From: Eshraghiella crossota
Lineage (GTDB): Bacteria; Bacillota; Clostridia; Christensenellales; CAG-917
Length of the DNA stretch: 64,000 bases
NCBI GenBank assembly: GCA_963590075.1
Contig: CAVANK010000004.1
Span: 18,670-82,669, forward strand
Direction: 5' to 3'
In this document: piece by piece, positions 1-64,000 of the stretch
Layout: each line of letters opens with the position of its first letter
How positions within the stretch are numbered: the stretch's first letter is position 1
Program-made: the position numbers and the translations under genes
The notes under the pieces: model-generated
Databases searched by the model: none
Told to the model about the DNA's origin: nothing
The model's input: the letters and a program-made list of their open reading frames with translations, nothing else

Positions 1-189
1 AATAACTTTGTCAGCCTCGCCTTGCTCCAAAATCACGTACCACTTGTACGTTTGGTTTTGTTTCAAGGCGAGCCTTCCTTGTTCTTCATCTATTTAGTAA
101 GTTTTTTACAAAAGCGCTGTGATTTAGCGAACAACTGCAATTTTGCCGTTTTTACAAACTTACTAAATCCCTATTAGCCGTAGGCACAA
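1..189 (+). repeat. family-E multi-hairpin intergenic element, copy E0 (5' end cut by window edge)
   Basis: Same architecture as 4693-4961 and 36026-36199: AACTTTGTCAGC, outer stem CTCGCCTTG/CAAGGCGAG, inner CAAAA-TC-ACGTAC-loop-GTACGT-TTGG-TTTTG, then TTCCTTGTT..CATCTATTTA. Confidence 0.7.
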
Positions 190-296
190 GGAATATTCCG
201 CAACTCGCACAAAGTGCGAATATCACTGCGACAAAGTCGCAATATCACTTTTGGCTTTTGCCAAAAATATCACTGTTGCGTAGCAACAATATCACT
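190..296 (+). repeat. family-A hairpin array, copy A1 (GGAATATTCC head, then 4 x [short hairpin + AATATCACT])
   Basis: Hairpins TCGCAC-AAA-GTGCGA, GCGAC-AAA-GTCGC, TTGGC-TTTT-GCCAA, GTTGC-GTA-GCAAC, each followed by (A)ATATCACT. Confidence 0.85.
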
Positions 297-442
297 CCCT
301 CGCTTTTTCTCCAATAAATTCATACTTATCTTTGTATATATTGATATAAAACTAAATTGCGCGTATATACGCACGCCCGTATTGCGCAAAATATTTTATT
401 GTGTTACAATAGTATATCCAAAGATTCAAAAGCGAGGGAATT

Positions 443-2275
443 ATGGCACAAAGGTTGACCAAAATCACGATAATCGTGTTGCTGATTTGCATATCGGCAG
501 TTTTGGCAACCGCTTTTTCTCTCGGCGGGGTTGCGTATGCGACGGACGGCAAAATCGACGTCGTTGTGACCGCAAGTTTTGAAAACGGTGCAAAAGTTTG
601 GAACGCAAGCGTTGACGATACGAACGTTTGGACGGCGCAAGGTGAGTTTTTTACGAGGGAAGAAGTCTATTATTCCTTCAAGCAATCTTTGTCCGCCGTG
701 CTTTTGCAAAGAGGCGTTATATCTTCCGACGAAAAGGGCTCTTTTGATGGAGACGCCAAGAGTTGGGACGCCAATCTATATTTTGATTTTTCTTTCGTAT
801 TCCCGTCAATGGGCAATGTATCCGCCAATAAAACGAGCATAACTTACACCAAAGACGCAAGCGATGCCGTCGTATCCGTTGAGGGCGCAAGCGCAATTTT
901 CGAGTTTTGGTCAAGTAGGCTCGATTATCGCAAGGTCGGCACGACGGATACCAAACGCCAATCTTCCGACGTTTATTCAACTTCAATAGCGTTCGGAAAC
1001 GGCATTGACGCCGGTGAATATCAAATAGGCTACACCGCAATCGAAAGATTTACCTTTGACGGCAAAGTTTTCGACGTCGAAAGAGCGGGCGCAAACGAGA
1101 TTACCCTCTCAATCGGCAAAGCGACTTTGACCGCTCCGCAGGTAAACACGATAGAGGCGGAATACGGCGCAACGGTGGCGCAAATCTCATCGAGGGTAAT
1201 CGGTGCGATAGACGACGAAGAGTTCTTGAGCACGGGAAGCGGACGTTTTATTCTTAACGAAGCGCAAACGGACGCAATCTTTGACGGCGTAACCGACAAA
1301 GGTGCGCTTATCCCTACACCGAGAGAGCAAGAATACACCCTCGTCTACGACTTCGAGTCGTATAGCGGAAACTATTTTACGCTTGAAAATATATCGGTAA
1401 AACTTCACGTCAATCCGCGCAAAATCACGGTGCGCATATCCGACGTATATACGCTTGCCGGCGAGGATCTCATACCGCTTGAAAGCGTCGGTTATACCAT
1501 AGACGGCTCGTTCGTCGGGGAGGATACGAAGGAGGATTTGGGCGCGCGTCTCAACTGCTCGGCAGACAAAGACATCCCCGGTGTATATCCCATTACCGCC
1601 ACTTTCGACAACCCATATTACGAGGCGGTGAGCGCAAGCATTTACGGCGGGTTTGTGCAATACGGCCGTTATATGGTCTTTGCAAAACGCGAGAGCGTAA
1701 CCGCCCCCGACGGCACGGTTTTCGACGTGTATTACGACAAAGGTTTTGTTGAAATCAAGACTGCAAAAATCACTCTCATTGACGCGCAAAGTGCCTTGGA
1801 CGGCAAGAAAATAACGTGCGCGTATAGGATAGAACTTGCCGACAACGACGGCAACGTCATAGAACCCGACGGCAACTATTACGTGTCTTGGAAAGGCACT
1901 ATGAATGACGCAAAATACGTCAGTATCGGATTGGACAACGCACCCGAAGAAGTGAGCGCATACACGGGCGGAGTGCCTCTTTCAAAGGACGCTTGCGAGA
2001 TATATTTCTACGTCGACGATATCGTTCCCGCCTCTCGACAAGGCTGGGTTGACGTGCTTCTCGTATCGCTTGCAACGCTCTTTGCACTCGGTCTTATCGC
2101 GGTTGTCGTGTCTTGTCGCAAGGCAATGAAAATCGGTGGCATTTTGCACGATAATAGCGTTTATGAACGCAAAATCGATATATCAACCATCGATTGTGCA
2201 AATACGGCGCTAGACGAACAAGAAAACGATGCCGAAAACGAATTGAACAAAAACGGGGAGAAAGACGGCGAATGA
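443..2275 (+). CDS. membrane-anchored extracellular protein, function unknown (possible MBG-like beta repeats)
   Basis: 610-aa ORF with GAGGGA before the ATG. Hydrophobic N-terminus (IIVLLICISAVLATAF). C-terminal TM helix (VLLVSLATLFALGLIAVVV) plus acidic tail. No catalytic motif recognised. Confidence 0.6.
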   Translation: MAQRLTKITIIVLLICISAVLATAFSLGGVAYATDGKIDVVVTASFENGAKVWNASVDDTNVWTAQGEFFTREEVYYSFKQSLSAVLLQRGVISSDEKGSFDGDAKSWDANLYFDFSFVFPSMGNVSANKTSITYTKDASDAVVSVEGASAIFEFWSSRLDYRKVGTTDTKRQSSDVYSTSIAFGNGIDAGEYQIGYTAIERFTFDGKVFDVERAGANEITLSIGKATLTAPQVNTIEAEYGATVAQISSRVIGAIDDEEFLSTGSGRFILNEAQTDAIFDGVTDKGALIPTPREQEYTLVYDFESYSGNYFTLENISVKLHVNPRKITVRISDVYTLAGEDLIPLESVGYTIDGSFVGEDTKEDLGARLNCSADKDIPGVYPITATFDNPYYEAVSASIYGGFVQYGRYMVFAKRESVTAPDGTVFDVYYDKGFVEIKTAKITLIDAQSALDGKKITCAYRIELADNDGNVIEPDGNYYVSWKGTMNDAKYVSIGLDNAPEEVSAYTGGVPLSKDACEIYFYVDDIVPASRQGWVDVLLVSLATLFALGLIAVVVSCRKAMKIGGILHDNSVYERKIDISTIDCANTALDEQENDAENELNKNGEKDGE

Positions 2276-3129
2276 AGGACAGAATAAAGAAGTCTATTGT
2301 GCTCATATCGGTTGCGATGATTATCAACATCGCGCTTGCCGCAATCAAGACGTACGTAGGTCTCAGTTCCAACAGCCTATGCATAATGCTTGACGGAACA
2401 AACAGTTTCTTTGACGTCATCACTTGCCTTGTTACGCTCGTGGTCTTCATCTTTTTACGCGTTCCGAGAAACGAAAAAGCACCTTACGGTTACGGCAGAG
2501 GAGAGTATCTTGCGGGCTTTATCGTAGCGGTAGTATCGGTGGTTGTGGGCGGACTTTTTCTTATCCGCTCTCTCAACCGTATGGCAATGCCCGAGCCGGT
2601 GTGGTTCGGTCTTCAAAACTGCATACTCATAACCGTTGCAATCCCCATAAAACTTGCCGTAGCCATTGCGTACTATGTTGCCAACAAAAAGATAAAATCC
2701 ACCGCGATAAAAGCGATTATGCTAGACAGTTTCCTCGACACGGGTATGACGGCAACGTCGCTTATATCCTTTGCGGTGTCGGCAAGAGTGGACTATGCGG
2801 TTGATGCGATATTCGGCATAGTTATGAGCATCGCAATTATCGTCGTGGCAATCAAGATGGTTGTTGAAAACGTGCGCGCGATAGTCGTCGGTGACGGAGC
2901 AAAAGAGGAAAGGCAGGCAATCGAAGACGCTTGCGAGCGTAGAGGTGCGCACCTTGAAAAGGCGGTACTCCACGACTACGGTTACGGTATGAAGGTTGGC
3001 AACGCTTATTATAGTGGCGACGACGTCGATTCGCTAGAAATGAGCCGAGAGGTTTTGGACAAGACGGGCGCGGAAGTTGAATTTATAAAAGACCATAACG
3101 TCGAGCAAAACGGTTACGACGAAGAGTGA
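2272..3129 (+). CDS. cation diffusion facilitator (CDF) family transporter
   Basis: ATGA start/stop overlap with the upstream ORF. Multi-TM N-terminal part with acidic pairs in TM helices (LDGTNSFFD, MLDSFLD), followed by a cytoplasmic C-terminal domain. The track ORF starts earlier at 2194, but the MKDRIKKS start fits translational coupling. Confidence 0.65.
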   Translation: MKDRIKKSIVLISVAMIINIALAAIKTYVGLSSNSLCIMLDGTNSFFDVITCLVTLVVFIFLRVPRNEKAPYGYGRGEYLAGFIVAVVSVVVGGLFLIRSLNRMAMPEPVWFGLQNCILITVAIPIKLAVAIAYYVANKKIKSTAIKAIMLDSFLDTGMTATSLISFAVSARVDYAVDAIFGIVMSIAIIVVAIKMVVENVRAIVVGDGAKEERQAIEDACERRGAHLEKAVLHDYGYGMKVGNAYYSGDDVDSLEMSREVLDKTGAEVEFIKDHNVEQNGYDEE

Positions 3130-3198
3130 AGTCGAAAAACGCTCGGCAATGCGGATAAAAAATAATAAAGATTATATAGCAATGACAAGGAGGCAAAA

Positions 3199-4695
3199 AT
3201 GAGCGACGAAATCAAAAACGCCGAAGAAACTTTGGCGCAAGATGAAATCGAACAGCCGGAAGAGCCGGACGTGAACGAGCAATCTTCCGATGAAAAAGTT
3301 GAGGGTATTCTCGGTGAATATGAGGGCAAAAAGTCCGCAAAAGCCAAGAAAGAGAAGAAAAAACTCACCCCCGAGCAAAGAAAGAAAAAGACCGTCAAAG
3401 CCTTGATTATCACGGGCGCGGTATTTCTTGCGATTGCAATCTTTTTCAGCGGTTGCGCCATAGCGACCACAGTCAACGCCAATGCGCTTTTGACGCAAGC
3501 GGAAAACAACTTCCAAAAGGTCGAATACGATAAGGACGCGGGCGGCAACAGTTTGCAACTCAAACCGACTTTTGACAGCGACCTCGGTTTTTGGACGTTC
3601 ACCAAACCCGCGGACAGGGATTTCAAAGTCTTGCAATTCACCGACGTACATATCGGCGGCGGTGCGTTCTCGGGACAAAAGGACGCGTGGGCAATGAGCG
3701 CGGTTGCGACGATGATAAGAGCGGAAAAACCCGACCTCGTAGTCGTCACCGGTGACATCGCATACCCCGTACCTTTCCAAGCGGGCACGTTCAACAACCT
3801 CAACGCAACCAAGATTTTCTCGCATATGATGGAATCGCTCGGCGTTTACTGGACGTTTGCATTCGGCAACCACGACACCGAACTTTACAGCCTCTATACG
3901 CGCAAGGACATCTGCAAATATTACGAGGATTCAAATTTTGAATATTGCCTCTTCCGCGCAGGCTTCTGCGATGACGAAGACGTAATCAGCGACACCTCGA
4001 GAGGTTTTGGCAATGATATGATAGTCGTCAAAAACCCCGCCGGTTCCGCCAACCCCATCAACCAAGCAATCGTGACCTTCGACAGCCACAGTTACACTGA
4101 CGGTGACTATTTCGGAATTGCGTGGAAGTACGACAATATCCACCAATGTCAAGTGGATTGGTATTCCGAGAATATGGATATACTCAAAACCGCCAACAAC
4201 GGCGTGGAAGTCAACAACCTTGCCTTCTTCCACATCCCTCTCGTCGAGTATCGTGAAGCATGGGCAAACGTTATCAACAGTGGCAAAACGCTCAAGGCAG
4301 GCGAAAGTGTTCAAGGCAACGGAGCGACAACAACTTACATTTACGGCACTATGGGTGAGGACGGCACCAAGCAAAATAACGGCGTTCGTTCATACGGCGT
4401 ATTCTGCGGCAGCAGCACGGACAATCTTTTCGAAGCAGGCTTGACGCACGGCATGCAAGGCGTCTTCTGCGGACACGACCACTACAACAACTTCTCCGTT
4501 CTCTACAAGCGTGACGGCGATTCTCGTGGCATCCGCCTCACCTACGGCATGTCCATCGATTATCTCGCCTACGCCGGCATCTACAAAGAGCACTCTCAAC
4601 GCGGCACCACCGTCATCACCATCAACAGCGACGGTGTCTTCGAGAGCGTGCCACGCAACTACTATTCCTACGGCGTCTCTCACGAACGCGACTAA
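3199..4695 (+). CDS. calcineurin-like metallophosphoesterase with N-terminal membrane anchor
   Basis: AAGGAGG RBS. Motifs FTDVHIGG, VVTGDIAYP, GNHD, FFHIPL, GHDH. One TM helix after a lysine/glutamate-rich N-terminus. Confidence 0.8.
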   Translation: MSDEIKNAEETLAQDEIEQPEEPDVNEQSSDEKVEGILGEYEGKKSAKAKKEKKKLTPEQRKKKTVKALIITGAVFLAIAIFFSGCAIATTVNANALLTQAENNFQKVEYDKDAGGNSLQLKPTFDSDLGFWTFTKPADRDFKVLQFTDVHIGGGAFSGQKDAWAMSAVATMIRAEKPDLVVVTGDIAYPVPFQAGTFNNLNATKIFSHMMESLGVYWTFAFGNHDTELYSLYTRKDICKYYEDSNFEYCLFRAGFCDDEDVISDTSRGFGNDMIVVKNPAGSANPINQAIVTFDSHSYTDGDYFGIAWKYDNIHQCQVDWYSENMDILKTANNGVEVNNLAFFHIPLVEYREAWANVINSGKTLKAGESVQGNGATTTYIYGTMGEDGTKQNNGVRSYGVFCGSSTDNLFEAGLTHGMQGVFCGHDHYNNFSVLYKRDGDSRGIRLTYGMSIDYLAYAGIYKEHSQRGTTVITINSDGVFESVPRNYYSYGVSHERD

Positions 4696-4961
4696 AACGC
4701 ACTAAATAGCGCCTAACTTTGTCAGCGTCCCGAGTTTCGCAAATCACGTACGTTTATGTACGTTGGGTTTGCGCTCCTCGGGGCGCTTTCTCGTTATGCA
4801 TCTATTTATTGCGTTTTAGTTGTGCTCGTAACGTTAGGGTTGCTGTGCAAGGGGCTTTTCCGCGCTCTTCATCCGTTTAGAGGCTCTTAATCGCGTTCGT
4901 GAATTTTAGCATCTATTTATCGCGTTTTATTCACATTCGTGATAAATGGTGATTTCAAAAA
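4693..4961 (+). repeat. family-E multi-hairpin element, copy E1, starting at the stop codon of the phosphoesterase gene
   Basis: TAAAACGCACTAAATAGCGCCTAAC..; outer stem GCGTCCCGAG/CTCGGGGCGC; inner CGCAAA-TC-ACGTAC-GTTTAT-GTACGT-TGG-GTTTGCG; CATCTATTTAT(T/C)GCGTTTTA occurs twice. Confidence 0.8.
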
Positions 4962-5064
4962 CTCCACAACTGCGCCTACGGCGCAATATCACTTTTTGCG
5001 CAAGCAAAAAATATCACTCTTGCTTCGCAAGAATATCACTTGCGCCTACGGCGCAAATATCACT
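4962..5064 (+). repeat. family-A hairpin array, copy A2
   Basis: CTCCACAAC head, then TGCGCC-TAC-GGCGCA, TTTTGC-GCAA-GCAAAA, CTTGC-TTC-GCAAG, TGCGCC-TAC-GGCGCA, each followed by (A)ATATCACT. Confidence 0.85.
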
Positions 5065-5125
5065 TTTATTTTAATAAAAACTCCCTCTTCCATTTTTATT
5101 CTTTATATGTTACAATCATATCGTT

Positions 5126-5779
5126 ATGGAACAAGAGAAGACGAAAATTGACATTTACGATTTTGATAAGACGGCTATCCCGTACGACAGTGCGTTGCAC
5201 TATTGGTTTTGGTCGATGGCGCATTGTCCGTGGACGCTTATTTTGTTGCCGTTCCAACTCTTTTGGGGATTTTTGATGGTGACCAAGATTTTGCCCGTGC
5301 CGATTTTCAAGAAAATCGCGTTCAATTTCGTGTCGCTCATCAACACCGAGAAGACGGTCAAAAAGTATTGGGACAAGCACGAAAAGGATATATACGACTT
5401 TTTCAAACCCGAAAATCGCGATATGTCGCGCAAGTGCGTGCTTATCAGCGCAAGCCCAGACTTCCTTATCGAAGAGATTGCAAAGCGTATGCAAATCGAT
5501 TATTGCATCGCAAGCCCTCACAGCAAAAAGAACGGACATTTGCTCGGCAAAGTGTGTCGCAAGGACGAAAAAGTGCGCCGTTTGAACGAGATTTTGCCCG
5601 ACGTGGAAGTGGAAAACGTGTATAGCGACAGTCTCGATCACGACCGCTACATATTTGCTCTCGGCAAGCATTGCTATCTTGCCACCAAGGGAGAACTCAA
5701 AGAAATCGACTTTGAAAAAGAAATAAAGGCGTACGACGAAGCAAAGTCCAAAAAGAAATCCAAGAAAAAAGCAAAATGA
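5126..5779 (+). CDS. HAD-IB family hydrolase with hydrophobic insertion and lysine-rich C-terminal tail
   Basis: DxDxT motif (IYDFDKTAI), later ISASPD and SDSLDHD motifs. No SD sequence. Extended -10 TGTTACAAT ends 9 nt before the ATG. Confidence 0.6.
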   Translation: MEQEKTKIDIYDFDKTAIPYDSALHYWFWSMAHCPWTLILLPFQLFWGFLMVTKILPVPIFKKIAFNFVSLINTEKTVKKYWDKHEKDIYDFFKPENRDMSRKCVLISASPDFLIEEIAKRMQIDYCIASPHSKKNGHLLGKVCRKDEKVRRLNEILPDVEVENVYSDSLDHDRYIFALGKHCYLATKGELKEIDFEKEIKAYDEAKSKKKSKKKAK

Positions 5780-5827
5780 ATTTTGTGTTTAGCATCTAAT
5801 CGCAAATCGCTCAAATCAAAAAATCAC

Positions 5828-5857
5828 AAAAAAACGTGCCCGGCAAGGCACGTTTTT
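5828..5857. terminator. bidirectional rho-independent terminator between convergent genes
   Basis: AAAAAAA-CGTGCC-CGGCAA-GGCACG-TTTTT. Confidence 0.8.
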
Positions 5858-5870
5858 CGTTTTCAACGAC

Positions 5871-6191
5871 TTACTTGGTTTGGTCGTCGATGTCGGAATT
5901 GTCAGTCTTGTTTTCACAGCAAGAGCAGTGGCATCCTTCTTCTTTGAGATCGTCAATCCAGTAGATTTTGTCTTTGATGGCGATGCTTAAAATGTCGATG
6001 ACACACAAAATCCAACCGCCGAAGATCATAAGCACGATTGCAAGCACTATGCCGAGCACGCTTTCGTTCTTTGCGCTCTTTATAAGACGATAGAGGTTTG
6101 CGGGTATATCCCAAAGCAAGCAAAGCAAAATTTTGACGATTTTGTCGAGCCCTTCGTACCACGCAATGTATTTATTGGCGAAGTTTTCCAT
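5871..6191 (-). CDS. small membrane protein with Cys-rich acidic C-terminus, function unknown
   Basis: 106 aa, GGAGG RBS, two hydrophobic helices, tail EEGCHCSCCENK. Confidence 0.55.
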   Translation of the reverse strand: MENFANKYIAWYEGLDKIVKILLCLLWDIPANLYRLIKSAKNESVLGIVLAIVLMIFGGWILCVIDILSIAIKDKIYWIDDLKEEGCHCSCCENKTDNSDIDDQTK

Positions 6192-6340
6192 GGTTTGTTC
6201 CTCCGATTATTTTTTACGGATAATGTTGTAACACTTGTCGGGCAAGATGTCAAGTTATTGTTGAATCATTACGTTTTCCGTGGTATAATTCTATGTAATA
6301 TCTACAATATATATGCGGACACGCACATAGAGGGCGGACA

Positions 6341-8023
6341 ATGGAATATAAGAGCGACATCGAGATAGCGCAAAGCGCAAAAATGCTTCCCGTCGCAGAG
6401 GTGGCAAAACGTGCGGGCATAGACGAGGAGTATATCGAGCAGTACGGCAAGTACAAGGCAAAAATCGACTATGCCAATCTCGTCAAAAACGGCAAGTGCA
6501 AGAGAGGGAAACTCGTGCTCGTCACCGCCATAACCCCGACGCCCGCGGGTGAGGGTAAGACCACCACGACCATAGGACTTGCCGACGGGCTCAAACGCAT
6601 AGGCAAAGACGTAGTCGTCGCGCTTCGTGAACCGTCTCTCGGTCCTGTGTTCGGTATAAAGGGCGGAGCGGCTGGCGGCGGATACGCCCAAGTCGTACCT
6701 ATGGAAGACATCAATTTGCATTTCACGGGCGACTTCCACGCAATAGGCGCGGCAAACAATTTGCTTGCGGCAATGCTCGACAACCATATTCAACAAGGCA
6801 ACGCCCTCGGCATCGACACCCGCAAAATCACATGGAAAAGATGCGTGGATATGAACGACAGACAACTCCGTTTCATCGTTGACGGACTCGGGGGAAAGGC
6901 AAACGGAACGCCGAGAGAAGACGGCTTCGATATCACCGTCGCAAGCGAGATTATGGCAGTGCTTTGCCTCTCGTCTTCCTTGTCCGATCTCAAAGACCGC
7001 CTCGGCAAAATCATAGTGGGTTACACCATTGGCGATAAACCCGTTACGGCGGCGGATCTCAAAGCGCAAGGCGCAATGACCGCGCTCTTAAAAGACGCAA
7101 TAAAACCCAACCTCGTGCAAACTCTCGAAGGCACTCCCGCACTTGTTCACGGCGGACCTTTTGCCAATATCGCGCACGGGTGCAATAGTGTGATTGCAAC
7201 CAAAACGGCACTTTATCTAGGCGATTATGCGGTTACAGAGGCGGGTTTCGGCGCAGACCTCGGTGCAGAGAAGTTTTTGGACATCAAGTGCAGGATGGCA
7301 AATCTCGTGCCAAACGCGGTAGTTGTCGTGGCAACCGTGCGCGCGCTCAAAATGCACGGCGGTCTTGCAAAAACCGACCTTGCTACGGAAAATACGACTG
7401 CGCTCGAAAAGGGCATTCCCAACCTTTTGCGCCACGTTTCCAATATCAAAAACGTATACAAACTCCCGTGCGTCGTTGCGGTCAATCGCTTCCCGACGGA
7501 CACGGACGATGAGATAAATTTCGTCGTTTCCAAGTGCAATGAACTAGGCGTAAACACGGTGCTTTCCACTGTTTGGGCAGATGGCGGAAAGGGCGGAGAA
7601 GCGCTTGCAAAAGAGGTTGTTCGTCTTTGCGAGAGCGAGGACAATTCCGCTTTTGAATACGCTTACGATTTGAGCGACGGTATCGTCCAAAAGATAGAAA
7701 AAGTCGTGCGCAAAGTCTACGGCGGTGACGGCGTAAATATTTTGCCTAATGCGATGAAACAGATCAAAGCGCTTGAAGATTTGGGCTTTTCGCATCTCCC
7801 CGTGTGCATTGCAAAGACGCAATACAGTTTCTCGGACGACGCGAGCAAGCTCGGCGCGCCGAGCGGATTTACCGTTACGGTCAAAAACGTCAAAATCAGC
7901 GCGGGCGCGGGCTTTATCGTCGTGCTTACGGGTGATATTATGACTATGCCCGGTCTTCCCAAAGTGCCGTCGGCGGAAAAAATCGACGTTGACGAAAACG
8001 GCAAAATCACGGGACTTTTCTGA
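6341..8023 (+). CDS. fhs: formate--tetrahydrofolate ligase
   Basis: 560 aa; P-loop [16 protein letters not shown]; full-length FTHFS-like sequence. TTGAAT-17-TGGTATAAT promoter upstream (~6276-6305). Confidence 0.95.
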
Positions 8024-8025
8024 TA

Positions 8026-9509
8026 TGAGACAAAAACTTTCCAATTTCGGTTTTGCGCGCAAGAGCGGTATTCTTATGCCCGTGTCGGCTCTCCCCGGCA
8101 AATACGGCATAGGCTCTTTCGGTGCGCAAAGTTTCAAGTTTATAGACTTCCTTGTTGAGTGCGGACAGCGTTGTTGGCAAGTTTTGCCACTCAATCCCAC
8201 CGCTTACGGAGATTCCCCGTATCAATCCCCGTGTTCGTTTGCGGGCAACCCGTATTTTATAGACATCGACTTGCTCGTGCGTGACGGATTGCTCACCAAG
8301 GACGAGGCAAAAGCGGAAGAGGCGGATGCAAATCGCATAGACTACGGCAAATTGTTTGAGACGAGAATACCCCTTCTCAAAAAGGCGTTTGCACGTTTCA
8401 AGGTAAATTCCGATTATATACGCTTCAAGCAAAACAACGCAGAGTGGCTTGACAATTACGCGCTTTTTATGAGCCTCAAAGAAGCCAACGGATACAAGCA
8501 ATGGACGGAGTGGGGAGATTGCAAGTTTTACGATTATGCCAAACTTAAAAAGGCGGAATATGTGGGTGAGTGCGAATTTTGGAAGTTCGTCCAATACGAG
8601 TTCTTTACGCAGTACAAAGCGGTCAAAAAGTATGCAAAATCAAATGGTATTTCCATTATAGGAGATATGCCCATTTACGTTGCCTACGACAGCGTGGAGG
8701 TGTGGAGCAATCCGCTTTCCTTCTTGCTTGACGAAAACCTTGCGCCAAAGGTGGTTGCGGGTTGTCCGCCCGACGCGTTCTCTGACGACGGTCAGTTGTG
8801 GGGGAATCCTATTTACGACTGGAAAAAGATGGAGCAAGACGGCTTTGCGTGGTGGAAGCGTCGCGCCGAGCGCAACTTCAAACTGTACGACATTATAAGG
8901 ATAGACCACTTCAGAGGTTTTGCGGGATATTACGTCATACCGGCAAAGGACGACACCGCCAAAAACGGCAAATGGGAAGAGGGCGTAGGTTATTCTCTTT
9001 TTGAGGCTATATCCGACGCCGTGCCAAAGGCAAAAATTATAGCGGAAGATTTAGGGCACATCACCGATGACGTGCGTGAACTGCTAAAAAAGACGGGTTA
9101 TCCCGGTATGAAAGTGCTTCAATTTGCTTTCACCGACAGCACCAACGAGTATTTGCCCAAGAACTATAAGAGCGAAAACTGCGTCGTATACACGGGCACG
9201 CATGACAGTATGCCAACCAAGGCGTGGTACGATTCTCTCGACGAAAAGACCAAAAAGGTTTTTGAAAGGGAGTGTCCTTGCCGTTTTTCTCAAACGCCCG
9301 CCAACGCGCTCGTATCGCTTGCGCTTTGCTCGAAGGCAAATCTTGCGGTTATACCTCTTCAAGATTATATGGAACTCGGCGAAGAGGCGCGTATCAATAT
9401 GCCCTCAACGGCGCAAGGCAACTGGACGTGGAGAGTGTCCGGTAGATACGCCACCTCTGCACTCAAATCCAAAATTCTCACCCTCACCGCCAAGGCAAAC
9501 CGACTGTAA
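8026..9509 (+). CDS. malQ: 4-alpha-glucanotransferase (amylomaltase)
   Basis: N-terminus RKSGILMPVSALPGKYGIGSFG. GH77-like motifs RIDHFRGF and AEDLG. ATG lies 2 nt after the fhs stop. Confidence 0.9.
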
Positions 9510-9548
9510 AACGATTAATTTTTTAATGGCAAATATCCAATAAATTTT

Positions 9549-9648
9549 TCCACAACTCGCACGAAGTGCGAATATCACTTTTGGCGCAAGACAAAAATAT
9601 CACTCTCGCATAGCGAGAATATCACTTGCGCACAGCGCAAATATCACT
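9549..9648 (+). repeat. family-A hairpin array, copy A3
   Basis: TCCACAAC head, then TCGCAC-GAA-GTGCGA, TTTTG-GCGCAAGA-CAAAA, CTCGC-ATA-GCGAG, TGCGC-ACA-GCGCA. ATATCACT at 9572, 9597, 9619 and 9641. Confidence 0.85.
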
Positions 9649-9711
9649 CCCGAGCATAAATTACGGTTGGTTTTTCATCATATATTTATTTTCCCGAAAT
9701 ACATTTATATT

Positions 9712-10587
9712 ATGAGGATTGCATTGTGCGGAGCACTCGGAAAAATGGGTAGAGAAGTCTACGAATACTGCCAAAACATCGGCGACATAGAAGTTGTTTC
9801 GTTGGTGGACAAACGCTTTGACGACACCGATTTTCCAAAAGGCGTGCCACAAAATCAACGCTTTGGAGATACGAATTTACAAGAAAAAACACCTCAAAAA
9901 CAACGTCTTTTCGACAACGATTTTTGCACCGATACGGCGGATATAAACGCCTCTTGCAATGGCTCTTACGACGGTGTTGAAACGGTGAGTGATATCCACA
10001 ATGCGAAATGTGATTTTGATGCGATAATTGACTTTTCCGCACATAAAGCGACGATTTCGATACTTAAAGTGGCGATTGTGCGAAGATGCGCGGTCGTGCT
10101 TGCCACCACCGGACACAACGATGATGAGAAAAAGTATATAGAATACGCCTCTCGTTTTATACCTCTTTTTTACGCAAACAATATGTCACTCGGTATAGCT
10201 ACGATGGCAAAATGCGTGCGAGAAACGCTATCCGTTTTCAAAAACGCCGACGTTGAGATAATCGAAACTCACCATACGCAAAAGACCGACGTTCCGTCGG
10301 GCACCGCGCTTATGCTTGCCGATGCGGTCAAGCAAACGATAGGCGGACAAATCGTGGTGGGTAGGCACGAAAACGGCAAGAAAAAAGACGGTGATATAGG
10401 CGTGCACTCTCTTCGTATGGGAAGCGTTTTCGGAAGGCACGAAGTGCGTATAACGACGGGTGAGGAAACGTTGACTTTCACTCACGAAGCACTCTCTCGC
10501 AAGGTGTACGCAAAGGGCGCAATCGAGGCGGTGAAGTTCGTCGCAAAACAAGGCGCGGGACTATACGGAATAGACGATTTGTTATAA
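9712..10587 (+). CDS. dapB: 4-hydroxy-tetrahydrodipicolinate reductase with an extended insertion in the N-terminal domain
   Basis: MRIALCGALGKMGREV dinucleotide-binding start; IETHHTQKTDVPSGTA signature. No SD before ATG 9712. The track ORF begins at 9667. Confidence 0.8.
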   Translation: MRIALCGALGKMGREVYEYCQNIGDIEVVSLVDKRFDDTDFPKGVPQNQRFGDTNLQEKTPQKQRLFDNDFCTDTADINASCNGSYDGVETVSDIHNAKCDFDAIIDFSAHKATISILKVAIVRRCAVVLATTGHNDDEKKYIEYASRFIPLFYANNMSLGIATMAKCVRETLSVFKNADVEIIETHHTQKTDVPSGTALMLADAVKQTIGGQIVVGRHENGKKKDGDIGVHSLRMGSVFGRHEVRITTGEETLTFTHEALSRKVYAKGAIEAVKFVAKQGAGLYGIDDLL

Positions 10588-10738
10588 ATTTTCTTGTCCA
10601 CTGCAAAATGTAGCGAGAAAAGTCGATTTCTATTTTTTGTGCCGATTACAATTCGGTGTTCCTTGCGTTTTTCAAATTGAATTTACGGTTTTTACATATT
10701 TATGAATGACGTTACCCACACTATTTGCGAGGTGAATT

Positions 10739-11185
10739 ATGAAAAAAGCGGTAAAAATAATAGGTCTTACAATTTTATTTTTCGCAATATTTAATGTCGT
10801 TTGTGATAAAGCGACAACGAAAAATCAACGCAACGTTTGCGAGGCGTTTAGCATTTTCGATATGGTGTCATCCCAAGTCGTGGACTTTTACGAGGAAGAA
10901 ATCGCGGGTGAAAAGGTGGTGTCGGACAAGAGCGCAAAGCAGATTGAAAATATCGCGCAAAAGTATTCGATATCCGACAAAAAGGCGCAAGGCGTGCTTA
11001 TCGTCTACGATTTTTGCAAGCGCACTGGCGGTGGTATGGATTTTCCGACGATTGCGAAAATGAGCGACGGCAAAATAGTTGCGCTCGTCAAGGCGCGTGC
11101 CAAGGTGTATGAGCAATCCATATCCGATGAAAAGAAAGCCGGCCTAAAACGCAAATCCAAAGAAATCTTTGGAATAAGCATTTGA
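10739..11185 (+). CDS. secreted or membrane-anchored hypothetical protein
   Basis: 148 aa, GAGGTG RBS, N-terminal hydrophobic signal-like segment (IIGLTILFFAIFNVVC). Confidence 0.5.
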   Translation: MKKAVKIIGLTILFFAIFNVVCDKATTKNQRNVCEAFSIFDMVSSQVVDFYEEEIAGEKVVSDKSAKQIENIAQKYSISDKKAQGVLIVYDFCKRTGGGMDFPTIAKMSDGKIVALVKARAKVYEQSISDEKKAGLKRKSKEIFGISI

Positions 11186-11410
11186 TTTGCAAACTTTTTG
11201 ACGAAATCCGTTTGTAAAAACCGGGAAACGGTTTGGTAATTGCAAGAATCTGAAAGGGCGTGTAAAGTGCAAAAATGGCTAAAAAATCAAAAACCGATCG
11301 ATAGCCTTTTGAAATCCGTTTGCAAGAGGCACAAAAGGCAAGTGAACAAGTCAAAATCTCTTGAAATATAGCATAGTAGATGATATACTGATTTTATTAG
11401 GAGGCGTAGT

Positions 11411-12232
11411 ATGGATTCTACACAAAAAGAGTTTTTGACCGCTAAGGCAAGACAACTGCGCAACGACGCGATAGAGACCATCGGCAGATTCGGTTCGGGT
11501 CATATCGGCGGTTCGATGTCGGTGATGGACGCGTTGACGGTCATTTATTATGCAAAGGCAAACGTCGATCCCAAAAACCCCAAAAAGCAAGATCGCGACA
11601 GGGTGATTATGTCCAAAGGGCACGCCGGCCCCGCGATGTACGCCGTGCTTGCGGACAAGGGATACTTCCCCAAGGAGTGGCTTGCCACCCTCAATCAAAA
11701 CGGAACGCGACTTCCTTCGCACTGCGATATGGTCAAAACCCCCGGCATCGATATGACGGCTGGCTCGCTCGGACAAGGCTTGTCTTGCGCGGTGGGTATG
11801 GCACTCGGTTGCAAAATGGACAAAACTCCTGCTACGATATATTGCTTTATCGGTGACGGAGAGAGCCAAGAGGGGCAAATCTGGGAAGCGACTATGTTTG
11901 CCGGTTCGCACAAACTCGACAATCTCATCGTGCTTCTCGATTACAACAAAATGCAACTTGACGGCGCGGTTGCGGACATCAACGACATTGCGCCCGTCGA
12001 GGATAAGTGGAAGTCATTCGGGTTCTTTGTGCAAAGCATTGACGGACACGATATAGAGGCAATATCCGACGCAATCGACAATGCAAAAGCCCAACACGAG
12101 AGACCGAGTATGATCGTTCTCAATACCGTTAAAGGCAAGGGCGCGTCCTTTGCGGAAAGCGTAAGCAATTGCCACAGTATGAGCATCAGTGAAGAGATGT
12201 GGAGAAAAGAGACGGGGAGGTGCGCACAATGA
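11411..12232 (+). CDS. transketolase, N-terminal (TPP-binding) subunit
   Basis: 273 aa, AGGAGG RBS, GHIGGSMS and GDGESQEGQIWEA motifs typical of split transketolases. Confidence 0.9.
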   Translation: MDSTQKEFLTAKARQLRNDAIETIGRFGSGHIGGSMSVMDALTVIYYAKANVDPKNPKKQDRDRVIMSKGHAGPAMYAVLADKGYFPKEWLATLNQNGTRLPSHCDMVKTPGIDMTAGSLGQGLSCAVGMALGCKMDKTPATIYCFIGDGESQEGQIWEATMFAGSHKLDNLIVLLDYNKMQLDGAVADINDIAPVEDKWKSFGFFVQSIDGHDIEAISDAIDNAKAQHERPSMIVLNTVKGKGASFAESVSNCHSMSISEEMWRKETGRCAQ

Positions 12233-13170
12233 CCGACGATAGAGAATTGAGACAGACTCTTGCCAACGCGCTCGTCGAAAAGGCAAAAACCGACGACCGC
12301 ATAGTGGTGCTCGAAGCCGACCTTATGAGTTGCCACGCAACCAAAGTTTTCAAAACGGCGTATCCCGAAAGATTCGTCAACGTTGGTATTGCGGAGCAAA
12401 ATATGATAGGCATAGCGGCGGGATTGTCCGCAACGGGCAAAATTCCGTTTGCATACAGTTTCGGTCCGTTTGCGACACGCAGATGCTACGACCAAATTTT
12501 CATTTCCGTTGCCTACGCACATCAAAACGTCAAAATCGTGGGTAGCGATCCGGGCGTTACGGCGGAGTATAACGGCGGTACGCATATGCCGTTTGAAGAT
12601 ATGGCGCTTATGCGTGCGATTCCCGATATGGTATGCTTTGAACCCACCGACGCAACTATGCTCGAAAAAGCCGTGGGACAAATAATCGATCACGAAGGCG
12701 CGGTGTATATCCGTATGCAACGCAAGAAACCCGAAAAGGTGTTTGACCACACTCTCGACTTCAAGCTCGGCAAGGCAATCAGAATAAGAGAAGGCAAAGA
12801 CGTTACGCTTATTGCAAGCGGTATCGAGGTTGCAAGAGCAATCGAGGCGGCGGAAATTCTTGCACAAGAGGGAATCGATGCAAGAGTGGTGAATATCCAC
12901 ACTTGGAAGCCTATCGACAAAGACGAAATCGTTGCTTGCGCAAAAGATACGGGCGCAATCGTGACTTGTGAAAATCACAACGTCATCAACGGTCTCGGTA
13001 GCGCGGTTGCGGAAGTGCTCGTGCAAAATCACCCCGTGCCTATGAGAATGGTGGGCGTCAAAGACGAGTTCGGACAAGTAGGCAAAAACGCATATTTGAG
13101 CGAAGTGTATCACCTCACGGCGCAGGACATCGTCGAAAACGCAAAAGCTGTTATCGCCCAAAAGCACTGA
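12229..13170 (+). CDS. transketolase, C-terminal (pyrimidine-binding) subunit
   Basis: ATGA overlap with the N-terminal subunit, GGGGAGG RBS, motifs GIAEQNMIGIAAGL and FEPTD. Confidence 0.9.
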   Translation: MTDDRELRQTLANALVEKAKTDDRIVVLEADLMSCHATKVFKTAYPERFVNVGIAEQNMIGIAAGLSATGKIPFAYSFGPFATRRCYDQIFISVAYAHQNVKIVGSDPGVTAEYNGGTHMPFEDMALMRAIPDMVCFEPTDATMLEKAVGQIIDHEGAVYIRMQRKKPEKVFDHTLDFKLGKAIRIREGKDVTLIASGIEVARAIEAAEILAQEGIDARVVNIHTWKPIDKDEIVACAKDTGAIVTCENHNVINGLGSAVAEVLVQNHPVPMRMVGVKDEFGQVGKNAYLSEVYHLTAQDIVENAKAVIAQKH

Positions 13171-13191
13171 ACGACAATCGACGTCGCAAAT

Positions 13192-13226
13192 AAAAAGCAC
13201 CGCAACGGACAAGTTGCGGTGCTTCG
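13192..13226. terminator. hairpin terminator shared by convergent genes (T-tail on the minus strand)
   Basis: AGCACCGCAAC-GGACAA-GTTGCGGTGCT with an A-run on the plus-strand 5' side. Confidence 0.7.
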
Positions 13227-13249
13227 TCTATATAGCGGCATTGTCTGTA

Positions 13250-14464
13250 CTACTGTACGGACGCGCTAAGCAAACTGATAAAACCGTCCCAAGTAAGGTC
13301 TTTGCAGCTTTTTTCCGAGAGCGCGCTTCTTTGAGCGGTTCTTATAAATCTAAATGTGGCGGAGCCTTTCAGAGTTAACCTCTGATTGCTTATGTCGTCG
13401 GGATCGACGGGCAATGTTTGCATAATCAAACTCGGTACCAAGTAATCCGCTTGAAGAAATTCGCAATCTTCGGAAACGGGCTGTGTGTCGCCAAGCCACG
13501 CGGGGTGCAACGTGCCTTGCCAAAACGTTTTGGTTAAAGAGGAGAACGGAAGATACATTATGGTTGCAGGCGCATCAATATCTATGTCCGCTCTTGCGTC
13601 GACCAAATATCCAGCGTTTATAGTGGCGTAAAAGTCGAGTTGATTGATGCCGTATAAAAACGGTTGTAGTTCTTCTGCCAAGGAGGCAAGTATTCCGTTG
13701 AATATTTGTGTTATAAAAGTATATAAGTTTCGTCCGTTTGCTTCGATTTTGATATATTTCAATTGGTCTTTTTGCGTGGTGCTTACTTTTATTGCATCGC
13801 AAGATATCAAACTGCCGATAATAGATTTTGCGTACTCGGTCGGATCCAAGGTGATTGTCGAGGAATCGCCGTCAGACTTTTCTTTGGACTTGTCGTAATC
13901 CTGTTTCATTTTGGCGGTTTGTTCGGAGGTAAGACCATATACGTTAAGATAATAGTCTGCGGTAAATTGTTCTACGTTTATATTATATTTGCCGGTTTTG
14001 TTGCCGACCGTATACGATATGCGGAGTCCGGCGCCGTCAAATTCCACTCTAAGGGAGTTATCGCCGATTTTGCCGTTAAAAATCATGTTATGGTACCCTG
14101 TGTCATCGTAACTCGTAGAGAACGTCATGGCGACGTTTTGTTCTTCGCTTTCGGATTGCACCGTGGCGTCCTCGTTTTGATATACATTTGCTTTTGCGTT
14201 GAAAGTGAAAAGCAAGTGCGATTTAGCATCTATCGGATTGAGAGCGGAGTTTTCAAAAGCGGTCAAAACTTCGTCATCGGAAAGAGCGGTAAACTCCATA
14301 TTCGAATAATCCACGTTGGTACGCAAAATGTAATCGTTGACGGTGGGTGTTGAAGGCGTATCCGAGGAATTGTCCGAGTTGTCATTATCACCGCAAGCGG
14401 TGAAAACACAAACCGATAAAACGAGGATTGCAACAAGAGAAAAAATTAAAAACCGTTTTTTCAT
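13250..14464 (-). CDS. lipoprotein, function unknown
   Basis: Start chosen at MKKRFLIFSLVAILVLSVCVFTAC (signal peptide plus lipobox Cys). The track ORF extends to 14542. Confidence 0.6.
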   Translation of the reverse strand: MKKRFLIFSLVAILVLSVCVFTACGDNDNSDNSSDTPSTPTVNDYILRTNVDYSNMEFTALSDDEVLTAFENSALNPIDAKSHLLFTFNAKANVYQNEDATVQSESEEQNVAMTFSTSYDDTGYHNMIFNGKIGDNSLRVEFDGAGLRISYTVGNKTGKYNINVEQFTADYYLNVYGLTSEQTAKMKQDYDKSKEKSDGDSSTITLDPTEYAKSIIGSLISCDAIKVSTTQKDQLKYIKIEANGRNLYTFITQIFNGILASLAEELQPFLYGINQLDFYATINAGYLVDARADIDIDAPATIMYLPFSSLTKTFWQGTLHPAWLGDTQPVSEDCEFLQADYLVPSLIMQTLPVDPDDISNQRLTLKGSATFRFIRTAQRSALSEKSCKDLTWDGFISLLSASVQ

Positions 14465-14698
14465 AAAGTTCCCCCAATATTTTAATATAATATTATCATA
14501 CCATTTGTATGTAAAAATGTCAATATCGGATACGCCGAGCAATTATGGTAGGGGTATAGGATAAATTCATATGGTAGACATAGTTGCAATAATCAAACCG
14601 TTATTTGGTTGTGCAACTACAACTTGTGCAAACGCAAACAAACAAAAACGACGGTTAAACCGCCGTTTTGTCATATATAAAATGCTTGTTATGCAAAA

Positions 14699-16777
14699 TC
14701 AATGCACGGAGAACAAGATGTCACCGTAAGAGGGATAAGGCCAATAAGCCTTTGCAGTGCCGAGTTCCATCTCGTCGCAAATCTTGCGGAGAGACGCCAT
14801 TGCGACGAGCACTTCGTCGTGATAGCAACGCGCGCCGACGATGTTTTCTCCGAGAGAGTGCGCTTTGTCGAGAGAGGATTTGAGGTTCTTGACTGCGGTC
14901 GTTGCCTTTTTGAGTTCGGTGGCAAGATTGATTACGATTGCCTTTTCCTCGTCCGCTTCCACACCAAGCGCAATGCTTTCGTTGGCGGATTTTGCAACGT
15001 CGCCTTTGTATCTGATGACGGCGGGGATAATGTCCATCGTTGCCATATCCAGCATTGTCATTGCTTCGATATTGAGAAGTTTGCAATAGTTTTGCGTGTA
15101 GATTTCTTGTCTGGATTTGAGTTCCGCTTCGCTGAAAACGTGTAGACGTTTGAAGAGATCCACGTTCTTTTGTGAGGTGAGCAATGGCAGTGCGTCAACG
15201 GTTGAGGCAAGGTTGAGAAGTCCGCGTCTTTGCGCTTCTTTCGTCCACTCGTCCGAATAGTTGTTGCCGTTGAAAATAATTTTGCCGTGCTCGTTCATAA
15301 CGCGTTTGATGATCGCGGTTATGCCGGCGTTGACGTCGGACGCTTTTTCGAGTTCGTCGGCAAACTGTTCGAATTGCTCCGCCATAATGGTGTTGAGTGC
15401 CAAGTTGACGCTTGCAATGGATTGCGACGAGCCGGGCATACGGAATTCAAACTTATTGCCCGTAAACGCAAACGGGGAAGTACGGTTGCGGTCGGCGGTG
15501 TCCATGGAGAATTTCGGGAGAACGTGTACGCCGATTTCCACTTCGCATTTTGCACGACGAGAATAGGTGCGACCGTCCGCGATTGCTTGCATAATGCCCG
15601 TAAGTTCGTCGCCGAGGAACATACTCACGATTGCGGGCGGTGCTTCGTTTGCGCCGAGACGGTGATCGTTTGAGGCGTTTGCCACGACTATGCGCAGAAG
15701 GTCTTGATGAGAGTCCACGCCCGCGATTACCGCAGCAAGCATAAGCAAGAATTGCGCGTTGTCTTGCGGGCTTTTGCCGGGATCGAAAAGATTTGTTCCG
15801 TTGTCGGTTGAGAGCGACCAGTTGTTGTGCTTACCGCTTCCGTTTACGCCGTCGAAAGGCTTTTCGTGCAGGAGGCAAGTCATATTGTGCTTGGACGCGA
15901 CTTTTTTCATAATCTCCATCGTCAATTGGTTTTGGTCGGTTGCGACGTTGACGGTGGTGAAGATAGGCGCAAATTCGTGTTGCGCGGGAGCAACTTCGTT
16001 GTGTTTTGTTTTGGCAAGAATACCGAGTTTCCAAAGTTCCTCGTCAAGTTCTTTCATATATTTGACTACTCTCGGCTTGATTGCGCCGAAATAGTGGTCT
16101 GAAAGTTCTTGTCCTTTGGGCGGGCGTGCGCCAAAGAGCGTGCGCCCCGTGTAGAAGAGGTCTTTTCGCTTTTCGTACACGGCAGTGTCGATAAGGAAGT
16201 ATTCTTGTTCCGGACCTACGTTGACGTTGATTCTCTCCGCTTTTTTGCCGAGAATGGAGAGAAGACGCAAGCCTTGCTTGTTGATTGCTTCCATAGAGCG
16301 CAAGAGCGGAGTTTTCTTGTCGAGAGCGTCGCCGTTGTAGGAGCAGAACGCCGTCGGAATGCACAAAATGCCGTCCTTAATAAAAGCATATGAGGTAGGA
16401 TCCCAAGCGGTGTATCCGCGCGCTTCGAAAGTGGAGCGCAAACCACCCGAGGGGAAACTCGACGCGTCGGGCTCGCCTTTGATGAGTTCCTTTCCGCTCA
16501 ACTCCATTATTACCCCGCCGTCTTTGGTGGGTGCGATGAAAGAGTCGTGCTTTTCGGCGGTGATGCCTGTGAGCGGTTGAAACCAGTGAGTGAAGTGGGT
16601 GACGCCTTTTTCGACTGCCCACTCTTTCATCTCGTTTGCGATTATGTTTGCCATATCGCGCGAAAGAGGCAAGTCAAGCGCGCAACATCTTTTGAGTTCG
16701 CGATAAGTTTCTTTGGGCAAACGCTTGCTCATCACCTTATCGTCGAAGACCATACTGCCGTACAAATCCGACATCAT
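14699..16777 (-). CDS. glnN: glutamine synthetase, type III
   Basis: 692 aa, the size and sequence pattern of GSIII (long N-terminal extension, KPFDGVNGSGKHNNWS motif). TTGACA-16-TATAAT promoter upstream on the minus strand. Confidence 0.9.
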   Translation of the reverse strand: MMSDLYGSMVFDDKVMSKRLPKETYRELKRCCALDLPLSRDMANIIANEMKEWAVEKGVTHFTHWFQPLTGITAEKHDSFIAPTKDGGVIMELSGKELIKGEPDASSFPSGGLRSTFEARGYTAWDPTSYAFIKDGILCIPTAFCSYNGDALDKKTPLLRSMEAINKQGLRLLSILGKKAERINVNVGPEQEYFLIDTAVYEKRKDLFYTGRTLFGARPPKGQELSDHYFGAIKPRVVKYMKELDEELWKLGILAKTKHNEVAPAQHEFAPIFTTVNVATDQNQLTMEIMKKVASKHNMTCLLHEKPFDGVNGSGKHNNWSLSTDNGTNLFDPGKSPQDNAQFLLMLAAVIAGVDSHQDLLRIVVANASNDHRLGANEAPPAIVSMFLGDELTGIMQAIADGRTYSRRAKCEVEIGVHVLPKFSMDTADRNRTSPFAFTGNKFEFRMPGSSQSIASVNLALNTIMAEQFEQFADELEKASDVNAGITAIIKRVMNEHGKIIFNGNNYSDEWTKEAQRRGLLNLASTVDALPLLTSQKNVDLFKRLHVFSEAELKSRQEIYTQNYCKLLNIEAMTMLDMATMDIIPAVIRYKGDVAKSANESIALGVEADEEKAIVINLATELKKATTAVKNLKSSLDKAHSLGENIVGARCYHDEVLVAMASLRKICDEMELGTAKAYWPYPSYGDILFSVH

Positions 16778-17167
16778 ATCAGTATTCTCCGAAAAATTTA
16801 TTATAGTGCCTATTATAATCTCATTTTATTCAATGTCAAAAGATTTTCGTTAAAAAAATTTTCTATAAACAAAATGAATATTTATACGATAAAAATGCGG
16901 GTTTTATACAGTCGTATTGCATAAATATAACAAGGTGTGCAACAATTATAAGCGAAAGTTAAAAATTATACTTTTGTGATTTTCGCCCGAGAGGGCGGTT
17001 TCGGTAGCCAATCCGACAAAATTGCGTGCCTATAAATCGTTGACATATTTGCATAAGAATGGTATATTATTTATATAAATAAACACAAGACATAGGAGTG
17101 TTCACAATTTTTTTTTAACCTATCGGTTAAAATAAATTTGGACACTTTTTTGTTTTTCGAGGTTTGT

Positions 17168-18598
17168 ATGGACGAATACGTCTCTCCGCTCTGCCAAAGA
17201 TATGCGAGCAAGCAAATGAAATATATTTTCTCACCCGACTTCAAGTTCGGCACTTGGCGCAAACTTTGGATTGCCCTTGCCGAAAGCGAAAAGGAACTCG
17301 GCATAGACATCACCGACGAGCAGATTGAGGAAATGAAGAAAAACGCCGATAACATCGACTACGATTTTGCATCTCAAAAAGAGAGGGAAGTGCGACACGA
17401 CGTTATGGCACACGTGCTCACTTTCGGCGAGGCTTGCCCCAAGGCAAAACCCATTATTCACCTCGGCGCGACGAGTTGTTTCGTCGGAGACAACACCGAC
17501 ATTATCCAAATGCGCGAAGCAATGTTGCTCGTGAGGGCGGAACTGCTTTCTTGCATACAAAAGACGAGAGATTTTGCCGTCAAATATAAAGACCTTGCCA
17601 CGCTTGCGTACACGCACTTTCAAGCGGCGCAACCCACCACCGTGGGCAAGAGAGCGACGCTTTGGCTTCAAGACCTTGTGAGCGACCTCGACAATCTCGA
17701 TTTTCAAATTTCAAGACTTCGCCTGCTCGGTTGCAAAGGCACGACGGGTACGGCGGCAAGTTTTATGGAACTTTTCGGCGGAGACCACGAAAAAGTCAAG
17801 GCACTCGACGAGGCAATTGCAAAAAAGACGGGCTTCGTCGGCACGTACGCGGTGAGCGGTCAGACCTACTCCCGCAAAGTGGATTATAACGTGGTGAGCG
17901 TGCTTTGCTCCATTGCGCAATCCGCAACCAAATTCTCAAACGATATAAGACTTTTGTCCCACCTCAAAGAAGTGGAAGAGCCTTTCGAGTCGCACCAAAT
18001 CGGCTCGTCCGCAATGGCGTACAAGCGCAATCCTATGCGTAGCGAGCGTATGGCTTCGCTTGCAAGATACGTTATGTGCGACAGCCTCAATCCCGCAATC
18101 ACAGCGTCGGCGCAATGGCTGGAGCGTACGCTTGACGACAGTGCCAACAGACGCATCGCATTGCCCGAGGCATTTCTGGCGGTAGACGCAATATTGGCAC
18201 TTTATGCCAACATAATCGGTGGTTTAACCGTCTATCCGCGTATTATCGAGAAAAATCTCAATCAAGAATTGCCCTTTATGGCAACCGAAAATATCCTTAT
18301 GTATTGCGTCTCCCACAAGGGCAAAGACAGACAAGTTTTGCACGAGAGAATACGCATTCATTCCGTAGAGGCGTCGCGCCTCGTAAAGACGGAAGGCAAG
18401 GAAAACGATTTGCTTGAGCGCATACTGAACGATAAGTCGTTTGATTTGAGCAGGGAAGAACTTGACGAGATTATGGACGTCAACGCGTTTACGGGCAGAG
18501 CAAAAGAGCAAGTGACGGAGTATATAAGCGAAATCGTCGATCCGCTCCTCAAAGCCAACGAGGGCAAAATCGGCACTACCGCAAACGTTACGGTTTAA
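17168..18598 (+). CDS. purB: adenylosuccinate lyase
   Basis: Start at MDEYVSPLCQRYAS. Fumarate-lyase signature GSSAMAYKRNP. TTGACA-17-TATATT promoter at ~17041-17069. Confidence 0.93.
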   Translation: MDEYVSPLCQRYASKQMKYIFSPDFKFGTWRKLWIALAESEKELGIDITDEQIEEMKKNADNIDYDFASQKEREVRHDVMAHVLTFGEACPKAKPIIHLGATSCFVGDNTDIIQMREAMLLVRAELLSCIQKTRDFAVKYKDLATLAYTHFQAAQPTTVGKRATLWLQDLVSDLDNLDFQISRLRLLGCKGTTGTAASFMELFGGDHEKVKALDEAIAKKTGFVGTYAVSGQTYSRKVDYNVVSVLCSIAQSATKFSNDIRLLSHLKEVEEPFESHQIGSSAMAYKRNPMRSERMASLARYVMCDSLNPAITASAQWLERTLDDSANRRIALPEAFLAVDAILALYANIIGGLTVYPRIIEKNLNQELPFMATENILMYCVSHKGKDRQVLHERIRIHSVEASRLVKTEGKENDLLERILNDKSFDLSREELDEIMDVNAFTGRAKEQVTEYISEIVDPLLKANEGKIGTTANVTV

Positions 18599-18627
18599 TA
18601 GATATTAAATTTTTTAGAGGTATAAAT

Positions 18628-19899
18628 ATGCTTACTTCAATCGTAGGTATCAACTGGGGCGACGAAGGCAAAGGACGCATGGTCGATTTGCTTTCCGAGT
18701 CGCAAGACGTCGTCGTGCGCTATCAAGGCGGAAACAATGCGGGACACACCGTCATCAACGACAAGGGCAAGTTTGTGCTCAACCTTTTGCCGAGCGCGAT
18801 TTTGCGTGAAGACAAGGTCAACGTTATGGGCAACGGTATGGTCGTGGATATCGAGCATCTTTGCAAAGAGATTGCAAGATTGAGAGAGGGCGGTATTTCC
18901 ATAACTCCCGCAAATCTCAAAATCAGCGACAAAGCCGTCGTTTGTTGTCCGTACAACGTGGCGCAAGACTGTCTTGAAGAAGACCGCTTGGGTGATAAGA
19001 AATTCGGTTCGACTCGTCGCGGAATAAGCCCGATCTACGCGGACAAGTATATGAAAAAGGCTATCCGTATGGGCGATATTTTGCATCCCGAGTATTTGCG
19101 CTCGCGCCTCGAAACCATCGTCGAGTGGAAAAATCTCACCATCGAGGGCGCATATCACGGCGCGCCGTACACGGTGGAAGGTATGCTCGAATGGTTCGAT
19201 AAATACGGCACTCCGCTCAAAGATTATATCTGCGATACGGGTTACTACCTCAACAACGCGCTCAAAGAGGGCAAAAACGTTATGCTCGAAGCGCAACTCG
19301 GCGCACTTCGCGACATCGATTTCGGTATCTATCCCTACACGACGTCCTCGTCTACGATTACGGCGTACGGTCCGGTAGGCGCGGGTATCCCCAACCGCAA
19401 AGTAGACAACGCAATCGGCGTTATGAAAGCGTATTCCACTTGCGTGGGTGAAGGCCCGTTCACGGCTGAAATGTTTGGTGAAGAAGCGGAAAAATTGCGC
19501 AAAGCGGGCGGTGAATACGGCGCGGCAACAGGTCGTCCTCGCAGAGTGGGCGGATTTGACGTGGTTGCTTCCAAGTACGGTTGTATGGTGCAAGGCACGG
19601 ATGAAATCGCGCTTACCAAACTCGATATTCTCGACACGATGGACAAAATCCCCGTATGCGTAAGTTACGACGTCAACGGCAAGACGGTGGACGAGTTCCC
19701 GAGCGGTGAAGCACTCAATATCGCAAAACCCAACGTGATTTATCTTGACGGCTGGATGCAATCCACCGCAAACTGCCGTAGCTACGACGAGCTTCCGCTC
19801 AACGCACGCAAGTACATCGAGTATCTCGAAAAAGCGGTTGAGTGCAAGATCAAATACGTCTCCGTCGGTGCGGAACGCGATGCGATTATCGTAAGATAA
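18628..19899 (+). CDS. purA: adenylosuccinate synthetase
   Basis: GDEGKGR P-loop, GGNNAGHT, GSTRRGISP motifs; 423 aa. Confidence 0.95.
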   Translation: MLTSIVGINWGDEGKGRMVDLLSESQDVVVRYQGGNNAGHTVINDKGKFVLNLLPSAILREDKVNVMGNGMVVDIEHLCKEIARLREGGISITPANLKISDKAVVCCPYNVAQDCLEEDRLGDKKFGSTRRGISPIYADKYMKKAIRMGDILHPEYLRSRLETIVEWKNLTIEGAYHGAPYTVEGMLEWFDKYGTPLKDYICDTGYYLNNALKEGKNVMLEAQLGALRDIDFGIYPYTTSSSTITAYGPVGAGIPNRKVDNAIGVMKAYSTCVGEGPFTAEMFGEEAEKLRKAGGEYGAATGRPRRVGGFDVVASKYGCMVQGTDEIALTKLDILDTMDKIPVCVSYDVNGKTVDEFPSGEALNIAKPNVIYLDGWMQSTANCRSYDELPLNARKYIEYLEKAVECKIKYVSVGAERDAIIVR

Positions 19900-19958
19900 A
19901 CGAAAAACAATTGCGAAAAAGCCACAAAAATGACATAATTTTTGTTGAAAAAATGCAA

Positions 19959-20085
19959 AAAAATACACGTTTTTCACGCCAAAAATACACGTTTTTACAG
20001 CAAATGCCTATGCGGTTTTACAGCAAATGCCCATGCGGTTTTACAGTAAAGCACACACTGTTTTACGGTAAAAGCGCACGAGTCT
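19959..20085 (+). repeat. degenerate 22-23-bp periodic repeat (TTTT(T)AC(A/G)G units) between purA and its terminator
   Basis: AAAAATACACGTTTTT x2. TTTTACAGCAAATGCC(T/C)ATGCGG x2, then TTTTACAGTAAAGC and TTTTACGGTAAAAGC. Unit starts at 19971, 19993, 20016, 20039 and 20061. Confidence 0.7.
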
Positions 20086-20113
20086 TTATAGCAAAATCAC
20101 AAGAAAAAGCATG

Positions 20114-20144
20114 AAAAAGACACGCACTGTTGCGTGTCTTTTTG
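20114..20144 (+). terminator. rho-independent terminator
   Basis: AAAGACACGCA-CTGT-TGCGTGTCTTT followed by TT. Confidence 0.8.
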
Positions 20145-20279
20145 TATCCAAAATCAAAATAATTATATCAAATTTTATTGAAAAACGATGCTATATTTGC
20201 GTTTTTGAAAACGACGTGATTGAAGAAAGATTTGGTGTTTATAGTTGGTGTTTAGAGGCTTTTCGCACCAAATATCTCG

Positions 20280-20750
20280 TCAAATTCTGCCCGCAAGCGA
20301 GTCCGCGCTCACGTCGAGAACGTCGGCAAGATCGCTAAGACCTTTTGCGTCCGGCAAACTTTTGCCTTTGCGCCAAGAAGAGATCTTCGTGCGAGATACG
20401 CCCATCATTTTGACGAGGCGGTATTCCGTTATTCCTTTTTCGGACAATATCTCGTTGAGGTTGTCGCAAAACGGTTTGAGGGCGGTTTTTGAGGTGAAAC
20501 CGTAATCGTTGTCAATGGGTTCTCTGCCGATAAGGCAGTCCATGGAACAGCCAAACTCGTCGGCAAGCAATACGAGATTGCGGAAACCGGGGCAAGCGTC
20601 GCCTCGCTTCCACTTATATATTGCCGATACATTGACATCGCACTTTCTTGCAAGTTCTCTTGCACCGTACTTTTCCGTCTTCATAAAATAATCGAGAGCA
20701 AAGGCAAATTTCTCGTTGATTGGAAGGTGCGTCTTCTTGTATTTTGACAT
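20280..20750 (-). CDS. XRE-family transcriptional regulator with two helix-turn-helix domains
   Basis: 156 aa. Two HTH_3-like segments (ARELARKCDVNVSAIYKWKRG and RLVKMMGVSRTKISSWRKG). Confidence 0.8.
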   Translation of the reverse strand: MSKYKKTHLPINEKFAFALDYFMKTEKYGARELARKCDVNVSAIYKWKRGDACPGFRNLVLLADEFGCSMDCLIGREPIDNDYGFTSKTALKPFCDNLNEILSEKGITEYRLVKMMGVSRTKISSWRKGKSLPDAKGLSDLADVLDVSADSLAGRI

Positions 20751-20752
20751 TA

Positions 20753-20851
20753 TTCGACATTTTTCGACAAACTCCTACAAAATTCGACAAAAATAGTATG
20801 CACACAATCGGACAATAAATGTTGCGCAGTGTCCGATTATGTGCGTATAAT
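20753..20851. promoter_or_regulatory. divergent control region: three phased TTCGACA direct repeats, an 11-bp inverted repeat, and a -10 box
   Basis: TTCGACA at 20753, 20763 and 20783. AATCGGACA (20806-20814) / TGTCCGATT (20830-20838). TATAAT at 20846-20851. Confidence 0.55.
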
Positions 20852-20880
20852 ATGTATATCAATCAAAGGAGAAAACCGAT

Positions 20881-21039
20881 ATGGAAGAATTGTTGACAAG
20901 AATCGGCGAACTTATCGCAGTTGAGATTGAAGAAGTTGACAGCATCGAGTATGCGGACAAGGAAATGGGCTATATGTTCTACATCAATATGACCGACGGG
21001 AAAAAGGTTTTGCTCTCGCTTATTGACAGCGAATTGTGA
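20881..21039 (+). CDS. small acidic hypothetical protein (52 aa), below the ORF-track size cutoff
   Basis: AAAGGAG RBS 8 nt upstream. Sequence MEELLTRIGELIAVEIEEVDSIEYADKEMGYMFYINMTDGKKVLLSLIDSEL. A terminator follows directly. Confidence 0.5.
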   Translation: MEELLTRIGELIAVEIEEVDSIEYADKEMGYMFYINMTDGKKVLLSLIDSEL

Positions 21040-21067
21040 AAAAAGATGCGGACTATCGCATCTTTTT
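21040..21067 (+). terminator. rho-independent terminator after the 52-aa ORF
   Basis: AAAAAGATGCG-GACTAT-CGCATCTTTTT. Confidence 0.75.
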
Positions 21068-21143
21068 GGATTTTTAGATTGTTTTTATTTTCAAGCGTTG
21101 CGCTCGAAAATCACAATAACAACTAAATATTAGAAGTTACGAC

Positions 21144-21812
21144 TCACAACATTTGCACGATTTGATACAAGTTGTCGGCAACGAGGTCGCATTTTACACC
21201 GTCCGTGCTTTCGTGGCGGTGGTTGTACCATAGCGTTTTCATCCCGTACTCTCTTGCGCCGTTGATATCCGCGCTCACCGAGTCGCCTATCATAATCGTG
21301 TCGGACGGGTTTGCGTCGGGAAGAGAAGCAAAGCACGCGTCGAAAAATGCTTTTTGAGGCTTTGGAAAACCAATCGCTTCTGACACAAAGATGCCGTCTA
21401 TATATTTGAACAAGTCGGCGTTTTTGAGGCGATTTTGTTGTTGCGCGAGGGTGGCGTTGCTTGCCACATACACTTTGTATTTGGAGTGCAAGTATTGGAG
21501 CAATTCCTCCGCGCCGTCGATTTTTATTGCCGTTTCAAAGAGGTTTTTGTGGAATTCGTCCTCAAAGGCATGTCCGTCGCACTCTATGCCCAAAATCTCG
21601 AAAACCTTGTTGAAGCGCACTTGGAAAAGTTGCTCTTTGGTGATTTCTTTCCTTTCGAGTTTATGCCAAAGGTCGAGATTGACGGGGTGGAACACGTCGA
21701 TAAATCTTTGCGAATACGGCACGCCGAAACGATTGCACGCCGTCTCTATCGACTTGTTTGCGCAAGCGTCAAAGTCGAGCAAGGTATTGTCAATGTCGAT
21801 AAATATAGTCAT
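21144..21812 (-). CDS. HAD-superfamily hydrolase, YjjG-like nucleotidase type
   Basis: IDIDNTLLDF (DxDxT), SNATL, IGDSVSADI motifs. The start overlaps the upstream stop by 4 nt. Confidence 0.7.
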   Translation of the reverse strand: MTIFIDIDNTLLDFDACANKSIETACNRFGVPYSQRFIDVFHPVNLDLWHKLERKEITKEQLFQVRFNKVFEILGIECDGHAFEDEFHKNLFETAIKIDGAEELLQYLHSKYKVYVASNATLAQQQNRLKNADLFKYIDGIFVSEAIGFPKPQKAFFDACFASLPDANPSDTIMIGDSVSADINGAREYGMKTLWYNHRHESTDGVKCDLVADNLYQIVQML

Positions 21813-22729
21813 CTGTTTACCCTGTCAACGTAGTTGCACGCGTTGAACGCCGCAATCGAACCGTCGGAAGCCGCCGTCACGAGTTGGCGGATTTTCTTTG
21901 TGCGACAGTCACCCGCAACGAATATACCGTCGCAAGAAGTGGTGCAGTTCTCGTCCGCTACGATATAGCCCGCTTTGTCGATGTCAACGAGTCCGGCAAA
22001 GCACTCGTTGTGAGGCACTTGACCTATGCAGATAAAGGCGCATTTTGCGTCGACGATAACGTCCTCGTGCGTAACGGTGTTTTCAAAGCGTAGAGCGGAA
22101 AGTTCGTCCTCGCCGATAAATTCTTTGAGTGAAAGATTGTGCGTATACTTGACGTTGGGACGAGCAAGCACGAGGTCGAGAAGAGCCTTGTCTCCGAAGA
22201 ACTTGTCAAAGAGAGTGCAGATATGCACGCTCTTGCAATAACCGCTCAAGACGAGCGCGTATTGAAGCGCGGTGTTGGCGTCGCCGATGACGCAAACGTC
22301 TTCGCCCGAATAGAAAGCACCGTCGCAAAGCGCGCAATAACTTACGCCGTTGCCCACCAATTCTTCCTCTCTGTCAACGCCTATACGACGGGGTTTGACG
22401 CCCGTTGCGATGATGATTGATTTGCAGTGGTAAACGTTGTAATCGGTGGTTAATTCAAACCCATTTGGCACTTTAACTGTCGATATTGCTTTTTCAAGCT
22501 CGACTTGCGCTCCCCACTCGACGATTTGTTCGTAGAGTTTGTCCATAAGTTCCGCACCCGCGATTTTTTGGTAAGAGGGGAAGTTTTCCACTCTCGGAGA
22601 GTATGCGATTTGTCCTCCGAAACTGTCGCTTTCAAGCACGAGAACGGTTTTGCCCGCTCTCAAACAATTGAGTGCGGCGGTCATTCCCGCAGGGCCTGCG
22701 CCCACGATGATAATATCAAATTCTTGCAT
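21809..22729 (-). CDS. thioredoxin-reductase-like flavoprotein lacking the canonical NADPH-binding motifs
   Basis: FAD motif IIIVGAGPAGMTAA and redox CALC(DG). GDANTA stands where TrxR has GGGNSA, and LFDKFFG where it has HRRDxFR. Start at MQEFDII with GAGGTG RBS. Confidence 0.75.
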   Translation of the reverse strand: MQEFDIIIVGAGPAGMTAALNCLRAGKTVLVLESDSFGGQIAYSPRVENFPSYQKIAGAELMDKLYEQIVEWGAQVELEKAISTVKVPNGFELTTDYNVYHCKSIIIATGVKPRRIGVDREEELVGNGVSYCALCDGAFYSGEDVCVIGDANTALQYALVLSGYCKSVHICTLFDKFFGDKALLDLVLARPNVKYTHNLSLKEFIGEDELSALRFENTVTHEDVIVDAKCAFICIGQVPHNECFAGLVDIDKAGYIVADENCTTSCDGIFVAGDCRTKKIRQLVTAASDGSIAAFNACNYVDRVNR

Positions 22730-22792
22730 TTTTGCACCTCTGATAAATAAAAAGCGGTATGGCGCATTGCCATACCGCCGTTTGGTCATTTC

Positions 22793-25213
22793 TTATTTTC
22801 TTGACTCGATATAGCCTTTGATTTTGCTTGCATTGTCGTAAACGTCGTATCCGTTTCCGTTGGGAACGAGCAAGGTCGGAGCTTTCTTTACGCCGTATGC
22901 GAGAGTGGTGTCTTTGTTGTCTTCTGCGTCGATTACGGTGTATGCGATGCCCGCTTTGTCAAGCATTGCTTTTGCCATCTTGCAGTTGGGGCAAGTCTTG
23001 GTGGTGAAGATAAGCAAGCCTTCGTCTTCGCATTTTGCGCAGGCGCACTCTTGTTTGACTTCTTCCGTCTTTGCCTCTGCTTTATTCTCTTGCGCTACGT
23101 CGTCGCACTTGAACTCTTCGACGTGTTTGCCGTGATATTGAGAGGTTGCGATGTCGTAGACTTTGCGCTCTTTGAACTCTGCGCGTTTGCCGTCGTTCCA
23201 GTTTTGGACGGGGCGATAGTAACCCGTGATACGGCTGTAAACTTCCGTCTTCTTTCCGCAGACGGGGCAAGTGTATTGCTCGCCTTCGAGATAGCCGTGC
23301 TCTTGGCAAATGGAGTAGGTCGGAGAGAGCGTATAGTAGGGAAGTTTGTAGTTTTCCGCAATCTTTCTCACAAGGTTTGCCGCCGCTTGCCAACTGTCGA
23401 GTTTTTGACCGAGGAAAGCGTGGAATACCGTGCCCGACGTGTAGAGGGTTTGCAGTTCGTCTTGAATGTCGAGAGCGGTGAAGATGTCGCTCGTGTAGCC
23501 GACGGGAAGGTGTGAACTGTTGGTGTAGTACGGCACGTTGTCGGAGTTGCTTGCGCAGATGATATCGGGATATCTTTCTCTGTCGTGCTTTGCAAGACGG
23601 TAGGAAGTGGACTCTGCGGGAGTTGCTTCGAGGTTGTACAAATCGCCGTATTCCTCTTGATAGTCGCTGAGTTTTTCACGCATAAAGTTGAGAGTCTTTT
23701 TGGTGAACTCTTGCGCTTCTTTGTGCGTCATATCTTTGCCAACCCATTTTGCGTTGAGGCACGCTTCGTTCATACCCACGAGACCGATTGTGGAGAAGTG
23801 GTTGCCGAAAGTGCCGAGGTATCTCTTGGTGTAGGGGTAGAGACCTTCTTCGAGCAACTTGGTGATAACGTTTCTCTTGATTTTGAGTGAGCGTGCGGAC
23901 ACGTTCATCAAACGTTCGAGTTCTTTGAAGAAATCTTCTTCCGTCTCGGAGATGTAAGCGATTCTCGGCATATTGATGGTTACGACACCGATAGAACCCG
24001 TGGACTCACCGCTTCCGAAGAAACCGCCGGATTTCTTGCGAAGTTCGCGAAGGTCAAGACGCAAACGGCAGCACATACTGCGTACGTCGCTCGGTTCCAT
24101 ATCGCTGTTGATGTAGTTGGAGAAGTACGGAGTGCCGTATTTTGCCGTCATGGTGAAGAGCAAGCGGTTGTTTTCCGTATTCGACCAATCGAAGTCTCTT
24201 GTGATGGAATAGGTCGGAATAGGATATTGGAAGCCTCTGCCGTTGGCGTCGCCCTCGATCATAATCTCGATAAACGCCTTGTTGACCATTGCCATCTCTT
24301 TTTCGCAATCCTTGTACTTGAAGTCCATCTCTTTTCCGCCGACGAGTGCGGGGAGTTCCGCCAAATCGTTGGGAACAACCCAGTCAAGCGTGATGTTGGT
24401 GAACGGTGCTTGCGTACCCCAACGAGAGGGTGTGTTTACGCCGTAGATGAAGGATTGGATGCATTGCTTGACTTCTTTATAAGAAAGGTTGTCAACCTTT
24501 ACGAACGGCGCAAGATAGGTGTCGAAAGAGCTGAACGCTTGTGCGCCCGCCCATTCGTTTTGCATAATGCCGAGGAAGTTGACCATTTGGTTGCAAAGAG
24601 TGGAGAGGTGGCTTGCGGGGGAAGACGTAATCTTGCCGGGAATACCGCCGAGACCTTCTTTGATGAGTTGCTTGAGTGACCAGCCCGCGCAATAACCCGT
24701 GAGCATTGACAAATCGTGAATGTGGATTTGTGCTTCGCGGTGTGCCTTTGCGATTTCGTCGTCGTAGATCTCGCTGAGCCAATAGTTTGCGGTGACCGCG
24801 CCCGAGTTGGAAAGGATAAGTCCGCCGACGGAATAGGTGACGGTGGAGTTTTCCTTGACGCGCCAGTCGTTGATTTTGAGGTAGTTGTTGACGGTGTTCT
24901 TGTAGTCGAGCATCGTGGAGTTCATCTCACGAAGTTTCTCGTGTTGCTTCCTATAAAGGATATAAGCCTTTGCAACTTCTACGTAACCCGACTGAATGAG
25001 GACGACTTCTACGGAGTCTTGAATGTCCTCGACTGTAACGACGTCGTTTTTGACTTTGTCGTTGAATGTTGCCGTCACGCGCAATGCGAGCATATCGATA
25101 ATGTCGTCGCTATAATTTTTGCCGACGGCATTGAATGCTTTCTCGATCGCAACCTTAATTTTGTTTAGATTGAACGGAACTATATTTCCGTCTCTTTTTT
25201 TGATGTTCAACAT
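22793..25213 (-). CDS. nrdD: anaerobic ribonucleoside-triphosphate reductase (class III) fused to a C-terminal glutaredoxin/NrdH-like domain
   Basis: N-terminal ATP-cone. Zn ribbon CPVCGKKTEVYSRITGYYRP (glycyl-radical site). About 110 extra C-terminal residues include TKTCPNCKMAKAMLDKAGIAYTVID (CxxC thioredoxin fold). GGAGG RBS before MLNIKKRDG. Confidence 0.92.
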   Translation of the reverse strand: MLNIKKRDGNIVPFNLNKIKVAIEKAFNAVGKNYSDDIIDMLALRVTATFNDKVKNDVVTVEDIQDSVEVVLIQSGYVEVAKAYILYRKQHEKLREMNSTMLDYKNTVNNYLKINDWRVKENSTVTYSVGGLILSNSGAVTANYWLSEIYDDEIAKAHREAQIHIHDLSMLTGYCAGWSLKQLIKEGLGGIPGKITSSPASHLSTLCNQMVNFLGIMQNEWAGAQAFSSFDTYLAPFVKVDNLSYKEVKQCIQSFIYGVNTPSRWGTQAPFTNITLDWVVPNDLAELPALVGGKEMDFKYKDCEKEMAMVNKAFIEIMIEGDANGRGFQYPIPTYSITRDFDWSNTENNRLLFTMTAKYGTPYFSNYINSDMEPSDVRSMCCRLRLDLRELRKKSGGFFGSGESTGSIGVVTINMPRIAYISETEEDFFKELERLMNVSARSLKIKRNVITKLLEEGLYPYTKRYLGTFGNHFSTIGLVGMNEACLNAKWVGKDMTHKEAQEFTKKTLNFMREKLSDYQEEYGDLYNLEATPAESTSYRLAKHDRERYPDIICASNSDNVPYYTNSSHLPVGYTSDIFTALDIQDELQTLYTSGTVFHAFLGQKLDSWQAAANLVRKIAENYKLPYYTLSPTYSICQEHGYLEGEQYTCPVCGKKTEVYSRITGYYRPVQNWNDGKRAEFKERKVYDIATSQYHGKHVEEFKCDDVAQENKAEAKTEEVKQECACAKCEDEGLLIFTTKTCPNCKMAKAMLDKAGIAYTVIDAEDNKDTTLAYGVKKAPTLLVPNGNGYDVYDNASKIKGYIESRK

Positions 25214-25246
25214 AGCTTGAACCTCCAATGGGAAATGTGCCTCTTT

Positions 25247-25274
25247 ATTATATCAAGCACGCGCAATATGTCAA
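25247..25274 (-). promoter_or_regulatory. sigma-A-type promoter for nrdD
   Basis: Minus strand reads TTGACA (25274-25269), a 16-nt spacer, then TATAAT (25252-25247). Confidence 0.6.
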
Positions 25275-25313
25275 GGCAAAAACGCAAAATAAAGTGTGAA
25301 ACATTTTTGAGAA

Positions 25314-25329
25314 ACACTACATATTGTGT
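25314..25329. promoter_or_regulatory. NrdR-box-like palindrome upstream of nrdD
   Basis: ACACTACATATTGTGT (ACAC-N8-GTGT with an AT-rich core). Confidence 0.5.
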
Positions 25330-25458
25330 TTTTGTCAAAAAATGGCACTTTTTGCGAATTATACTTTTCGTGTATCGAAAACGCGTGTTTTTAAGTATGT
25401 AAACGGGTATGAGAAAAAGCAACCTATATTCTAATTGATTGTTTTAAAAAACCGTCGA

Positions 25459-25474
25459 ACACAAGATATTGTGG
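25459..25474. promoter_or_regulatory. second NrdR-box-like sequence
   Basis: ACACAAGATATTGTGG, 145 bp from the first box (atypical spacing). Confidence 0.35.
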
Positions 25475-25497
25475 TTTTAGAAAAAATAAAACTTATT

Positions 25498-25622
25498 AAC
25501 GGAATGTGCATATTCGTAGCGTGGAGGCGCAAGGCGAACGAGGCGGATTGCGGTGCGCAAACGCCGAAGTCCAAACACCGTGAGGAAGGGGGGGAATTGC
25601 ATTTAGGGTGTTACGACGGTAC
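25498..25622 (+). repeat. family-F intergenic repeat, copy F1
   Basis: ACGGAATGTGC..CGAACGAGGCGGATTGCGGTGCGCAAACGCCGAAGT..GGGGGGG..GTTACGACGG. Its reverse complement recurs at ~36200-36335. Its ends recur at 49350-49640. Confidence 0.8.
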
Positions 25623-25625
25623 TAT

Positions 25626-25666
25626 ATAAAAACACGGCTCAAATCTTGGTGGATTTGAGCCGTGTT
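25626..25666 (-). terminator. rho-independent terminator of the GtrA-like gene
   Basis: 15-bp stem AACACGGCTCAAATC / GATTTGAGCCGTGTT with a T-run on the minus strand. Confidence 0.85.
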
Positions 25667-25681
25667 GATATGTATTATAGT

Positions 25682-26515
25682 TTATTTTTCCTCTTCGATT
25701 GTTTTGGCTTTTTTCTCGCCCCAGTTGCGCATAACGAGGAACTTGTTGCCAAGGAAACTTATTATAAGCGCCGCGATACCGCCGACCGCTTGACCTGCAA
25801 GGTTGAAGAGCAATCCGAGGAATTCGCTGGGTTGGGGCATTGCCTTGTAGCAAGCGGATGTAATCGCGCCGCCGAGAAAGGTTTGCATAAATATGATCGC
25901 AACTGCCAAAATCACGTACATGATACCCGAAATAACTATGTTGTTGGTGCAGTTGAAGGTCTTTTTCCTGTTTAATACAAACGTCAGTACCTGACCTGTA
26001 ACAGAACCTACCAAGAAGCCGATAAATTCAGCCGTCGTATCGAATCCGAAGATTGCAAATTCGCCGACAGGAATGCCTTTGAACGGTGAGGCTAGGACGC
26101 CTCCTGCGTGTTTCATTTGAGTAAGTGCAAGCGTCAGAATCATTTGCGAGCCGCCGCAGATGAAACTGAACAGCGTAAACACAATCATTTGGCGCAAGTT
26201 TTCGTTGGCTTTGATTTTGTCAACGAGTATTTGCAAACCTTTGGGTAATTTGACTTTTTTCTTGGGTTTTGCATCGGATTGAGAATCGTCCGCTTCGTCT
26301 TGCGTTTGGTCGTCCGCATTTTCCGCATTTTCGTCGTTTTCTGCGCTTTCGTCGTTTTCCGCTTCCGTTGTTTCGTCTTCTTCGGATTGTGTGTCGGCGG
26401 TTTCAACGGTGGTTGCTTCCGCTTCAACAGTTTCCGCATCGACTGCTTCCGTATTTTCGACGGGCGCGACGTCTTCGACGTTTTCTGCGACGTTCTCGTT
26501 TTTGATTTCGTCCAT
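25682..26515 (-). CDS. GtrA-family membrane protein with long acidic low-complexity N-terminus
   Basis: About 90 N-terminal residues rich in E/D/T/A, then four TM segments. GtrA-like motifs FLVGSVTGQVLTFVLNRKKTF and SFLGNKFLVMRNW. Confidence 0.6.
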   Translation of the reverse strand: MDEIKNENVAENVEDVAPVENTEAVDAETVEAEATTVETADTQSEEDETTEAENDESAENDENAENADDQTQDEADDSQSDAKPKKKVKLPKGLQILVDKIKANENLRQMIVFTLFSFICGGSQMILTLALTQMKHAGGVLASPFKGIPVGEFAIFGFDTTAEFIGFLVGSVTGQVLTFVLNRKKTFNCTNNIVISGIMYVILAVAIIFMQTFLGGAITSACYKAMPQPSEFLGLLFNLAGQAVGGIAALIISFLGNKFLVMRNWGEKKAKTIEEEK

Positions 26516-26587
26516 AATTTCTTCCTTATCCTATTAGGATTTTTATTTTATAACAAAACGTATTATATAATAAATATGTAGCGTTTG

Positions 26588-27400
26588 TCAACGAGAGGAT
26601 TTTTTGAGTACGCTCACGTGGAAATCGGCGGTGAGAGTCATTTTTTCAAGGCTTTGCAAATTCGCGATATTTTCCTTGGGCGCGCGATAGACGTAGGGCG
26701 TCATCGTAAGCAAATCGGATATGCCTTTTTTATTGAGGTCAAAGGTGAAAGTAATCTCTTTTTCCTCCACGCTTTCAAAATCGCTTTCGGGCAGTACGGT
26801 CGCAACCTCGTGCACGTCCTTATATAGTGCACGCCGTAACTCTATAAGGTGATTTTCGCAAGGGTACGCCACTATCAATACGCCGTCGTCTTTGAGCACT
26901 CTTGCGTATTCCTTGACGGCGTAGGGGGAGAACACGCACACAAGCACGTCCGCGCACTTACTCGGCAGGGGCAAATCGTATACGCTTGCCACGGCGCACT
27001 TTGCGCGCGTGTTGCGCTTTGCGGCGATTTTCACGGCGTGCTTAGATATGTCCACGCCAAAGTATACGTCATCGCCGTTATTGCGATTTTTGATGATTTG
27101 CGATATATAAAATCCCGTGCCAGTGCCCGCGTCTACGAGAGTTATAGGCTTTGGGATATCGCAGACGATTTGAGATATGCAATCGGCAAGCGGCATATAA
27201 TATCCGCCGTCCAAAAAGTCGCGACGTGCGCATATCATTTCCTTGTTGTCGCCGGGATCTTTGGAGTTGCGTTTGTCGGGTGTGAGAAGATAATAATAGC
27301 CCTCTTTTGCCTTGTCGAAAACGTGTCCGTTTCGGCATACGGAACACGACTCTTTCTCGTCCAAAGGACTTTGGCATACGGGGCATAAAAACTTTGTCAT
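26588..27400 (-). CDS. rlmA: 23S rRNA (guanine-N1)-methyltransferase, RlmA family
   Basis: N-terminal zinc ribbon CPVCQSPL..CSVCRNGHVFDKAKEGYYYLL. SAM motif LVDAGTGTGFY. Confidence 0.7.
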   Translation of the reverse strand: MTKFLCPVCQSPLDEKESCSVCRNGHVFDKAKEGYYYLLTPDKRNSKDPGDNKEMICARRDFLDGGYYMPLADCISQIVCDIPKPITLVDAGTGTGFYISQIIKNRNNGDDVYFGVDISKHAVKIAAKRNTRAKCAVASVYDLPLPSKCADVLVCVFSPYAVKEYARVLKDDGVLIVAYPCENHLIELRRALYKDVHEVATVLPESDFESVEEKEITFTFDLNKKGISDLLTMTPYVYRAPKENIANLQSLEKMTLTADFHVSVLKKSSR

Positions 27401-27474
27401 AATCCTATTATATCAAAAATATTTGCTCGTGCAAGTCTATTGCGAAGAGTGGTGGCGTGTGCTATAATAAAATC

Positions 27475-29652
27475 ATGTTAGAACTCTTGGCACCCGCCGG
27501 AGATATATCCGCACTCGACACCGCAATCAAATGCGGAGCGGACGCGGTATACCTCGGTCTTAACGGTTTTAACGCACGTATGCGTGCGCAAAATTTCAAC
27601 GCCGACAATATCGGCGAGGTTGTCGCGCGCGCTCATTTTTACGGCGTAAAAGTGTACGTTACGATAAACACTATTTTGCAAAATGACGAGTTTAACGACC
27701 TAATTTCGCTAGTTAAAACCGCAGTCGGCGCAAAAGTGGACGCTTTTTTGGTGCAAGACCTCGGCGTTGCCAAAGTTCTTAAAGATACCTTTGACGGTAT
27801 AGTTTTGCACGCAAGCACGCAAATGGGCGTGCATAATCTATACGGTGCGAAAGTTGCCGAAAGTATGGGAATAAAGCGGGTGGTTTTGTCGCGCGAGGCA
27901 AAACTCGAAGATATAAAGCAAATACGCGATAACACGTCTTTGGAGATAGAATACTTCGTGCAAGGCGCGCTGTGCATTGCGTTTTCGGGCAATTGCTATC
28001 TATCTTCCGTCGAGCAAGGCGCGAGCGGAAACCGAGGGCTTTGCAAGCAACTTTGCCGTCTTCCGTATATTGCGAAGTCGGGCGGAAAAACAGACAAGGG
28101 ATATATGTTGAGCGCAAGGGATTTGTGTCTTGCAAAGAGCGTGAAAGAGCTTGCCGACGCGGGCGTGTGCTCGTTCAAAATAGAGGGTAGATTGCGCCGT
28201 GACGGGTACGTTGCCGAGGCGGTGCAAACGTATAGAAAGATTATCGACGAAGTGGAAAACGGGCGTAAAATCGACTTTGGCGAGAAGGACGAAGATAGAC
28301 TGAAAATCGCGTTTTCAAGAGGTGATTTTCTCGAAAGAGCGTATCTCGACGAGGGTGTTCCGAAAGTTGTCGAAAAGAGATTCAATAACCACACGGGTAT
28401 AAAAATCGGAGTAGTCAAGGACGTCAAGCCATTCAAGAACGATTTGTACGAAGTGACGATTTTAAGCAGTCGCAAACTTTGTAAAGGGGACGGAATAAAG
28501 TTCTTCGACAAGGACAAGGAAAGCGCAAGTCTCGGCATCGGTGAGGCAAGAGAAAAGGGAAAAAACCTATATTCCGTGGTAACTACCGCCAAAGTCAAGG
28601 CGGGTTGGACGGTCAATCTCATATCCGACGCGGGGCGCGAAAAGGAACTTGCCGAAATTGCAAGATACGTGCCCATAAGCCTCGACGTCAAGGCACTCGC
28701 AGGCAAACCGCTTGCAATCACCGCTTATTACGAGAGCGGAGATAAGAGTGTGAGCGACAAGTGCGAAAGCGAGGACGTTTTGCAAAAGGCAACCAACGCT
28801 CCGACTGACGCAAACGAGATTGCAAAGCAATGCTCCAAAGTTGCGGACAGCGGTTTTTGCATAGAGGGCGTAAAAGTGGATACGGACGGAGTGTTTATCG
28901 CAAAATCCGTGCTAAACGCGCTTCGTAGAGACGTTTTTGAAAAAATCAAAGGCGAAATTATCAGCGCAAATTCTCCGAGCGAAGTTACCGTAAGGCAAGA
29001 TATAATTGACGACTTGCTTGAAAGGTTGCAAAACGTAAAGCACGTGCAAGGCACAAGCCTCAAAGTGCTTTTGGGTGACGATTTGGCAAAGAGCGCAATG
29101 CTCAAAAAGGACGAAAAAATCGTGTTGCGCCCATCCGTTTGGAAGGCGGAAACGATATTGCGAGATATCGAACTTTTCGGCGTAGAGCAAAAGGACGTGA
29201 TTTTGGACTTGCCGATTATCGCAAACGGCAAAGATTTGCAAATTATAGAAAGCGTGCTTGAAAAACTTCCGCAAATCACCACGCTCGTCAGCGAAAACGT
29301 GTACGGACTGTATTTCGCAAGCAAAGGATATACCGTAATCGCGGGACAAGGACATAATATCGCAAATGTGTTTGCGGTGGAGGGAGTAAAGAGTTTGGGC
29401 GCAGTCGGATACGTGCCGTCTTTGGAATATCCCGACTTTGAGGCAAACGAGGGCGGCATCGCAAGGTATACGGCGGACAAAAATATCCCGCTTATGACAT
29501 TTGCGCATTGTCCGTACAAGACGATGAACGGCAACGATTGCGCAAAGTGTTCCTACAAAGGGGATATGACTTTGCAGAGAGAAAAGCACGTTTACAAAGT
29601 GCGTCGCACCACGCTGTCGCAATGCTACTTTGGCTTGTATCCCGAAAATTAG
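27475..29652 (+). CDS. U32-family peptidase-like protein (PrtC/RlhA-type), long form
   Basis: MLELLAPAGD start, ADAVYLG, and the U32 signature region EYFVQGALCIAFSGNCYLS. About 725 aa with a C-terminal extension carrying Cys motifs. Confidence 0.8.
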   Translation: MLELLAPAGDISALDTAIKCGADAVYLGLNGFNARMRAQNFNADNIGEVVARAHFYGVKVYVTINTILQNDEFNDLISLVKTAVGAKVDAFLVQDLGVAKVLKDTFDGIVLHASTQMGVHNLYGAKVAESMGIKRVVLSREAKLEDIKQIRDNTSLEIEYFVQGALCIAFSGNCYLSSVEQGASGNRGLCKQLCRLPYIAKSGGKTDKGYMLSARDLCLAKSVKELADAGVCSFKIEGRLRRDGYVAEAVQTYRKIIDEVENGRKIDFGEKDEDRLKIAFSRGDFLERAYLDEGVPKVVEKRFNNHTGIKIGVVKDVKPFKNDLYEVTILSSRKLCKGDGIKFFDKDKESASLGIGEAREKGKNLYSVVTTAKVKAGWTVNLISDAGREKELAEIARYVPISLDVKALAGKPLAITAYYESGDKSVSDKCESEDVLQKATNAPTDANEIAKQCSKVADSGFCIEGVKVDTDGVFIAKSVLNALRRDVFEKIKGEIISANSPSEVTVRQDIIDDLLERLQNVKHVQGTSLKVLLGDDLAKSAMLKKDEKIVLRPSVWKAETILRDIELFGVEQKDVILDLPIIANGKDLQIIESVLEKLPQITTLVSENVYGLYFASKGYTVIAGQGHNIANVFAVEGVKSLGAVGYVPSLEYPDFEANEGGIARYTADKNIPLMTFAHCPYKTMNGNDCAKCSYKGDMTLQREKHVYKVRRTTLSQCYFGLYPEN

Positions 29653-29744
29653 ACCAAACCCCGTTTTTATGCTTGTCAAAAGGCGGTGGTTGTGTTAATA
29701 TAATTTCAAGCGAAAGCGAATTTATTTTGTAAGGAGATAAGAAT

Positions 29745-29915
29745 ATGCCCAGAGTTATCAGCGATGAATGCATCCAATGCGGCGCATGCGCAGATACTTG
29801 CCCGGTTGGTGCAATTGCAGAAGGCGATAGCAAATACGTTGTCGATCCCGATCAATGCATCGATTGCGGAGCTTGTGAAGACGGTTGCCCCGTCGGCGCA
29901 ATTACCGAAGCGTAA
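29745..29915 (+). CDS. 2x[4Fe-4S] ferredoxin (56 aa), below the ORF-track size cutoff
   Basis: AAGGAG RBS. Sequence MPRVISDECIQCGACADTCPVGAIAEGDSKYVVDPDQCIDCGACEDGCPVGAITEA, with two CxxCxxCxxxCP motifs. Confidence 0.9.
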   Translation: MPRVISDECIQCGACADTCPVGAIAEGDSKYVVDPDQCIDCGACEDGCPVGAITEA

Positions 29916-29929
29916 TAAGACAAAAACAA

Positions 29930-29967
29930 AAAAGTCGCACACTCGAAAAGGGTGTGCGATTTTTTTG
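29930..29967. terminator. bidirectional terminator (ferredoxin gene on plus, XRE gene plus array on minus)
   Basis: A-run, TCGCACAC-loop-GTGTGCGA, T7. Confidence 0.8.
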
Positions 29968-29974
29968 TTTTTGT

Positions 29975-30084
29975 AGTGATATTTGCCGTTGGCAAGTGAT
30001 ATTGCGACTTTGTCGCAGTGATATTTTTGGCTTGCGCCAAAAGTGATATTCGCACTGTGTGCGAGTTATGGAAGGCGGAGCCTT
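29975..30084 (-). repeat. family-A hairpin array, copy A4 (reverse orientation), preceded on the minus strand by an AAGGCNNNGCCTT hairpin
   Basis: 4 x AGTGATAT on the plus strand, separated by TTGCC-GTT-GGCAA, GCGAC-TTT-GTCGC, TTTTGGC-TTGC-GCCAAAA, TCGCAC-TGT-GTGCGA. Then GTTATGG and GGAAGGCGGAGCCTT. Confidence 0.85.
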
Positions 30085-30101
30085 ATCCGATATTTTTTTG
30101 T

Positions 30102-30317
30102 TTAATCGTGTTCTTTGCCGATTAGATAATCAATACTTACGTCAAAAAATTCGGCAATTTTCCAACAATCGAGAACGTTGGGCACGATTATACCCGCTTC
30201 CCAACGGGAAATGTTTGCCTGCGTCGTGCCGACAAGTTGGGCAAGTTGCCCTTGCGAAAGGTCTTTTTCCAATCTCAATTCTTTTATTCTGTTGCTCTTA
30301 AAATCCAATGTAGTCAT
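30102..30317 (-). CDS. XRE-family HTH transcriptional regulator (short, Cro/CI-like)
   Basis: LRLEKDLSQGQLAQLVGTTQANISRWEAG. Start taken at MTTLDFKS. The track ORF extends to 30362 but would run through the operator/promoter region. Confidence 0.8.
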   Translation of the reverse strand: MTTLDFKSNRIKELRLEKDLSQGQLAQLVGTTQANISRWEAGIIVPNVLDCWKIAEFFDVSIDYLIGKEHD

Positions 30318-30326
30318 ACCACAATG

Positions 30327-30370
30327 ATACAAATTTGCATATTTTTGTATTGACATATACAAATTTGTAT
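30327..30370. promoter_or_regulatory. two palindromic operator sites with an embedded TTGACA in the divergent XRE/DUF898 control region
   Basis: ATACAAATTTGCAT (30327-30340) and the perfect palindrome ATACAAATTTGTAT (30357-30370), 30 bp centre to centre. TTGACA at 30350-30355. Confidence 0.7.
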
Positions 30371-30411
30371 GAGATTATTATGATAAATTATGTATTATAG
30401 GGGGTATTTTT

Positions 30412-31839
30412 ATGAGCAAAAAGACGCATTGTCCGTCTTGCGGTGCAATTATCGAGATCGATGAAAGCCGAGAACGCTTGCATTGCGACGGTTGCGGCAA
30501 AAATTACAAAAATCCGTATTACAAAGAAATAAAAGTCGTTGAAAACGGCAGTGAAGAGCAAGAGTCGGCAGTTGCGCCGACAAATGTTGATACAAATGTC
30601 GACGAAAAGACGAACGATAACATCAATGTCAACGAAAACAAAGTCCAAAGCGAAGTGAGCGTATCGTGCGATATCGTTGCACATAGTGAACCTGTCGAGG
30701 AAAAAACAGACGATATCGACGAAGAAAAATTGGCAAAAGTCAAGAAAAAACTTACAAAATCAACCATTGCAATGTTGGTGCTGTCAAGTATATTTATGTT
30801 GTATGCTATTGCAGTGCTCGCAATGAATTTGTATTTTTCAGGTTTAAGAGCGGATGTGTTTAAGAATGCAACAGAGTGTGTCTTTTTGATTTTTGTTTTG
30901 ACGATTTGCATTATTGCCAGTGCTGTATTATGTAAAAATCGCAAAGTAATAGACCAAAAGAGTGTGACGTGTTTAATCATCATACTGGTTTCGGTTTGTT
31001 TAATAGAAATTGAAAACATAGTGTCGACGAGTGTTGGCGTTGTCGGTTTGCTAAAAGATCCACGATATGGGCCTTCATCACTTTTTTCTACTTTTGTAAT
31101 AAATACTATTATAAGTTCGCCGATTATTGCATTGATTGTTTTAAGTGCGGTGAATTTGAAGAATATCAAGCCGTTTATTCCCAAGTACGTTGTGTCGGCG
31201 CATCTTGACGGACACAGTGAGTTCACCGCGGGGCTTTTTAGTTTGATTTGGCTCAATTTCGTCAACATCCTCATAAAAACATTTACACTCGGTTTGTGCA
31301 CGCCTTGGGCGGTGCGCAGAGAGTATACTTGGCTATACGAGCACCAAGTGATAGACGATAGAAAACTTGTGTTTGACGGAACCGCCGCAAGTCTGTTCGG
31401 ACAATGGGTGAAGTGGTCGTTGCTTTCCGTTGTCACGCTGGGCATATACACGCTTTTTGTGCCGATAAAGAAAATGCAATGGATAACGAAGAATACGCAT
31501 ATAAAAGACGTCGTTATCGATACGCAAGAAAATAAGAGTAAGTTTGACGGCAAATTCTGGTCTTATTGGGGAATGAGGTTGGTAAACGGACTTATTATAG
31601 TCTTTTCTCTCGGCTTTTGTACACCGTGGGCAATCGTAAGAGAACAGCGTTGGTTTACCGAACATCAAATATTTGACGGACAACGCCTTGCGTTTGACGG
31701 CAGTGCTATGGGACTATTCGGACAATGGATAAAATGGATGTTGTTGAGCATAATCACTCTTGGCATTTATGCTTGGTGGATACCGATTAAAAAGCAAAAG
31801 TGGATAACGGAGCATACACACTTTTCAATTAATGCATAA
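30412..31839 (+). CDS. zinc-ribbon membrane protein with two YjgN/DUF898-like repeats
   Basis: N-terminal CPSCGAIIEID..LHCDGCGKNY, an acidic linker and multiple TM helices. Two repeats of the pattern F(T/S)LG(L/F)CTPWA(V/I)(R)RE..W..EH(Q)..D(D/G)(R/Q)(K/R)L.FDG(T/S)A..LFGQW(V/I)KW.LLS..TLGIY. Visibly more AT-rich than the flanks. Confidence 0.65.
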   Translation: MSKKTHCPSCGAIIEIDESRERLHCDGCGKNYKNPYYKEIKVVENGSEEQESAVAPTNVDTNVDEKTNDNINVNENKVQSEVSVSCDIVAHSEPVEEKTDDIDEEKLAKVKKKLTKSTIAMLVLSSIFMLYAIAVLAMNLYFSGLRADVFKNATECVFLIFVLTICIIASAVLCKNRKVIDQKSVTCLIIILVSVCLIEIENIVSTSVGVVGLLKDPRYGPSSLFSTFVINTIISSPIIALIVLSAVNLKNIKPFIPKYVVSAHLDGHSEFTAGLFSLIWLNFVNILIKTFTLGLCTPWAVRREYTWLYEHQVIDDRKLVFDGTAASLFGQWVKWSLLSVVTLGIYTLFVPIKKMQWITKNTHIKDVVIDTQENKSKFDGKFWSYWGMRLVNGLIIVFSLGFCTPWAIVREQRWFTEHQIFDGQRLAFDGSAMGLFGQWIKWMLLSIITLGIYAWWIPIKKQKWITEHTHFSINA

Positions 31840-31840
31840 G

Positions 31841-31876
31841 AAAAAGTCACACAATCAAGCGATTGTGTGATTTTCT
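31841..31876. terminator. bidirectional terminator
   Basis: AAAAAG-TCACACAATC-AAGC-GATTGTGTGA-TTTTC. Confidence 0.8.
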
Positions 31877-31889
31877 TTGTAGCGAAAGC

Positions 31890-32145
31890 GGAATATTCCA
31901 TTAGCGCAATTTATTGCGCCTAACGTTACTCGTAGACAGGCGGAGCCGTAGTTTATAACTCCACGAAAAGTTGTTGTGAGCATCAACTTTGTATCCGAGC
32001 AACCGCCGAGCCGTCTCAAGGTTGTGAGACCTTACGCACAAAAGCAATGCTCCGATTGCTTTTGTGTAGGACGTTTGCGCCTAAATATGTGTCAAGTTAT
32101 CTCGTAGAGATAAGTGACACGTGTTTAGCATTCGGCGCAAAGATG
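31890..32145 (-). repeat. family-D 256-bp multi-hairpin element, copy D1 (inverted relative to D2)
   Basis: About 93% identical by eye to the reverse complement of 56645-56899. Bounded by GGAATATTCC at one end and a stop codon at the other. Internal hairpins include CACAAAAGCAATG/CATTGCTTTTGTG and TGTCAAGTTATCTC/GAGATAAGTGACA. Confidence 0.9.
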
Positions 32146-32325
32146 TTATAAATCATCAACGTCCTGCACGGGTTTTTCGCCGTCGGGGACGTCGGGATAG
32201 CCCTCTCTTTCGGGTACGCCCGTCCAACTGCCGTTGGGATCGAAATGCGAACGCATATTTTCGTGATTTGTAAGGTTGCTGTGAGAGAGCGGGGGTTGAT
32301 ACTTTCTTTTTCTTCTAATTTTCAT
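32146..32325 (-). CDS. small basic/acidic hypothetical protein (59 aa)
   Basis: GAGGAAA RBS before MKIRRKRKYQPPLSHSNL...; acidic C-terminus PVQDVDDL. The track ORF adds 6 upstream codons. Confidence 0.45.
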   Translation of the reverse strand: MKIRRKRKYQPPLSHSNLTNHENMRSHFDPNGSWTGVPEREGYPDVPDGEKPVQDVDDL

Positions 32326-32459
32326 AATCGTTTCCTCGTACACGTAGCGTGCGCAAATCTTAAAGATTTATTAATTTCATTAATATTTGATAAATGGGGT
32401 AGAAAAACAAACAAATATATGATAAAATACAAATTGCAATATAAAGCAAAGGTGAATTT

Positions 32460-33059
32460 ATGAAAAACGGTGGAATTGACAAAAGAGTCATAAAAACAAA
32501 GAACGCCATTTTTGAAGCGTTCAAGCAACTTGTTCAAGAAAAAGATATGTCGGATATAACCATTAGCGAACTTACGCAAAAGGCGAATATCACGAGAAGC
32601 ACTTTTTATATGTATTACGACACTGTGGGCGACGTGCGCACGGATATCGAAAACGAGATTATCGCGCGCATAGACAAGATCATGAGCGAGGCGGATATGA
32701 GCGAGGTTGTGCAATCTCCGTACACGCTTTTGAGCACGCTTGCGGACGAAATCGCAAAACAAGACCAAAACAACAGATATATTCTCTCGTCCAGCACGTC
32801 GGGACAACTTCTCGACAAAATCAACGAACGTATCGTTGCGGCGTATATGCATCGTCTTGCCGAGACCACGAACAAAGAAAATCTCGATATGGGCAAGGTG
32901 AGATACGTCATTGCTTTTGCGGCGGCGGGCATTACGGAGTGCTTCAAGATTTGGTTCAATCACAAGAGCACCATCACGCTTGAAGAACTTTGCAAAAACA
33001 TCTCCGACGCGGTGAGCAAGGGCGTCGATTGGGTGTCCGTGACCAAAGCGCAAGACTGA
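32460..33059 (+). CDS. TetR/AcrR-family transcriptional regulator
   Basis: N-terminal HTH ITISELTQKANITRSTFYMYYDT; 199 aa. Confidence 0.85.
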   Translation: MKNGGIDKRVIKTKNAIFEAFKQLVQEKDMSDITISELTQKANITRSTFYMYYDTVGDVRTDIENEIIARIDKIMSEADMSEVVQSPYTLLSTLADEIAKQDQNNRYILSSSTSGQLLDKINERIVAAYMHRLAETTNKENLDMGKVRYVIAFAAAGITECFKIWFNHKSTITLEELCKNISDAVSKGVDWVSVTKAQD

Positions 33060-33202
33060 TTTTTGCGCCGTTAATCAACCGCTACGAGAGAGAATGGCTA
33101 TGATAGCCGTTCTCTTCGTTGTCTTCTGAGCCCTTTTTAAGGACTGAAAACTAAGATATACTACCATATAAAAGATAAAATAACTCAACATTGAGGTGGA
33201 TT

Positions 33203-36028
33203 ATGCTCCAACTTAAAGACGTCGTAAAAGATTATCCCACCGCTACCACGACGGTGCACGCGCTCCGCAAAGTATCGCTCAATTTCAGAGAGAGCGAGTT
33301 CGTTGCCATTTTGGGCCCGTCGGGATGCGGAAAAACCACTATGCTCAACATCATAGGCGGTCTTGACAGATACACCAGCGGTGACCTTGTCATCGGCGGA
33401 GTTTCCACGCGCGATTTTGACGACGAGCATTGGGACGCGTACAGAAACGCGACTATCGGTTTTGTTTTCCAAAGTTACAATCTTATCCCGCACCTCACCG
33501 TGCTTGAAAACGTCGAGCTTGCGTTGAGCCTCGTAGGCGAGGGTAAAAAGACGCGTAGAGCAAAGGCGGTTGCCGCGCTCCACAAAGTCAATATGCACGA
33601 CGAGATAAACAAGCGCCCCAACCAATTGAGCGGTGGACAAATGCAACGCGTCGCGATTGCAAGAGCCATCGTCAACGATCCCAAGATTATTCTTGCGGAC
33701 GAACCGACGGGTGCGTTGGATAGTGAACTCAGCGTGCAAGTTATGGATATTTTGCAAGAGATATCCAAGACTCGTCTCGTCATTATGGTTACACACAACG
33801 CCGAGCTTGCCTATCAATACGCAACTCGTATTTGTCGTTTCAAAGACGGTCAACTTATCGAGGACACCAATCCCTACGATCCCGAAGAAGAGACGGTAGA
33901 AGGGCAAGCGGACGTCTGTCGAGACATTGACGCTATTGATGAAATTATTGATCCCGAAATTGCGCAAGACACCACAATCGACACTTCAACGCTACAAAAC
34001 GACGAGATAAACGTCGAAAACGTGCAACAAGATGAAGACGGCAAGTCTAAAAAATTGTCCAATCACAAGCGCAAACTTGCAATGAAAAAGGTGGGCAGTG
34101 CCAGCAACGCACTCTTTGACAAATTGGGCATAAACAGTTTGTCAAAGAAGAAAAAACGCAAAGACAAGTCCTTCAAACCCACGTCTATGAGCGCGGGTAT
34201 GGCGTTTGGTCTTTCGTGGAGAAACCTCGTTTCCAAAAAGCGTCGTACGTTCTTTACGATGTTTGCTGGAAGCATAGGCATCATAGGACTCGGACTCGTA
34301 TTGTCCATATCCAACGGCTTCAACGTGTACGTCGAGAAGATGGAAAAAGAGATGTTTTCCAGCGTGCCTTTGGGCATTTATCAATACAACGTACAGAACT
34401 CCGCCATTATGGATATGATGATGAATTTCCAAAGTCAAGACGATTCCGGCGCATTCCCCGACAGCGATAAAATCGGAGTAAGCACGGACGGCGGCGGAAG
34501 CATAGACAGTTATATCTCGGCTTTTACCAAACCTTTCCTCGAAGGTATAACCAAAAACGAAATCACCGAAGAGTTTACTCAATATATGAAGAATATGCCC
34601 AAAGACAACTATAAGTCGATGAGCATCAATTATGGATTGAGATACAATCTCGTGCGCAAGACGTACGACAAAAACGGCAACATTACCTATGCGGACGTGT
34701 CTCAAGCGCCCGAACCGATAACCGCACTTTCAATCGCAACGACGGTGCTCGGTGAAAACGGTTTGCAATCCAAGTATTGGCAAGAGCTTGCAAGCAACAA
34801 AGACACTATGCTCGAATCTTACGACCTCATCGGTAAAAACAGCCGTTATCCGCAAAACAAAAACGAGATTTTGCTTTGCGTGGGCAAGGATAACAAGATA
34901 TCGCAAGATTTGCTCGACGAGTTTGGCATCGAACTCTATGAGAAGAACGAAGACGGCACTCTCAAAAAAGACGGTAGCGGCAAACCTATCTCGCTCGGCA
35001 CGTCCGATATCTCCTACGAGTACTTTATAGGTCAAACCGTCAAGATGATTCTCAACGACGACTACTATATAAAGACGGGCGAAACCTCTTACGATACAAT
35101 GGGCTTCGATACAAATCCGTCCTTGCTATATTGGTCGGAGAAGAGTCAATCGAGATTGCAATCGCTTTATGAAAATTCCGAAACCGAACTCAAAATCGTC
35201 GGCGTTATCAGACAAAAGAAGGGTGGTTATTCCTTTGTAAATTCCGCGCTTTGCTACACGCCCGAATTTGCCGAGTGGGCAATGGACCAAGCCTACAACA
35301 GTGAAGTAGCGCGTATTCAACGTACGCTCACACCGCAAGGCACAACTATTTTCGGTACGTACGACGAGGTAAACAACACGGGCTTTACCGACGATAGTTT
35401 TAGCAGTGAACTCGTGGACATCGTATACGGAAAAGTCCTCACGCTCGACTACTTTGCCAAGGCGGTCGGCGCGGATAGGTCGGCAAGTTTTATCACCGTG
35501 TTCCCCGAGACGTTCGAGCAAAAAGACGCGGCAATCAATTATATCAATGCGTGGAATAAGACCGAAATCGGCTACTTCGACGTGTCGGCGATGTTCCTCT
35601 ACAACATCACCATTATGATTGACCTCGTGTCCGCAATGCTCATTGCGGTCGCGTCCATCTCGCTTGTGGTGTCCACCGTTATGATCGGCGTCATCACGTC
35701 CAACTCCGTCATCGAGCGTATCCGTGAGATAGGTATTCTCCGTGCAATCGGCGCACGCAAGCGCGATATTCGCAACGTGTTCATTGCCGAGACCGCAATC
35801 ATAGGTTTCAGTAGCGGTGTCATCGGCATCGTCGTCACCTATATCCTCTGTCCGCTTATATCCCTCGTCATCAAAGCGGCAACCGGTATCGGCTCGCTCT
35901 TGCACTTCCACCCGTTGCACGCTCTTGCCCTCGTCGCCATCAGTTTGCTTTTGACGGTCATTTCGGGCATTATTCCGGCGATTAATGCTTCACGTAAGAA
36001 CGTCGTCGACGCTCTCCGCGTAGAGTAA
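33203..36028 (+). CDS. fused ABC transporter ATP-binding/permease protein (MacB/FtsX type) with a large extracytoplasmic domain
   Basis: Walker [10 protein letters not shown], signature [14 protein letters not shown], Walker [13 protein letters not shown]-terminal FtsX-like TM bundle ([16 protein letters not shown]). Confidence 0.88.
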
Positions 36029-36199
36029 AACGACACTAAATTGCGCCTAACGGCGTCAGGTCTGTCCGCCCGTCAACTCATTTACGATTTAGTAAATTAG
36101 GGTTGCCGTTCGGACATTCCTTCCTTGTTATGCATCGATTTATTGCTGTTTTACAAACCGCACTATTTAGCGAATAACTGCGTTACTGCCGTCCGAATT
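36026..36199 (+). repeat. family-E multi-hairpin element, copy E2, starting at the ABC transporter stop codon
   Basis: TAAAACGACACTAAATTGCGCCTAAC..; outer stem TGTCCG/CGGACA; inner CAAC-TC-ATTTAC-GATTTA-GTAAAT-TAG-G-GTTG; TTCCTTGTTATGCATCGATTTATTGC. Confidence 0.8.
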
Positions 36200-36335
36200 G
36201 GGGGCAGTCGTAACTCCTCAAAATAAGACACCCCCCCCTCTTTCCGGACACGCCGGCATATCCACTTCGGCGTTTGCGCACCGCAATCCGCCTCGTTCGC
36301 TTTGCGACTCGAAGCTTCGAATAAGCACATTCCGT
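36200..36335 (-). repeat. family-F intergenic repeat, copy F2 (reverse orientation)
   Basis: ACTTCGGCGTTTGCGCACCGCAATCCGCCTCGTTCG is the reverse complement of the F1 core. A C8 run matches the F1 G-run. Confidence 0.8.
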
Positions 36336-36605
36336 GTATAAGAACGCTCCGAATGAGGGTGCGTTTGGATAAGGCTACGCCTTCCGCAATTATTAATTAC
36401 TAATTACCAATTCAACAATTCACATCTTGCGCCTATGGCGCAAATACCGGAAAATAAGAACGAGGCGTTGCGTGTGCAACGTCTCGTCCTTTAGGAGAAG
36501 CAATAAAGATATAGGGGGATATGTTTTTTGCTTTTGTACCTTCAATATAACTTGCGATTATTAAACTAAAATGAAAATTTTGACAAAAAACGAGGTTTTT
36601 TCAAA

Positions 36606-36633
36606 TAAAAAAGGCGGATAAACCGCCTTTTTC
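36606..36633. terminator. rho-independent terminator-like hairpin
   Basis: AAAAAAGGCGG-ATAAA-CCGCCTTTTT. Confidence 0.7.
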
Positions 36634-36857
36634 GTACTTTTATTAAATTTTGATTAAATTCCGATAACCTGCCAATCGTTCAATGGCAATAGCGGATTTA
36701 TCGATAAAGAGCAAATTTTTGCGCTGTTTTGTGCCAACTTACGTTTTGCCGTATCAAAAAAAGATATTAACAAATAAGCGTAAGGGTGATACAATCATTT
36801 TAGATATAACCGCGCGTACGCGCAATACGAGCTAAAAGAAAAAGGAGGTTGTTAGAT

Positions 36858-37580
36858 ATGCAAAAACAAGAAGCCGGAAGAAAAGGACTCGGAGACATTG
36901 CGCCGAAGTTTGCCGAGCTCAACGACGATGTTTTATTCGGTGAAGTGTGGGCAAGAGAAGATAAATTGTCCGCTCGCGACAGAAGTATAATCACCGTGAC
37001 CGCGCTTGTGAGCAAGGGTATAACAGACAATTCGATAAGATTTCATATTCAAAACGCCAAAAATCACGGCGTAACCAAAACCGAGATGGTGGAAATCGTC
37101 ACTCACCTTGCGTTTTACGTAGGTTGGCCCAACGCATGGGCGGTTTTCCCCATAGTGAGAGAAGTGTACGCCGAACAAACGGAAGTAAAGGGCGACTCGC
37201 TCTTCGGCCTCGGTGATCCCAACGTCAATTTTGCCAAATACTTTATCGGCAACAGTTATCTCAAACCGCTCAACGTCAAGGGCGTCGGCGTATTCAACGT
37301 AACGTTTGAGCCAAAATGCCGTAACAATTGGCATATCCATAGGGGCGGTGGTCAAATTTTACTTTGTACGGACGGTGAAGGTTGGTATCAAGAAGAGGGT
37401 GCTCCCGCACGCAAACTCGTTCCCGGTGACGTCGTGTATATCGCGCCCGACGTCAAGCATTGGCACGGCGCAAGCAAAGACAAGTGGTTTACGCACATAG
37501 CAATCGAAATTCCGTCCCCGAACGGACACACCGATTGGTGCGAACCCGTCACCGACGAACAATATGACGCACTCGTATGA
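36858..37580 (+). CDS. carboxymuconolactone decarboxylase-family domain fused to a cupin domain
   Basis: AAAGGAGG RBS. N-terminal half is CMD-like (LSARDRSIITVTALV..HI.NA..HG). C-terminal half is cupin-like (WHIHRGGGQILLCTDGEGWYQEEG..GDVVYIAPDVKHWHGA). Confidence 0.7.
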   Translation: MQKQEAGRKGLGDIAPKFAELNDDVLFGEVWAREDKLSARDRSIITVTALVSKGITDNSIRFHIQNAKNHGVTKTEMVEIVTHLAFYVGWPNAWAVFPIVREVYAEQTEVKGDSLFGLGDPNVNFAKYFIGNSYLKPLNVKGVGVFNVTFEPKCRNNWHIHRGGGQILLCTDGEGWYQEEGAPARKLVPGDVVYIAPDVKHWHGASKDKWFTHIAIEIPSPNGHTDWCEPVTDEQYDALV

Positions 37581-37585
37581 GCAAT

Positions 37586-37617
37586 AAAAATCCGTCGTAA
37601 TAACGGCGGGTTTTTTA
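37586..37617 (+). terminator. rho-independent terminator
   Basis: CCGTCG-TAATAA-CGGCGG followed by T6. Confidence 0.7.
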
Positions 37618-37759
37618 TTTGCAATTTTGAGATACAACCCAAAAGGGTGACACAAAAGTATTGACATTAAAAAAACATATAATATTATGCAAGCAAAAAG
37701 CCAAAAAGGGGATAATATTCCTTCAATATTTTGCATTATGAAAGGAGAAATGGTATAAT

Positions 37760-38314
37760 ATGAATGTTTTTGATGAATTAATTAAAATCGATGAGGATGG
37801 AAATTTTAGCTTTGTTGGGTGGGTTGAACGGAAACACATTCCATGGGGATTATTGCATTGCAAAACATGTTTAGCTCTAGATAAATGCTGGTTTAATAAT
37901 GCTTTAAAACCTAAATTGCCACAGCATAGAAAATGTCACTGCGTTGTAAAAAACATTACAAGACCTATGCCAAACATAACAGCGGAAGCTAAATGTGATT
38001 TGGAAAAATTCACGGGATATATTTTTAGTGATAAATATGCATGGAATGGTAAAAGAGATTTGTTTAAAATACTGGGATTTTCGATAAATGATTCTCAATA
38101 TTTAAAACAAGAATATGAAAATCAAGCTGTTAAAAATTATTGTAATAGCAAGTACACACTTGGTAAGTTGGATGAACACGGTCAAAGAATTAATATTGAT
38201 ATAAAATTTACAAAGAATGGCAGAAACATCGTATTTACTTCGGGGTGGATGGTTAGACCTAAAGGCGAAATTACAAACAATACACCATTGGGAAATAAAA
38301 AGGAGAATATATGA
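37760..38314 (+). CDS. MuF-C-terminal-like zinc knuckle fused to a DUF6883-like domain (candidate toxin/effector module)
   Basis: AAAGGAG RBS. LLHCKTCLALDKCWFNNALKPKLPQHRKCHCVV resembles the CxxC...P.H.nCxC end of Phage_Mu_F/SPP1 gp7 domains. The C-terminal ~110 aa (EKFTGYIFS..GKRDLFKILGFS...TSGWMVRP) resembles DUF6883 as I recall it. AT-rich islet. Confidence 0.5.
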   Translation: MNVFDELIKIDEDGNFSFVGWVERKHIPWGLLHCKTCLALDKCWFNNALKPKLPQHRKCHCVVKNITRPMPNITAEAKCDLEKFTGYIFSDKYAWNGKRDLFKILGFSINDSQYLKQEYENQAVKNYCNSKYTLGKLDEHGQRINIDIKFTKNGRNIVFTSGWMVRPKGEITNNTPLGNKKENI

Positions 38315-38547
38315 AATATTTAGATTTGGTTGAACTGATAAAGGAAAAACCCGCTTACACAAAAGCAGGGGTAAAAATAGGTGATTTTGGCGCAATAATG
38401 AGTAAAGAAGCGGTTGACGGGAAGTGGCAAGTTGTTTTTTCTGAATTTTATACGGGAAAAGACATTGCAGATATCATGGTTTTGGAAGAAGATTTGAAAG
38501 TCCACGATTATGTGCCGAAAGACAAATATCCCGATAGAACTAATTAA
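38311..38547 (+). CDS. DUF4926-like small protein (candidate immunity/antitoxin partner)
   Basis: ATGA overlap with the upstream gene. The 78-aa sequence, LDLVELIKEKPAYTKAGVKIGDFGAIMSKEAVDGKWQVVFSEF..., matches my recollection of the DUF4926 pattern. Confidence 0.5.
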   Translation: MKYLDLVELIKEKPAYTKAGVKIGDFGAIMSKEAVDGKWQVVFSEFYTGKDIADIMVLEEDLKVHDYVPKDKYPDRTN

Positions 38548-38629
38548 AGATATCAAGACAGTTGTTTTGGTAATATTTAAATTTTGTAAAAACTCAGATT
38601 GTAATTGTAAATAATTTTCAAAAAATCAT

Positions 38630-38658
38630 TTGACAAACAAATGCGTAAATGCTATTAT
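38630..38658 (+). promoter_or_regulatory. sigma-A-type promoter for the tRNA pair
   Basis: TTGACA (38630-38635), a 17-nt spacer, TATTAT (38653-38658), 16 nt before the tRNA 5' end. Confidence 0.6.
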
Positions 38659-38674
38659 CTTATAGCATTCACGT

Positions 38675-38750
38675 GGGGATATAGCTCAGTTGGTAGAGCG
38701 CCTGATTTGCATTCAGGAGGTCCTCGGTTCGAATCCGTGTATCTCCACCA
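38675..38750 (+). tRNA. tRNA-Ala (anticodon UGC), CCA encoded
   Basis: Manual cloverleaf. Acceptor GGGGATA/TATCTCC with G3:U70. Anticodon arm CCTGA-TTTGCAT-TCAGG. T-loop TTCGAAT. One U:U mismatch in the T stem (CTCGG/CCGTG). Confidence 0.8.
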
Positions 38751-39028
38751 CAGGTGAAAATACCCGCATTCCGTTGCGGGCGCGCAACGCATCACTTTGT
38801 GATGCAACCGAGGACAAGTCCTCGCTGACGCTCGCTTCGATATGCAAGCACAAGCGCTCGCTATTTTACGAATCCGTGTATCTCCACCACAGGTGAAAAT
38901 ACCCGCATTCCGTTGCGGGCGCGCAACGCATCACTTTGTGATGCAACCGAGGACAAGTCCTCGCTGACGCTCGCTTCGATATGCAAGCACAAGCGCTCGC
39001 TATTTTACGAATCCGTGTATCTCCACCA
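38751..39028 (+). repeat. two identical tandem 139-bp units, each ending with a 21-bp copy of the tRNA-Ala 3' end
   Basis: CGAATCCGTGTATCTCCACCA at 38730-38750 (in the tRNA), 38869-38889 and 39008-39028. The units are 38751-38889 and 38890-39028. Confidence 0.9.
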
Positions 39029-39034
39029 CACCGA

Positions 39035-39111
39035 TGGATTGTAGCTCAGTAGGTTAGAGCACCACCCTGATAAGGTGGGGGTCGGTGGTTCGAGTCCACT
39101 CAATCCAACCA
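39035..39111 (+). tRNA. tRNA-Ile (anticodon GAU), CCA encoded
   Basis: Manual cloverleaf. Acceptor TGGATTG/CAATCCA (U1:A72). Anticodon arm CCACC-CTGATAA-GGTGG. T arm GGTGG-TTCGAGT-CCACT. Confidence 0.8.
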
Positions 39112-39137
39112 AAGCACTCAATAGAGTGCTTTTTTTG
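39112..39137 (+). terminator. terminator hairpin after tRNA-Ile (duplicated at 39399-39424)
   Basis: GCACTC-AATA-GAGTGC-T7. Confidence 0.75.
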
Positions 39138-39424
39138 TATCTCGTGTCCTTTTGCGTGTTGCCACGCACGCTCCTATCGTCGCTCGAACCACCTTTCGGT
39201 GCTGACCGCAAGAAAAGAGAGACGCAAGCGCAACGCATTTGCGGAAATCGTGCGTAGCGGACATAGCAAACAAATTAAACACAAAGTGTTACGTGCAACG
39301 CACGAGGTGCGATAGCACGATTTGTTTAGCGTAGACGCTTCGCTCTTGCAAATATATTTGCTCGCTTCGCTATTAAACGAGTCCACTCAATCCAACCAAA
39401 GCACTCAAACGAGTGCTTTTTTAT
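39138..39424 (+). repeat. insert followed by a duplicated tRNA-Ile 3' end plus terminator (287-bp period)
   Basis: CGAGTCCACTCAATCCAACCAAAGCACTCAA at 39091-39121 and again at 39378-39408. Confidence 0.9.
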
Positions 39425-39537
39425 TTAGTTTTTTGAGGTGAAAACTTCTCGTTGAAAGCGTTGAGAGGATCTGATATAATATTTTATAGTATAATTAAGG
39501 TTGATAAGGTACAAAAGAGGAAAAAGGAGGCGTGATA

Positions 39538-40215
39538 ATGAGATTATTGCTTGCGGAAGACGAAAAATCGTTGTCAAACGCACTTGTTGCGATACTGAAA
39601 CATAACAACTTTTCCGTAGACGCCGTGTACAACGGTCAAGACGCTTTGGATTATTTGCAAAGCGACGTTTACGATGCCGTTATTCTCGATATAATGATGC
39701 CAAAAGTGGACGGAATAACCGTGCTAAAAACCTTGCGCGCGAGGGGGAACAAAATTCCCGTGCTTATGCTGACGGCAAAAAACGATATAGAAGACAAGGT
39801 CGCGGGGCTTGACTTAGGTGCGGACGATTATCTCACCAAGCCGTTTGCCGTGCCCGAACTTTTGGCGAGACTTCGCGCAATCACGAGGCGCAAAGGGGAA
39901 GTGGCGGACAATTCGCTCGTCGTTGGGGACGTAAAACTCAACCGCTCTTCTTACGAGCTTATCGGAGAAAAGGGAAGCGTACTTTTGACTTCCAAGGAAT
40001 TTCAAATTATGGAAATGTTTATGAGTGCGCCCACGCGCGTCATATCCGCGGATGAGTTTATGGACAGAATTTGGGGCTTTGACAGCGAAGCGGAAATCAA
40101 TGTCGTGTGGACGTACGTGTCGTATTTGAGGAAGAAACTCAAATCCGTTGGTTCAACCGTTACGATAAAAGCCGTGCGCAATATCGGGTACGTTTTGGAG
40201 AATAAAAATGCTTAA
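39538..40215 (+). CDS. OmpR-family response regulator
   Basis: AAGGAGG RBS. Receiver domain (LLLAEDE, ILDIMMPKVDG, LTAK). Winged-helix output (LTSKEFQIMEMF, VRNIGY). Confidence 0.9.
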   Translation: MRLLLAEDEKSLSNALVAILKHNNFSVDAVYNGQDALDYLQSDVYDAVILDIMMPKVDGITVLKTLRARGNKIPVLMLTAKNDIEDKVAGLDLGADDYLTKPFAVPELLARLRAITRRKGEVADNSLVVGDVKLNRSSYELIGEKGSVLLTSKEFQIMEMFMSAPTRVISADEFMDRIWGFDSEAEINVVWTYVSYLRKKLKSVGSTVTIKAVRNIGYVLENKNA

Positions 40216-41464
40216 AAAACTGCGTATAAAATTTATAGTGGTGGCGATGGTAGCCACGGCGTTGGTGCTTATCACCATAATCGGCGGAATAAACATCAAC
40301 AACTACGTAAAAATCACAAAAGACGCCGATAGAACGCTTGAAATACTCGCGGACAACGGCGGACAATTCTCTATGCGCGACGACGTGCAACCGCCGACGG
40401 GAGAGGGAGACGGACAAAATCCGCAAGAAAAACCCGTGCCGGACGGAATGTCTCCCGAAACGCCGTTTGAAACGAGATATTTCACCGTTACGATGAACGC
40501 GCAAAACGAGCAAGTTGCCGTCGATACGGATAGAATCGCCGCGGTAGACGAGAGCAAAGCGCTCGAATATGCGACAAAACTTGCATCGAAAGGTAAAATC
40601 AAGGGTTTTGTGGATGATTACAGATACGTTGCGAAAAATCTCGACGACGGCAATATTATGTATATCTTTATAGATTGCGGACGAGAACTCGATACCGTCA
40701 ATCAATTTTTGCTTGCAAGTTGCCTTATAAGTTTTGCGGGATTTTTGGTGGTGTTCGTGCTGGTGGTGATATTCTCGAAGGTGGTTATGAAGCCCGTTGC
40801 GGAAACGTATAAAAAGCAAAAACAGTTTATTACCGACGCAAATCACGAGCTAAAAACACCGCTCACCGTCATAAACGCAAGTTGCGAAATGCTCGAATAC
40901 GAGGACGGTGCAAACGAGTGGACGACGTCTATAAAAGAGCAAGTAGCAAAACTCACCGAACTCACCAACAAACTTGTATTTTTGTCGAGAATGGACGAGG
41001 AAAGCAAGCGCGCGACCATGACGGATTTTTGCATATCCGAAGTAGTCGAAGACGCAATCAAGCCGTACTATGCGGTTGCCGAGTCAAAGGGCAAGAAGTT
41101 TGACGCAAAAGTCGAGAAAAACGTGTCTTTCAAGGGAGACACGTCTATGATAAAGCAACTTATCGAATTGCTTTTGGACAATGCAATCAAGTATTCCGAC
41201 GAAGAGGGCAATATCGAAATCGAGTTGTCCGAGAACGGCAAAAACAAGAAAATCACGGTATCTAATACGACGGACGGCGTTCCGCAAGGCAATTTAGACG
41301 TGTTATTCGAGAGGTTTTATAGGTTGGAAAGTTCCAGAAACAGCGAGACGGGCGGTCACGGTATAGGCTTGTCGGTAGCAAAGGCGATCGTGGATTTGCA
41401 CAAGGGCAAAATATCCGCAACGTCTCCCGACGGCAAAACCATTATATTTACGATAGTATTTTGA
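40208..41464 (+). CDS. sensor histidine kinase
   Basis: Two TM helices, H-box ITDANHELKTPLT, N box LLDNAIKYS, G2 box GGHGIGLSVAKAIV. Overlaps the regulator gene by 8 nt. Confidence 0.9.
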   Translation: MLKKLRIKFIVVAMVATALVLITIIGGININNYVKITKDADRTLEILADNGGQFSMRDDVQPPTGEGDGQNPQEKPVPDGMSPETPFETRYFTVTMNAQNEQVAVDTDRIAAVDESKALEYATKLASKGKIKGFVDDYRYVAKNLDDGNIMYIFIDCGRELDTVNQFLLASCLISFAGFLVVFVLVVIFSKVVMKPVAETYKKQKQFITDANHELKTPLTVINASCEMLEYEDGANEWTTSIKEQVAKLTELTNKLVFLSRMDEESKRATMTDFCISEVVEDAIKPYYAVAESKGKKFDAKVEKNVSFKGDTSMIKQLIELLLDNAIKYSDEEGNIEIELSENGKNKKITVSNTTDGVPQGNLDVLFERFYRLESSRNSETGGHGIGLSVAKAIVDLHKGKISATSPDGKTIIFTIVF

Positions 41465-41502
41465 CAGAGATATAACGATATATAAAAACAAACGCAAAAT
41501 GA

Positions 41503-41552
41503 AGTGCACCCCAAAAGTCGGACAGAAATGTAAAACTTTTGGGGTGCATTTC
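41503..41552. terminator. long hairpin between convergent genes
   Basis: TGCACCCCAAAAGT / ACTTTTGGGGTGCA 14-bp stem with a 16-nt loop. Confidence 0.65.
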
Positions 41553-41570
41553 AAAAACGGTGTCTTCTCG

Positions 41571-42932
41571 TTAGTCTTTATTCTCTTCCTTGTCGTGTTT
41601 GTCGAAGAGCTTGAATTTTTGTTCTTGCTCTTCGTCGTCTTCGGGCACGGGGTTGATATGCACTTTGATTTCGATGATTTTACGGGCGGTGAGTTTGTTC
41701 ACCACTATTGTGAGATTTTTGAAGTCGATGGATTGAGATTTTTTGGGGATTTCTCCGAATTGTTCGATCACCCAACCGCTCACCGTTTGCGAATCAAAGT
41801 TTTCCGTTTCGTTCTCGTCGATGGCGAATTCTTTGAAGAAATCGTCAAGTTCCGCACGACCGTCCACGAGGTAGTTTTGCTCGTCGACTTTGGTGAAGTA
41901 GTTGACCACTTCGTCGTGTTCGTCCCAAATCTCACCGACGAGTTCTTCGAGGATATCTTCGAGCGTTACTATACCGAGCGTTCCGCCGTATTCGTCCACG
42001 ACCACTGCCATATGTACTTTTTGGCGTTGCATACTTTTGAGCAGTGCGGATATTTTCATATGCTCGGTTGCGACCGCAACGGGCGTAACGTAGTTTTTGA
42101 TATTCTTTTCGCCTTTTTCGAGGGCGGTGAAGAAGTCGATATTGTGGATCATACCGATTATCTGGTCGATAGAATCCTTATACACGGGCAAACGCGAATA
42201 GTTGTATTCGAGGAAAATCGCCTTGATTTTGTCCATTGCCATATTGGTAGGCACGGCAATGACGTTGACTCTCGGCACGAGGATATCCGCAACTTCGCAG
42301 TCGTCAAACTCGATTGCGCTGGAAATAAGTTCTTTCTCTTGCGTGTCGAGCGAGCCGTCCTCTTGCGCTTCTTCCACCATAGAAAGCAATTCTTCTTCGG
42401 TTATCTTGTCGTCGCCGTGCGATTTGAATATCTTTTTGAGCAAGAATTTAAGTCCCGCAAATATTATCGTAATCGGGTAGAGTATCACCATAATGACGCG
42501 GATAGGATAGCCGAATGCCAAGCAGATGCGTTCGGAATTTTCCTTTGCCATCATTTTAGGCGTGATTTCACCGAAAGTGAGCACGATGACCGTAGATACC
42601 GCAATTGACACGATACCGCTCACTGCGGGATCGGGAATAACGCTTTCAAAAATGTTGTTGAAAAGCACCGACAACGTGATGTTGACGAGGTTGTTTCCCA
42701 CAAGTATGGTGGATAGCAGTTTGTCGAATTTGTCAAGAAGTTTGAGCGCGTTTTGTGCGGACTTGTTTCCGCCTTGCGCTTTCAATTTTAGTTTCGTTCT
42801 GTTGACGGAACTAAACGCGGTTTCCGTTGCCGAGAAAAATCCCGAAAACAAAACCAATACGACTATAAAAATCGAAGATAAGATAGTACTGAGAGGGTCA
42901 GGGTCGGCGGTTGCGCCAAGTAAGTTGCCCAT
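41571..42932 (-). CDS. CNNM/TlyC-family transporter (DUF21 + CBS pair + CorC_HlyC)
   Basis: 453 aa, AGGAG RBS, four N-terminal TM helices, CBS region and C-terminal transporter-associated domain. Confidence 0.85.
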   Translation of the reverse strand: MGNLLGATADPDPLSTILSSIFIVVLVLFSGFFSATETAFSSVNRTKLKLKAQGGNKSAQNALKLLDKFDKLLSTILVGNNLVNITLSVLFNNIFESVIPDPAVSGIVSIAVSTVIVLTFGEITPKMMAKENSERICLAFGYPIRVIMVILYPITIIFAGLKFLLKKIFKSHGDDKITEEELLSMVEEAQEDGSLDTQEKELISSAIEFDDCEVADILVPRVNVIAVPTNMAMDKIKAIFLEYNYSRLPVYKDSIDQIIGMIHNIDFFTALEKGEKNIKNYVTPVAVATEHMKISALLKSMQRQKVHMAVVVDEYGGTLGIVTLEDILEELVGEIWDEHDEVVNYFTKVDEQNYLVDGRAELDDFFKEFAIDENETENFDSQTVSGWVIEQFGEIPKKSQSIDFKNLTIVVNKLTARKIIEIKVHINPVPEDDEEQEQKFKLFDKHDKEENKD

Positions 42933-43049
42933 ATATACTCCTAAAAATTTGATGTTTTGATAATATCATATAAAATTCGACTTGTAAATATATATCTTTT
43001 ATATTCCTTATTTATTAATATTAATTAACAATATATTAATTTTACGTTA

Positions 43050-43078
43050 TTGCCATTTTCGCGTTTCTTTTATATAAT
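43050..43078 (+). promoter_or_regulatory. sigma-A-type promoter placing the transcription start at or next to the ATG (leaderless candidate)
   Basis: TTGCCA (43050-43055), a 17-nt spacer, TATAAT (43073-43078). ATG at 43085. No SD. Confidence 0.5.
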
Positions 43079-43084
43079 GTCGGT

Positions 43085-44452
43085 ATGGCAAACAATAAAT
43101 CTACAAAAAAATCAAAATCAACCAAGTCTTCGACATCGACAAATTCGTCCAAGTCCAAGCAAACGCAAACGAGCACCGTAGAAAAAGCGGTGAAAAAGGC
43201 GTATAAGAAAAACCCCAAAGCGGTTATTATATCCATAGTTGCGGTTGTGCTTGTTATTGCAATCGCGGCGGCGGTGCTGTACTTCGGCTTCCCCGATATT
43301 TGGAAGCAAATTATGTCGGGCTTTGGCAACGGCAACGACAATAGTGGCAGTATTGACGCAGAGGACACAAGCAAAGTCGTGGGCGGTAATCTGCAAGGCG
43401 TTCTCACAAGAGGCGACGGCGAACTGTTGTTCCATATGATAGACGTCGGACAAGGGGATTGTTTGTATATACAACTTCCCGACGGAAAAGATATGATTAT
43501 CGACGGCGGTACCACAAAGAAACCGTATGACGATTTTGACGAAAACACCGTGATAAATTATTTGAATAACTACGTCAAAGACGGCACGATAGAGTATCTT
43601 ATGCTTACGCACACCGACAAAGACCACGTGAGCATCATAGACGACATTATCGATGCGTTTGACGTCCAAAACATCTATATGCCATATATTTTGGCAACGC
43701 CCGACGTTACAAAACTGTCGAGCGCCGTGCGCACCGAGTTTGAAAGTATTCCGCAAGAGAAAAAGGATATTTTCAAGGATAAAGACACTGTTTCCACCGC
43801 GGAATATGCCGAGTTCTTCGCCGCCGCGTTGAATGAGGAAGACTGCAATATTTTCGTCAATATGGATGACGACGAAAACACAAACAATATCAAGATAAAC
43901 GGTAGCGATTACACGTTCAAATTCTATTGCCCGACAAAGGCATATTATGATGGAAACGGATTGGACAATGCAACCGACTTGAATGCAATTTCTCCCGTCG
44001 GTATTCTGGAATACAAGAGCAGAAGAATTATGTTTACGGGGGATAGCAACACTAAGAACGAAAAGATTATTCCCAACCGCACGGGTGCAATCGATTGCGA
44101 CGTTCTGAAAGTCGCACATCACGGAAGCGCAACATCTTCGACAGCCGATTTTTTGGAAAAATACGATTTTGAGTATGCAATGATAAGCAGTGGTACGCAC
44201 GCCGGACACAAACTTCCTCGACAAGACGCTCTTGACAGAATGAAAGATATGGAAGTGTATCGCACGGATAAAAACGGCACAATCGTATTGTCTGTAAACA
44301 AAAGCGGAGAAATGTTGTTCAGAGCAGAGAAGAAGAGCACTCAAAAACAAAACCATATCGGCAACGACGTACAAATGACGACACAATCGGCGTTGTCGAA
44401 AAAATCCGTTCCGACCAACCTTCGCGGATTGTTCTTTATCAATGCGGCATAA
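43085..44452 (+). CDS. membrane-anchored MBL-fold hydrolase related to the ComEC/Rec2 beta-lactamase domain
   Basis: HMIDVGQGDC, LTHTDKDH (HxHxDH) and KVAHHGS motifs. K/S/T-rich N-terminus and one TM helix. Confidence 0.8.
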   Translation: MANNKSTKKSKSTKSSTSTNSSKSKQTQTSTVEKAVKKAYKKNPKAVIISIVAVVLVIAIAAAVLYFGFPDIWKQIMSGFGNGNDNSGSIDAEDTSKVVGGNLQGVLTRGDGELLFHMIDVGQGDCLYIQLPDGKDMIIDGGTTKKPYDDFDENTVINYLNNYVKDGTIEYLMLTHTDKDHVSIIDDIIDAFDVQNIYMPYILATPDVTKLSSAVRTEFESIPQEKKDIFKDKDTVSTAEYAEFFAAALNEEDCNIFVNMDDDENTNNIKINGSDYTFKFYCPTKAYYDGNGLDNATDLNAISPVGILEYKSRRIMFTGDSNTKNEKIIPNRTGAIDCDVLKVAHHGSATSSTADFLEKYDFEYAMISSGTHAGHKLPRQDALDRMKDMEVYRTDKNGTIVLSVNKSGEMLFRAEKKSTQKQNHIGNDVQMTTQSALSKKSVPTNLRGLFFINAA

Positions 44453-44481
44453 GTAAAAGACACGCAATTGCGTGGCTTTTT

Positions 44482-44586
44482 AGTGATATTGCACCGTAGG
44501 TGCAGTGATATTCTCGCAAAGCGAGAGTGATATTGTTGCTATCGCAACAGTGATATTCGCACTTTGTGCGAGTTGTGGAATATTCC
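44482..44586 (-). repeat. family-A hairpin array, copy A5 (reverse orientation), ending in GGAATATTCC
   Basis: 4 x AGTGATAT with TGCACC-GTA-GGTGCA, CTCGC-AAA-GCGAG, GTTGC-TATC-GCAAC, TCGCAC-TTT-GTGCGA. Then GTTGTGGAATATTCC. Confidence 0.85.
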
Positions 44587-44923
44587 ATATTTCGCTACGC
44601 TGGATTCCCACGGTCACTTCGTTCTCTCTGAATGACAGTCGGTGGGACACCCACACCCGATTAATTTCTCCTTACGTCATTGCGCCAATGTCGAGTGAGG
44701 AAACTTGCTTGCAAGGGTTTCCGAACGATGATATTTTTGGAGTGATTGCATTTACAGTTATGCAAATGTAGCCGTAGGCTTGCGCTGTCAGCGCACAATC
44801 ACCGTGGAACGCAAGCGTGGCAATCTATGCGTTAGCCGCTCAAACCAAGCAAGCGATATAGCGAAACCGTAGTAGGTTTTTTATCCTTGCTTTAAATGAT
44901 AGCGTGTATCGGTTGCGCGGTAG
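44587..44923 (+). repeat. family-C arm, left copy (inverted relative to 46802-47147)
   Basis: ATATTTCGCTACGCTGGATTCCCACG ... GCGCCAATGTCGAGTGAGGAAACTTGCTTGCAAGGGTTTCCGAACGATGATATTTTTGGAGTGATTG ... GCGCGGTAG. The reverse complement is present in the right arm. Confidence 0.85.
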
Positions 44924-44996
44924 TAGTTGCGAGGACAAATGCGGTTTATGGCAACAAATGCATTTGTTGCCATCACCGCGATGCCGTTTGAGCAAC

Positions 44997-45570
44997 TGGC
45001 TGTGCGGTAGAGAGACTAAAATTTATTGCAATAAAAGAAAGACACGCAAATGAAAATGCGTGTCTTTCGTAAGCTTGCAATAAAATAAAGGTAATAAACA
45101 TCATAGATTGAATAAAGAGCGAGAAAAAGCCCCTTGGGCGACAACCCTCACCTAAAAAGGAACGGAAAAACACCAAACAGACAATCTTGCGAAACTGTGG
45201 CAGGAGTTTTTGTCCGTGCTTGAACCGATAGCAAAAGATTGGCTGTGCGGTAGAGAGACTAAAATTTATTGCAATAAAAGAAAGACACGCAAATGAAAAT
45301 GCGTGTCTTTCGTAAGCTTGCAATAAAATAAAGGTAATAAACATCATAGATTGAATAAAGAGCGAGAAAAAGCCCCTTGGGCGACAACCCTCACCTAAAA
45401 AGGAACGGAAAAACACCAAACAGACAATCTTGCGAAACTGTGGCAGGAGTTTTTGTCCGTGCTTGAACCGATAGCAAAAGATTGGCTGTGCGGTAGAGAG
45501 ACTAAAATTTATTGCAATAAAAGAAAGACACGCAAATGAAAATGCGTGTCTTTCGTAAGCTTGCAATAAA
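44997..45570 (-). repeat. 243-bp tandem repeat, ~2.4 copies, each carrying a copy of the rpsR terminator
   Basis: TGGCTGTGCGGTAGAGAGAC at 44997, 45240 and 45483. Units look near-identical by eye. Confidence 0.9.
45523..45554 (-). terminator. rho-independent terminator of rpsF-ssb-rpsR (further copies at 45280-45311 and 45037-45068)
   Basis: GAAAGACACGCA-AATGAAAA-TGCGTGTCTTTC with a T-run on the minus strand. Confidence 0.85.
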
Positions 45571-45572
45571 TT

Positions 45573-45821
45573 TTAGTCTGCTTTGTAAGGGAGCAAAGCC
45601 ATAACCCTTGCTCTCTTGATTGCGACTGCGAGCGTTCTTTGGTGCTTTGCGCACACACCGCTCATACGACGAGGAAGGATTTTGCCTTTCTCGGTTGTGA
45701 ATCTTTTGAGTTTTGCAGTGTCTTTGTAGTCGATGTCTTCAACATGATCTACGCAGAACATACAAACTTTCTTTTTGGGCACTCTCTTGGGTGCGCGAGG
45801 TGCTTTGATTTCTTCAGCCAT
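45573..45821 (-). CDS. rpsR: 30S ribosomal protein S18
   Basis: 82 aa, [19 protein letters not shown]...[12 protein letters not shown]. Confidence 0.95.
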
Positions 45822-45838
45822 TTTTATAACTCCTTATA

Positions 45839-46222
45839 TTAGAATGGAAGGTCTTCGTCGATGGGTTTGAGATCGTCGAAATCGACGTCGTCAGAACCGT
45901 TTTCATCATTCTTTGTGGAGAGGAATTGCACTTCGTCAGCCGCAATTTCCGTCACATAACGACGAGAACCGTCTTGCGTGTCATAACTTCTCGTTTGGAT
46001 GCTTCCGCTGATTGCCGCTTTGCTACCTTTTTTGAGGTAACGTGCGCAATTGTCGGCTTGTGCTCTCCACACTACGACGGGGAGAAAATCAGTTTCTCTC
46101 TTGCCGTCTTTGGAATAACTGCGAGACACTGCAAGTGTAAATCTGCAAAATTTGATACCACTGTTCGTTGATGCCAACTCCGGATCTTTTGTCAAATTGC
46201 CGATCAAAAATACTTTGTTCAT
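45839..46222 (-). CDS. ssb: single-stranded DNA-binding protein
   Basis: MNKVFLIGNLTKDPEL OB-fold start; acidic tail ending DEDLPF. Confidence 0.93.
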   Translation of the reverse strand: MNKVFLIGNLTKDPELASTNSGIKFCRFTLAVSRSYSKDGKRETDFLPVVVWRAQADNCARYLKKGSKAAISGSIQTRSYDTQDGSRRYVTEIAADEVQFLSTKNDENGSDDVDFDDLKPIDEDLPF

Positions 46223-46240
46223 AGTTTTTCTCCTTATCGA

Positions 46241-46522
46241 TTACTTCTTGATGATCATTTGTCTAACGACGTTCTCGTCGTTGCGCATGTATCTGTCAAG
46301 TTCTGCTTGGGCTTCTTTGGTGCAAGTGACGTTCATAAGAACGTAGTAGCCTTCGTTTTGCTTATTGATTTCGTAAGCAAACTTTCTCAAACCCCATTTG
46401 TCCAAACCGTCTACCGTGCCGCCGAGAGTTGCAACCAAGTTTTCGAATTTTTCTACGACTTGGTTCTTCTTATCGTCGTCAACGTCGCAACGAATGATGT
46501 AGAGAACCTCATACTTATCCAT
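46241..46522 (-). CDS. rpsF: 30S ribosomal protein S6
   Basis: 93 aa, MDKYEVLYIIR...WGLRKFAYEI. Confidence 0.93.
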   Translation of the reverse strand: MDKYEVLYIIRCDVDDDKKNQVVEKFENLVATLGGTVDGLDKWGLRKFAYEINKQNEGYYVLMNVTCTKEAQAELDRYMRNDENVVRQMIIKK

Positions 46523-46801
46523 ACTTTTTTTACCTCCTTTTGGTCTTGTGTCCCTTGCGGGAAAGGAATATGCATCTCTTTGATGCCTTGTTATAATATA
46601 TTAAATATTTATATTTGTAAAGCAAATAAACCAAAAATGGCGCGGAATTAATTATTTAACGGGGCGGAATTAATAATTATGAATAAGCAATTAATAATTA
46701 ATAATTGAGGGTGGGACACCCACACCCGAGCAAAAGTCGTCGCTGTGGCAAAGACAACTCACAAGTTCATTGTCTACTGCCACGCTAGTCTTATTGCTCT
46801 G

Positions 46802-47147
46802 CTACCGCGCAATCGATACACGCTATCAGTATAGTAAGGATAAAAACTCCCGCCACAGTTTCGCTATATCACTTGCTTGGTTTTTGCGGCTAACGCCTAG
46901 ATTGCCACGCTTGCGCTCCACGGTGATTGTGCGCTGACAGCGCAAGCCTACGGCTTTTATTTGCATAAATGCAAATTCAATCACTCCAAAAATATCATCG
47001 TTCGGAAACCCTTGCAAGCAAGTTTCCTCACTCGACATTGGCGCAATGACGATATGGTGGGACACCCACACCCGATTTACATTTCTCCTTATGTCATTCC
47101 GAGGAGCAACGAATGTTGCAACGTGGGAATCCAGCGTAGCGAAATAT
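46802..47147 (-). repeat. family-C arm, right copy
   Basis: Reverse complement of the left arm, except that the ~40-bp AATGAC...GTCATT core (47045-47098) keeps plus-strand orientation. Confidence 0.85.
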
Positions 47148-47381
47148 CGAATAAGGCTTCGCCTTCCAAAATTATTAATTATTAATTATTAATTATTAAT
47201 TTACGGGTGGGACACCCACACCCGAATGAATAATTGTTCTTGCTATTCAACCCACCCGCTTTATGTTGTTTTAAGAAATTCTTTATTTTTTATTTAGACC
47301 TTTTTTATTGCGCGGTTGTATTATAATAGCGTCGTTAGGATAACGGCAGTATATCGTGGAAAACAACAAGGAGAAATAAAA

Positions 47382-48458
47382 ATGAAAAAGACAGTTATTG
47401 CAATTCTTTCAGTCGTTCTCGTTCTTTCGCTCTCTATGGTAGCACTCGTAGCGTGTAACAAAGACGAGGAGACAAAAGCGTCCAATACGGAAGTTTTGGG
47501 TACGGCAGTAGCAGTTGCGGCACAATCCGCAATGGGTGGCACATCCGCTTCTTCGGCTGCAGAAGACAGTTCGGCAAACGATGATTTCCAGGCGGGCGTC
47601 AACCTCACGGTCGGAGACGGCGCAATTGACCTTGCGGCAGGCGCAAGCATCAAGGGCATCGGCGCGGCGGTTGAACCCATTCTCGAAAAGACCATTTCAC
47701 AAGTGGACCAATTCCTCGGTGAAAACGGCATCAAGGTCGAAAAGGGCACAAGCGACAAAGAAGGCTACACCGACAAGCTCACCGTCAGCGGAACTTACGT
47801 TGACGAAAAGACGGGTGAAAGCACCACTTACGAATACGCGCTTTACGTGGGCGTTCAAGGCGGAGACGGTATCGACGGCAAGAAGGACTATACATTCAAC
47901 GCACTCGTTGTTATCCCCACCGATAGCGATCCTATCGAATACGAATTTAGCGGTACTGCAACTTACGATTCGAGCAAAGACGCGATGATCTTCAACCTCG
48001 GCGCAGACGTGCAAGCAACTTATGCAAACGCATTTGCAGGCATTAAAGCATACGCAACCAAGGCCGGCACGATCGTAGTTGAACTCAATGCAGGCGCAGG
48101 TGTTACGGAATCTATCGTTGCAAACGCAAGCGTATCCGTCGAATTCGGCAAACTCGATGAGAATAGATACGGCGCAGTCGTCACAGTCAACGGCACGGCA
48201 ACAGTCGCAGGTTATGGTGTGAACTTCAACGTCACTGCAAACGTCTATGCAAACAGCACCGAAAGCGCAACAGATTTTGACATCAACGGCAAATTCGAAG
48301 CAACGATTGCTCTTCCGAACGTCCCCGTCGTCGGCGGAACATACAAAGCAACGGCAGATTTGAGCGGTAAGGCAAAATACATTGTCGAAGACGACAACCT
48401 CGAAGTCGGTCTCACCGGCAACGTGGCTTTCACAAAAGTCGAAGAAGAAAACAAATAA
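47382..48458 (+). CDS. lipoprotein, function unknown (Ala/Gly/Thr-rich)
   Basis: AAGGAG RBS. MKKTVIAILSVVLVLSLSMVALVAC signal peptide plus lipobox. The track ORF starts at 47316. Confidence 0.6.
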   Translation: MKKTVIAILSVVLVLSLSMVALVACNKDEETKASNTEVLGTAVAVAAQSAMGGTSASSAAEDSSANDDFQAGVNLTVGDGAIDLAAGASIKGIGAAVEPILEKTISQVDQFLGENGIKVEKGTSDKEGYTDKLTVSGTYVDEKTGESTTYEYALYVGVQGGDGIDGKKDYTFNALVVIPTDSDPIEYEFSGTATYDSSKDAMIFNLGADVQATYANAFAGIKAYATKAGTIVVELNAGAGVTESIVANASVSVEFGKLDENRYGAVVTVNGTATVAGYGVNFNVTANVYANSTESATDFDINGKFEATIALPNVPVVGGTYKATADLSGKAKYIVEDDNLEVGLTGNVAFTKVEEENK

Positions 48459-48482
48459 TCTTCAAAGATCACCTAAAAACGC

Positions 48483-48514
48483 AAAAAACCTCTACCAATC
48501 GTAGAGGTTTTTTC
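48483..48514 (+). terminator. rho-independent terminator
   Basis: AACCTCTAC-CAATC-GTAGAGGTT-TTTT. Confidence 0.85.
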
Positions 48515-48570
48515 GTGCCCGTTTTGGCACAATTCGGCGCTTATTTTGACATAATTTTTATCGAATTTCT

Positions 48571-48650
48571 TGCGTTTTTTGCGTGTTTTTTGCGTGTTTT
48601 TTGCGTGTTTTTTGCGTGTTTTTTGCGTGTTTTTCGCACGTTTTTTGCAT
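48571..48650. repeat. 11-bp tandem repeat with phased T-tracts (~7 units)
   Basis: (GCGTGTTTTTT)n; unit starts at 48581, 48592, 48603, 48614, 48625 and 48636. Confidence 0.85.
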
Positions 48651-48704
48651 CGTCTTTGAGTTTTTTATGTTTTTTTGCAAAAAAGCATAAAGAAAAAGCG
48701 CAAT

Positions 48705-49262
48705 TTATTGCGCTTTGGTTTTGTCGAGAAGTTTTTTGATTTTCTTTTTTGCGGAATAAATCGTGTTGTCCACTTTCTTTTGTTCTATACCCAGTTCTTT
48801 TGCAATTTCGGCGTAACTCATACACTCTATGTGCAGTTTAAGCACCTCGAATTCCGTGGGGGTGAGGGTGGACGCGATTGCGTCGAGAAGAAGGGAAGAC
48901 GCCTCGTTTTCAAGCAATAAATTTTCGGGATTTGCGTCTGCGTTTTGGAAATTGTCTTCGAGATTGACTTCTTCTACTTTGCTTGACGACTTTCTCGTGG
49001 CGTCTACTATCGCATTTTTGACGCACCTTGACGCATACGTTTTGAAGGACGCGCCCGCACTTTGGTCGTAGGTACGTATTGCGCGGATAAGCCCGAGCAT
49101 ACCGTATCCCGCAAGGTCGTCCGTGTCCGCAACGCCCGTCGCTCCGAAGGAACGCGCAATGGATTTGGTAAGATTGAGATAGCTCAAAGCGACGGCGTTT
49201 TCTGCCGTCAAATCACCTTGTTGTGCTTTGAGTATAAGTTGGTTTTCTTGCTCTTTATTCAT
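48705..49262 (-). CDS. sigH: sigma-70-family sigma factor, SigH-like by sequence pattern and gene order
   Basis: Region 2 (GMLGLIRAIRTYD..FKTYASRCVKNAI) and region 4 (LTPTEFEVLKLHIECMSYAEIAKELG). Lies downstream of mrnC-rlmB, matching the Bacillus subtilis yazC-yacO-yacP-sigH order. Confidence 0.7.
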   Translation of the reverse strand: MNKEQENQLILKAQQGDLTAENAVALSYLNLTKSIARSFGATGVADTDDLAGYGMLGLIRAIRTYDQSAGASFKTYASRCVKNAIVDATRKSSSKVEEVNLEDNFQNADANPENLLLENEASSLLLDAIASTLTPTEFEVLKLHIECMSYAEIAKELGIEQKKVDNTIYSAKKKIKKLLDKTKAQ

Positions 49263-49349
49263 GGTTTTATTGTATGTTCTTATTCGAAGACGGAAGCAAA
49301 TCCGCCGTCCGCGAACTTGTAGAGCGGACTAATTGACGAACACTTATTA

Positions 49350-49640
49350 AAGGCGTACTTATAAACGGTATGTGTCCATTCGGAGCTTCGAGTCGCAAGG
49401 CGGCGAGCCTGTCGAGCGTCGAGGTTGACGGTTGTACACGCGACTGCGCCATGTTGTTGCTTAGCGGCGCACAAAGCGCGTGACATAATCAGTGCACGAT
49501 ACTTATCTATCCGAAGACCGAGTGTTGCCCCCTGCGGAGCAGTTCCGTGGGTTCCCTCAAGCAACGCGCAGAGGGGGAACGGAATAGGGGAAACACATGA
49601 GGAAGGGGGAAGTTGCATTTAAGAAGTTATGACAACGGGT
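49350..49640 (+). repeat. family-F-related repeat, long copy F3, between rlmB and sigH
   Basis: ACGGTATGTGTCCATTCGGAGCTTCGAGTCGCAAGG and GAGGAAGGGGGAAGTTGCATTTAAGAAGTTATGACAACGG match the F1/F2 ends, with ~190 bp of extra internal sequence. Confidence 0.7.
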
Positions 49641-49648
49641 GCAAAGTT

Positions 49649-50371
49649 TTATCTTCTTTGTCTTACAGCCTCGTATAACACAATTCCCGCTGCGACGGAG
49701 GCATTGAGAGAATTGACTTTGCCGTATTGCGGAATGGTCAACGTATCGTCGCAAAGGTCTTTGGTGAGGCGGTGAATCCCCTCGCCCTCACTGCCGATGA
49801 CGATTGCGAGATTTCCGTTGAGATTTGCCTCTTTCGGGGGTTTACCGTCAAAATCCGTCGCATAAACCCATACGTTTTGCTCTTTGAGCATTCTTATGGT
49901 GTCGTTGATATTGGTGACTTTTGCAATGAGCGTATGCTCCGTCGCACCGCAAGCGACCTTGACCACGGTGTCGTTGACGCTTACGCTCCTATGCTTGGGT
50001 ATGACTATGCCGTGCGCACCGAAGCACTCCGCGCTACGAATAATCGCGCCGAGGTTGTGCGGATCGGTTATACCGTCCAAAATCACTATGAGAAGAGGCT
50101 CGTCCTTTTGCTTTGCAAGGTTGATTATGTCCTCGACGTCGCAGTATTCGAAGTCCGTGACGGAAGCAACTACGCCTTGGTGATTTCCGCCCGCGGCGAG
50201 TTTATCGAGCATGTTTTTGTCAACATAACTCACCACCGTGCGCGCTTCTTTTGCGAGTTTATGCACGGAAGAAAGCATGGGATCGAATTCACCCTTTTGC
50301 ATAAAAAGTTTGTCGACGGTCTTGCCTGCGCGATAGGCTTCTTTTACGGGATTGCGTCCATAGATATACAT
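49649..50371 (-). CDS. rlmB: 23S rRNA (guanosine-2'-O)-methyltransferase, RlmB/YacO type (SpoU/TrmH family)
   Basis: 240 aa. Substrate-binding N-terminal domain plus SpoU motifs (LDGITDPHNLGAIIRSA, IVIGSEGEGI, NSLNASVAAGI). Confidence 0.85.
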   Translation of the reverse strand: MYIYGRNPVKEAYRAGKTVDKLFMQKGEFDPMLSSVHKLAKEARTVVSYVDKNMLDKLAAGGNHQGVVASVTDFEYCDVEDIINLAKQKDEPLLIVILDGITDPHNLGAIIRSAECFGAHGIVIPKHRSVSVNDTVVKVACGATEHTLIAKVTNINDTIRMLKEQNVWVYATDFDGKPPKEANLNGNLAIVIGSEGEGIHRLTKDLCDDTLTIPQYGKVNSLNASVAAGIVLYEAVRQRR

Positions 50372-50383
50372 AGCGTGTCCTCT

Positions 50384-50809
50384 TTATCTTTCGATATTAT
50401 CTTCGAAGCATACGGACAAAAACTCGTTGAGTCGAGCGGTGTTGCCCGTGAGATACAAATATCCGAGTACCGCCTCAAAACCGCTTGCTCTGCGATATTC
50501 GCTCATTTCGGCGTGTTTTGCGCTCGTTTGCACCTTGCAATTGCGCGCTCTGCGGAAGACGTCTTGTTCCTCCTCGTCAAAGAGCGGAAGAAGTTTTTCC
50601 GCTTCGGCGGCTTGGGAGACCGCTTTGACCACTTTGATGACTTCGTGATGCAACGCGCCCGTCTTTTGGGTAGAGCCGATGGTAACGCGAGTGCGCGTAT
50701 ATAGTGATTGCACGGCATCTCCGACGAAAGCCAAAGCCATCGGGTGAAGCGCAAGTGCGTCTTGTTTGGATATAGGCGTTTGTATACTGAAAATAGAATT
50801 GTCGCTCAT
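50384..50809 (-). CDS. mrnC: Mini-ribonuclease 3
   Basis: ALAFVGDAVQSLYTR signature. Start uncertain: candidate ATGs at 50809 and 50818, TTG at 50845. A TTGTCA-17-TGATAAAAT promoter overlaps 50818, which favours 50809 as a leaderless start. Confidence 0.75.
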   Translation of the reverse strand: MSDNSIFSIQTPISKQDALALHPMALAFVGDAVQSLYTRTRVTIGSTQKTGALHHEVIKVVKAVSQAAEAEKLLPLFDEEEQDVFRRARNCKVQTSAKHAEMSEYRRASGFEAVLGYLYLTGNTARLNEFLSVCFEDNIER

Positions 50810-50898
50810 AACTTGCATTTTATCACATAAAGTAAAGATTGACAATAAACAATTATAATAATAAAATATTTATATAAACCAAACGAGAAGGTAGTCTT

Positions 50899-53205
50899 AT
50901 GAAGAGAAGATCCGCGATTTTCAAAGTTTCGCTAATCGCAATTATGATTGCGATATTGTGCGTTATGCTCAGTGCGTGCGGACTTATAGATGCACTCAAA
51001 GCCATAACCCACGCGGACGTTTATGCGATTGACGGTCTGGAAAGCGGAGAAAACGACGTATACGTTGCGTATCTCGGCAAAGAGTTTACGTTGGGCGTCA
51101 GGTGGTACAACGCAAGAGTGACGTCGCCCGATATCGAGTGGCGTATGTCCGTAGACGAGGGTGAAGAAACGACCATAGCAACCGATCAAAAGACGCTTTC
51201 TTGGACGTACAAGCGCGCGGATCTCGGCAAAACGTATACGATCTACGCCGTTGTCAACAAGGTCAAAGCGTCGAGTGTCAAAATCACGCCCGCAGAAGCG
51301 CCTCTATCGCAACCTTCGATTACGAGTTCCACTCATACCGTCGTGGACGGCAAAATCCAACAAAACAGACTGCAAGAATTGTCCTCTATCGTGCTTTCGG
51401 TAAGTTGGAACGAGGAAGATATCTCGCAAGAACTTGAAATTCAAGTCAAATGGTATGTCGACGGTGCGTTGTCGGCGGAGAACGCAAGAGAATTCTCATA
51501 CGATGCAAAAACGCTCGTCACCAAAGACTGCAACGTCGTGATAAGCGTCGTTATCGGCTATCAAAACGGGGAGGACACGATTGCCAAAGGCGCAAGCGTA
51601 ACGCTCGTGTTCGTATCCGAATACGACCTTGTTTCGTCCGTAAAAGTATTGCCGTACGAAGAGGGCGGAAAACTCAAACGAGTCACGACCGACACCTATT
51701 ATCTTACGGGTGAAGCCGATGCGGTCAATACGGCAAAACTCACAACTTCGCTTGCCCCGGACAGCGCGTATCAAAGCGCAAAGTGCGAGTGGACGTTGCG
51801 TAGCGGTGACACCGTCCAAACTCTCGAAGAGACGGACAGAACGGCGGATATTCAACTTGCCTATGGCAAAAACGTTGTTACAGCAAGTATCGGCAACGTG
51901 CAAAGCAGACAAATCATTGTGTACGTAATGTCATACGATTTTACCGAAATTCCGACGGATATCGAGAGTGCGATGACGGACAAATTTGTGTGGAAAGGCA
52001 ACTCCTACGACAAATATATTTCCTCGCAATACGATTTGAACGCTTGCGTGGCAAGTGCCGTCGCAATGCACAAAATAGATACGGGCTATCAAATGTACGT
52101 CGGTCGTGCGGATTGGCGCAACAGTGAAAACTTTGTAAAACAATGCTCCGTCGCAATGAAGCAAGGCAACGACGAATCCGGCTCGTTCTCATATACCGTG
52201 TCGGTGGAGGGAACTACGGCAACGTTGACATTCAAGTCAGCAACGCAATTCGGTATTCCGAGCGGAGCGTACTCCAACCCGGACGAGTCGACTCAAGCAA
52301 AAGTGTTTTTGAGATATAGCGAGCAAAGCGTCAAGCGCACGTCATTGCCTGTGGACGATTTTGAGGAGACGGTGGACGTTTACAACTCAAACGACCTCTA
52401 TCGCGCGGTATCTTTCGGATATAAACCTATTTTCGTAGGCGACAATGCCGAAAAGTTGCAAGCGTTGTACGACAAGGCAAGAGAAGTGCTTATCAACTAC
52501 ATATCCGACGATATGACGGAAGTTGAAAAGGTTGCCGTGATTTACGACTGGATAGTCTACAACGTAGAATACGACCATGCAGTCGCAAACCTTTCAAGCG
52601 AAACCAACGCCAGCGGTTACAATGCATTCTATCTCGAAGGCGTGTTTGACGACAACAGAGCGGTGTGCGACGGCAAGTCCAAAGCGTTTGCGCTCCTTTG
52701 CGGTATGGAAGGCATAAGGGCGTTGCGCATAACGGGTGAAGCGCTTACGGGCGGAGCGTACGGCGGACACGCTTGGAACAAGGTTCTCGTAGACGCCAAC
52801 GACGACGGCGTGAGAGAGTGGTACGTCGTGGATACGACGTGGGGCGACGCCGCGGTGCAGACAAGCGAGGGCGTGTGGGACGAATACCTCACGTATTCCT
52901 ACTTCTTGCGCACGGATGCGGATATGGCAAGCACGCACAAGAGCGATATGGAACAACCCGTTGCCGACACCGTTTACGATACGTACAAGAACACCTTTGT
53001 CACCGTAGCGGGACAACAAATCTGTATGTACGTAAGGACGGCGGCGGAACTCAACGCCTTGCTTGCGTATAGCAAAGCCAACGGAGGTATGTGCCTCAGC
53101 GTATACATCGTCGAGAGCGTAAGAGGAAGCGAAAGCTTCGGACATCTCACGCCCGTGCGTGACGGTGAATACGTGATATTTTCATCGTCGTCGGTGCCGG
53201 GCTGA
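50899..53205 (+). CDS. large lipoprotein with a C-terminal transglutaminase-like cysteine-protease core
   Basis: Signal peptide plus lipobox (VMLSACG). Cys-His-Asp core AVCDGKSKAF..GHAWNKV..VVDTTWGD. Confidence 0.75.
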   Translation: MKRRSAIFKVSLIAIMIAILCVMLSACGLIDALKAITHADVYAIDGLESGENDVYVAYLGKEFTLGVRWYNARVTSPDIEWRMSVDEGEETTIATDQKTLSWTYKRADLGKTYTIYAVVNKVKASSVKITPAEAPLSQPSITSSTHTVVDGKIQQNRLQELSSIVLSVSWNEEDISQELEIQVKWYVDGALSAENAREFSYDAKTLVTKDCNVVISVVIGYQNGEDTIAKGASVTLVFVSEYDLVSSVKVLPYEEGGKLKRVTTDTYYLTGEADAVNTAKLTTSLAPDSAYQSAKCEWTLRSGDTVQTLEETDRTADIQLAYGKNVVTASIGNVQSRQIIVYVMSYDFTEIPTDIESAMTDKFVWKGNSYDKYISSQYDLNACVASAVAMHKIDTGYQMYVGRADWRNSENFVKQCSVAMKQGNDESGSFSYTVSVEGTTATLTFKSATQFGIPSGAYSNPDESTQAKVFLRYSEQSVKRTSLPVDDFEETVDVYNSNDLYRAVSFGYKPIFVGDNAEKLQALYDKAREVLINYISDDMTEVEKVAVIYDWIVYNVEYDHAVANLSSETNASGYNAFYLEGVFDDNRAVCDGKSKAFALLCGMEGIRALRITGEALTGGAYGGHAWNKVLVDANDDGVREWYVVDTTWGDAAVQTSEGVWDEYLTYSYFLRTDADMASTHKSDMEQPVADTVYDTYKNTFVTVAGQQICMYVRTAAELNALLAYSKANGGMCLSVYIVESVRGSESFGHLTPVRDGEYVIFSSSSVPG

Positions 53206-53237
53206 TAAAACAGAGCAAAAACATATTGAAACGACAC

Positions 53238-53268
53238 AAAAAGTCCGTTGGCTTTCAACGGACTTTAA
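53238..53268. terminator. bidirectional terminator
   Basis: AAAAAGTCCGTTG-GCTTT-CAACGGACTTT. Confidence 0.8.
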
Positions 53269-53302
53269 TATTGCCTTTTGACGTTTTCGGGGACGTCGGA
53301 TA

Positions 53303-53719
53303 CTACAAATACAATCTCAACGCCTTGATGTTTTTGTCGTACGTCTTCATAAGGTCGCGCGCGAGATCGGGGACGTCGACGCCCGTTTCTTTCAATTTGT
53401 TGATGCATTTTTGCACGCTTTCTATGCCCATATTGTAGCCGTCGATAAGCATACTTGCGAGGTGCGAACAAGAGTTGTTTATGCCCGCGTTCATCTTTAC
53501 GCCCGCTTTGAGCATCATTCGTTGAATAGGATTGGTTTGCGCTTCCTCAACCTCTTTTTCGCTCAATTCTTGTTTTGCTTTTTGATAAAAATCTTCCATA
53601 ACCTCTTTTTGCGAGAGTATAAGATTTTTCATTTTGTCGCTGTCCACGTAGCAAAGAATGTTGTCTATCGACTGCGCGCCCATTGCGGTATTGCGCAAGA
53701 TCTCTCTGTAAATTTTCAT
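53303..53719 (-). CDS. helical hypothetical protein
   Basis: AAGGAG RBS before MKIYREILRNT; 138 aa; no motif recognised. Confidence 0.45.
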   Translation of the reverse strand: MKIYREILRNTAMGAQSIDNILCYVDSDKMKNLILSQKEVMEDFYQKAKQELSEKEVEEAQTNPIQRMMLKAGVKMNAGINNSCSHLASMLIDGYNMGIESVQKCINKLKETGVDVPDLARDLMKTYDKNIKALRLYL

Positions 53720-53849
53720 ATATTCTCCTTGTATTCTTTTTGCGTAGTATGTGCGCAATTTTCATTTTTATATCACGCTTTTTTCGTTCTCTCAACTTTT
53801 CGATAGCCGTTGATTTTTGGCATAAAAGGTCAAAAACAAGCATTTTTGA

Positions 53850-54401
53850 TCAACCGAATATTTTGTCAAGCCATTCCTTAACCCAAGACTTATAGACGAT
53901 TTTTTCACCGTCTTGAGTGCTCGGAACGAAGCAAAGAGGGGGAAACGCCACGCACCACCAGTTGTCTCCCGTGCCCTCTCCGAGGTAGATTATAAGTGCG
54001 TCGTAATAGCCCTCGGGGAAGTCGTATCCGTCGTATTGCCTGTTGGGAAAATATTCGTTTTTTAGCGCAATCGAGGCTTTATATGTAAAATTGTTTGCAT
54101 AAAGTGTCGTATTTGCGATATTGACGAGGTTTTGCTCTTCGCTCTCCAAGATATCGCGCGCTTCTGATTTGCTCTTGCAGTTTTCAAGGATAGAGGATAG
54201 ATAGGCGGTGATTGCGTCGCGTACTTTGAGCTTGACCGCTTGGTCTTCGTCGGTATTGGAGTTGGCGCGGATATGTATGCGTATGCACTCGTCCGCAAGA
54301 CGTTTTTGAGATACGGTGTCGCTACAAGAGCAAAGCACCACCGTGAGTATTGCGCCGAGCAACAGCGCGACTATGACGTAAATTGCGAGATTGTTTTTCA
54401 T
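53850..54401 (-). CDS. spoIIR: stage II sporulation protein R
   Basis: IRIHIRANSNTDEDQAVKLKVRDAI and GEGTGDNWWCVAFPPLCF motifs. Confidence 0.88.
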   Translation of the reverse strand: MKNNLAIYVIVALLLGAILTVVLCSCSDTVSQKRLADECIRIHIRANSNTDEDQAVKLKVRDAITAYLSSILENCKSKSEARDILESEEQNLVNIANTTLYANNFTYKASIALKNEYFPNRQYDGYDFPEGYYDALIIYLGEGTGDNWWCVAFPPLCFVPSTQDGEKIVYKSWVKEWLDKIFG

Positions 54402-54517
54402 ACCTCAAGTGTTGACCAATCGGTTGAGAGATATACCGCTTGCTAGTTTTTTGCGATTTAAGCCTTAGTTGCATAAAAGCAAATCCGCGTGAAAAACTAC
54501 TGAAAAAGAGGTGATGT

Positions 54518-55222
54518 ATGAAAACAAATTCCATATTGACAAGAGGTTTGATTTTGTCGCTTGCTTTTCTGCTTTTGAGCGTTGCGCTCGTATGCGCGTT
54601 TTTGCAAGAGGACGAAGTTTCCGTTGCGGACGCCGCGGTACTCAAGCAAGGCTCGAAGGGAGACCTCGTCAAAACGGTGCAAACAAAACTTATCAAGTGG
54701 GGATATCTCACGGGCAAGGCGGACGGAATTTTCGGTGCAAAGACAAAAGCCGCCGTCATCAAATTCCAACGCAAAAACGGGCTTACCGCCGACGGCGTGA
54801 TAGGCACGAGAACGGCGCAAGCGTTGGGCATAAGCCTTTCGAGCAATACGTCCTCGTCGTCGCAAACGACGTCTTCAACGGATTTGAACTTGCTTGCAAG
54901 AGTGGTTTACGGCGAGGCAAGAGGGGAGCCGTACACGGGACAAGTGGCGGTCGCCGCCGTGGTGCTCAACAGAGTCAAGAGTTCGAGTTTTCCCAATACG
55001 GTTGCGGGCGTGGTATATCAATCGGGCGCGTTCGATTGCGTAAGCGACGGACAAATCAATCTTACGCCCAATCAATCCGCATACAACGCCGCTCGTGACG
55101 CGCTCAACGGTTGGGATCCCACGTACGGGTGCTTGTTCTACTACAATCCGCGCACCGCTACGAGCAAATGGATGCTCTCGCGCACGATTAAATTGAATAT
55201 CGGCAATCACGCATTTTGCTGA
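54518..55222 (+). CDS. sleB: spore cortex-lytic enzyme
   Basis: Signal peptide, PG-binding repeat (VKTVQTKLIKWGYL..DGIFGAKT) and a Hydrolase_2 domain (ARVVYGEARGEPYTGQVAVAAVVLNR). Confidence 0.88.
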   Translation: MKTNSILTRGLILSLAFLLLSVALVCAFLQEDEVSVADAAVLKQGSKGDLVKTVQTKLIKWGYLTGKADGIFGAKTKAAVIKFQRKNGLTADGVIGTRTAQALGISLSSNTSSSSQTTSSTDLNLLARVVYGEARGEPYTGQVAVAAVVLNRVKSSSFPNTVAGVVYQSGAFDCVSDGQINLTPNQSAYNAARDALNGWDPTYGCLFYYNPRTATSKWMLSRTIKLNIGNHAFC

Positions 55223-55234
55223 AAGGAGTGATAT

Positions 55235-56644
55235 ATGAAAAATCAAAACGATGAAAAGAAAAACACACAAGAACAAGAGGGCAAAAAGCCCAAGAAGCAC
55301 GCTCCCGCAAAAGTCGTAAAAACCGCCGTTCTCGGCACGGTGCTCGGACTTTTTGCGAGCGCGATAGTGGGGCTTTCGGTTGCGCTGTACTTTTCTCAAA
55401 AGAGCGTGCAAACGCACGAAACCTATCAAAGACAAATGGACGCGGTGTACTCCCGCGCGTACTACGATTTGCTTGACGGTGCAAGCGACCTCGGCATACG
55501 GTTGCGCAAGATAAGCGTGTCCAACTCACCCAAAATGCAACAATCGCTTTTGTACGAGGTGTGGGGAACGGCGCAACTTGCGGAGGACAATCTCGGCATG
55601 TTCGAGTCGCAAGACGACGGAATTCTCAAAGCGCAAAAATTCGTCAATCAACTGGGCGATTACACGCATTCGCTTGCGCTCCGCATATCCGACGGACACC
55701 CGCTGACGGCGGAAGACAGACACAAATTGCAACAGATGGGAGATATGGCGGACACCTATAAAAACGCCTTGCAATCCGTGCAAAAGAACCTCGATAACGG
55801 GCAAATGTTCGTTGAGGACGGCGGTGCGCTCGATAATTTTGCTTCGGCATTTTCGGAGTTTTCCGAGCCGAGCTTCGAGTATCCCGAAATGATTTACGAC
55901 GGACCTTTTTCTTCCGCACTTGAAAATAGGCAAACGTACGGCCTTACGGGAGCGGAAATAACCGTCGAAAGAGGTGAAGAAATAGTGAAAGAATTGTTTG
56001 AGGAATATAGACCTCGCAATATCGAATACGCGGGGCAGGCGGACGGTGATATCGTGACGCTCGATTATAGATTTGTAAGCGGCGACGATAGGTGCTATGT
56101 GCAAATCGCAAAAAAAGGCGGTATGCTCATATCCTTTAACACGTCACCCGTAAACGACGAGAACGTCGCAATCGTCGAAGCAAGCGAAACTTGCCAACAA
56201 AGCGCGTTGAGATTTGCCTCGCGCGTAGGATTTGAAAATATGCAAGTGGTGTGGTCGTCCTCGGCGGACGGTGAGTGCGTTATAAACCTTGCGCCCGTGC
56301 ATAACGACGCAATACTTTATCCCGACCTCGTCAAGGTCAAGGTGAGAGAGGACGATTTGCGCGTTATCGGCTTTGACTCAACGCACTATGCATTCAACCA
56401 CCGTGAGCGTACTCTCGACGAGCCGACTATATCCGCGGCGGACGCACAATCGACGCTTTCCGTCCAACCGATATCCGAAGGTCGTCTTGCGCTTATCCCT
56501 TTGCGTGAAACAAGGGAAGTATTGACCTACGAGTTCGAGTGCCACAGCGACGGCACGTACTACGTGTATATCGACGCGCAAAGCGGTGAAGAAGTGAATA
56601 TTTTGTACGTGGTATCCGACGATACGGGTATGAGAACGATGTAA
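55235..56644 (+). CDS. ypeB: germination protein YpeB
   Basis: 469 aa directly after sleB. N-terminal TM helix. YpeB-like length with PepSY-type C-terminal repeats. Confidence 0.8.
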   Translation: MKNQNDEKKNTQEQEGKKPKKHAPAKVVKTAVLGTVLGLFASAIVGLSVALYFSQKSVQTHETYQRQMDAVYSRAYYDLLDGASDLGIRLRKISVSNSPKMQQSLLYEVWGTAQLAEDNLGMFESQDDGILKAQKFVNQLGDYTHSLALRISDGHPLTAEDRHKLQQMGDMADTYKNALQSVQKNLDNGQMFVEDGGALDNFASAFSEFSEPSFEYPEMIYDGPFSSALENRQTYGLTGAEITVERGEEIVKELFEEYRPRNIEYAGQADGDIVTLDYRFVSGDDRCYVQIAKKGGMLISFNTSPVNDENVAIVEASETCQQSALRFASRVGFENMQVVWSSSADGECVINLAPVHNDAILYPDLVKVKVREDDLRVIGFDSTHYAFNHRERTLDEPTISAADAQSTLSVQPISEGRLALIPLRETREVLTYEFECHSDGTYYVYIDAQSGEEVNILYVVSDDTGMRTM

Positions 56645-56899
56645 AATCTTTGCGCCGATTGCTAAACACGTGTCACTTATCTCTACGAGATAACTTGACA
56701 CATATTTAGGCGCAAACGTCCTACACAAAAGCAATCGGAGCATTGCTTTTGTGCGTAAGGTCTCGCAACCTTGAGACGGCTCGGCGGTTGCTCGGATAGA
56801 AAGTTGATGCTCACAATTAGTCTTCGTGGAGTTATATTCTACGGCTCCGCCTGTCTACGAGTAACGTTAGGCGTGCGTTGCACGCTGATGGAATATTCC
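56645..56899 (+). repeat. family-D 255-bp multi-hairpin element, copy D2, starting directly after the ypeB stop codon
   Basis: See D1. Ends in GGAATATTCC (56890-56899). Confidence 0.9.
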
Positions 56900-56913
56900 A
56901 AAATATGATAAAA

Positions 56914-56944
56914 CAAAAAAGCACTCGGTTTCCCGAGTGCTTCC
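56914..56944 (-). terminator. rho-independent terminator of the zinc-ribbon membrane protein gene
   Basis: GCACTCGG-TTTC-CCGAGTGC with a T-run on the minus strand. Confidence 0.8.
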
Positions 56945-56961
56945 GATTTAATCAAGAATGA

Positions 56962-57747
56962 TTATTTTGCTTTTTTCTCTTTTCTTTCAAGAGACTTGGT
57001 GAAGCAAAGACAGAAGATGATTTGCAACAGTCCGAGTGCCGCACCTGCAAGAACGACGTATTCCTTGGTGACGAACGCTTTGTAGTATGCGCCGAAGCCC
57101 AAACCGTCTTCGTTATTGAGGACAAATTGTGCAAAGAGCACTGCGATTGCGACGAGTCCGATAAGGATGCCGGATACGACGTTGTACGCTCTGCCGTACT
57201 TCTTACCGCAAGCGGAAATAAATGCGACGAGGAAATTGATTACTGAAAGCGCAAGCAATGCCATCGGCAAAATGTTGAGAATGCCGAGAAGTGTATTTGC
57301 GTCAAACCAGTATTTGAGATCTTCTCCACCTTTGAATAAATCAATCCAGTTGGAAATACCGTCGAAAGCGGCGATACCGTAGAGAGAATTGCCGATTTTA
57401 CCGACCTTTACGAAGTAACCGACCACGGTAAGTGCAACGAAGAGAAGTGACATAAGCATCATAACGACGTTTCTGCCGACACCGCTGTGTTTTGCTTTCT
57501 TTGCGGGGGCTGCCACGGTTTCCTCATTGTTGTAGACGGGTTCAAAGTTGGTTTGAGGTTGTGTATAAGCGGGCGCTTGTTGTACGAGCGTCGCGACTTG
57601 TGTGTCTATTTTGTTGATTTTTACGCCAATCGTTACACCGCAGCTGGGGCATTTGATACGATGTTTGTATCCATCGGGAAGAGTCTCCATATTCGCCGGC
57701 GGTTCAAAACTGATTTCGGCTCTGCAACTTGGGCATCTAGTGTACAT
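56962..57747 (-). CDS. zinc-ribbon membrane protein, function unknown
   Basis: MYTRCPSCRAEISF..IKCPSCGVTIGV double CxxC N-terminus, a Q/P-rich linker, and five or six TM helices. Confidence 0.55.
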   Translation of the reverse strand: MYTRCPSCRAEISFEPPANMETLPDGYKHRIKCPSCGVTIGVKINKIDTQVATLVQQAPAYTQPQTNFEPVYNNEETVAAPAKKAKHSGVGRNVVMMLMSLLFVALTVVGYFVKVGKIGNSLYGIAAFDGISNWIDLFKGGEDLKYWFDANTLLGILNILPMALLALSVINFLVAFISACGKKYGRAYNVVSGILIGLVAIAVLFAQFVLNNEDGLGFGAYYKAFVTKEYVVLAGAALGLLQIIFCLCFTKSLERKEKKAK

Positions 57748-58077
57748 AGTTTATCTCCTTAAAAACTATTCTTACGATATTATATTATTAAAGTGCGTTA
57801 AAGTCAATGATAGTTGAGCAAAAAATATTTTTTAATAGCGTAAAATAGCGTATTTAAGCGGACGACGGCACAAAAAATATCGTCGAAAAATGCAAAATGC
57901 AATCGGTTTTACGCGATATTTTGCAAACTTTTCAAGCACGACGAAAGCACTGCCAAAAATATAAAACGCACGCAAAACGGACTTTATATCGTCAAATTAA
58001 ACGATAAAACCCGTTTTGCGTGCAAATCTTATTGCGTATGCGTGCTAAATTCTCGTCGATAAATTGATTGTAATCGT

Positions 58078-58392
58078 CTATCCGACGGACTTCTTTTCCA
58101 TATAGTTTTTGACACTGACGTAATCGGCGCAAAGTTTGATTATGTAGCGTTGTCTTTCCTCGTGAGACAGCGCGCGGAGAATATTTTCGTCGGCAAGTTG
58201 CGCGATGGGGTTGGTGACGCTCTCTCCCGCGCGTTTAAGTTTGTTGAGTTTGACGTAGATTGCCTTTTGTTCGGGCGTAACGTCTTTGGGTGCGCTCAAT
58301 TCGTCTTTGTCGTACGAGTTGTTGCCAAGTCTTGATTTTGCCGATTTTGCAAGTGCGCGAAGGGCGCAGTTTTTGTGTTTTACGTTGCTCAT
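58078..58392 (-). CDS. hypothetical protein
   Basis: 104 aa, GGAGG RBS, basic helical sequence, no motif recognised. Confidence 0.45.
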   Translation of the reverse strand: MSNVKHKNCALRALAKSAKSRLGNNSYDKDELSAPKDVTPEQKAIYVKLNKLKRAGESVTNPIAQLADENILRALSHEERQRYIIKLCADYVSVKNYMEKKSVG

Positions 58393-58458
58393 TTCCGCCT
58401 CCGATTACGATATTAGCACAATTCCGTGCAATTGGAAGAGTGACGGCAAACTTAGACC

Positions 58459-58770
58459 TTATTCGTCTTTTTCTCTCTTTTTTCTCACGTGCTTTTTTAT
58501 CTTCGAGAGAAGAAACGGCGGTATAAATACGCCAAAACCGAAGGCAAATACGCCGTAAAGTTGTATTTTTCCTTGCATTATCCACTCCACGCAAGCGATA
58601 AACGCGCCCGATATGCACACCGTGGCAAAAAAGTCCGTCAACGCGCGCTCAAAGGGCTTTGCCTTGCGTAGATAAAGAAGAGCGAAAAGCCCTCCCGCAA
58701 GACCTGCAAGAAGGCAAAAAGCAAAGCATATCGCTTGATTTTTGGCGTTTGCGCCGAGATATAGGTTCAT
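58459..58770 (-). CDS. yabQ: spore cortex biosynthesis protein YabQ
   Basis: 103 aa, three TM helices, 4-nt overlap with yabP, conserved yabP-yabQ order. Confidence 0.7.
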   Translation of the reverse strand: MNLYLGANAKNQAICFAFCLLAGLAGGLFALLYLRKAKPFERALTDFFATVCISGAFIACVEWIMQGKIQLYGVFAFGFGVFIPPFLLSKIKKHVRKKREKDE

Positions 58771-59105
58771 TTGAAAAGGCGTTTTGCAAAGGACGTCGGC
58801 GTTGATTGCGCGCTGTATTTTAGGGACGTGATTTGCCCCGAAATCTGCAATTTTCCGCTTTCCACGTCGAGATTTTTGACGACGAGGTCGGTGCCGACTA
58901 TCGTCAGCGTTTCGCCTTCCAAGCGCACGACTACCGTTTTGTCCGTAAACGTCGGAACGTCCAAAACGCCCGTCATAGACACGGAATGAAGGTGGTCGAG
59001 TTCGATTTTGTGAGGGGATTTTGCTTTTTGAGATTGCTCGGCTTTGGTCCGCACTTTTGCAGAGTCGAGAGCGCGCGATTGCGTGGTAGATTTTGAAAAT
59101 TCCAT
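58767..59105 (-). CDS. yabP: sporulation protein YabP
   Basis: GAGGTG RBS; YabP-like core SMTGVLDVPTFTDKTVVVRLEGETLTIVGTDLVVKNLDVESGKLQISG. Confidence 0.8.
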   Translation of the reverse strand: MEFSKSTTQSRALDSAKVRTKAEQSQKAKSPHKIELDHLHSVSMTGVLDVPTFTDKTVVVRLEGETLTIVGTDLVVKNLDVESGKLQISGQITSLKYSAQSTPTSFAKRLFK

Positions 59106-59211
59106 ATTACACCTCTTGCGCTTGCGCGCTTTTCATTGACAATAATATTAAAAGAGAATAAAATATATTCCACAAAAACAAAAATACGCTCGCACGGGCG
59201 TAGGGTGAGTA

Positions 59212-60468
59212 ATGGCAAAGTCAAAGAAATCCGCAAATCAAAAGAGGCGTTTTGCAATAGACAATTCGGCAAAATACTATCCGATTATGTCCACCAAGAA
59301 AGCGCAAAGTTTGTTTTGCATAAGCGCAAAGATGTTCGACGAGGTCGATAGGGACGTTCTCGAAGTTGCGCTCAACGACGTGCTCAACCGTTTCCAAGCG
59401 TACAAAGTGCGCCTCAAAAAGGGCTATGCGTGGCACTTTTTCGAGCATAACGACGCACCCGCAAAGGTTTTCGGAAACGAAGCGTTGCTTACTCCTATCA
59501 ATCCCGACGATACCAACGGATATTGGTTTAGAGTGAGTGCGGTGGACAATCTTATTAAACTTGAAATGTTCCACGCGCTTGCGGACGGCAACGGCGCGTT
59601 GATGTTTTTGAGAAGTATCGTCAAAAGATATCGAGAGCTTTTGGGCTTCGACGTCGAGGACGACGGAATAATCGATTGGAAAAGCCAGTCCTACGACGAG
59701 GAGTTCGAGGACAGTTTCGAGAAGAACTACAAGCCCATAACTTTCGGACAAATGAACCTCAAAGCGTTGGCGGGCAAAGTGCCTCATCGCATAGACGGTA
59801 CGCTCTCGCAAGCGGGATATCAAAGCAGTGAGGTAGTTGCCGAGGCAAGCGATATAGTCGCAAAGGCAAAGGAAATCGGCGTTACGTTAACGGCGTATCT
59901 TACGGGCGCGCTGGCGTATACCATTGAAAAGACTTACGCCAACAAAAAGCCTATCGCGATAATGGTGCCCGTCAATCTCCGCTCGCTTTATCCGTCGAGG
60001 ACGATGCGCAACTTTGTCACTTTCGTGAGGATTATATTCTTGCCGTCTTCTTGCAAGAGTGTGGAAGACTGCGCAAAAGAGGCGTATAGGCAACTCAAAA
60101 TCGAGACCGCAAAGGACAAACTCGACGCGTTTATCTCAACGACGGTCCGCGCGCAAAAGAATTGGCTTCTCAAAACCTTGCCACTCTTCGTAAAGACCGC
60201 GCTTATAAGGTTCGGCAAACTGTTTATGCGCTCGCGTCAGACGATGATTTTCAGCAATCTCGGCAACGTGGTATCTCCCGAGGCAATGGGTGTGGACAGA
60301 TATATTCTCAATATGAACGTGTCCAAAAACAACGTTCAAAATCTCGGTGCGATAACCACCAACGGCAAGACCAATCTCGGTTTTACGCGCTATATCAAAG
60401 AAAACGATTTGCCCGAGGCGTTCTTTGACGTGCTCGAACGAAAAGGTATAAGACTTACGAGAGTGTAA
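59212..60468 (+). CDS. HxxxD acyltransferase of the condensation/alcohol-acetyltransferase-like superfamily
   Basis: 418 aa, catalytic-type motif FHALADGNGA. Confidence 0.55.
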   Translation: MAKSKKSANQKRRFAIDNSAKYYPIMSTKKAQSLFCISAKMFDEVDRDVLEVALNDVLNRFQAYKVRLKKGYAWHFFEHNDAPAKVFGNEALLTPINPDDTNGYWFRVSAVDNLIKLEMFHALADGNGALMFLRSIVKRYRELLGFDVEDDGIIDWKSQSYDEEFEDSFEKNYKPITFGQMNLKALAGKVPHRIDGTLSQAGYQSSEVVAEASDIVAKAKEIGVTLTAYLTGALAYTIEKTYANKKPIAIMVPVNLRSLYPSRTMRNFVTFVRIIFLPSSCKSVEDCAKEAYRQLKIETAKDKLDAFISTTVRAQKNWLLKTLPLFVKTALIRFGKLFMRSRQTMIFSNLGNVVSPEAMGVDRYILNMNVSKNNVQNLGAITTNGKTNLGFTRYIKENDLPEAFFDVLERKGIRLTRV

Positions 60469-60529
60469 GCCAAAAACGAAAACGAAATAAGAGTGTGACT
60501 TCTCCACAAAAGAGTATAAAGAGGTATTT

Positions 60530-62320
60530 ATGAAACGACTCAATTCAAGCGAACTTCGCAAAATGTATCTTGATTTTTACAAATCGAAGGGACACGCGGT
60601 TATCGGCTCCGCATCGCTCATTCCCGAAAACGATCCGACCGTATTGTTCACCACGGCGGGTATGCATCCGCTCGTGCCCTATCTTCTCGGCGAAAAGCAC
60701 CCTGCGGGCAATCGTCTTACGGACGTGCAAATCTGCGTGCGTACCGGCGATATCGACGAGGTTGGCGACGCAACTCACTGCACCTTCTTCGAAATGCTCG
60801 GAAGATGGTCGCTCGGCGATTATTTCAAGGAATACGCAATCGCTTGCTCCTACGATTTCTTGCTCAATCAACTCGAATTTGACAAAGATAAATTTGCGGT
60901 AACCGTTTTTGCGGGTGACGAGGATTGTCCGAGGGATGAAGAAAGCGCGTCTTATTGGAAAGCGCAAGGTATCCCCGAAGACCACATTTTCTATTGCAAC
61001 AAAAAGCACAATTGGTGGGGGCCCGCAGGCATAACCGGTCCGTGCGGTCCCGATACCGAGATGTTTATAGACACCGGCAAGCCCAAATGCTCGGACGATT
61101 GCTCTCCCGCTTGCGATTGCGGAAAGTACGTGGAAATCGGCAACGACGTGTTTATGCAATACTTCAAAAACGCCGACGGAACTTTTTCACCGCTTGCGCA
61201 AAAGAACGTCGACGAGGGTATGGGACTTGAAAGAATGCTTTGCATTCTCAACGGTTACAAGTCGGTGTACGAGACGGATTTGTTTAGTTTCGCAATCCAA
61301 AAACTCGAAGAGTTGAGCGGAAAGAAATACGGTGAAGACGAACAAACCACCGTCGCAATGCGCATAATCGCAGACCATACGCGCACGGCAACCTTCCTCC
61401 TCGGCGATATCAAAGCGGTGTCTCCGTCCAACGTCGACCAAGGCTACGTGCTCCGTCGCCTTATCCGCAGAGCAATGAGATATTGCCGTACTCTCGGCGT
61501 CGACGACAGCGCTCTCGTGGAACTTGCAAAACTCTACGTCGCAAAATACGAAGAGGCTTATCCGTACATCAAAGAGAACGAGGACAGAATCGTGTCCGAA
61601 CTCGAAGCGGAAAGAAACAAGTTTGCAAAGACAATCGAACAAGGTCTCAAAGAATTTGACAAGATAGTGGCGCACCTTCCGCAAGGTATGACGGTGTTCC
61701 CCGGCAAGACAGCGTTCAGACTTTACGACACGTACGGCTTCCCCATCGAGATGACGGAAGAACTTGCCAAAGAAAATGGCTTCACCCTTGACAGAGCGGG
61801 CTACGACAAGGCGTTTGGAGAGCATCAAGCACTCAGCAAAGCGGGCGCGGAGCAAAAGTTCAAAGGCGGTCTTGCAGACGGCGGAGAACTTACCGCAAGA
61901 CTTCACAGCGCAACGCACCTTCTCAACGCCGCACTCAAAATCGTGCTTCACGACGACTCTATCCAACAAAGAGGCAGTAATATAACGTCCGAAAGATTGC
62001 GTTTTGACTTCAACTTCCCGCGTCCTCTCACGCAAGACGAGATTGCGCAAGTGGAGAAAATCGTCAACGACGAAATCGCAAAAGACACCGAAGTCAAACT
62101 TGACGAAATGTCCGTCGAAGAGGCAAAGAAAGCGGGCGCAATCGGCGTGTTCGACAACCGTTACGGCGACGTCGTAAAGGTGTACACGATTGGAATTTCC
62201 AAAGAGATTTGCGGCGGACCTCACGCAAAACGCACGGGTGAACTCGGCAAATTCCGCATTGTGAAAGAGCAAAGTTCTTCCGCGGGTATCAGACGTATCA
62301 AAGCAGTGTTGGAGTACTGA
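60530..62320 (+). CDS. alaS: alanine--tRNA ligase, short form (catalytic + tRNA-recognition + minimal editing core; no C-Ala domain)
   Basis: FLDFYKSKGH, FTTAGM, FFEMLG, GPCGPDTE(M)F, GMGLER. Editing motifs HSATHLL and CGGPH. Only 596 aa. Confidence 0.85.
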   Translation: MKRLNSSELRKMYLDFYKSKGHAVIGSASLIPENDPTVLFTTAGMHPLVPYLLGEKHPAGNRLTDVQICVRTGDIDEVGDATHCTFFEMLGRWSLGDYFKEYAIACSYDFLLNQLEFDKDKFAVTVFAGDEDCPRDEESASYWKAQGIPEDHIFYCNKKHNWWGPAGITGPCGPDTEMFIDTGKPKCSDDCSPACDCGKYVEIGNDVFMQYFKNADGTFSPLAQKNVDEGMGLERMLCILNGYKSVYETDLFSFAIQKLEELSGKKYGEDEQTTVAMRIIADHTRTATFLLGDIKAVSPSNVDQGYVLRRLIRRAMRYCRTLGVDDSALVELAKLYVAKYEEAYPYIKENEDRIVSELEAERNKFAKTIEQGLKEFDKIVAHLPQGMTVFPGKTAFRLYDTYGFPIEMTEELAKENGFTLDRAGYDKAFGEHQALSKAGAEQKFKGGLADGGELTARLHSATHLLNAALKIVLHDDSIQQRGSNITSERLRFDFNFPRPLTQDEIAQVEKIVNDEIAKDTEVKLDEMSVEEAKKAGAIGVFDNRYGDVVKVYTIGISKEICGGPHAKRTGELGKFRIVKEQSSSAGIRRIKAVLEY

Positions 62321-62323
62321 AAT

Positions 62324-63139
62324 ATGAGATGTGACACGCACGTACACACTCGCAATTCACACGACGGCAAATTGCCGATCGCGACGATAGTTGACCTTGC
62401 CAAAGCGCAAGGTCTTTGCTATCTTGCAACAACGGATCACCTCGATTACGACTTCGAGTACGGCAAAAACAAAGCCCCGATAAAATGGCCCGCGCTCAAT
62501 CTCGAAGAATACCAAAAAGAGTGGCAAATTGCAAAATCGGCACTTGATAACGACAAAAACAACACGTTAAACCTTTGTTTCGGCATTGAGGCAAGTTACG
62601 ACAAAAGCGCGCTTGCCAAGCAAAAATATCAAGAAACCATTGCAAAATATCCCTTTGACGTGGTGATAAATTCCGTGCATTGCGTGGACGGATACGACGT
62701 GTATTTCAAGATGGCATTTTTGTTCAAGCGCAAAAAACACGTCTATAAGAGGTATCTCGAAACCATTCTCGAAAGCCTCGACGCTCCGTACCCGTACGAT
62801 ATCGTGGCGCACATCGGATATATCGCGCACGGTGCACCGTATAGGGACAAAACGCTCAAATACGCGGATTTTCCGAATGAGATAGACGCAATACTCAAAG
62901 GCATCATCGCAAGGGGCAAGGCAATGGAAATCAACTTCCATCACGAGATGGCTCCCGGCAGAGATATCGTCGAGAGATATTACGAGCTCGGCGGACGAAA
63001 AATCAGTTACGGCTCGGACGCGCACCGCGGTGATATTTGCAAGAATTTCGACGAGGCGTGCGCAATGCTCAAAGAGATAGGCTTCACCCATCTTTCCACC
63101 TTCGTAAAGCACCGAGAAGTGCTCGTCCCGATCGAATAA
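62324..63139 (+). CDS. PHP-domain phosphatase, HisJ-family histidinol-phosphatase-like
   Basis: CDTHVHTRNSHDG start and later metal-binding His residues; 271 aa. Confidence 0.7.
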   Translation: MRCDTHVHTRNSHDGKLPIATIVDLAKAQGLCYLATTDHLDYDFEYGKNKAPIKWPALNLEEYQKEWQIAKSALDNDKNNTLNLCFGIEASYDKSALAKQKYQETIAKYPFDVVINSVHCVDGYDVYFKMAFLFKRKKHVYKRYLETILESLDAPYPYDIVAHIGYIAHGAPYRDKTLKYADFPNEIDAILKGIIARGKAMEINFHHEMAPGRDIVERYYELGGRKISYGSDAHRGDICKNFDEACAMLKEIGFTHLSTFVKHREVLVPIE

Positions 63140-63321
63140 TACGACACGATTTCCAAACGGAAGTCGTTTTTCTTTGTTTTTCACCGTATTTTGAATAAAC
63201 GTAAAAATCCGTTCTTTACTTCAAATAAAACGTAGTGTAAAATTGTATATATAAGTGTAAGCAACGTAGGGACGACTTGACTTTTTATTTACACGCTTAA
63301 CTAAATTTGAGGAGAAAAATT

Positions 63322-64000
63322 ATGAAAACATTGAGAAGAACAATTATCGCAATTTTATTGATTGTGCTTGCATGCGCAACGTTCGTTGCGTGCAACGACG
63401 ATAACAATCCACCGGCGAATGAAAACGAGCAACAAATTGTTGAGAAGAAAGTGACCGCAGATCCCGATCCTAACAACCCGTATGACGTTGACGAAAATCC
63501 AAAAGATTATAGTGGATTAAAAGAGAAATTTGATGGAGATCAGATGGTTATAGTTTTTACCAATTCTGAAAGTCTAAATAACCTTTTTTATGATTATTCA
63601 ATCCAAGATTTTGATATAGAAAAGTTTAGCTCGATGCAAGAAGATGACGTCTATGCGTTGAACTCAATAAGGGATTTGGTAAAAAATGGCAATAACGACA
63701 AAAAAATTAAAGAGTATACACGTCCTATACGATTGTTTCTTAAAACACCTGATAAAGATGCGTTGCTTCAATATATAGATGAGTTTCTTCAAGATAAAGG
63801 AGTGCTCTATGCTTTTCCTGTTATTTATGGTGAATGGTTTAAGAGTGCAAACGATGTCGGGATAAACCAAGATCAAAGAGATGTTTTTGAAAGCATTCAG
63901 TTGTATGATGCGTGGGATACAACGACGGGATCGTCTAATGTTACGGTTGGGCTTATTGATTCGGGTGTTAACATCAATACTGATTTAGTTAACAATATTT
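63322..64000 (+). CDS. lipoprotein-anchored S8 (subtilisin-like) serine peptidase, 3' end outside the window
   Basis: GAGGAG RBS. MKTLRRTIIAILLIVLACATFVAC lipobox. The frame stays open to the window edge. It ends with WDTTTGSSNVTVGLIDSGV (the Asp-box of S8 peptidases). Confidence 0.7.
   Translation, partial: MKTLRRTIIAILLIVLACATFVACNDDNNPPANENEQQIVEKKVTADPDPNNPYDVDENPKDYSGLKEKFDGDQMVIVFTNSESLNNLFYDYSIQDFDIEKFSSMQEDDVYALNSIRDLVKNGNNDKKIKEYTRPIRLFLKTPDKDALLQYIDEFLQDKGVLYAFPVIYGEWFKSANDVGINQDQRDVFESIQLYDAWDTTTGSSNVTVGLIDSGVNINTDLVNNI

Follow-up and report, generated by a model that had tools for sequence, protein, structure and literature searches.

The window (the whole 64,000-nucleotide stretch analysed) contains three lead copies of a repeat, here called element E, together with remnants of further copies (Table 1). 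Two of the lead copies are intact: E1 follows a metallophosphoesterase gene, and E2 follows a gene for an ABC-FtsX fusion. The E sequences in the window were all found at the coordinates given in an earlier note on this DNA. E1 and E2 do start on the stop codon of the ORF that precedes each of them (3199-4695 and 33191-36028 respectively), and the partial third copy that the note placed at the start of the window, E0, is real. The extent proposed for E1, 4693-4961, is too long, since 4831-4961 is outside E1 and holds remnants of older copies. The stop of malQ, TAAAACG, had also been listed as a related feature. This is a chance-level match, TAAAAC being present at 3 of 316 non-E gene ends, and the idea that the malQ stop is a conserved empty target was rejected for the same reason.

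Table 1. Copies and remnants of element E in the window, and the parts of E1
Feature	Position	Strand	Description
E0, lead copy	1-108	+	Head lost at the window edge
Head remnant of second copy	109-138	+	After E0
Solo arm-plus-box, AAACTTACTAAAT	155-170	+	After E0
E1, intact lead copy	4693-4818	+	126-nt imperfect hairpin; from the fold, the family alignment and an identical copy in an independent assembly
TAA stop of the metallophosphoesterase gene (3199-4695)	4693-4695	+	First three bases and first base pairs of E1
Terminator-like hairpin core of E1	4724-4787	+	GC-rich stem 2 around apical stem 3; from the fold and covariation in helices 2 and 3
U-rich tract of E1, TTCTCGTTA	4788-4796	+	Immediately 3' of stem 2; left unpaired in the full fold; this strand only
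3'-half remnant of older second copy	4831-4881	+	Model positions 62-112; nhmmer 16.7 bits
Tail-only remnant of a further copy, GCATCTATTTATCGCGTTTTA	4909-4929	+	
E2, intact lead copy	36026-36153	+	Starts at the TAA of the ABC-FtsX fusion gene (33191-36028)
Head-only remnant of second copy, CAAACCGCACTATTTAGCGAATAACTGCGTTACTGCCG	36154-36192	+	3' of E2

Each of the three lead copies is a single long imperfect hairpin, in which the head TAAAACGCACTAAAT pairs with the tail ATTTATTGCGTTTTA. The separate outer and inner stems described earlier are therefore incomplete: the 'TTCCTTGTTATGCATCTATTTATTGC' tail pairs with the head, so that E is one hairpin of ~126 nt and the stop codon is the first base pair of its closing stem. 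From 5' to 3', E1 consists of the left arm TAAAACGCAC, a TAAAT box, AGCGCC-TAAC, the internal loop TTTGTCAG and stems 2 and 3, followed by the U-rich tract, GTTA-TGCATC, an ATTTA box and the right arm TTGCGTTTTA. Stem 2 is formed by 4724-4734 with 4777-4787, and stem 3 by 4738-4751 with 4758-4773, closing a loop at 4752-4757. The TC that had been described as an unpaired bulge can pair with GG (a conserved U.G pair and a C-G pair), which leaves a 2-nt bulge on the 3' side. RNAfold gives -60.1 kcal/mol for E1 (z -8.35) and -46.2 kcal/mol for E2 (z -5.25), and E folds equally well with DNA parameters (z -8.25).

The TAA of the metallophosphoesterase gene is at the native stop position, the C-terminus ...HERD being conserved down to ~56% identity. 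A second assembly, made independently (Logan SRR13434676), has the same E1 array without a single base difference. The head at 36154-36192 is also the one that precedes the E2-type core in the orthologous array of L048.

No Rfam 15 family matches E when searched with covariance models, a check that the earlier note had proposed, and the only matches at gathering score in the whole window are two tRNAs and Gut-1. A permissive scan of 4650-5130 gave nothing on E except mir-59 (E = 0.43). The Gut-1 RNA motif (RF01706), whose model consists of four mini-hairpins on AATATCACT linkers, was rejected as an identity for E: it matches at 4981-5065 and 9567-9649, downstream of E and not on it. Gut-1 is a separate module of the same intergenic regions.

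Distribution and stop-codon anchoring of the family

Pattern scans found E at 81 loci in about 25 gut MAG species and at 95 more in metagenome contigs; the pattern was expected to give about one random match in 596 Gb. The spacing in the 81 loci is always 92-95, though the pattern permitted 79-109. A loose fuzzy motif search with the 10-nt core gave noise only. The carriers are uncultured human-gut Clostridia, labelled in the records as 'Christensenella sp.' or as Clostridiales MAGs. The pattern scan found no copies in viral collections, and a phage or plasmid origin was rejected, as there were no matches in either collection. In the literature we found no relevant description of such a family in Christensenellales, nor of MITEs at stop codons. 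E is a previously undescribed hairpin repeat of ~126 bases of uncultured gut Clostridia.

The lead copy holds the stop codon of a long same-strand ORF in 88 of 99 arrays, compared with 1 of 41 later copies. This was replicated in the metagenome contigs, with 116 of 134 lead copies and none of 55 later copies. Starting at a stop codon, which the earlier note had suggested should be tabulated, is a property of lead copies across the family. The offsets from stop to E cluster at -11, -10, -9, 0, +4 and +11, and in 24% of lead copies the stop is inside the element (0, +4 or +11). The stop is TAA at 53 of 58 E-anchored gene ends (~90%), against 166 of 316 elsewhere (53%; p = 4e-9), and stops in all three frames are present in 51 of 82 E heads, against 3.8% of shuffles.

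Without exception, E has the sense orientation of the gene upstream. Where two genes converge, each has an E of its own; orientation thus follows the gene and not replication, and the suggestion that it is set by the replication strand was rejected. With downstream genes taken from crude ORF calling, the next gene is convergent for 49 of 65 arrays and on the same strand for the remaining 16; in 14 of these cases a gap of 71-1046 nt lies between, and in two there is none. The genes served by E are unrelated housekeeping genes (pckA, recR, lysS-like, ABC transporter).

Covariation and strand symmetry of the pairing

The three helices listed in the earlier note exist and covary. In 117 copies, 89.8% of cells are paired, compared with ~40% when the partners are slid, and 43 of 46 pairs have changes on both sides; none of 500 shuffles reaches the observed values. 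Selection on the sense RNA should be visible as an excess of G.U cells over A.C cells, which are the antisense mirror of G.U. With the conserved U.G pair set aside, there are 121 single-sided G.U cells and 134 A.C cells, and so no excess of G.U. In 63 of 82 copies the more stable fold is that of the antisense RNA, although the margin is slight. These two results indicate that the pairing is a property of a DNA palindrome, as in REPINs, which are mobile DNA hairpins that have the same compensatory pattern (Bertels and Rainey, 2011; PMC3116915). The equally good fold with DNA parameters, the swapping of cores and the growth of arrays by unequal crossing-over likewise speak against a selected sense-strand RNA fold. 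Some strand-specific asymmetries are nevertheless kept, namely the U.G pair at columns 58/81, the 2-nt bulge, and the loops TTTGTCAG and CATC.

The earlier note had regarded the covariation as the signature of a selected RNA (or ssDNA) fold. A structured repeat family with massive covariation is borne out, while selection on the sense RNA is not, and the ssDNA alternative fits better. The covariation of E does not show a selected sense-strand RNA fold. This is a caution of some generality, since a DNA palindrome can acquire covariation as strong as this (43 of 46 pairs) when no sense-strand RNA fold is under selection; the comparisons of G.U with A.C and of sense with antisense folding are cheap tests that separate the two.

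The arms of E are kept Watson-Crick complementary, and even a coding left arm is matched by the right arm. The latter mirrors native codons of PckA (...AGPQL; PDB 1ytm ends there) and of RecR. The right arm also tracks synonymous changes in the coding arm.

Array turnover and exchange with classical terminators

Loci exchange whole E cores; one genome has two loci whose cores are 97% identical and whose arms are unrelated. Arrays expand by unequal crossing-over: there are one to four copies behind identical PckA across ten strains, and L151 has a 124-nt tandem triplication. Homologous recombination accounts for most of the changes in the arrays. Unequal crossing-over also shortens them, and behind the lead copy the older copies degenerate.

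Some features resemble those of mobile elements. E has terminal inverted repeats like a MITE (TAAAACYGCGC ... GCGCRGTTTTA), and conservation stops exactly at -11 and +11. One copy in a strain polymorphism, copy F, has its own arms and a TAAA duplication on its flanks, and 3'-half fragments break at the hairpin apex. The ends of E read TA...TA and are self-complementary, and only 56% of copies have A or G immediately 3' of the right end; orthologous empty sites are too diverged to give exact junctions. An apparent empty site was seen at position 46617 of the window in comparison with L032 and L042, with flanks too diverged to be used.

The terminator-like hairpin core of E, the 11-bp stem 2 together with stem 3, has a median dG of -33.4 kcal/mol. 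The next 10 nt contain 5-7 T in 82 of 82 copies, against 2 on the reverse strand, the tract being partly fixed by the search pattern, and the U-tract is interrupted by C/G (TTTCKYGTT). Like an intrinsic terminator, E has a U-rich tract immediately after a GC-rich stem-loop on the transcribed strand, lies where transcription units end, and can be exchanged for other terminators. The conserved internal loops (TTTGTCAG and CATC) and the head-tail stem are superfluous for a simple terminator, and a transcript ended after stem 2 could not form the head-tail stem.

The exchange is seen at orthologous genes. Four orthologues of the metallophosphoesterase gene (L083, L084, L085 and L108) end in TGA and a classical terminator without E, one (L107) has TAA and an E-core-like hairpin with a T-run, and one (L082) carries E. 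The recR gene of a species with a 96% identical RecR has TGA and a terminator, again without E. The recR homologue search gave relatives that are 95-99% identical and one 73% match, and one abundant species is E-less. At L024 and L029, E has collapsed to, or been replaced by, classical terminators, L029 being a collapse. Terminators at the E-less recR and metallophosphoesterase sites are 13-49 nt from the stop. Insertion of E into the loops of older terminator hairpins was rejected, because of this distance and because these sites have no inverted copy of the coding end. Extra classical terminators were found behind 3 of 57 E arrays and at 34 of 311 non-E gene ends, which does not discriminate.

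A proposed ready-made gene end and its alternatives

We lean towards reading E as a recombining, possibly mobile gene-end module, which brings with it a stop codon and then a GC-rich hairpin and U-rich tract, and so constitutes a terminator. In more general terms, the description that we somewhat favour is of a dispersed, orientation-locked palindromic repeat of ~126 nt that works as a ready-made gene end. The first bases of E would provide the TAA stop, and TAA triplets at +11 and +22 would close the remaining two frames. The 11-bp GC-rich stem and its apical extension would lie ~30 nt downstream, clear of the terminating ribosome, with the U-rich tract after them. Stem and tract would end the transcript, most likely as a Rho-independent terminator or a 3'-end protector, and the 3' ends of the E1 transcript are predicted to lie within TTTCTCGTT (4787-4795). 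E would in this way substitute for the small classical terminators present at the same gene ends of E-less relatives. The termination activity is suggested by anatomy and position, and at the RNA level E is likely to be a terminator and not a riboregulator.

E resembles Rho-independent terminators in having a GC-rich stem-loop and then a U-rich tract, on the sense strand and at the ends of transcription units, and in being interchangeable with classical ones at orthologous sites. It differs from them in being ten times larger than needed, in forming a homologous multi-copy family with conserved loops whose copy number varies between strains, in its outer stem that closes back to the stop codon, and in its interrupted U-tract. 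Correia elements of Neisseria and ERIC/IRU of enterobacteria are MITE-like imperfect palindromes of 100-150 bp with terminal inverted repeats, inserted at TA and co-transcribed with their neighbours, and some are terminators or RNase III substrates. Unlike E, they are found either way round and at no fixed distance from genes; they are not known to be anchored at stop codons or to have their flanks copied into the arms. With REPINs and REPs E shares abundance as a non-coding palindromic repeat of ~100 nt forming one long hairpin, conserved ends with a variable middle that is paired through compensatory changes, tandem arrays, vertical persistence in a clade and a 3'-region location. The terminator and stabiliser effects reported for REPIN/REP are also shared in kind with the predicted role of E, REP325 being a dual terminator-stabiliser (bioRxiv 10.64898/2026.03.23.713779). 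E is unlike them in its strict confinement to the sense strand of the gene before it, at whose stop codon it starts, in supplying TAA stops, in a right arm that copies the last codons of the gene, and in having no REP-type ends of GTAG plus a short palindrome.

The likeness to REPINs raises the alternative that E is mobile DNA of a purely selfish sort, a hairpin transposon resembling REPINs or MITEs and mobilised by a transposase that the genome encodes (for example of the Y1/RAYT type, acting on single-stranded hairpins). Its position at stop codons would then reflect choice of a TAAA-like target and purging of harmful insertions, and the terminator features would be incidental. The terminal inverted repeats at which conservation ends, the almost identical cores that one genome carries at non-orthologous loci, presence or absence at orthologous sites, copy F with its own arms and flanking TAAA duplication, the DNA-level symmetry of the pairing and the fragments broken at the hairpin apex all suit this explanation, as do the size, shape and compensatory changes of REPINs (PMC3116915). 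We nevertheless consider it unlikely, since orientation and anchoring are far stricter than in any known REPIN or MITE and TAAA is too common as a target to account for 87-89% anchoring. The 56% of copies with A or G after the right end argues against insertion into the TA of the stop codon, homologous recombination explains most array changes, no copies are present in phage or viral collections, and the terminators at the same place in E-less orthologues argue for a host-relevant role. The view of the earlier note, that E is a cis-acting structured RNA of the 3' UTR, is less probable still. Here the whole 126-nt hairpin would be bound or processed in the mRNA (for example by RNase III or an RNA-binding protein), setting stability or releasing a 3'-UTR-derived sRNA. 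It gains from the invariable sense-strand location, the conserved asymmetries (U.G 58/81, the bulge and both loops) and a very stable fold, and loses from the balance of G.U and A.C, the better antisense folding in 63 of 82 copies, the lack of an Rfam relative and the unrelated functions of the genes served; moreover, a transcript that stops after stem 2 would not include the closing stem.

A hairpin based on the stop codon might instead stall or tune the terminating ribosome. Liang, Rudd and Deutscher reportedly found in 2015 that E. coli REPs within ~15 nt of stop codons provoke stalling and trans-translation, and in E the stop codon forms the first base pair, a terminating ribosome covers roughly the length of the weak A/U-rich 11-nt arm, and TAA is strongly preferred. 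Such a device is very improbable, as the 24% of lead copies with an internal stop (0, +4 or +11) do not keep the exact geometry, and down-regulation of housekeeping genes would seem to have no evident reason. It is hardly credible that E is an integron attC-type site, an imperfect palindrome behind an ORF recombined as folded single-stranded DNA. The size range, the position directly behind ORFs, the fixed orientation and a structure conserved more than sequence are alike, and GCCTAAC in E1 and E2 fits the RYYYAAC inverse core. However, the sequence in most copies is GAATAAC or GACTAAC, the 3' box reads GTTATGC or GTTCTTC and not GTTRRRY, the genes are dispersed and housekeeping and not promoterless cassettes, and the arrays contain hairpins without ORFs. 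An attC identity was already disfavoured and was rejected, because E lacks the paired core sites RYYYAAC and GTTRRRY.

The gene-end module can be extended to a bolder proposal, which we regard as doubtful: that E is a new kind of mobile 'gene-end cassette', homing to stop codons and oriented as translation runs. The native stop would be replaced, TGA giving way to E's own TAA, and a terminator would be brought along. The closing stem would be built or repaired by inverted copying of the last codons of the host gene (fold-back or template-switch synthesis), so that each copy would be welded to its gene, while the cassette population would turn over between strains. The exact welding to stop codons, and the tracking of synonymous changes by the right arm, might bring to light a new process of targeting or template switching.

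Gene callers and terminator predictors will misread E loci. If E works as we read it, a clade of abundant human-gut bacteria has swapped many of its ordinary terminators for one homologous, recombining hairpin. Such an element would amount to a naturally occurring 'stop plus terminator' cassette and would make the 3' ends of housekeeping genes vary from strain to strain.

Extent and anatomy of the E family

A search pattern built on the poorly paired conserved bases of E, a dispersed hairpin repeat (TAAC-N3-GTCAG ... YGTTNTNCATCNATTTA; about one chance match expected), had 81 matches, each with a spacing of 92-95. They lie in some 25 species-level MAGs, which are without exception from uncultured gut Clostridia (titled 'Christensenella sp. 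UBA...', CAG:475, UMGS... and HGM...). The pattern also matched 95 metagenome-contig stretches, of which those with descriptive names are from human gut, and gave no match in IMG/VR or GenBank phages. Searching the genome loci with nhmmer gave 142 further or identical copies in 101 same-strand arrays, and the metagenome set holds 189 copies in 134 arrays. The family is real and large and, as far as the literature searched and Rfam show, undescribed: the Rfam check proposed in the earlier note returned no matching family.

Anatomy and pairing statistics were taken from an alignment of 117 copies (A2). From 5' to 3', E consists of a left arm (consensus T-A-A-[A/G]-A-C-Y-G-C-R-C), a TAAAT box, NGCGNN-TAAC, a conserved internal loop (TTTGTCAG), a GC-rich stem 2 of 11 bp, stem 3 (conserved U.G, 2-nt bulge and GTAC-loop-GTAC tip), stem 2', a U-rich CTTTCKYGTT, MTKCATC, an ATTTA box and a right arm (K-C-G-C-R-G-T-Y-T-T-A). 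Conservation ends exactly at -11 and +11. Paired cells make up 89.8% of the alignment, compared with about 40% when the partners are slid, and both sides change in 43 of 46 pairs, so that the covariation of paired positions claimed previously is borne out. Some copies, many of them second in their array, have TATTT/AAATA in place of the usual boxes (A2 columns 15-19 with 119-123): the entire 5-bp box is flipped and pairing is kept.

Features of the window and of comparison loci (L-numbers, from related MAGs and contigs)
Feature	Position	Description
E0	1-108	head cut by window edge
Mini-hairpin array	196-300	four mini-hairpins on AATATCACT linkers; downstream of E0
E-head-like fragment	340-375	TATAAAACTAAATTGCGCG (arm, TAAAT box, TGCGC), no core behind; just upstream of gene at 443
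Metallophosphoesterase ORF	3199-4695	calcineurin-type; its TAA opens E1
E1	4693-4818	
Remnants of older E copies	4831-4961	3'-half remnant and tail-only remnant
Mini-hairpin array	4960-5065	as at 196-300; downstream of E1; Gut-1, 45.3 bits at 4981-5065
Mini-hairpin array	9548-9651	as at 196-300; downstream of malQ stop; Gut-1, 50.3 bits at 9567-9649
ABC ATPase-FtsX permease fusion ORF	33191-36028	its TAA opens E2
E2	36026-36153	
Repeat pair	38730-39007	two identical 139-bp units adjoining tRNA
Tandem repeat	44997-45570	243-bp units, ~2.4 copies, strong terminator in each
Short-unit array	48543-48683	11-nt GTTTTTTGCGT, ~10 units
Box-swapped E copies (examples)	L043:329-438, L064:3539-3671, L049:7585-7717	
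E-core-like terminator	L107:2300-2375	CACTCATCCG...CGGATGGGTG, inner AAATCC/GGATTT stem
Replaced recR terminator region	L093:1285-1700	compared with L086-L095
Triplicated E	L151:2400-2800	minus strand

Stop codons and orientation

All three copies in the window were found where the earlier note had placed them, and E1 and E2 indeed begin at a stop codon. The architecture described there holds for the listed copies but overlooked that the 'tail' pairs with the 'head': on folding, each copy is a single imperfect hairpin of ~126 nt, with the stop codon as its first base pairs (E1, -60.1 kcal/mol, z -8.35; E2, -46.2 kcal/mol, z -5.25). DNA and RNA parameters give the same fold. The interval 4693-4961, flagged as one element, is E1 followed by remnants; head-only remnants stand 3' of E2 and of E0. 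An independent assembly contains an identical E1 array. The mini-hairpin arrays, each immediately upstream of the next gene, are assigned by Rfam to Gut-1 (RF01706, minus strand), and the orthologous L082 region has E then Gut-1 in the same order.

The start at a stop codon extends well beyond the window. The lead copy, nearest the upstream gene, contains the stop codon of a long ORF on its own strand in 88/99 arrays from genomes and 116/134 from metagenomes, compared with 1/41 and 0/55 later copies, respectively. Stops fall at -11, -10 or -9 (the hairpin base), 0 (the TAA within cTAAat), +4 and +11. The three TAA triplets are spaced 11 nt apart, which places one in each reading frame; stops in every frame are present in 51/82 heads, compared with 3.8% of shuffles. 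TAA is the stop at 53/58 E-anchored gene ends and at 166/316 others (p = 4e-9).

By crude ORF calls, 49/65 arrays face a convergent gene, and the remaining 16 are followed by a same-strand gene, mostly after gaps of 70-1000 nt. Convergent genes each have their own E, indicating that orientation follows the gene; orientation set by replication is thereby ruled out.

Origin of the pairing and turnover of arrays

The earlier note took covariation as the signature of a selected RNA (or ssDNA) fold. For RNA this reading was not supported: with the one conserved U.G pair excluded, the 121 single-sided G.U cells are not above the A.C cells (134), and in 63/82 copies the predicted fold of the antisense RNA is better than that of the sense RNA. 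In one genome, the loci L007 (recR) and L019 have cores that are 97% identical between the TAAAT and ATTTA boxes, with unrelated arms. Where the left arm is native coding sequence, the right arm still mirrors it. PckA in solved structures ends ...AGPQL; here E adds one residue to it, and the right arm is complementary to its P-Q-L codons. The recR genes of L007 and L035 show five coding differences, each with its mirror change in the right arm; in L016 the recR arms are built on CTT-TGA. The E-less recR site has no inverted copy of the coding end, which argues that the right arm was made after E arrived and did not pre-exist. REPINs, known mobile palindromic repeats, show the same compensatory behavior (PMC3116915). 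It is concluded on sequence grounds that the pairing is a property of a DNA palindrome and not of a selected RNA fold.

Among ten strains whose 535-residue PckA is identical, the E arrays differ (A; A,C; B,C; A,B; A,B,C; D,B,C; F,D; F,D,B; F,D,B,C), with copy order constant (F first, A or D next, B after these and C last). Junctions fall in conserved segments (GCGAATA), which fits homologous recombination. Copy F, with its own arms and a TAAA duplication on its flanks, is the one event seen that resembles transposition. Behind one gene in L151, three near-identical units stand in perfect tandem (124-nt period), each retaining a right arm matched to the gene end; judged from this arrangement, the triplication is the product of unequal crossing-over of adjacent copies. 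The same process explains why later copies have gene-end-matching right arms but junk heads. Lead copies score 84.8 bits and later copies 60.5 bits, and 3'-half fragments tend to begin at the apical loop.

E and classical terminators at orthologous gene ends

The metallophosphoesterase C-terminus, ...HE(R/K)D, is kept down to ~56% identity, so the TAA of E1 is at the native stop position. Among its orthologues, L082 (87% identity) has E with a different core, at GAC/TAAAACC..., and L107 (79%) has TAA and then an E-core-like hairpin and plain T-run, without head or tail, while L108, L083, L084 and L085 (70, 69, 67 and 60%) have TGA and a small classical terminator, without E. The L107 terminator may be an ancestor or a remnant of E.

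Four MAGs carry E at recR. The recR gene of an abundant species, whose RecR is 96% identical, ends ...GAA CTT TGA with an ordinary terminator and no E. In one strain of this species (L093), a sequence 178 nt longer, rich in GAAAATTT-like units, replaces the usual terminator region, which makes a second type of variation between strains at a gene end.

Decayed copies are also found: in L024 the E head alone survives, followed by a textbook terminator, and in L029 E has been reduced to stem 2 and TTTTT. Together with the orthologous gene ends, these indicate that E and classical terminators are interchangeable. The U-rich tract is sense-only (5-7 T per 10 nt, compared with 2 on the reverse strand), and the median hairpin dG is -33.4 kcal/mol. 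On this basis, E is predicted to function, most likely, as a terminator and gene-end module.

Follow-up and report, generated by a model that had tools for sequence, protein, structure and literature searches.

The 64-kb window (the whole stretch of DNA that we analyzed, 64,000 nucleotides) carries five arrays of four short hairpins. Rather than a novel type of element, these arrays are the Gut-1 family in a one-armed variant. We propose, at a probability of roughly 0.45, that they form a one-armed, REP/BIME-like mosaic repeat of this family whose folded single strand would be read by a putative factor. Their copy number, their mosaic structure, and the randomness of their orientation speak against a dedicated sRNA gene; for the Gut-1 family, REP/BIME-like mosaic repeat is a better description than sRNA gene.

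We verified all five four-hairpin arrays that an earlier note on this DNA had described. The motif ATATCACT occurs 23 times in the window, whereas 100 dinucleotide-preserving shuffles contain it 1.09 times on average and 4 times at most; 20 of the 23 copies lie in the five arrays, exactly four in each, at a spacing of 20 to 25 bp. Each segment between two ATATCACT motifs is a mini-hairpin, closed by a pair between the T that ends one motif and the A preceding the next, with four to six further pairs inside; counting this closing T and A, the stems measure 5 to 7 bp and the loops 3 to 4 nt. A block of approximately 100 bp consists of the head TCCACAAC, a first hairpin TCGCAC-N3-GTGCGA, and three more mini-hairpins on the linker AATATCACT. 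The arrays and the features that adjoin them are as follows.

190 to 296, plus strand: copy 1, with head GGAATATTCCGCAAC, first hairpin TCGCAC-AAA-GTGCGA, later units GCGAC/GTCGC, TTTGGC/GCCAAA, and GTTGC/GCAAC, and (A)ATATCACT after each unit.
4964 to 5064, plus strand: copy 2, with head CCACAAC and units TGCGCC/GGCGCA, TTTTGC/GCAAAA, CTTGC/GCAAG, and TGCGCC/GGCGCA; a metallophosphoesterase gene lies on one side and a HAD hydrolase gene on the other.
9548 to 9648, plus strand: copy 3, a 101-bp block from TTCCACAAC to the final ATATCACT, in the malQ-dapB spacer.
29921 to 29973, no strand assigned: bidirectional intrinsic terminator as read from the sequence, consisting of an A-tract, a TCGCACAC..GTGTGCGA hairpin, and a T-tract.
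29975 to 30071, minus strand: copy 4, with head CCATAAC and units TCGCAC-ACA-GTGCGA, TTTGGC/GCCAAA, GCGAC/GTCGC, and TGCC/GGCA.
30102 to 30362, minus strand: gene upstream of copy 4, encoding an 86-aa HTH_3 (XRE) protein; copy 4 comes after its stop codon.
44454 to 44481, no strand assigned: terminator-like hairpin CCACGCAATTGCGTG, flanked by A and T runs.
44482 to 44586, minus strand: copy 5, with head GGAATATTCCACAAC and units TCGCAC-AAA-GTGCGA, GTTGC/GCAAC, CTCGC/GCGAG, and GCACC/GGTGC.
44581 to 44926, minus strand: another repeat module, containing GTGGGAATC and GGGTGTGGGTGTCCCACC and joined to the head of copy 5.
46799 to 47153, inverted: second copy of that module, without an array.

Only copies 4 and 5 adjoin a terminator in the window, in both cases by the tail end. 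The terminator at 29921 to 29973 adjoins the tail of copy 4, has convergent genes on either side, and is kept alongside the array in the related loci L202 and L206; the hairpin at 44454 to 44481 separates the tail of copy 5 from the stop of a convergent metallo-beta-lactamase-fold gene (43085 to 44452). The placement of an array between a stop codon and a terminator, as the earlier note had it, is confirmed for copy 4 and its orthologue in L202, where the order is stop, 45 nt, array, terminator. Copy 3 is present where it had been placed, but its mobile block begins at 9548 and not at 9549; its second unit contains a single G-A mismatch (TTTGGC..GACAAA). Copy 5 folds into four hairpins plus a head palindrome (z = -5.7 with RNA parameters, -6.7 with DNA parameters). 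The module at 44581 to 44926 belongs to the mosaic and not to the array. The neighbors of the window arrays are housekeeping genes, without cas context or a leader.

Gut-1 (RF01706) was described from 43 examples, all of them in human-gut metagenomes, as a candidate sRNA without a known function (Weinberg et al. 2010, PMC2864571). Its Rfam model matches copies 2 to 5 at E-values of 1e-6 to 2e-5, with scores of 50.3 bits for copy 3 (minus strand), just over the gathering cutoff of 50, and 49.2 for copy 4 (plus strand), 45.3 for copy 2 (minus strand), and 44.0 for copy 5 (plus strand); copy 1 gave no match at E-values up to 0.5. Every match in the window falls on the strand opposite ATATCACT, and the Gut-1 linker AGUGAUAU is the reverse complement of ATATCACT (GUGAWAU is the reverse complement of ATWTCAC). 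The window arrays accordingly show the Gut-1 trait of at least three short covarying hairpins on a GUGAWAU linker. A search of one literature library returned no paper on Gut-1 later than that of 2010.

Inspection of the Gut-1 seed alignment shows a larger element, of which Gut-1 forms the left half and in which a gene or tRNA is followed by a terminator-like hairpin, then AGUUAUAU-UCGCC, three hairpins on AGUGAUAU, GGCGAAUAUA, and finally AUAUCACU-hairpin units. Given that RF01706 matches four of the window copies and that the seed sequences of Weinberg and coworkers represent the two-armed form of the element, the family can no longer be regarded as unrecognized, as had been proposed. This two-armed architecture, with the motif orientation ----++++, is dominant in the relatives (24 full and many partial elements), and the opposite order, ++++----, is found in none of them. 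Model matches in the relatives fall mainly on the left arm, and in L005 also on the right arm, on the opposite strand; separate one-armed arrays in L024 and L100 score with the model as well. The start of the left arm, TT[A/C/T]TATTCGCC, pairs across approximately 80 nt with the center of the element, GGCGAATA[T/G/A]AA, and at the variable position we counted 28 A-T, 16 T-A, and 16 C-G pairs, 3 wobbles, and no incompatible pair. By homology, the window arrays are one-armed elements in which this long-range stem would be closed on a triloop and followed by the right arm; its counterpart in the window is TCGCAC-N3-GTGCGA with ATATCACT. This correspondence gives four motifs in both forms and explains why the Gut-1 model matches on the "wrong" strand.

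Two observations on the two-armed relatives speak for RNA: exceptions inside the long-range stem on the Gut-1 strand are 9 G-U vs 1 A-C, and 40 of 48 elements lie 22 to 140 bp downstream of a co-oriented gene, tRNA, or tmRNA (gene calls from a simpler ORF caller). A third, that the purine-rich loops of the two arms lie on opposite strands, is on the side of DNA. We rejected a promoter at the center of the two-armed element: the variants TATAAT, TAGAAT, and TAAAAT resemble a -10 box, but no -35 box is found at 16 to 18 bp, and because the variable base covaries with the start of the left arm, pairing explains it better than a promoter does.

What is conserved in the hairpins is shown by their pairing to be the fold rather than the stem sequence. 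Among 528 non-redundant units from approximately 190 fetched loci (329 distinct unit sequences), 474 (90%) are perfect hairpins, and 86% contain at least five uninterrupted Watson-Crick pairs, compared to 1.1% after shuffling. Whole-array alignment with MAFFT offsets the copies by one unit; therefore, we scored covariation on equal-length single units. In the 103 distinct 14-nt units, 97.6% of cells are paired, compared to 63.9% in shuffles, a value that none of 500 shuffles reached, and sliding the 3' partner lowers pairing to 29 to 48%. All four Watson-Crick types are used at four of the six pairs of these units, the innermost pair being C-G in 96 of 103 and the outermost T-A in 101 of 103. 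The five arrays, their covarying stems, and their constant linker are therefore real, by motif count as well as by unit pairing against shuffles. The stems do not, as had been claimed, differ completely between copies; they are drawn from a small repertoire (TTTGGC, TTTTGC, CTCGC, GCGAC, GTTGC, TGCGC, GCACC, TGCC, and others) that is reused in varying order and whose members are connected via single compensated changes. G-U occupies 11 of 618 cells (1.8%) in the 14-nt units, and the full set of 528 units contains 20 G-T, 11 A-C, and 38 other mismatches vs 3183 Watson-Crick pairs. G-U is therefore no more common than other mismatches in the mini-hairpins, which fits an origin of the pairing at the DNA level or by templating.

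The 9-nt linker AATATCACT, with a constant part of 8 to 9 nt, is near-invariant. In arrays retrieved by the head alone, the motif is exact at position 2 in 95% of cases, at position 3 in 86%, and at position 4 in 82%, so that the linker earlier called invariant is near-constant, with ATAT invariant. Exactly four motifs are present in 51 of the 73 arrays of that set and in 63 of 79 non-redundant arrays. The loops are strongly asymmetric: GNRA makes up 77 of the 176 four-nt loops on the ATATCACT strand and its reverse complement none, and on the same strand the triloops GAA, GTA, GCA, and AAA greatly exceed TTC, TAC, and TTT (GAA 43 vs TTC 4; GTA 30 vs TAC 5). These counts bear out the earlier description of a strand-specific element and show that the relevant strand is the ATATCACT strand, with GNRA or GNA loops closed by C-G. 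Mini-hairpins of the types C(GNA)G and C(GNRA)G are unusually stable in DNA, as described in the literature on d(GCGAAGC). With DNA parameters both strands of the arrays fold equally well; in RNA, the Gut-1 strand has the more stable fold, owing to U-G, A-U, and U-G pairs contributed by the linker ends. Equal folding of the strands, the C(GNA)G closure, and the fact that triloops are as common as tetraloops are observations on the DNA side, and GNRA loops suit RNA too.

A pattern scan of genome contigs, with one genome per species, detected at least 118 loci that carry the family. Among the matches listed, nearly all are from metagenome-assembled genomes (MAGs) of uncultured gut Clostridia, with Acutalibacteraceae, Oscillospiraceae, Faecousia, "Christensenella sp." UBA767 and UBA7571, and Ornithomonoglobus represented, and two are plain tandem repeats in other phyla. 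The window-type head was found at 73 metagenome loci, many of them from single assemblies, which yielded 79 non-redundant arrays and, after de-replication, 55 distinct loci. A scan of viral contigs gave 38 matches, 37 of which are plain tandem repeats, the sole real element being L121, and annotated phages and plasmids gave no match. We rejected an origin from phages or plasmids, as the element is effectively absent from viral contigs, plasmids, and phages.

Comparison with related loci shows that the block has been copied whole to unrelated intergenic sites and is present or absent between congeneric genomes. The congeneric genome of locus L177 contains an array with 100% identity to the block of copy 3; both flanks are unrelated, and the homology ends exactly at TTCCACAAC and at the final ATATCACT; several more array pairs are 93 to 97% identical with unrelated flanks. 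The congeneric locus L157 is 88 to 93% identical over 21 kb of synteny and has no arrays at the sites of copies 1 to 3. The malQ-dapB spacer is empty of arrays in L157, L158, and L159 and contains one in L217. Flanks are conserved on the tail side and not on the head side, where several different repeat modules attach to one and the same head type; modules like that at 44581 to 44926 precede array heads at many related loci. Compared to L202 and L206, the window has a 2-kb insertion comprising an XRE gene and a DUF898 gene (30073 to 32147), placed precisely at the head of copy 4. Such copy-and-paste behavior is on the side of DNA as well.

Copy 3, the one precisely bounded copy, has neither a target-site duplication nor terminal inverted repeats: no direct repeat surrounds copy 3 or the identical array of L177, and the ends of the block differ (TTCCACAAC vs ATATCACT). 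On these two grounds we rejected a MITE derived from a DDE transposon. An autonomous element with arms 1 to 3 kb apart was rejected as well, since the two arrays of L106, 2.2 kb apart, enclose a transporter-like gene and a serpin gene and no transposase. In the window, L157, L158, and L217, rearrangement of the intergenic regions is too extensive for a target site to be defined. No exact protein match was returned for MalQ and DapB of the window, and the closest relatives on record are 93% identical, so that filled and empty sites cannot be compared within the species.

To look for a mobilizing enzyme of the RAYT type (a Y1 HUH transposase), which the earlier note had suggested as a co-occurring partner, we ran phmmer on all ORFs of the fetched loci with two probe sequences. 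One RAYT-like ORF was detected, in the array-bearing MAG locus L050 (61.5 bits against NF047646, cutoff 80; no Pfam match), and with these two probes no further one appeared in the other ~1.4 Mb of fetched loci. The RAYT-like family is common in gut metagenomes, and in L050 and the homologue loci L234 to L237 no ATATCACT array lies beside the RAYT-like gene; instead, those of L235 and L236 are flanked by GTAG-type REP hairpins. With five RAYT-like loci lacking adjoining arrays, we rejected RAYT as the mobilizing enzyme, and the partnership proposed for it is not supported. The ORF screen of the fetched loci and the RAYT-like loci together revealed no mobilizing enzyme.

Where arrays stay in place on related contigs, which are 79 to 97% identical in the flanks, they change in a patterned way. 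Over four orthologous array pairs whose flanks are 79 to 91% identical, the linker shows 0 changes in 144 nt, the loops drift, and the stems change by compensated doubles; elsewhere entire units are swapped. The orthologue of copy 1 is identical in L210 and in L217 has GCGCC/GGCGC in place of GCGAC/GTCGC; that of copy 2 in L217 has a compensatory change in unit 3 (CTTGC/GCAAG to CTCGC/GCGAG); and that of copy 4 is 99% identical in L202 and has units 3 and 4 replaced in L206. A perfect linker together with compensated stems at orthologous loci suggests a function in place and argues against decaying selfish copies.

These data are consistent with the mechanism that we favor for a one-armed, mosaic member of the Gut-1 family. 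A putative trans-acting protein would read the single-stranded linker displayed between the hairpins, at four sites per arm, and the pairing could be kept either by selection on the fold or by intrastrand templated correction. The folded strand would matter first as DNA, in copying or replication, and an array that is transcribed would also provide stable hairpins in series, either between cistrons or at an mRNA end. We lean toward this DNA-level origin with RNA-level side effects because the arrays are oriented at random with respect to transcription and do not tolerate G-U.

The alternative that survives best, which we consider possible but on balance doubtful, is a cis-acting structured RNA: the array would be cotranscribed with its neighbors on the ATATCACT strand, at mRNA 3' ends or between cistrons, and would act as an exonuclease barrier or stabilizer, or would serve as a platform with four sites for an RNA-binding protein reading AAUAUCACU. 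Confinement of GNRA tetraloops to the ATATCACT strand, in-place conservation of the linker with compensated stems, and the four-motif number kept in 51/73 to 63/79 arrays all favor such an RNA, as does the 11-bp long-range stem of the two-armed relatives, which covaries in three states with wobble exceptions only, and the position of those relatives behind a co-oriented gene, tRNA, or tmRNA (40/48). Many arrays also occupy transcribed positions, either as in L202 or 15 to 60 nt upstream of start codons or ribosome-binding sites. However, the 1.8% of G-U cells is no more than other mismatches reach, triloops are as common as tetraloops, and with purine-rich loops on opposite strands, one transcript cannot favor both arms. 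The two-armed elements begin right behind strong tRNA-gene terminators, no promoter is evident, and five copies per 64 kb are unlike a dedicated sRNA gene.

Orientation also weighs against a cotranscribed RNA. In the 55 de-replicated loci of the window lineage, classified from hexamer-trained gene calls, 16 arrays are tandem sense, 12 tandem antisense (p = 0.57), 13 convergent, 5 divergent, and 9 unclassified. That the head faces a co-oriented upstream gene is correct for four or five of the five window copies and does not extend to these loci, and the absence of an orientation bias contradicts the suggestion of a purely 3'-UTR element. Placement is not random in other respects: most arrays lie at gene ends, and few lie in divergent spacers (6 of 64 classified arrays, among the 79 before de-replication, vs approximately 20% of background intergenic regions), with a median distance to the gene boundary of 37 bp from the tail and 250 bp from the head. 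GC skew on the ATATCACT strand is negative in 39 cases and positive in 22, a weak trend in a count that includes redundant loci. Sense arrays are marginally more intact than antisense arrays (45/46 vs 24/28 perfect units), a difference that is not significant; it favors the structured RNA and runs against an origin at the DNA level.

Unlikely in our judgment is a stronger form of the idea of a reader protein, in which the arrays are host-maintained platforms that present four single-stranded AAUAUCACU or AATATCACT sites between ultra-stable C(GNA)G/C(GNRA)G mini-hairpins to a dedicated protein. The reader would be a multimeric or four-domain protein of gut Clostridia, and the arrays would represent a new kind of cis element that sits at gene boundaries and controls, for example, mRNA ends or replication-associated single-stranded DNA, of which the "Gut-1 sRNA" would be one face.

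We give little credence to the possibility that the arrays are a mutational by-product, with intrastrand template switching (quasipalindrome correction) acting on a replicating tandem short repeat so that pairing and array have no function. Near-perfect Watson-Crick stems in which G-T is no more common than other mismatches would be produced in this way, as would the double "compensatory" changes at orthologous sites and the rapid divergence of loops (approximately 20 of 52 loop positions over the four orthologous pairs, by hand count). Left unexplained are a linker that is near-invariant across family-level divergence, the fixed number of four motifs, strand-asymmetric GNRA/GNA loops with constant C-G closure, the covarying long-range stem of the two-armed relatives, and the copying of whole arrays to unrelated loci. 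Least probable of all, and very much so, is a double-stranded DNA binding array (iteron- or nucleoid-protein-like, comparable to IHF and gyrase on E. coli BIMEs) in which a protein binds AATATCACT boxes about two helical turns apart: four boxes in fixed number at a spacing of 20 to 25 bp, conserved in place, and set independently of orientation at gene ends and in convergent spacers would suit it, but it offers no reason for covarying hairpins between the boxes, strand-asymmetric loops, or a long-range stem, and stems of 5 to 7 bp are probably too short to extrude readily as cruciforms.

Rfam has listed Gut-1 since 2010 as an orphan "sRNA" known from gut metagenomes only. Our analysis adds that it is one arm of a larger element that is multi-copy, mosaic, copied between loci, and widespread in uncultured Clostridia (Acutalibacteraceae, Oscillospiraceae, and Christensenella-like MAGs). 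Should there be a binding factor, the arrays offer a tractable entry to lineage-specific nucleic-acid handling in abundant, never-cultured gut bacteria; if there is none, they are a clean natural case of palindrome maintenance, in which covariation alone is no proof of an RNA gene. The arrays are useful as strain markers and are likely to cause assembly breaks in these MAGs.

Among known systems, REP, BIME, and REPIN elements are similar to the arrays in being extragenic, palindromic, high-copy, and lineage-specific, in lying at gene ends and in convergent spacers and in mosaic clusters with other modules, in occurring both as inverted doublets (the two-armed relatives) and as singlets (the window), and in the copying of entire units to new sites without target duplications. 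Extragenic position, many copies, and inverted doublets, one of the marks by which we compared the arrays with REP and REPIN elements, are all found here (five copies per 64 kb, many in one metagenome assembly, and the two-armed relatives). Another, a conserved imperfect palindrome with a 5' GTAG, is absent: there are 329 distinct units, no GTAG, and a conserved linker. REPs of Proteobacteria are imperfect palindromes of 20 to 40 nt with a conserved sequence, whereas the arrays consist of perfect mini-hairpins of 13 to 17 nt with variable stems; the conserved part is a 9-nt linker in the arrays and the 5' GTAG in REPs, and the two arms of the array element are not complementary to one another. 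With linker and fold conserved in place and stems free, the arrays are the reverse of REP elements, in which the stem sequence is conserved.

BOX elements of Streptococcus pneumoniae (boxA-boxB(n)-boxC) and other modular repeats of Firmicutes combine a head module with a variable set of short units, as the arrays do; they are intergenic, would form stable hairpins if transcribed, and have no known mobilizing activity. Their modules, however, are conserved in sequence and lack the pattern of constant linkers and covarying stems, and no similarity in sequence to the arrays is expected. CRISPR arrays share the regular alternation of constant and variable segments. In contrast to CRISPR repeats of 23 to 50 nt, the constant part here is 8 to 9 nt in arrays of four units; the variable parts pair with themselves and come from a small repertoire common to the arrays, whereas CRISPR spacers are unique; and there are many arrays per genome. 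We therefore rejected CRISPR, given the short constant part, the shared palindromes, the housekeeping neighbors, and a window with neither leader nor cas genes. CIRCE, DnaA boxes, the anti-Shine-Dalgarno sequence, and rut sites were rejected for weak resemblance or wrong geometry.

The closest known system is Gut-1 itself. Both consist of short hairpins with covarying stems on GUGAWAU and are confined to human and animal gut Clostridia, and the published seeds carry AUAUCACU units to the right of the annotated motif, as the two-armed element does. The Rfam model covers three left-arm hairpins behind a terminator, whereas the window copies are one-armed and only one of them reaches the gathering score. 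Rfam classes Gut-1 as an sRNA gene, whereas in the window it takes the form of a multi-copy mosaic repeat present five times in 64 kb.

Beside array copy 5 lies a repeat of ~350 bp that contains both GGGTGTGGGTGTCCCACC and GTGGGAATC, with the following positions in the window:

44581-44926 and 46799-47153, inverted pair of the ~350-bp repeat, 84% identity
44642, 46711, 47057 and 47207, the four copies of GGGTGTGGGTGTCCCACC, tied to the ~350-bp repeat

One of the two ~350-bp copies is joined to the head (the stretch ahead of the hairpins) of array 5; its partner stands without an array. Similar modules were found ahead of array heads in many related loci.

Compared with L202 and L206, the related contigs that carry copy 4 orthologues, the window has ~2 kb of extra sequence (30073-32147) exactly at the copy 4 head; in L202, 45 nt separate the array from the stop codon of the upstream gene. 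The segment and its repeat are as follows:

30073-32147, extra segment with genes for an 86-aa HTH_3/XRE protein and a DUF898 membrane protein, plus the 261-bp repeat
31890-32148 and 56642-56899, inverted pair of the 261-bp repeat, 92.7% identity between copies

The 261-bp repeat is a family separate from the arrays; L110 (Christensenella sp. UBA7571) also has it, at 96% identity. A further shared intergenic repeat with an internal hairpin, AACTTTGTCAGC...CACGTAC..GTACGT.. (window 1-100 and 4700-4810), lies upstream of copies 1 and 2 of the array and is found too in L157, a congeneric, syntenic locus without the arrays.

A conserved promoter-like and ribosome-binding stretch follows the right arm of two-armed elements in Acutalibacteraceae MAGs (L007, L015, L018, L024, L074 and L114). 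In this right flank, TTGCAC is followed by 17 nt, TATACT or TATAAT, then ..AGGCGGTGA.. and an ATG, and the ORFs that it precedes are unrelated and encode small membrane proteins or lipoproteins. L074 holds two such units within 3 kb. The stretch has the look of a portable module for expression, or of the edge of a cassette region.

Within the arrays themselves, a consensus scan flagged terminator-like units:

9601-9621, 5015-5059 and 271-291, minus strand, terminator-like units

Read on the AGTGATAT strand, a unit that is followed by one of the TTTGGC or TTTTGC type looks like an intrinsic terminator, with a stem of 9-10 pairs (G-T counted) and then ATATTTTTG.

The window also contains tandem repeats:

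44997-45570, perfect tandem duplication, period 243 bp (44997-45327 = 45240-45570, 100% identity)
38730-39030, tandem duplication, 100% identical (38730-38891 = 38869-39030)
19992-20060, 23-bp unit TTTTACAGCAAATGCC.ATGCGG, 3-4 copies in tandem

The 197-aa ORF over the 243-bp-period duplication (44973-45566, minus strand) does not pass a hexamer test for coding sequence and is unlikely to be a gene. The duplication at 38730-39030 sits between two tRNA genes (38675-38747 and 39035-39108), and the 23-bp unit has no relation to the arrays.

These gut Clostridia commonly carry genes resembling RAYT, which JGI names 'REP element-mobilizing transposase RayT' (L050, 3-467; L234-L237). Classical GTAG-type REP hairpins accompany such genes in L235 and L236, for example GTAGGGGCGAACTGTGTTCGCCC and GTAGGGGAGACCTTTGGTCTCCC, and the RAYT-like ORF of L050 has one GTAG-type REP hairpin sequence within the ORF itself.
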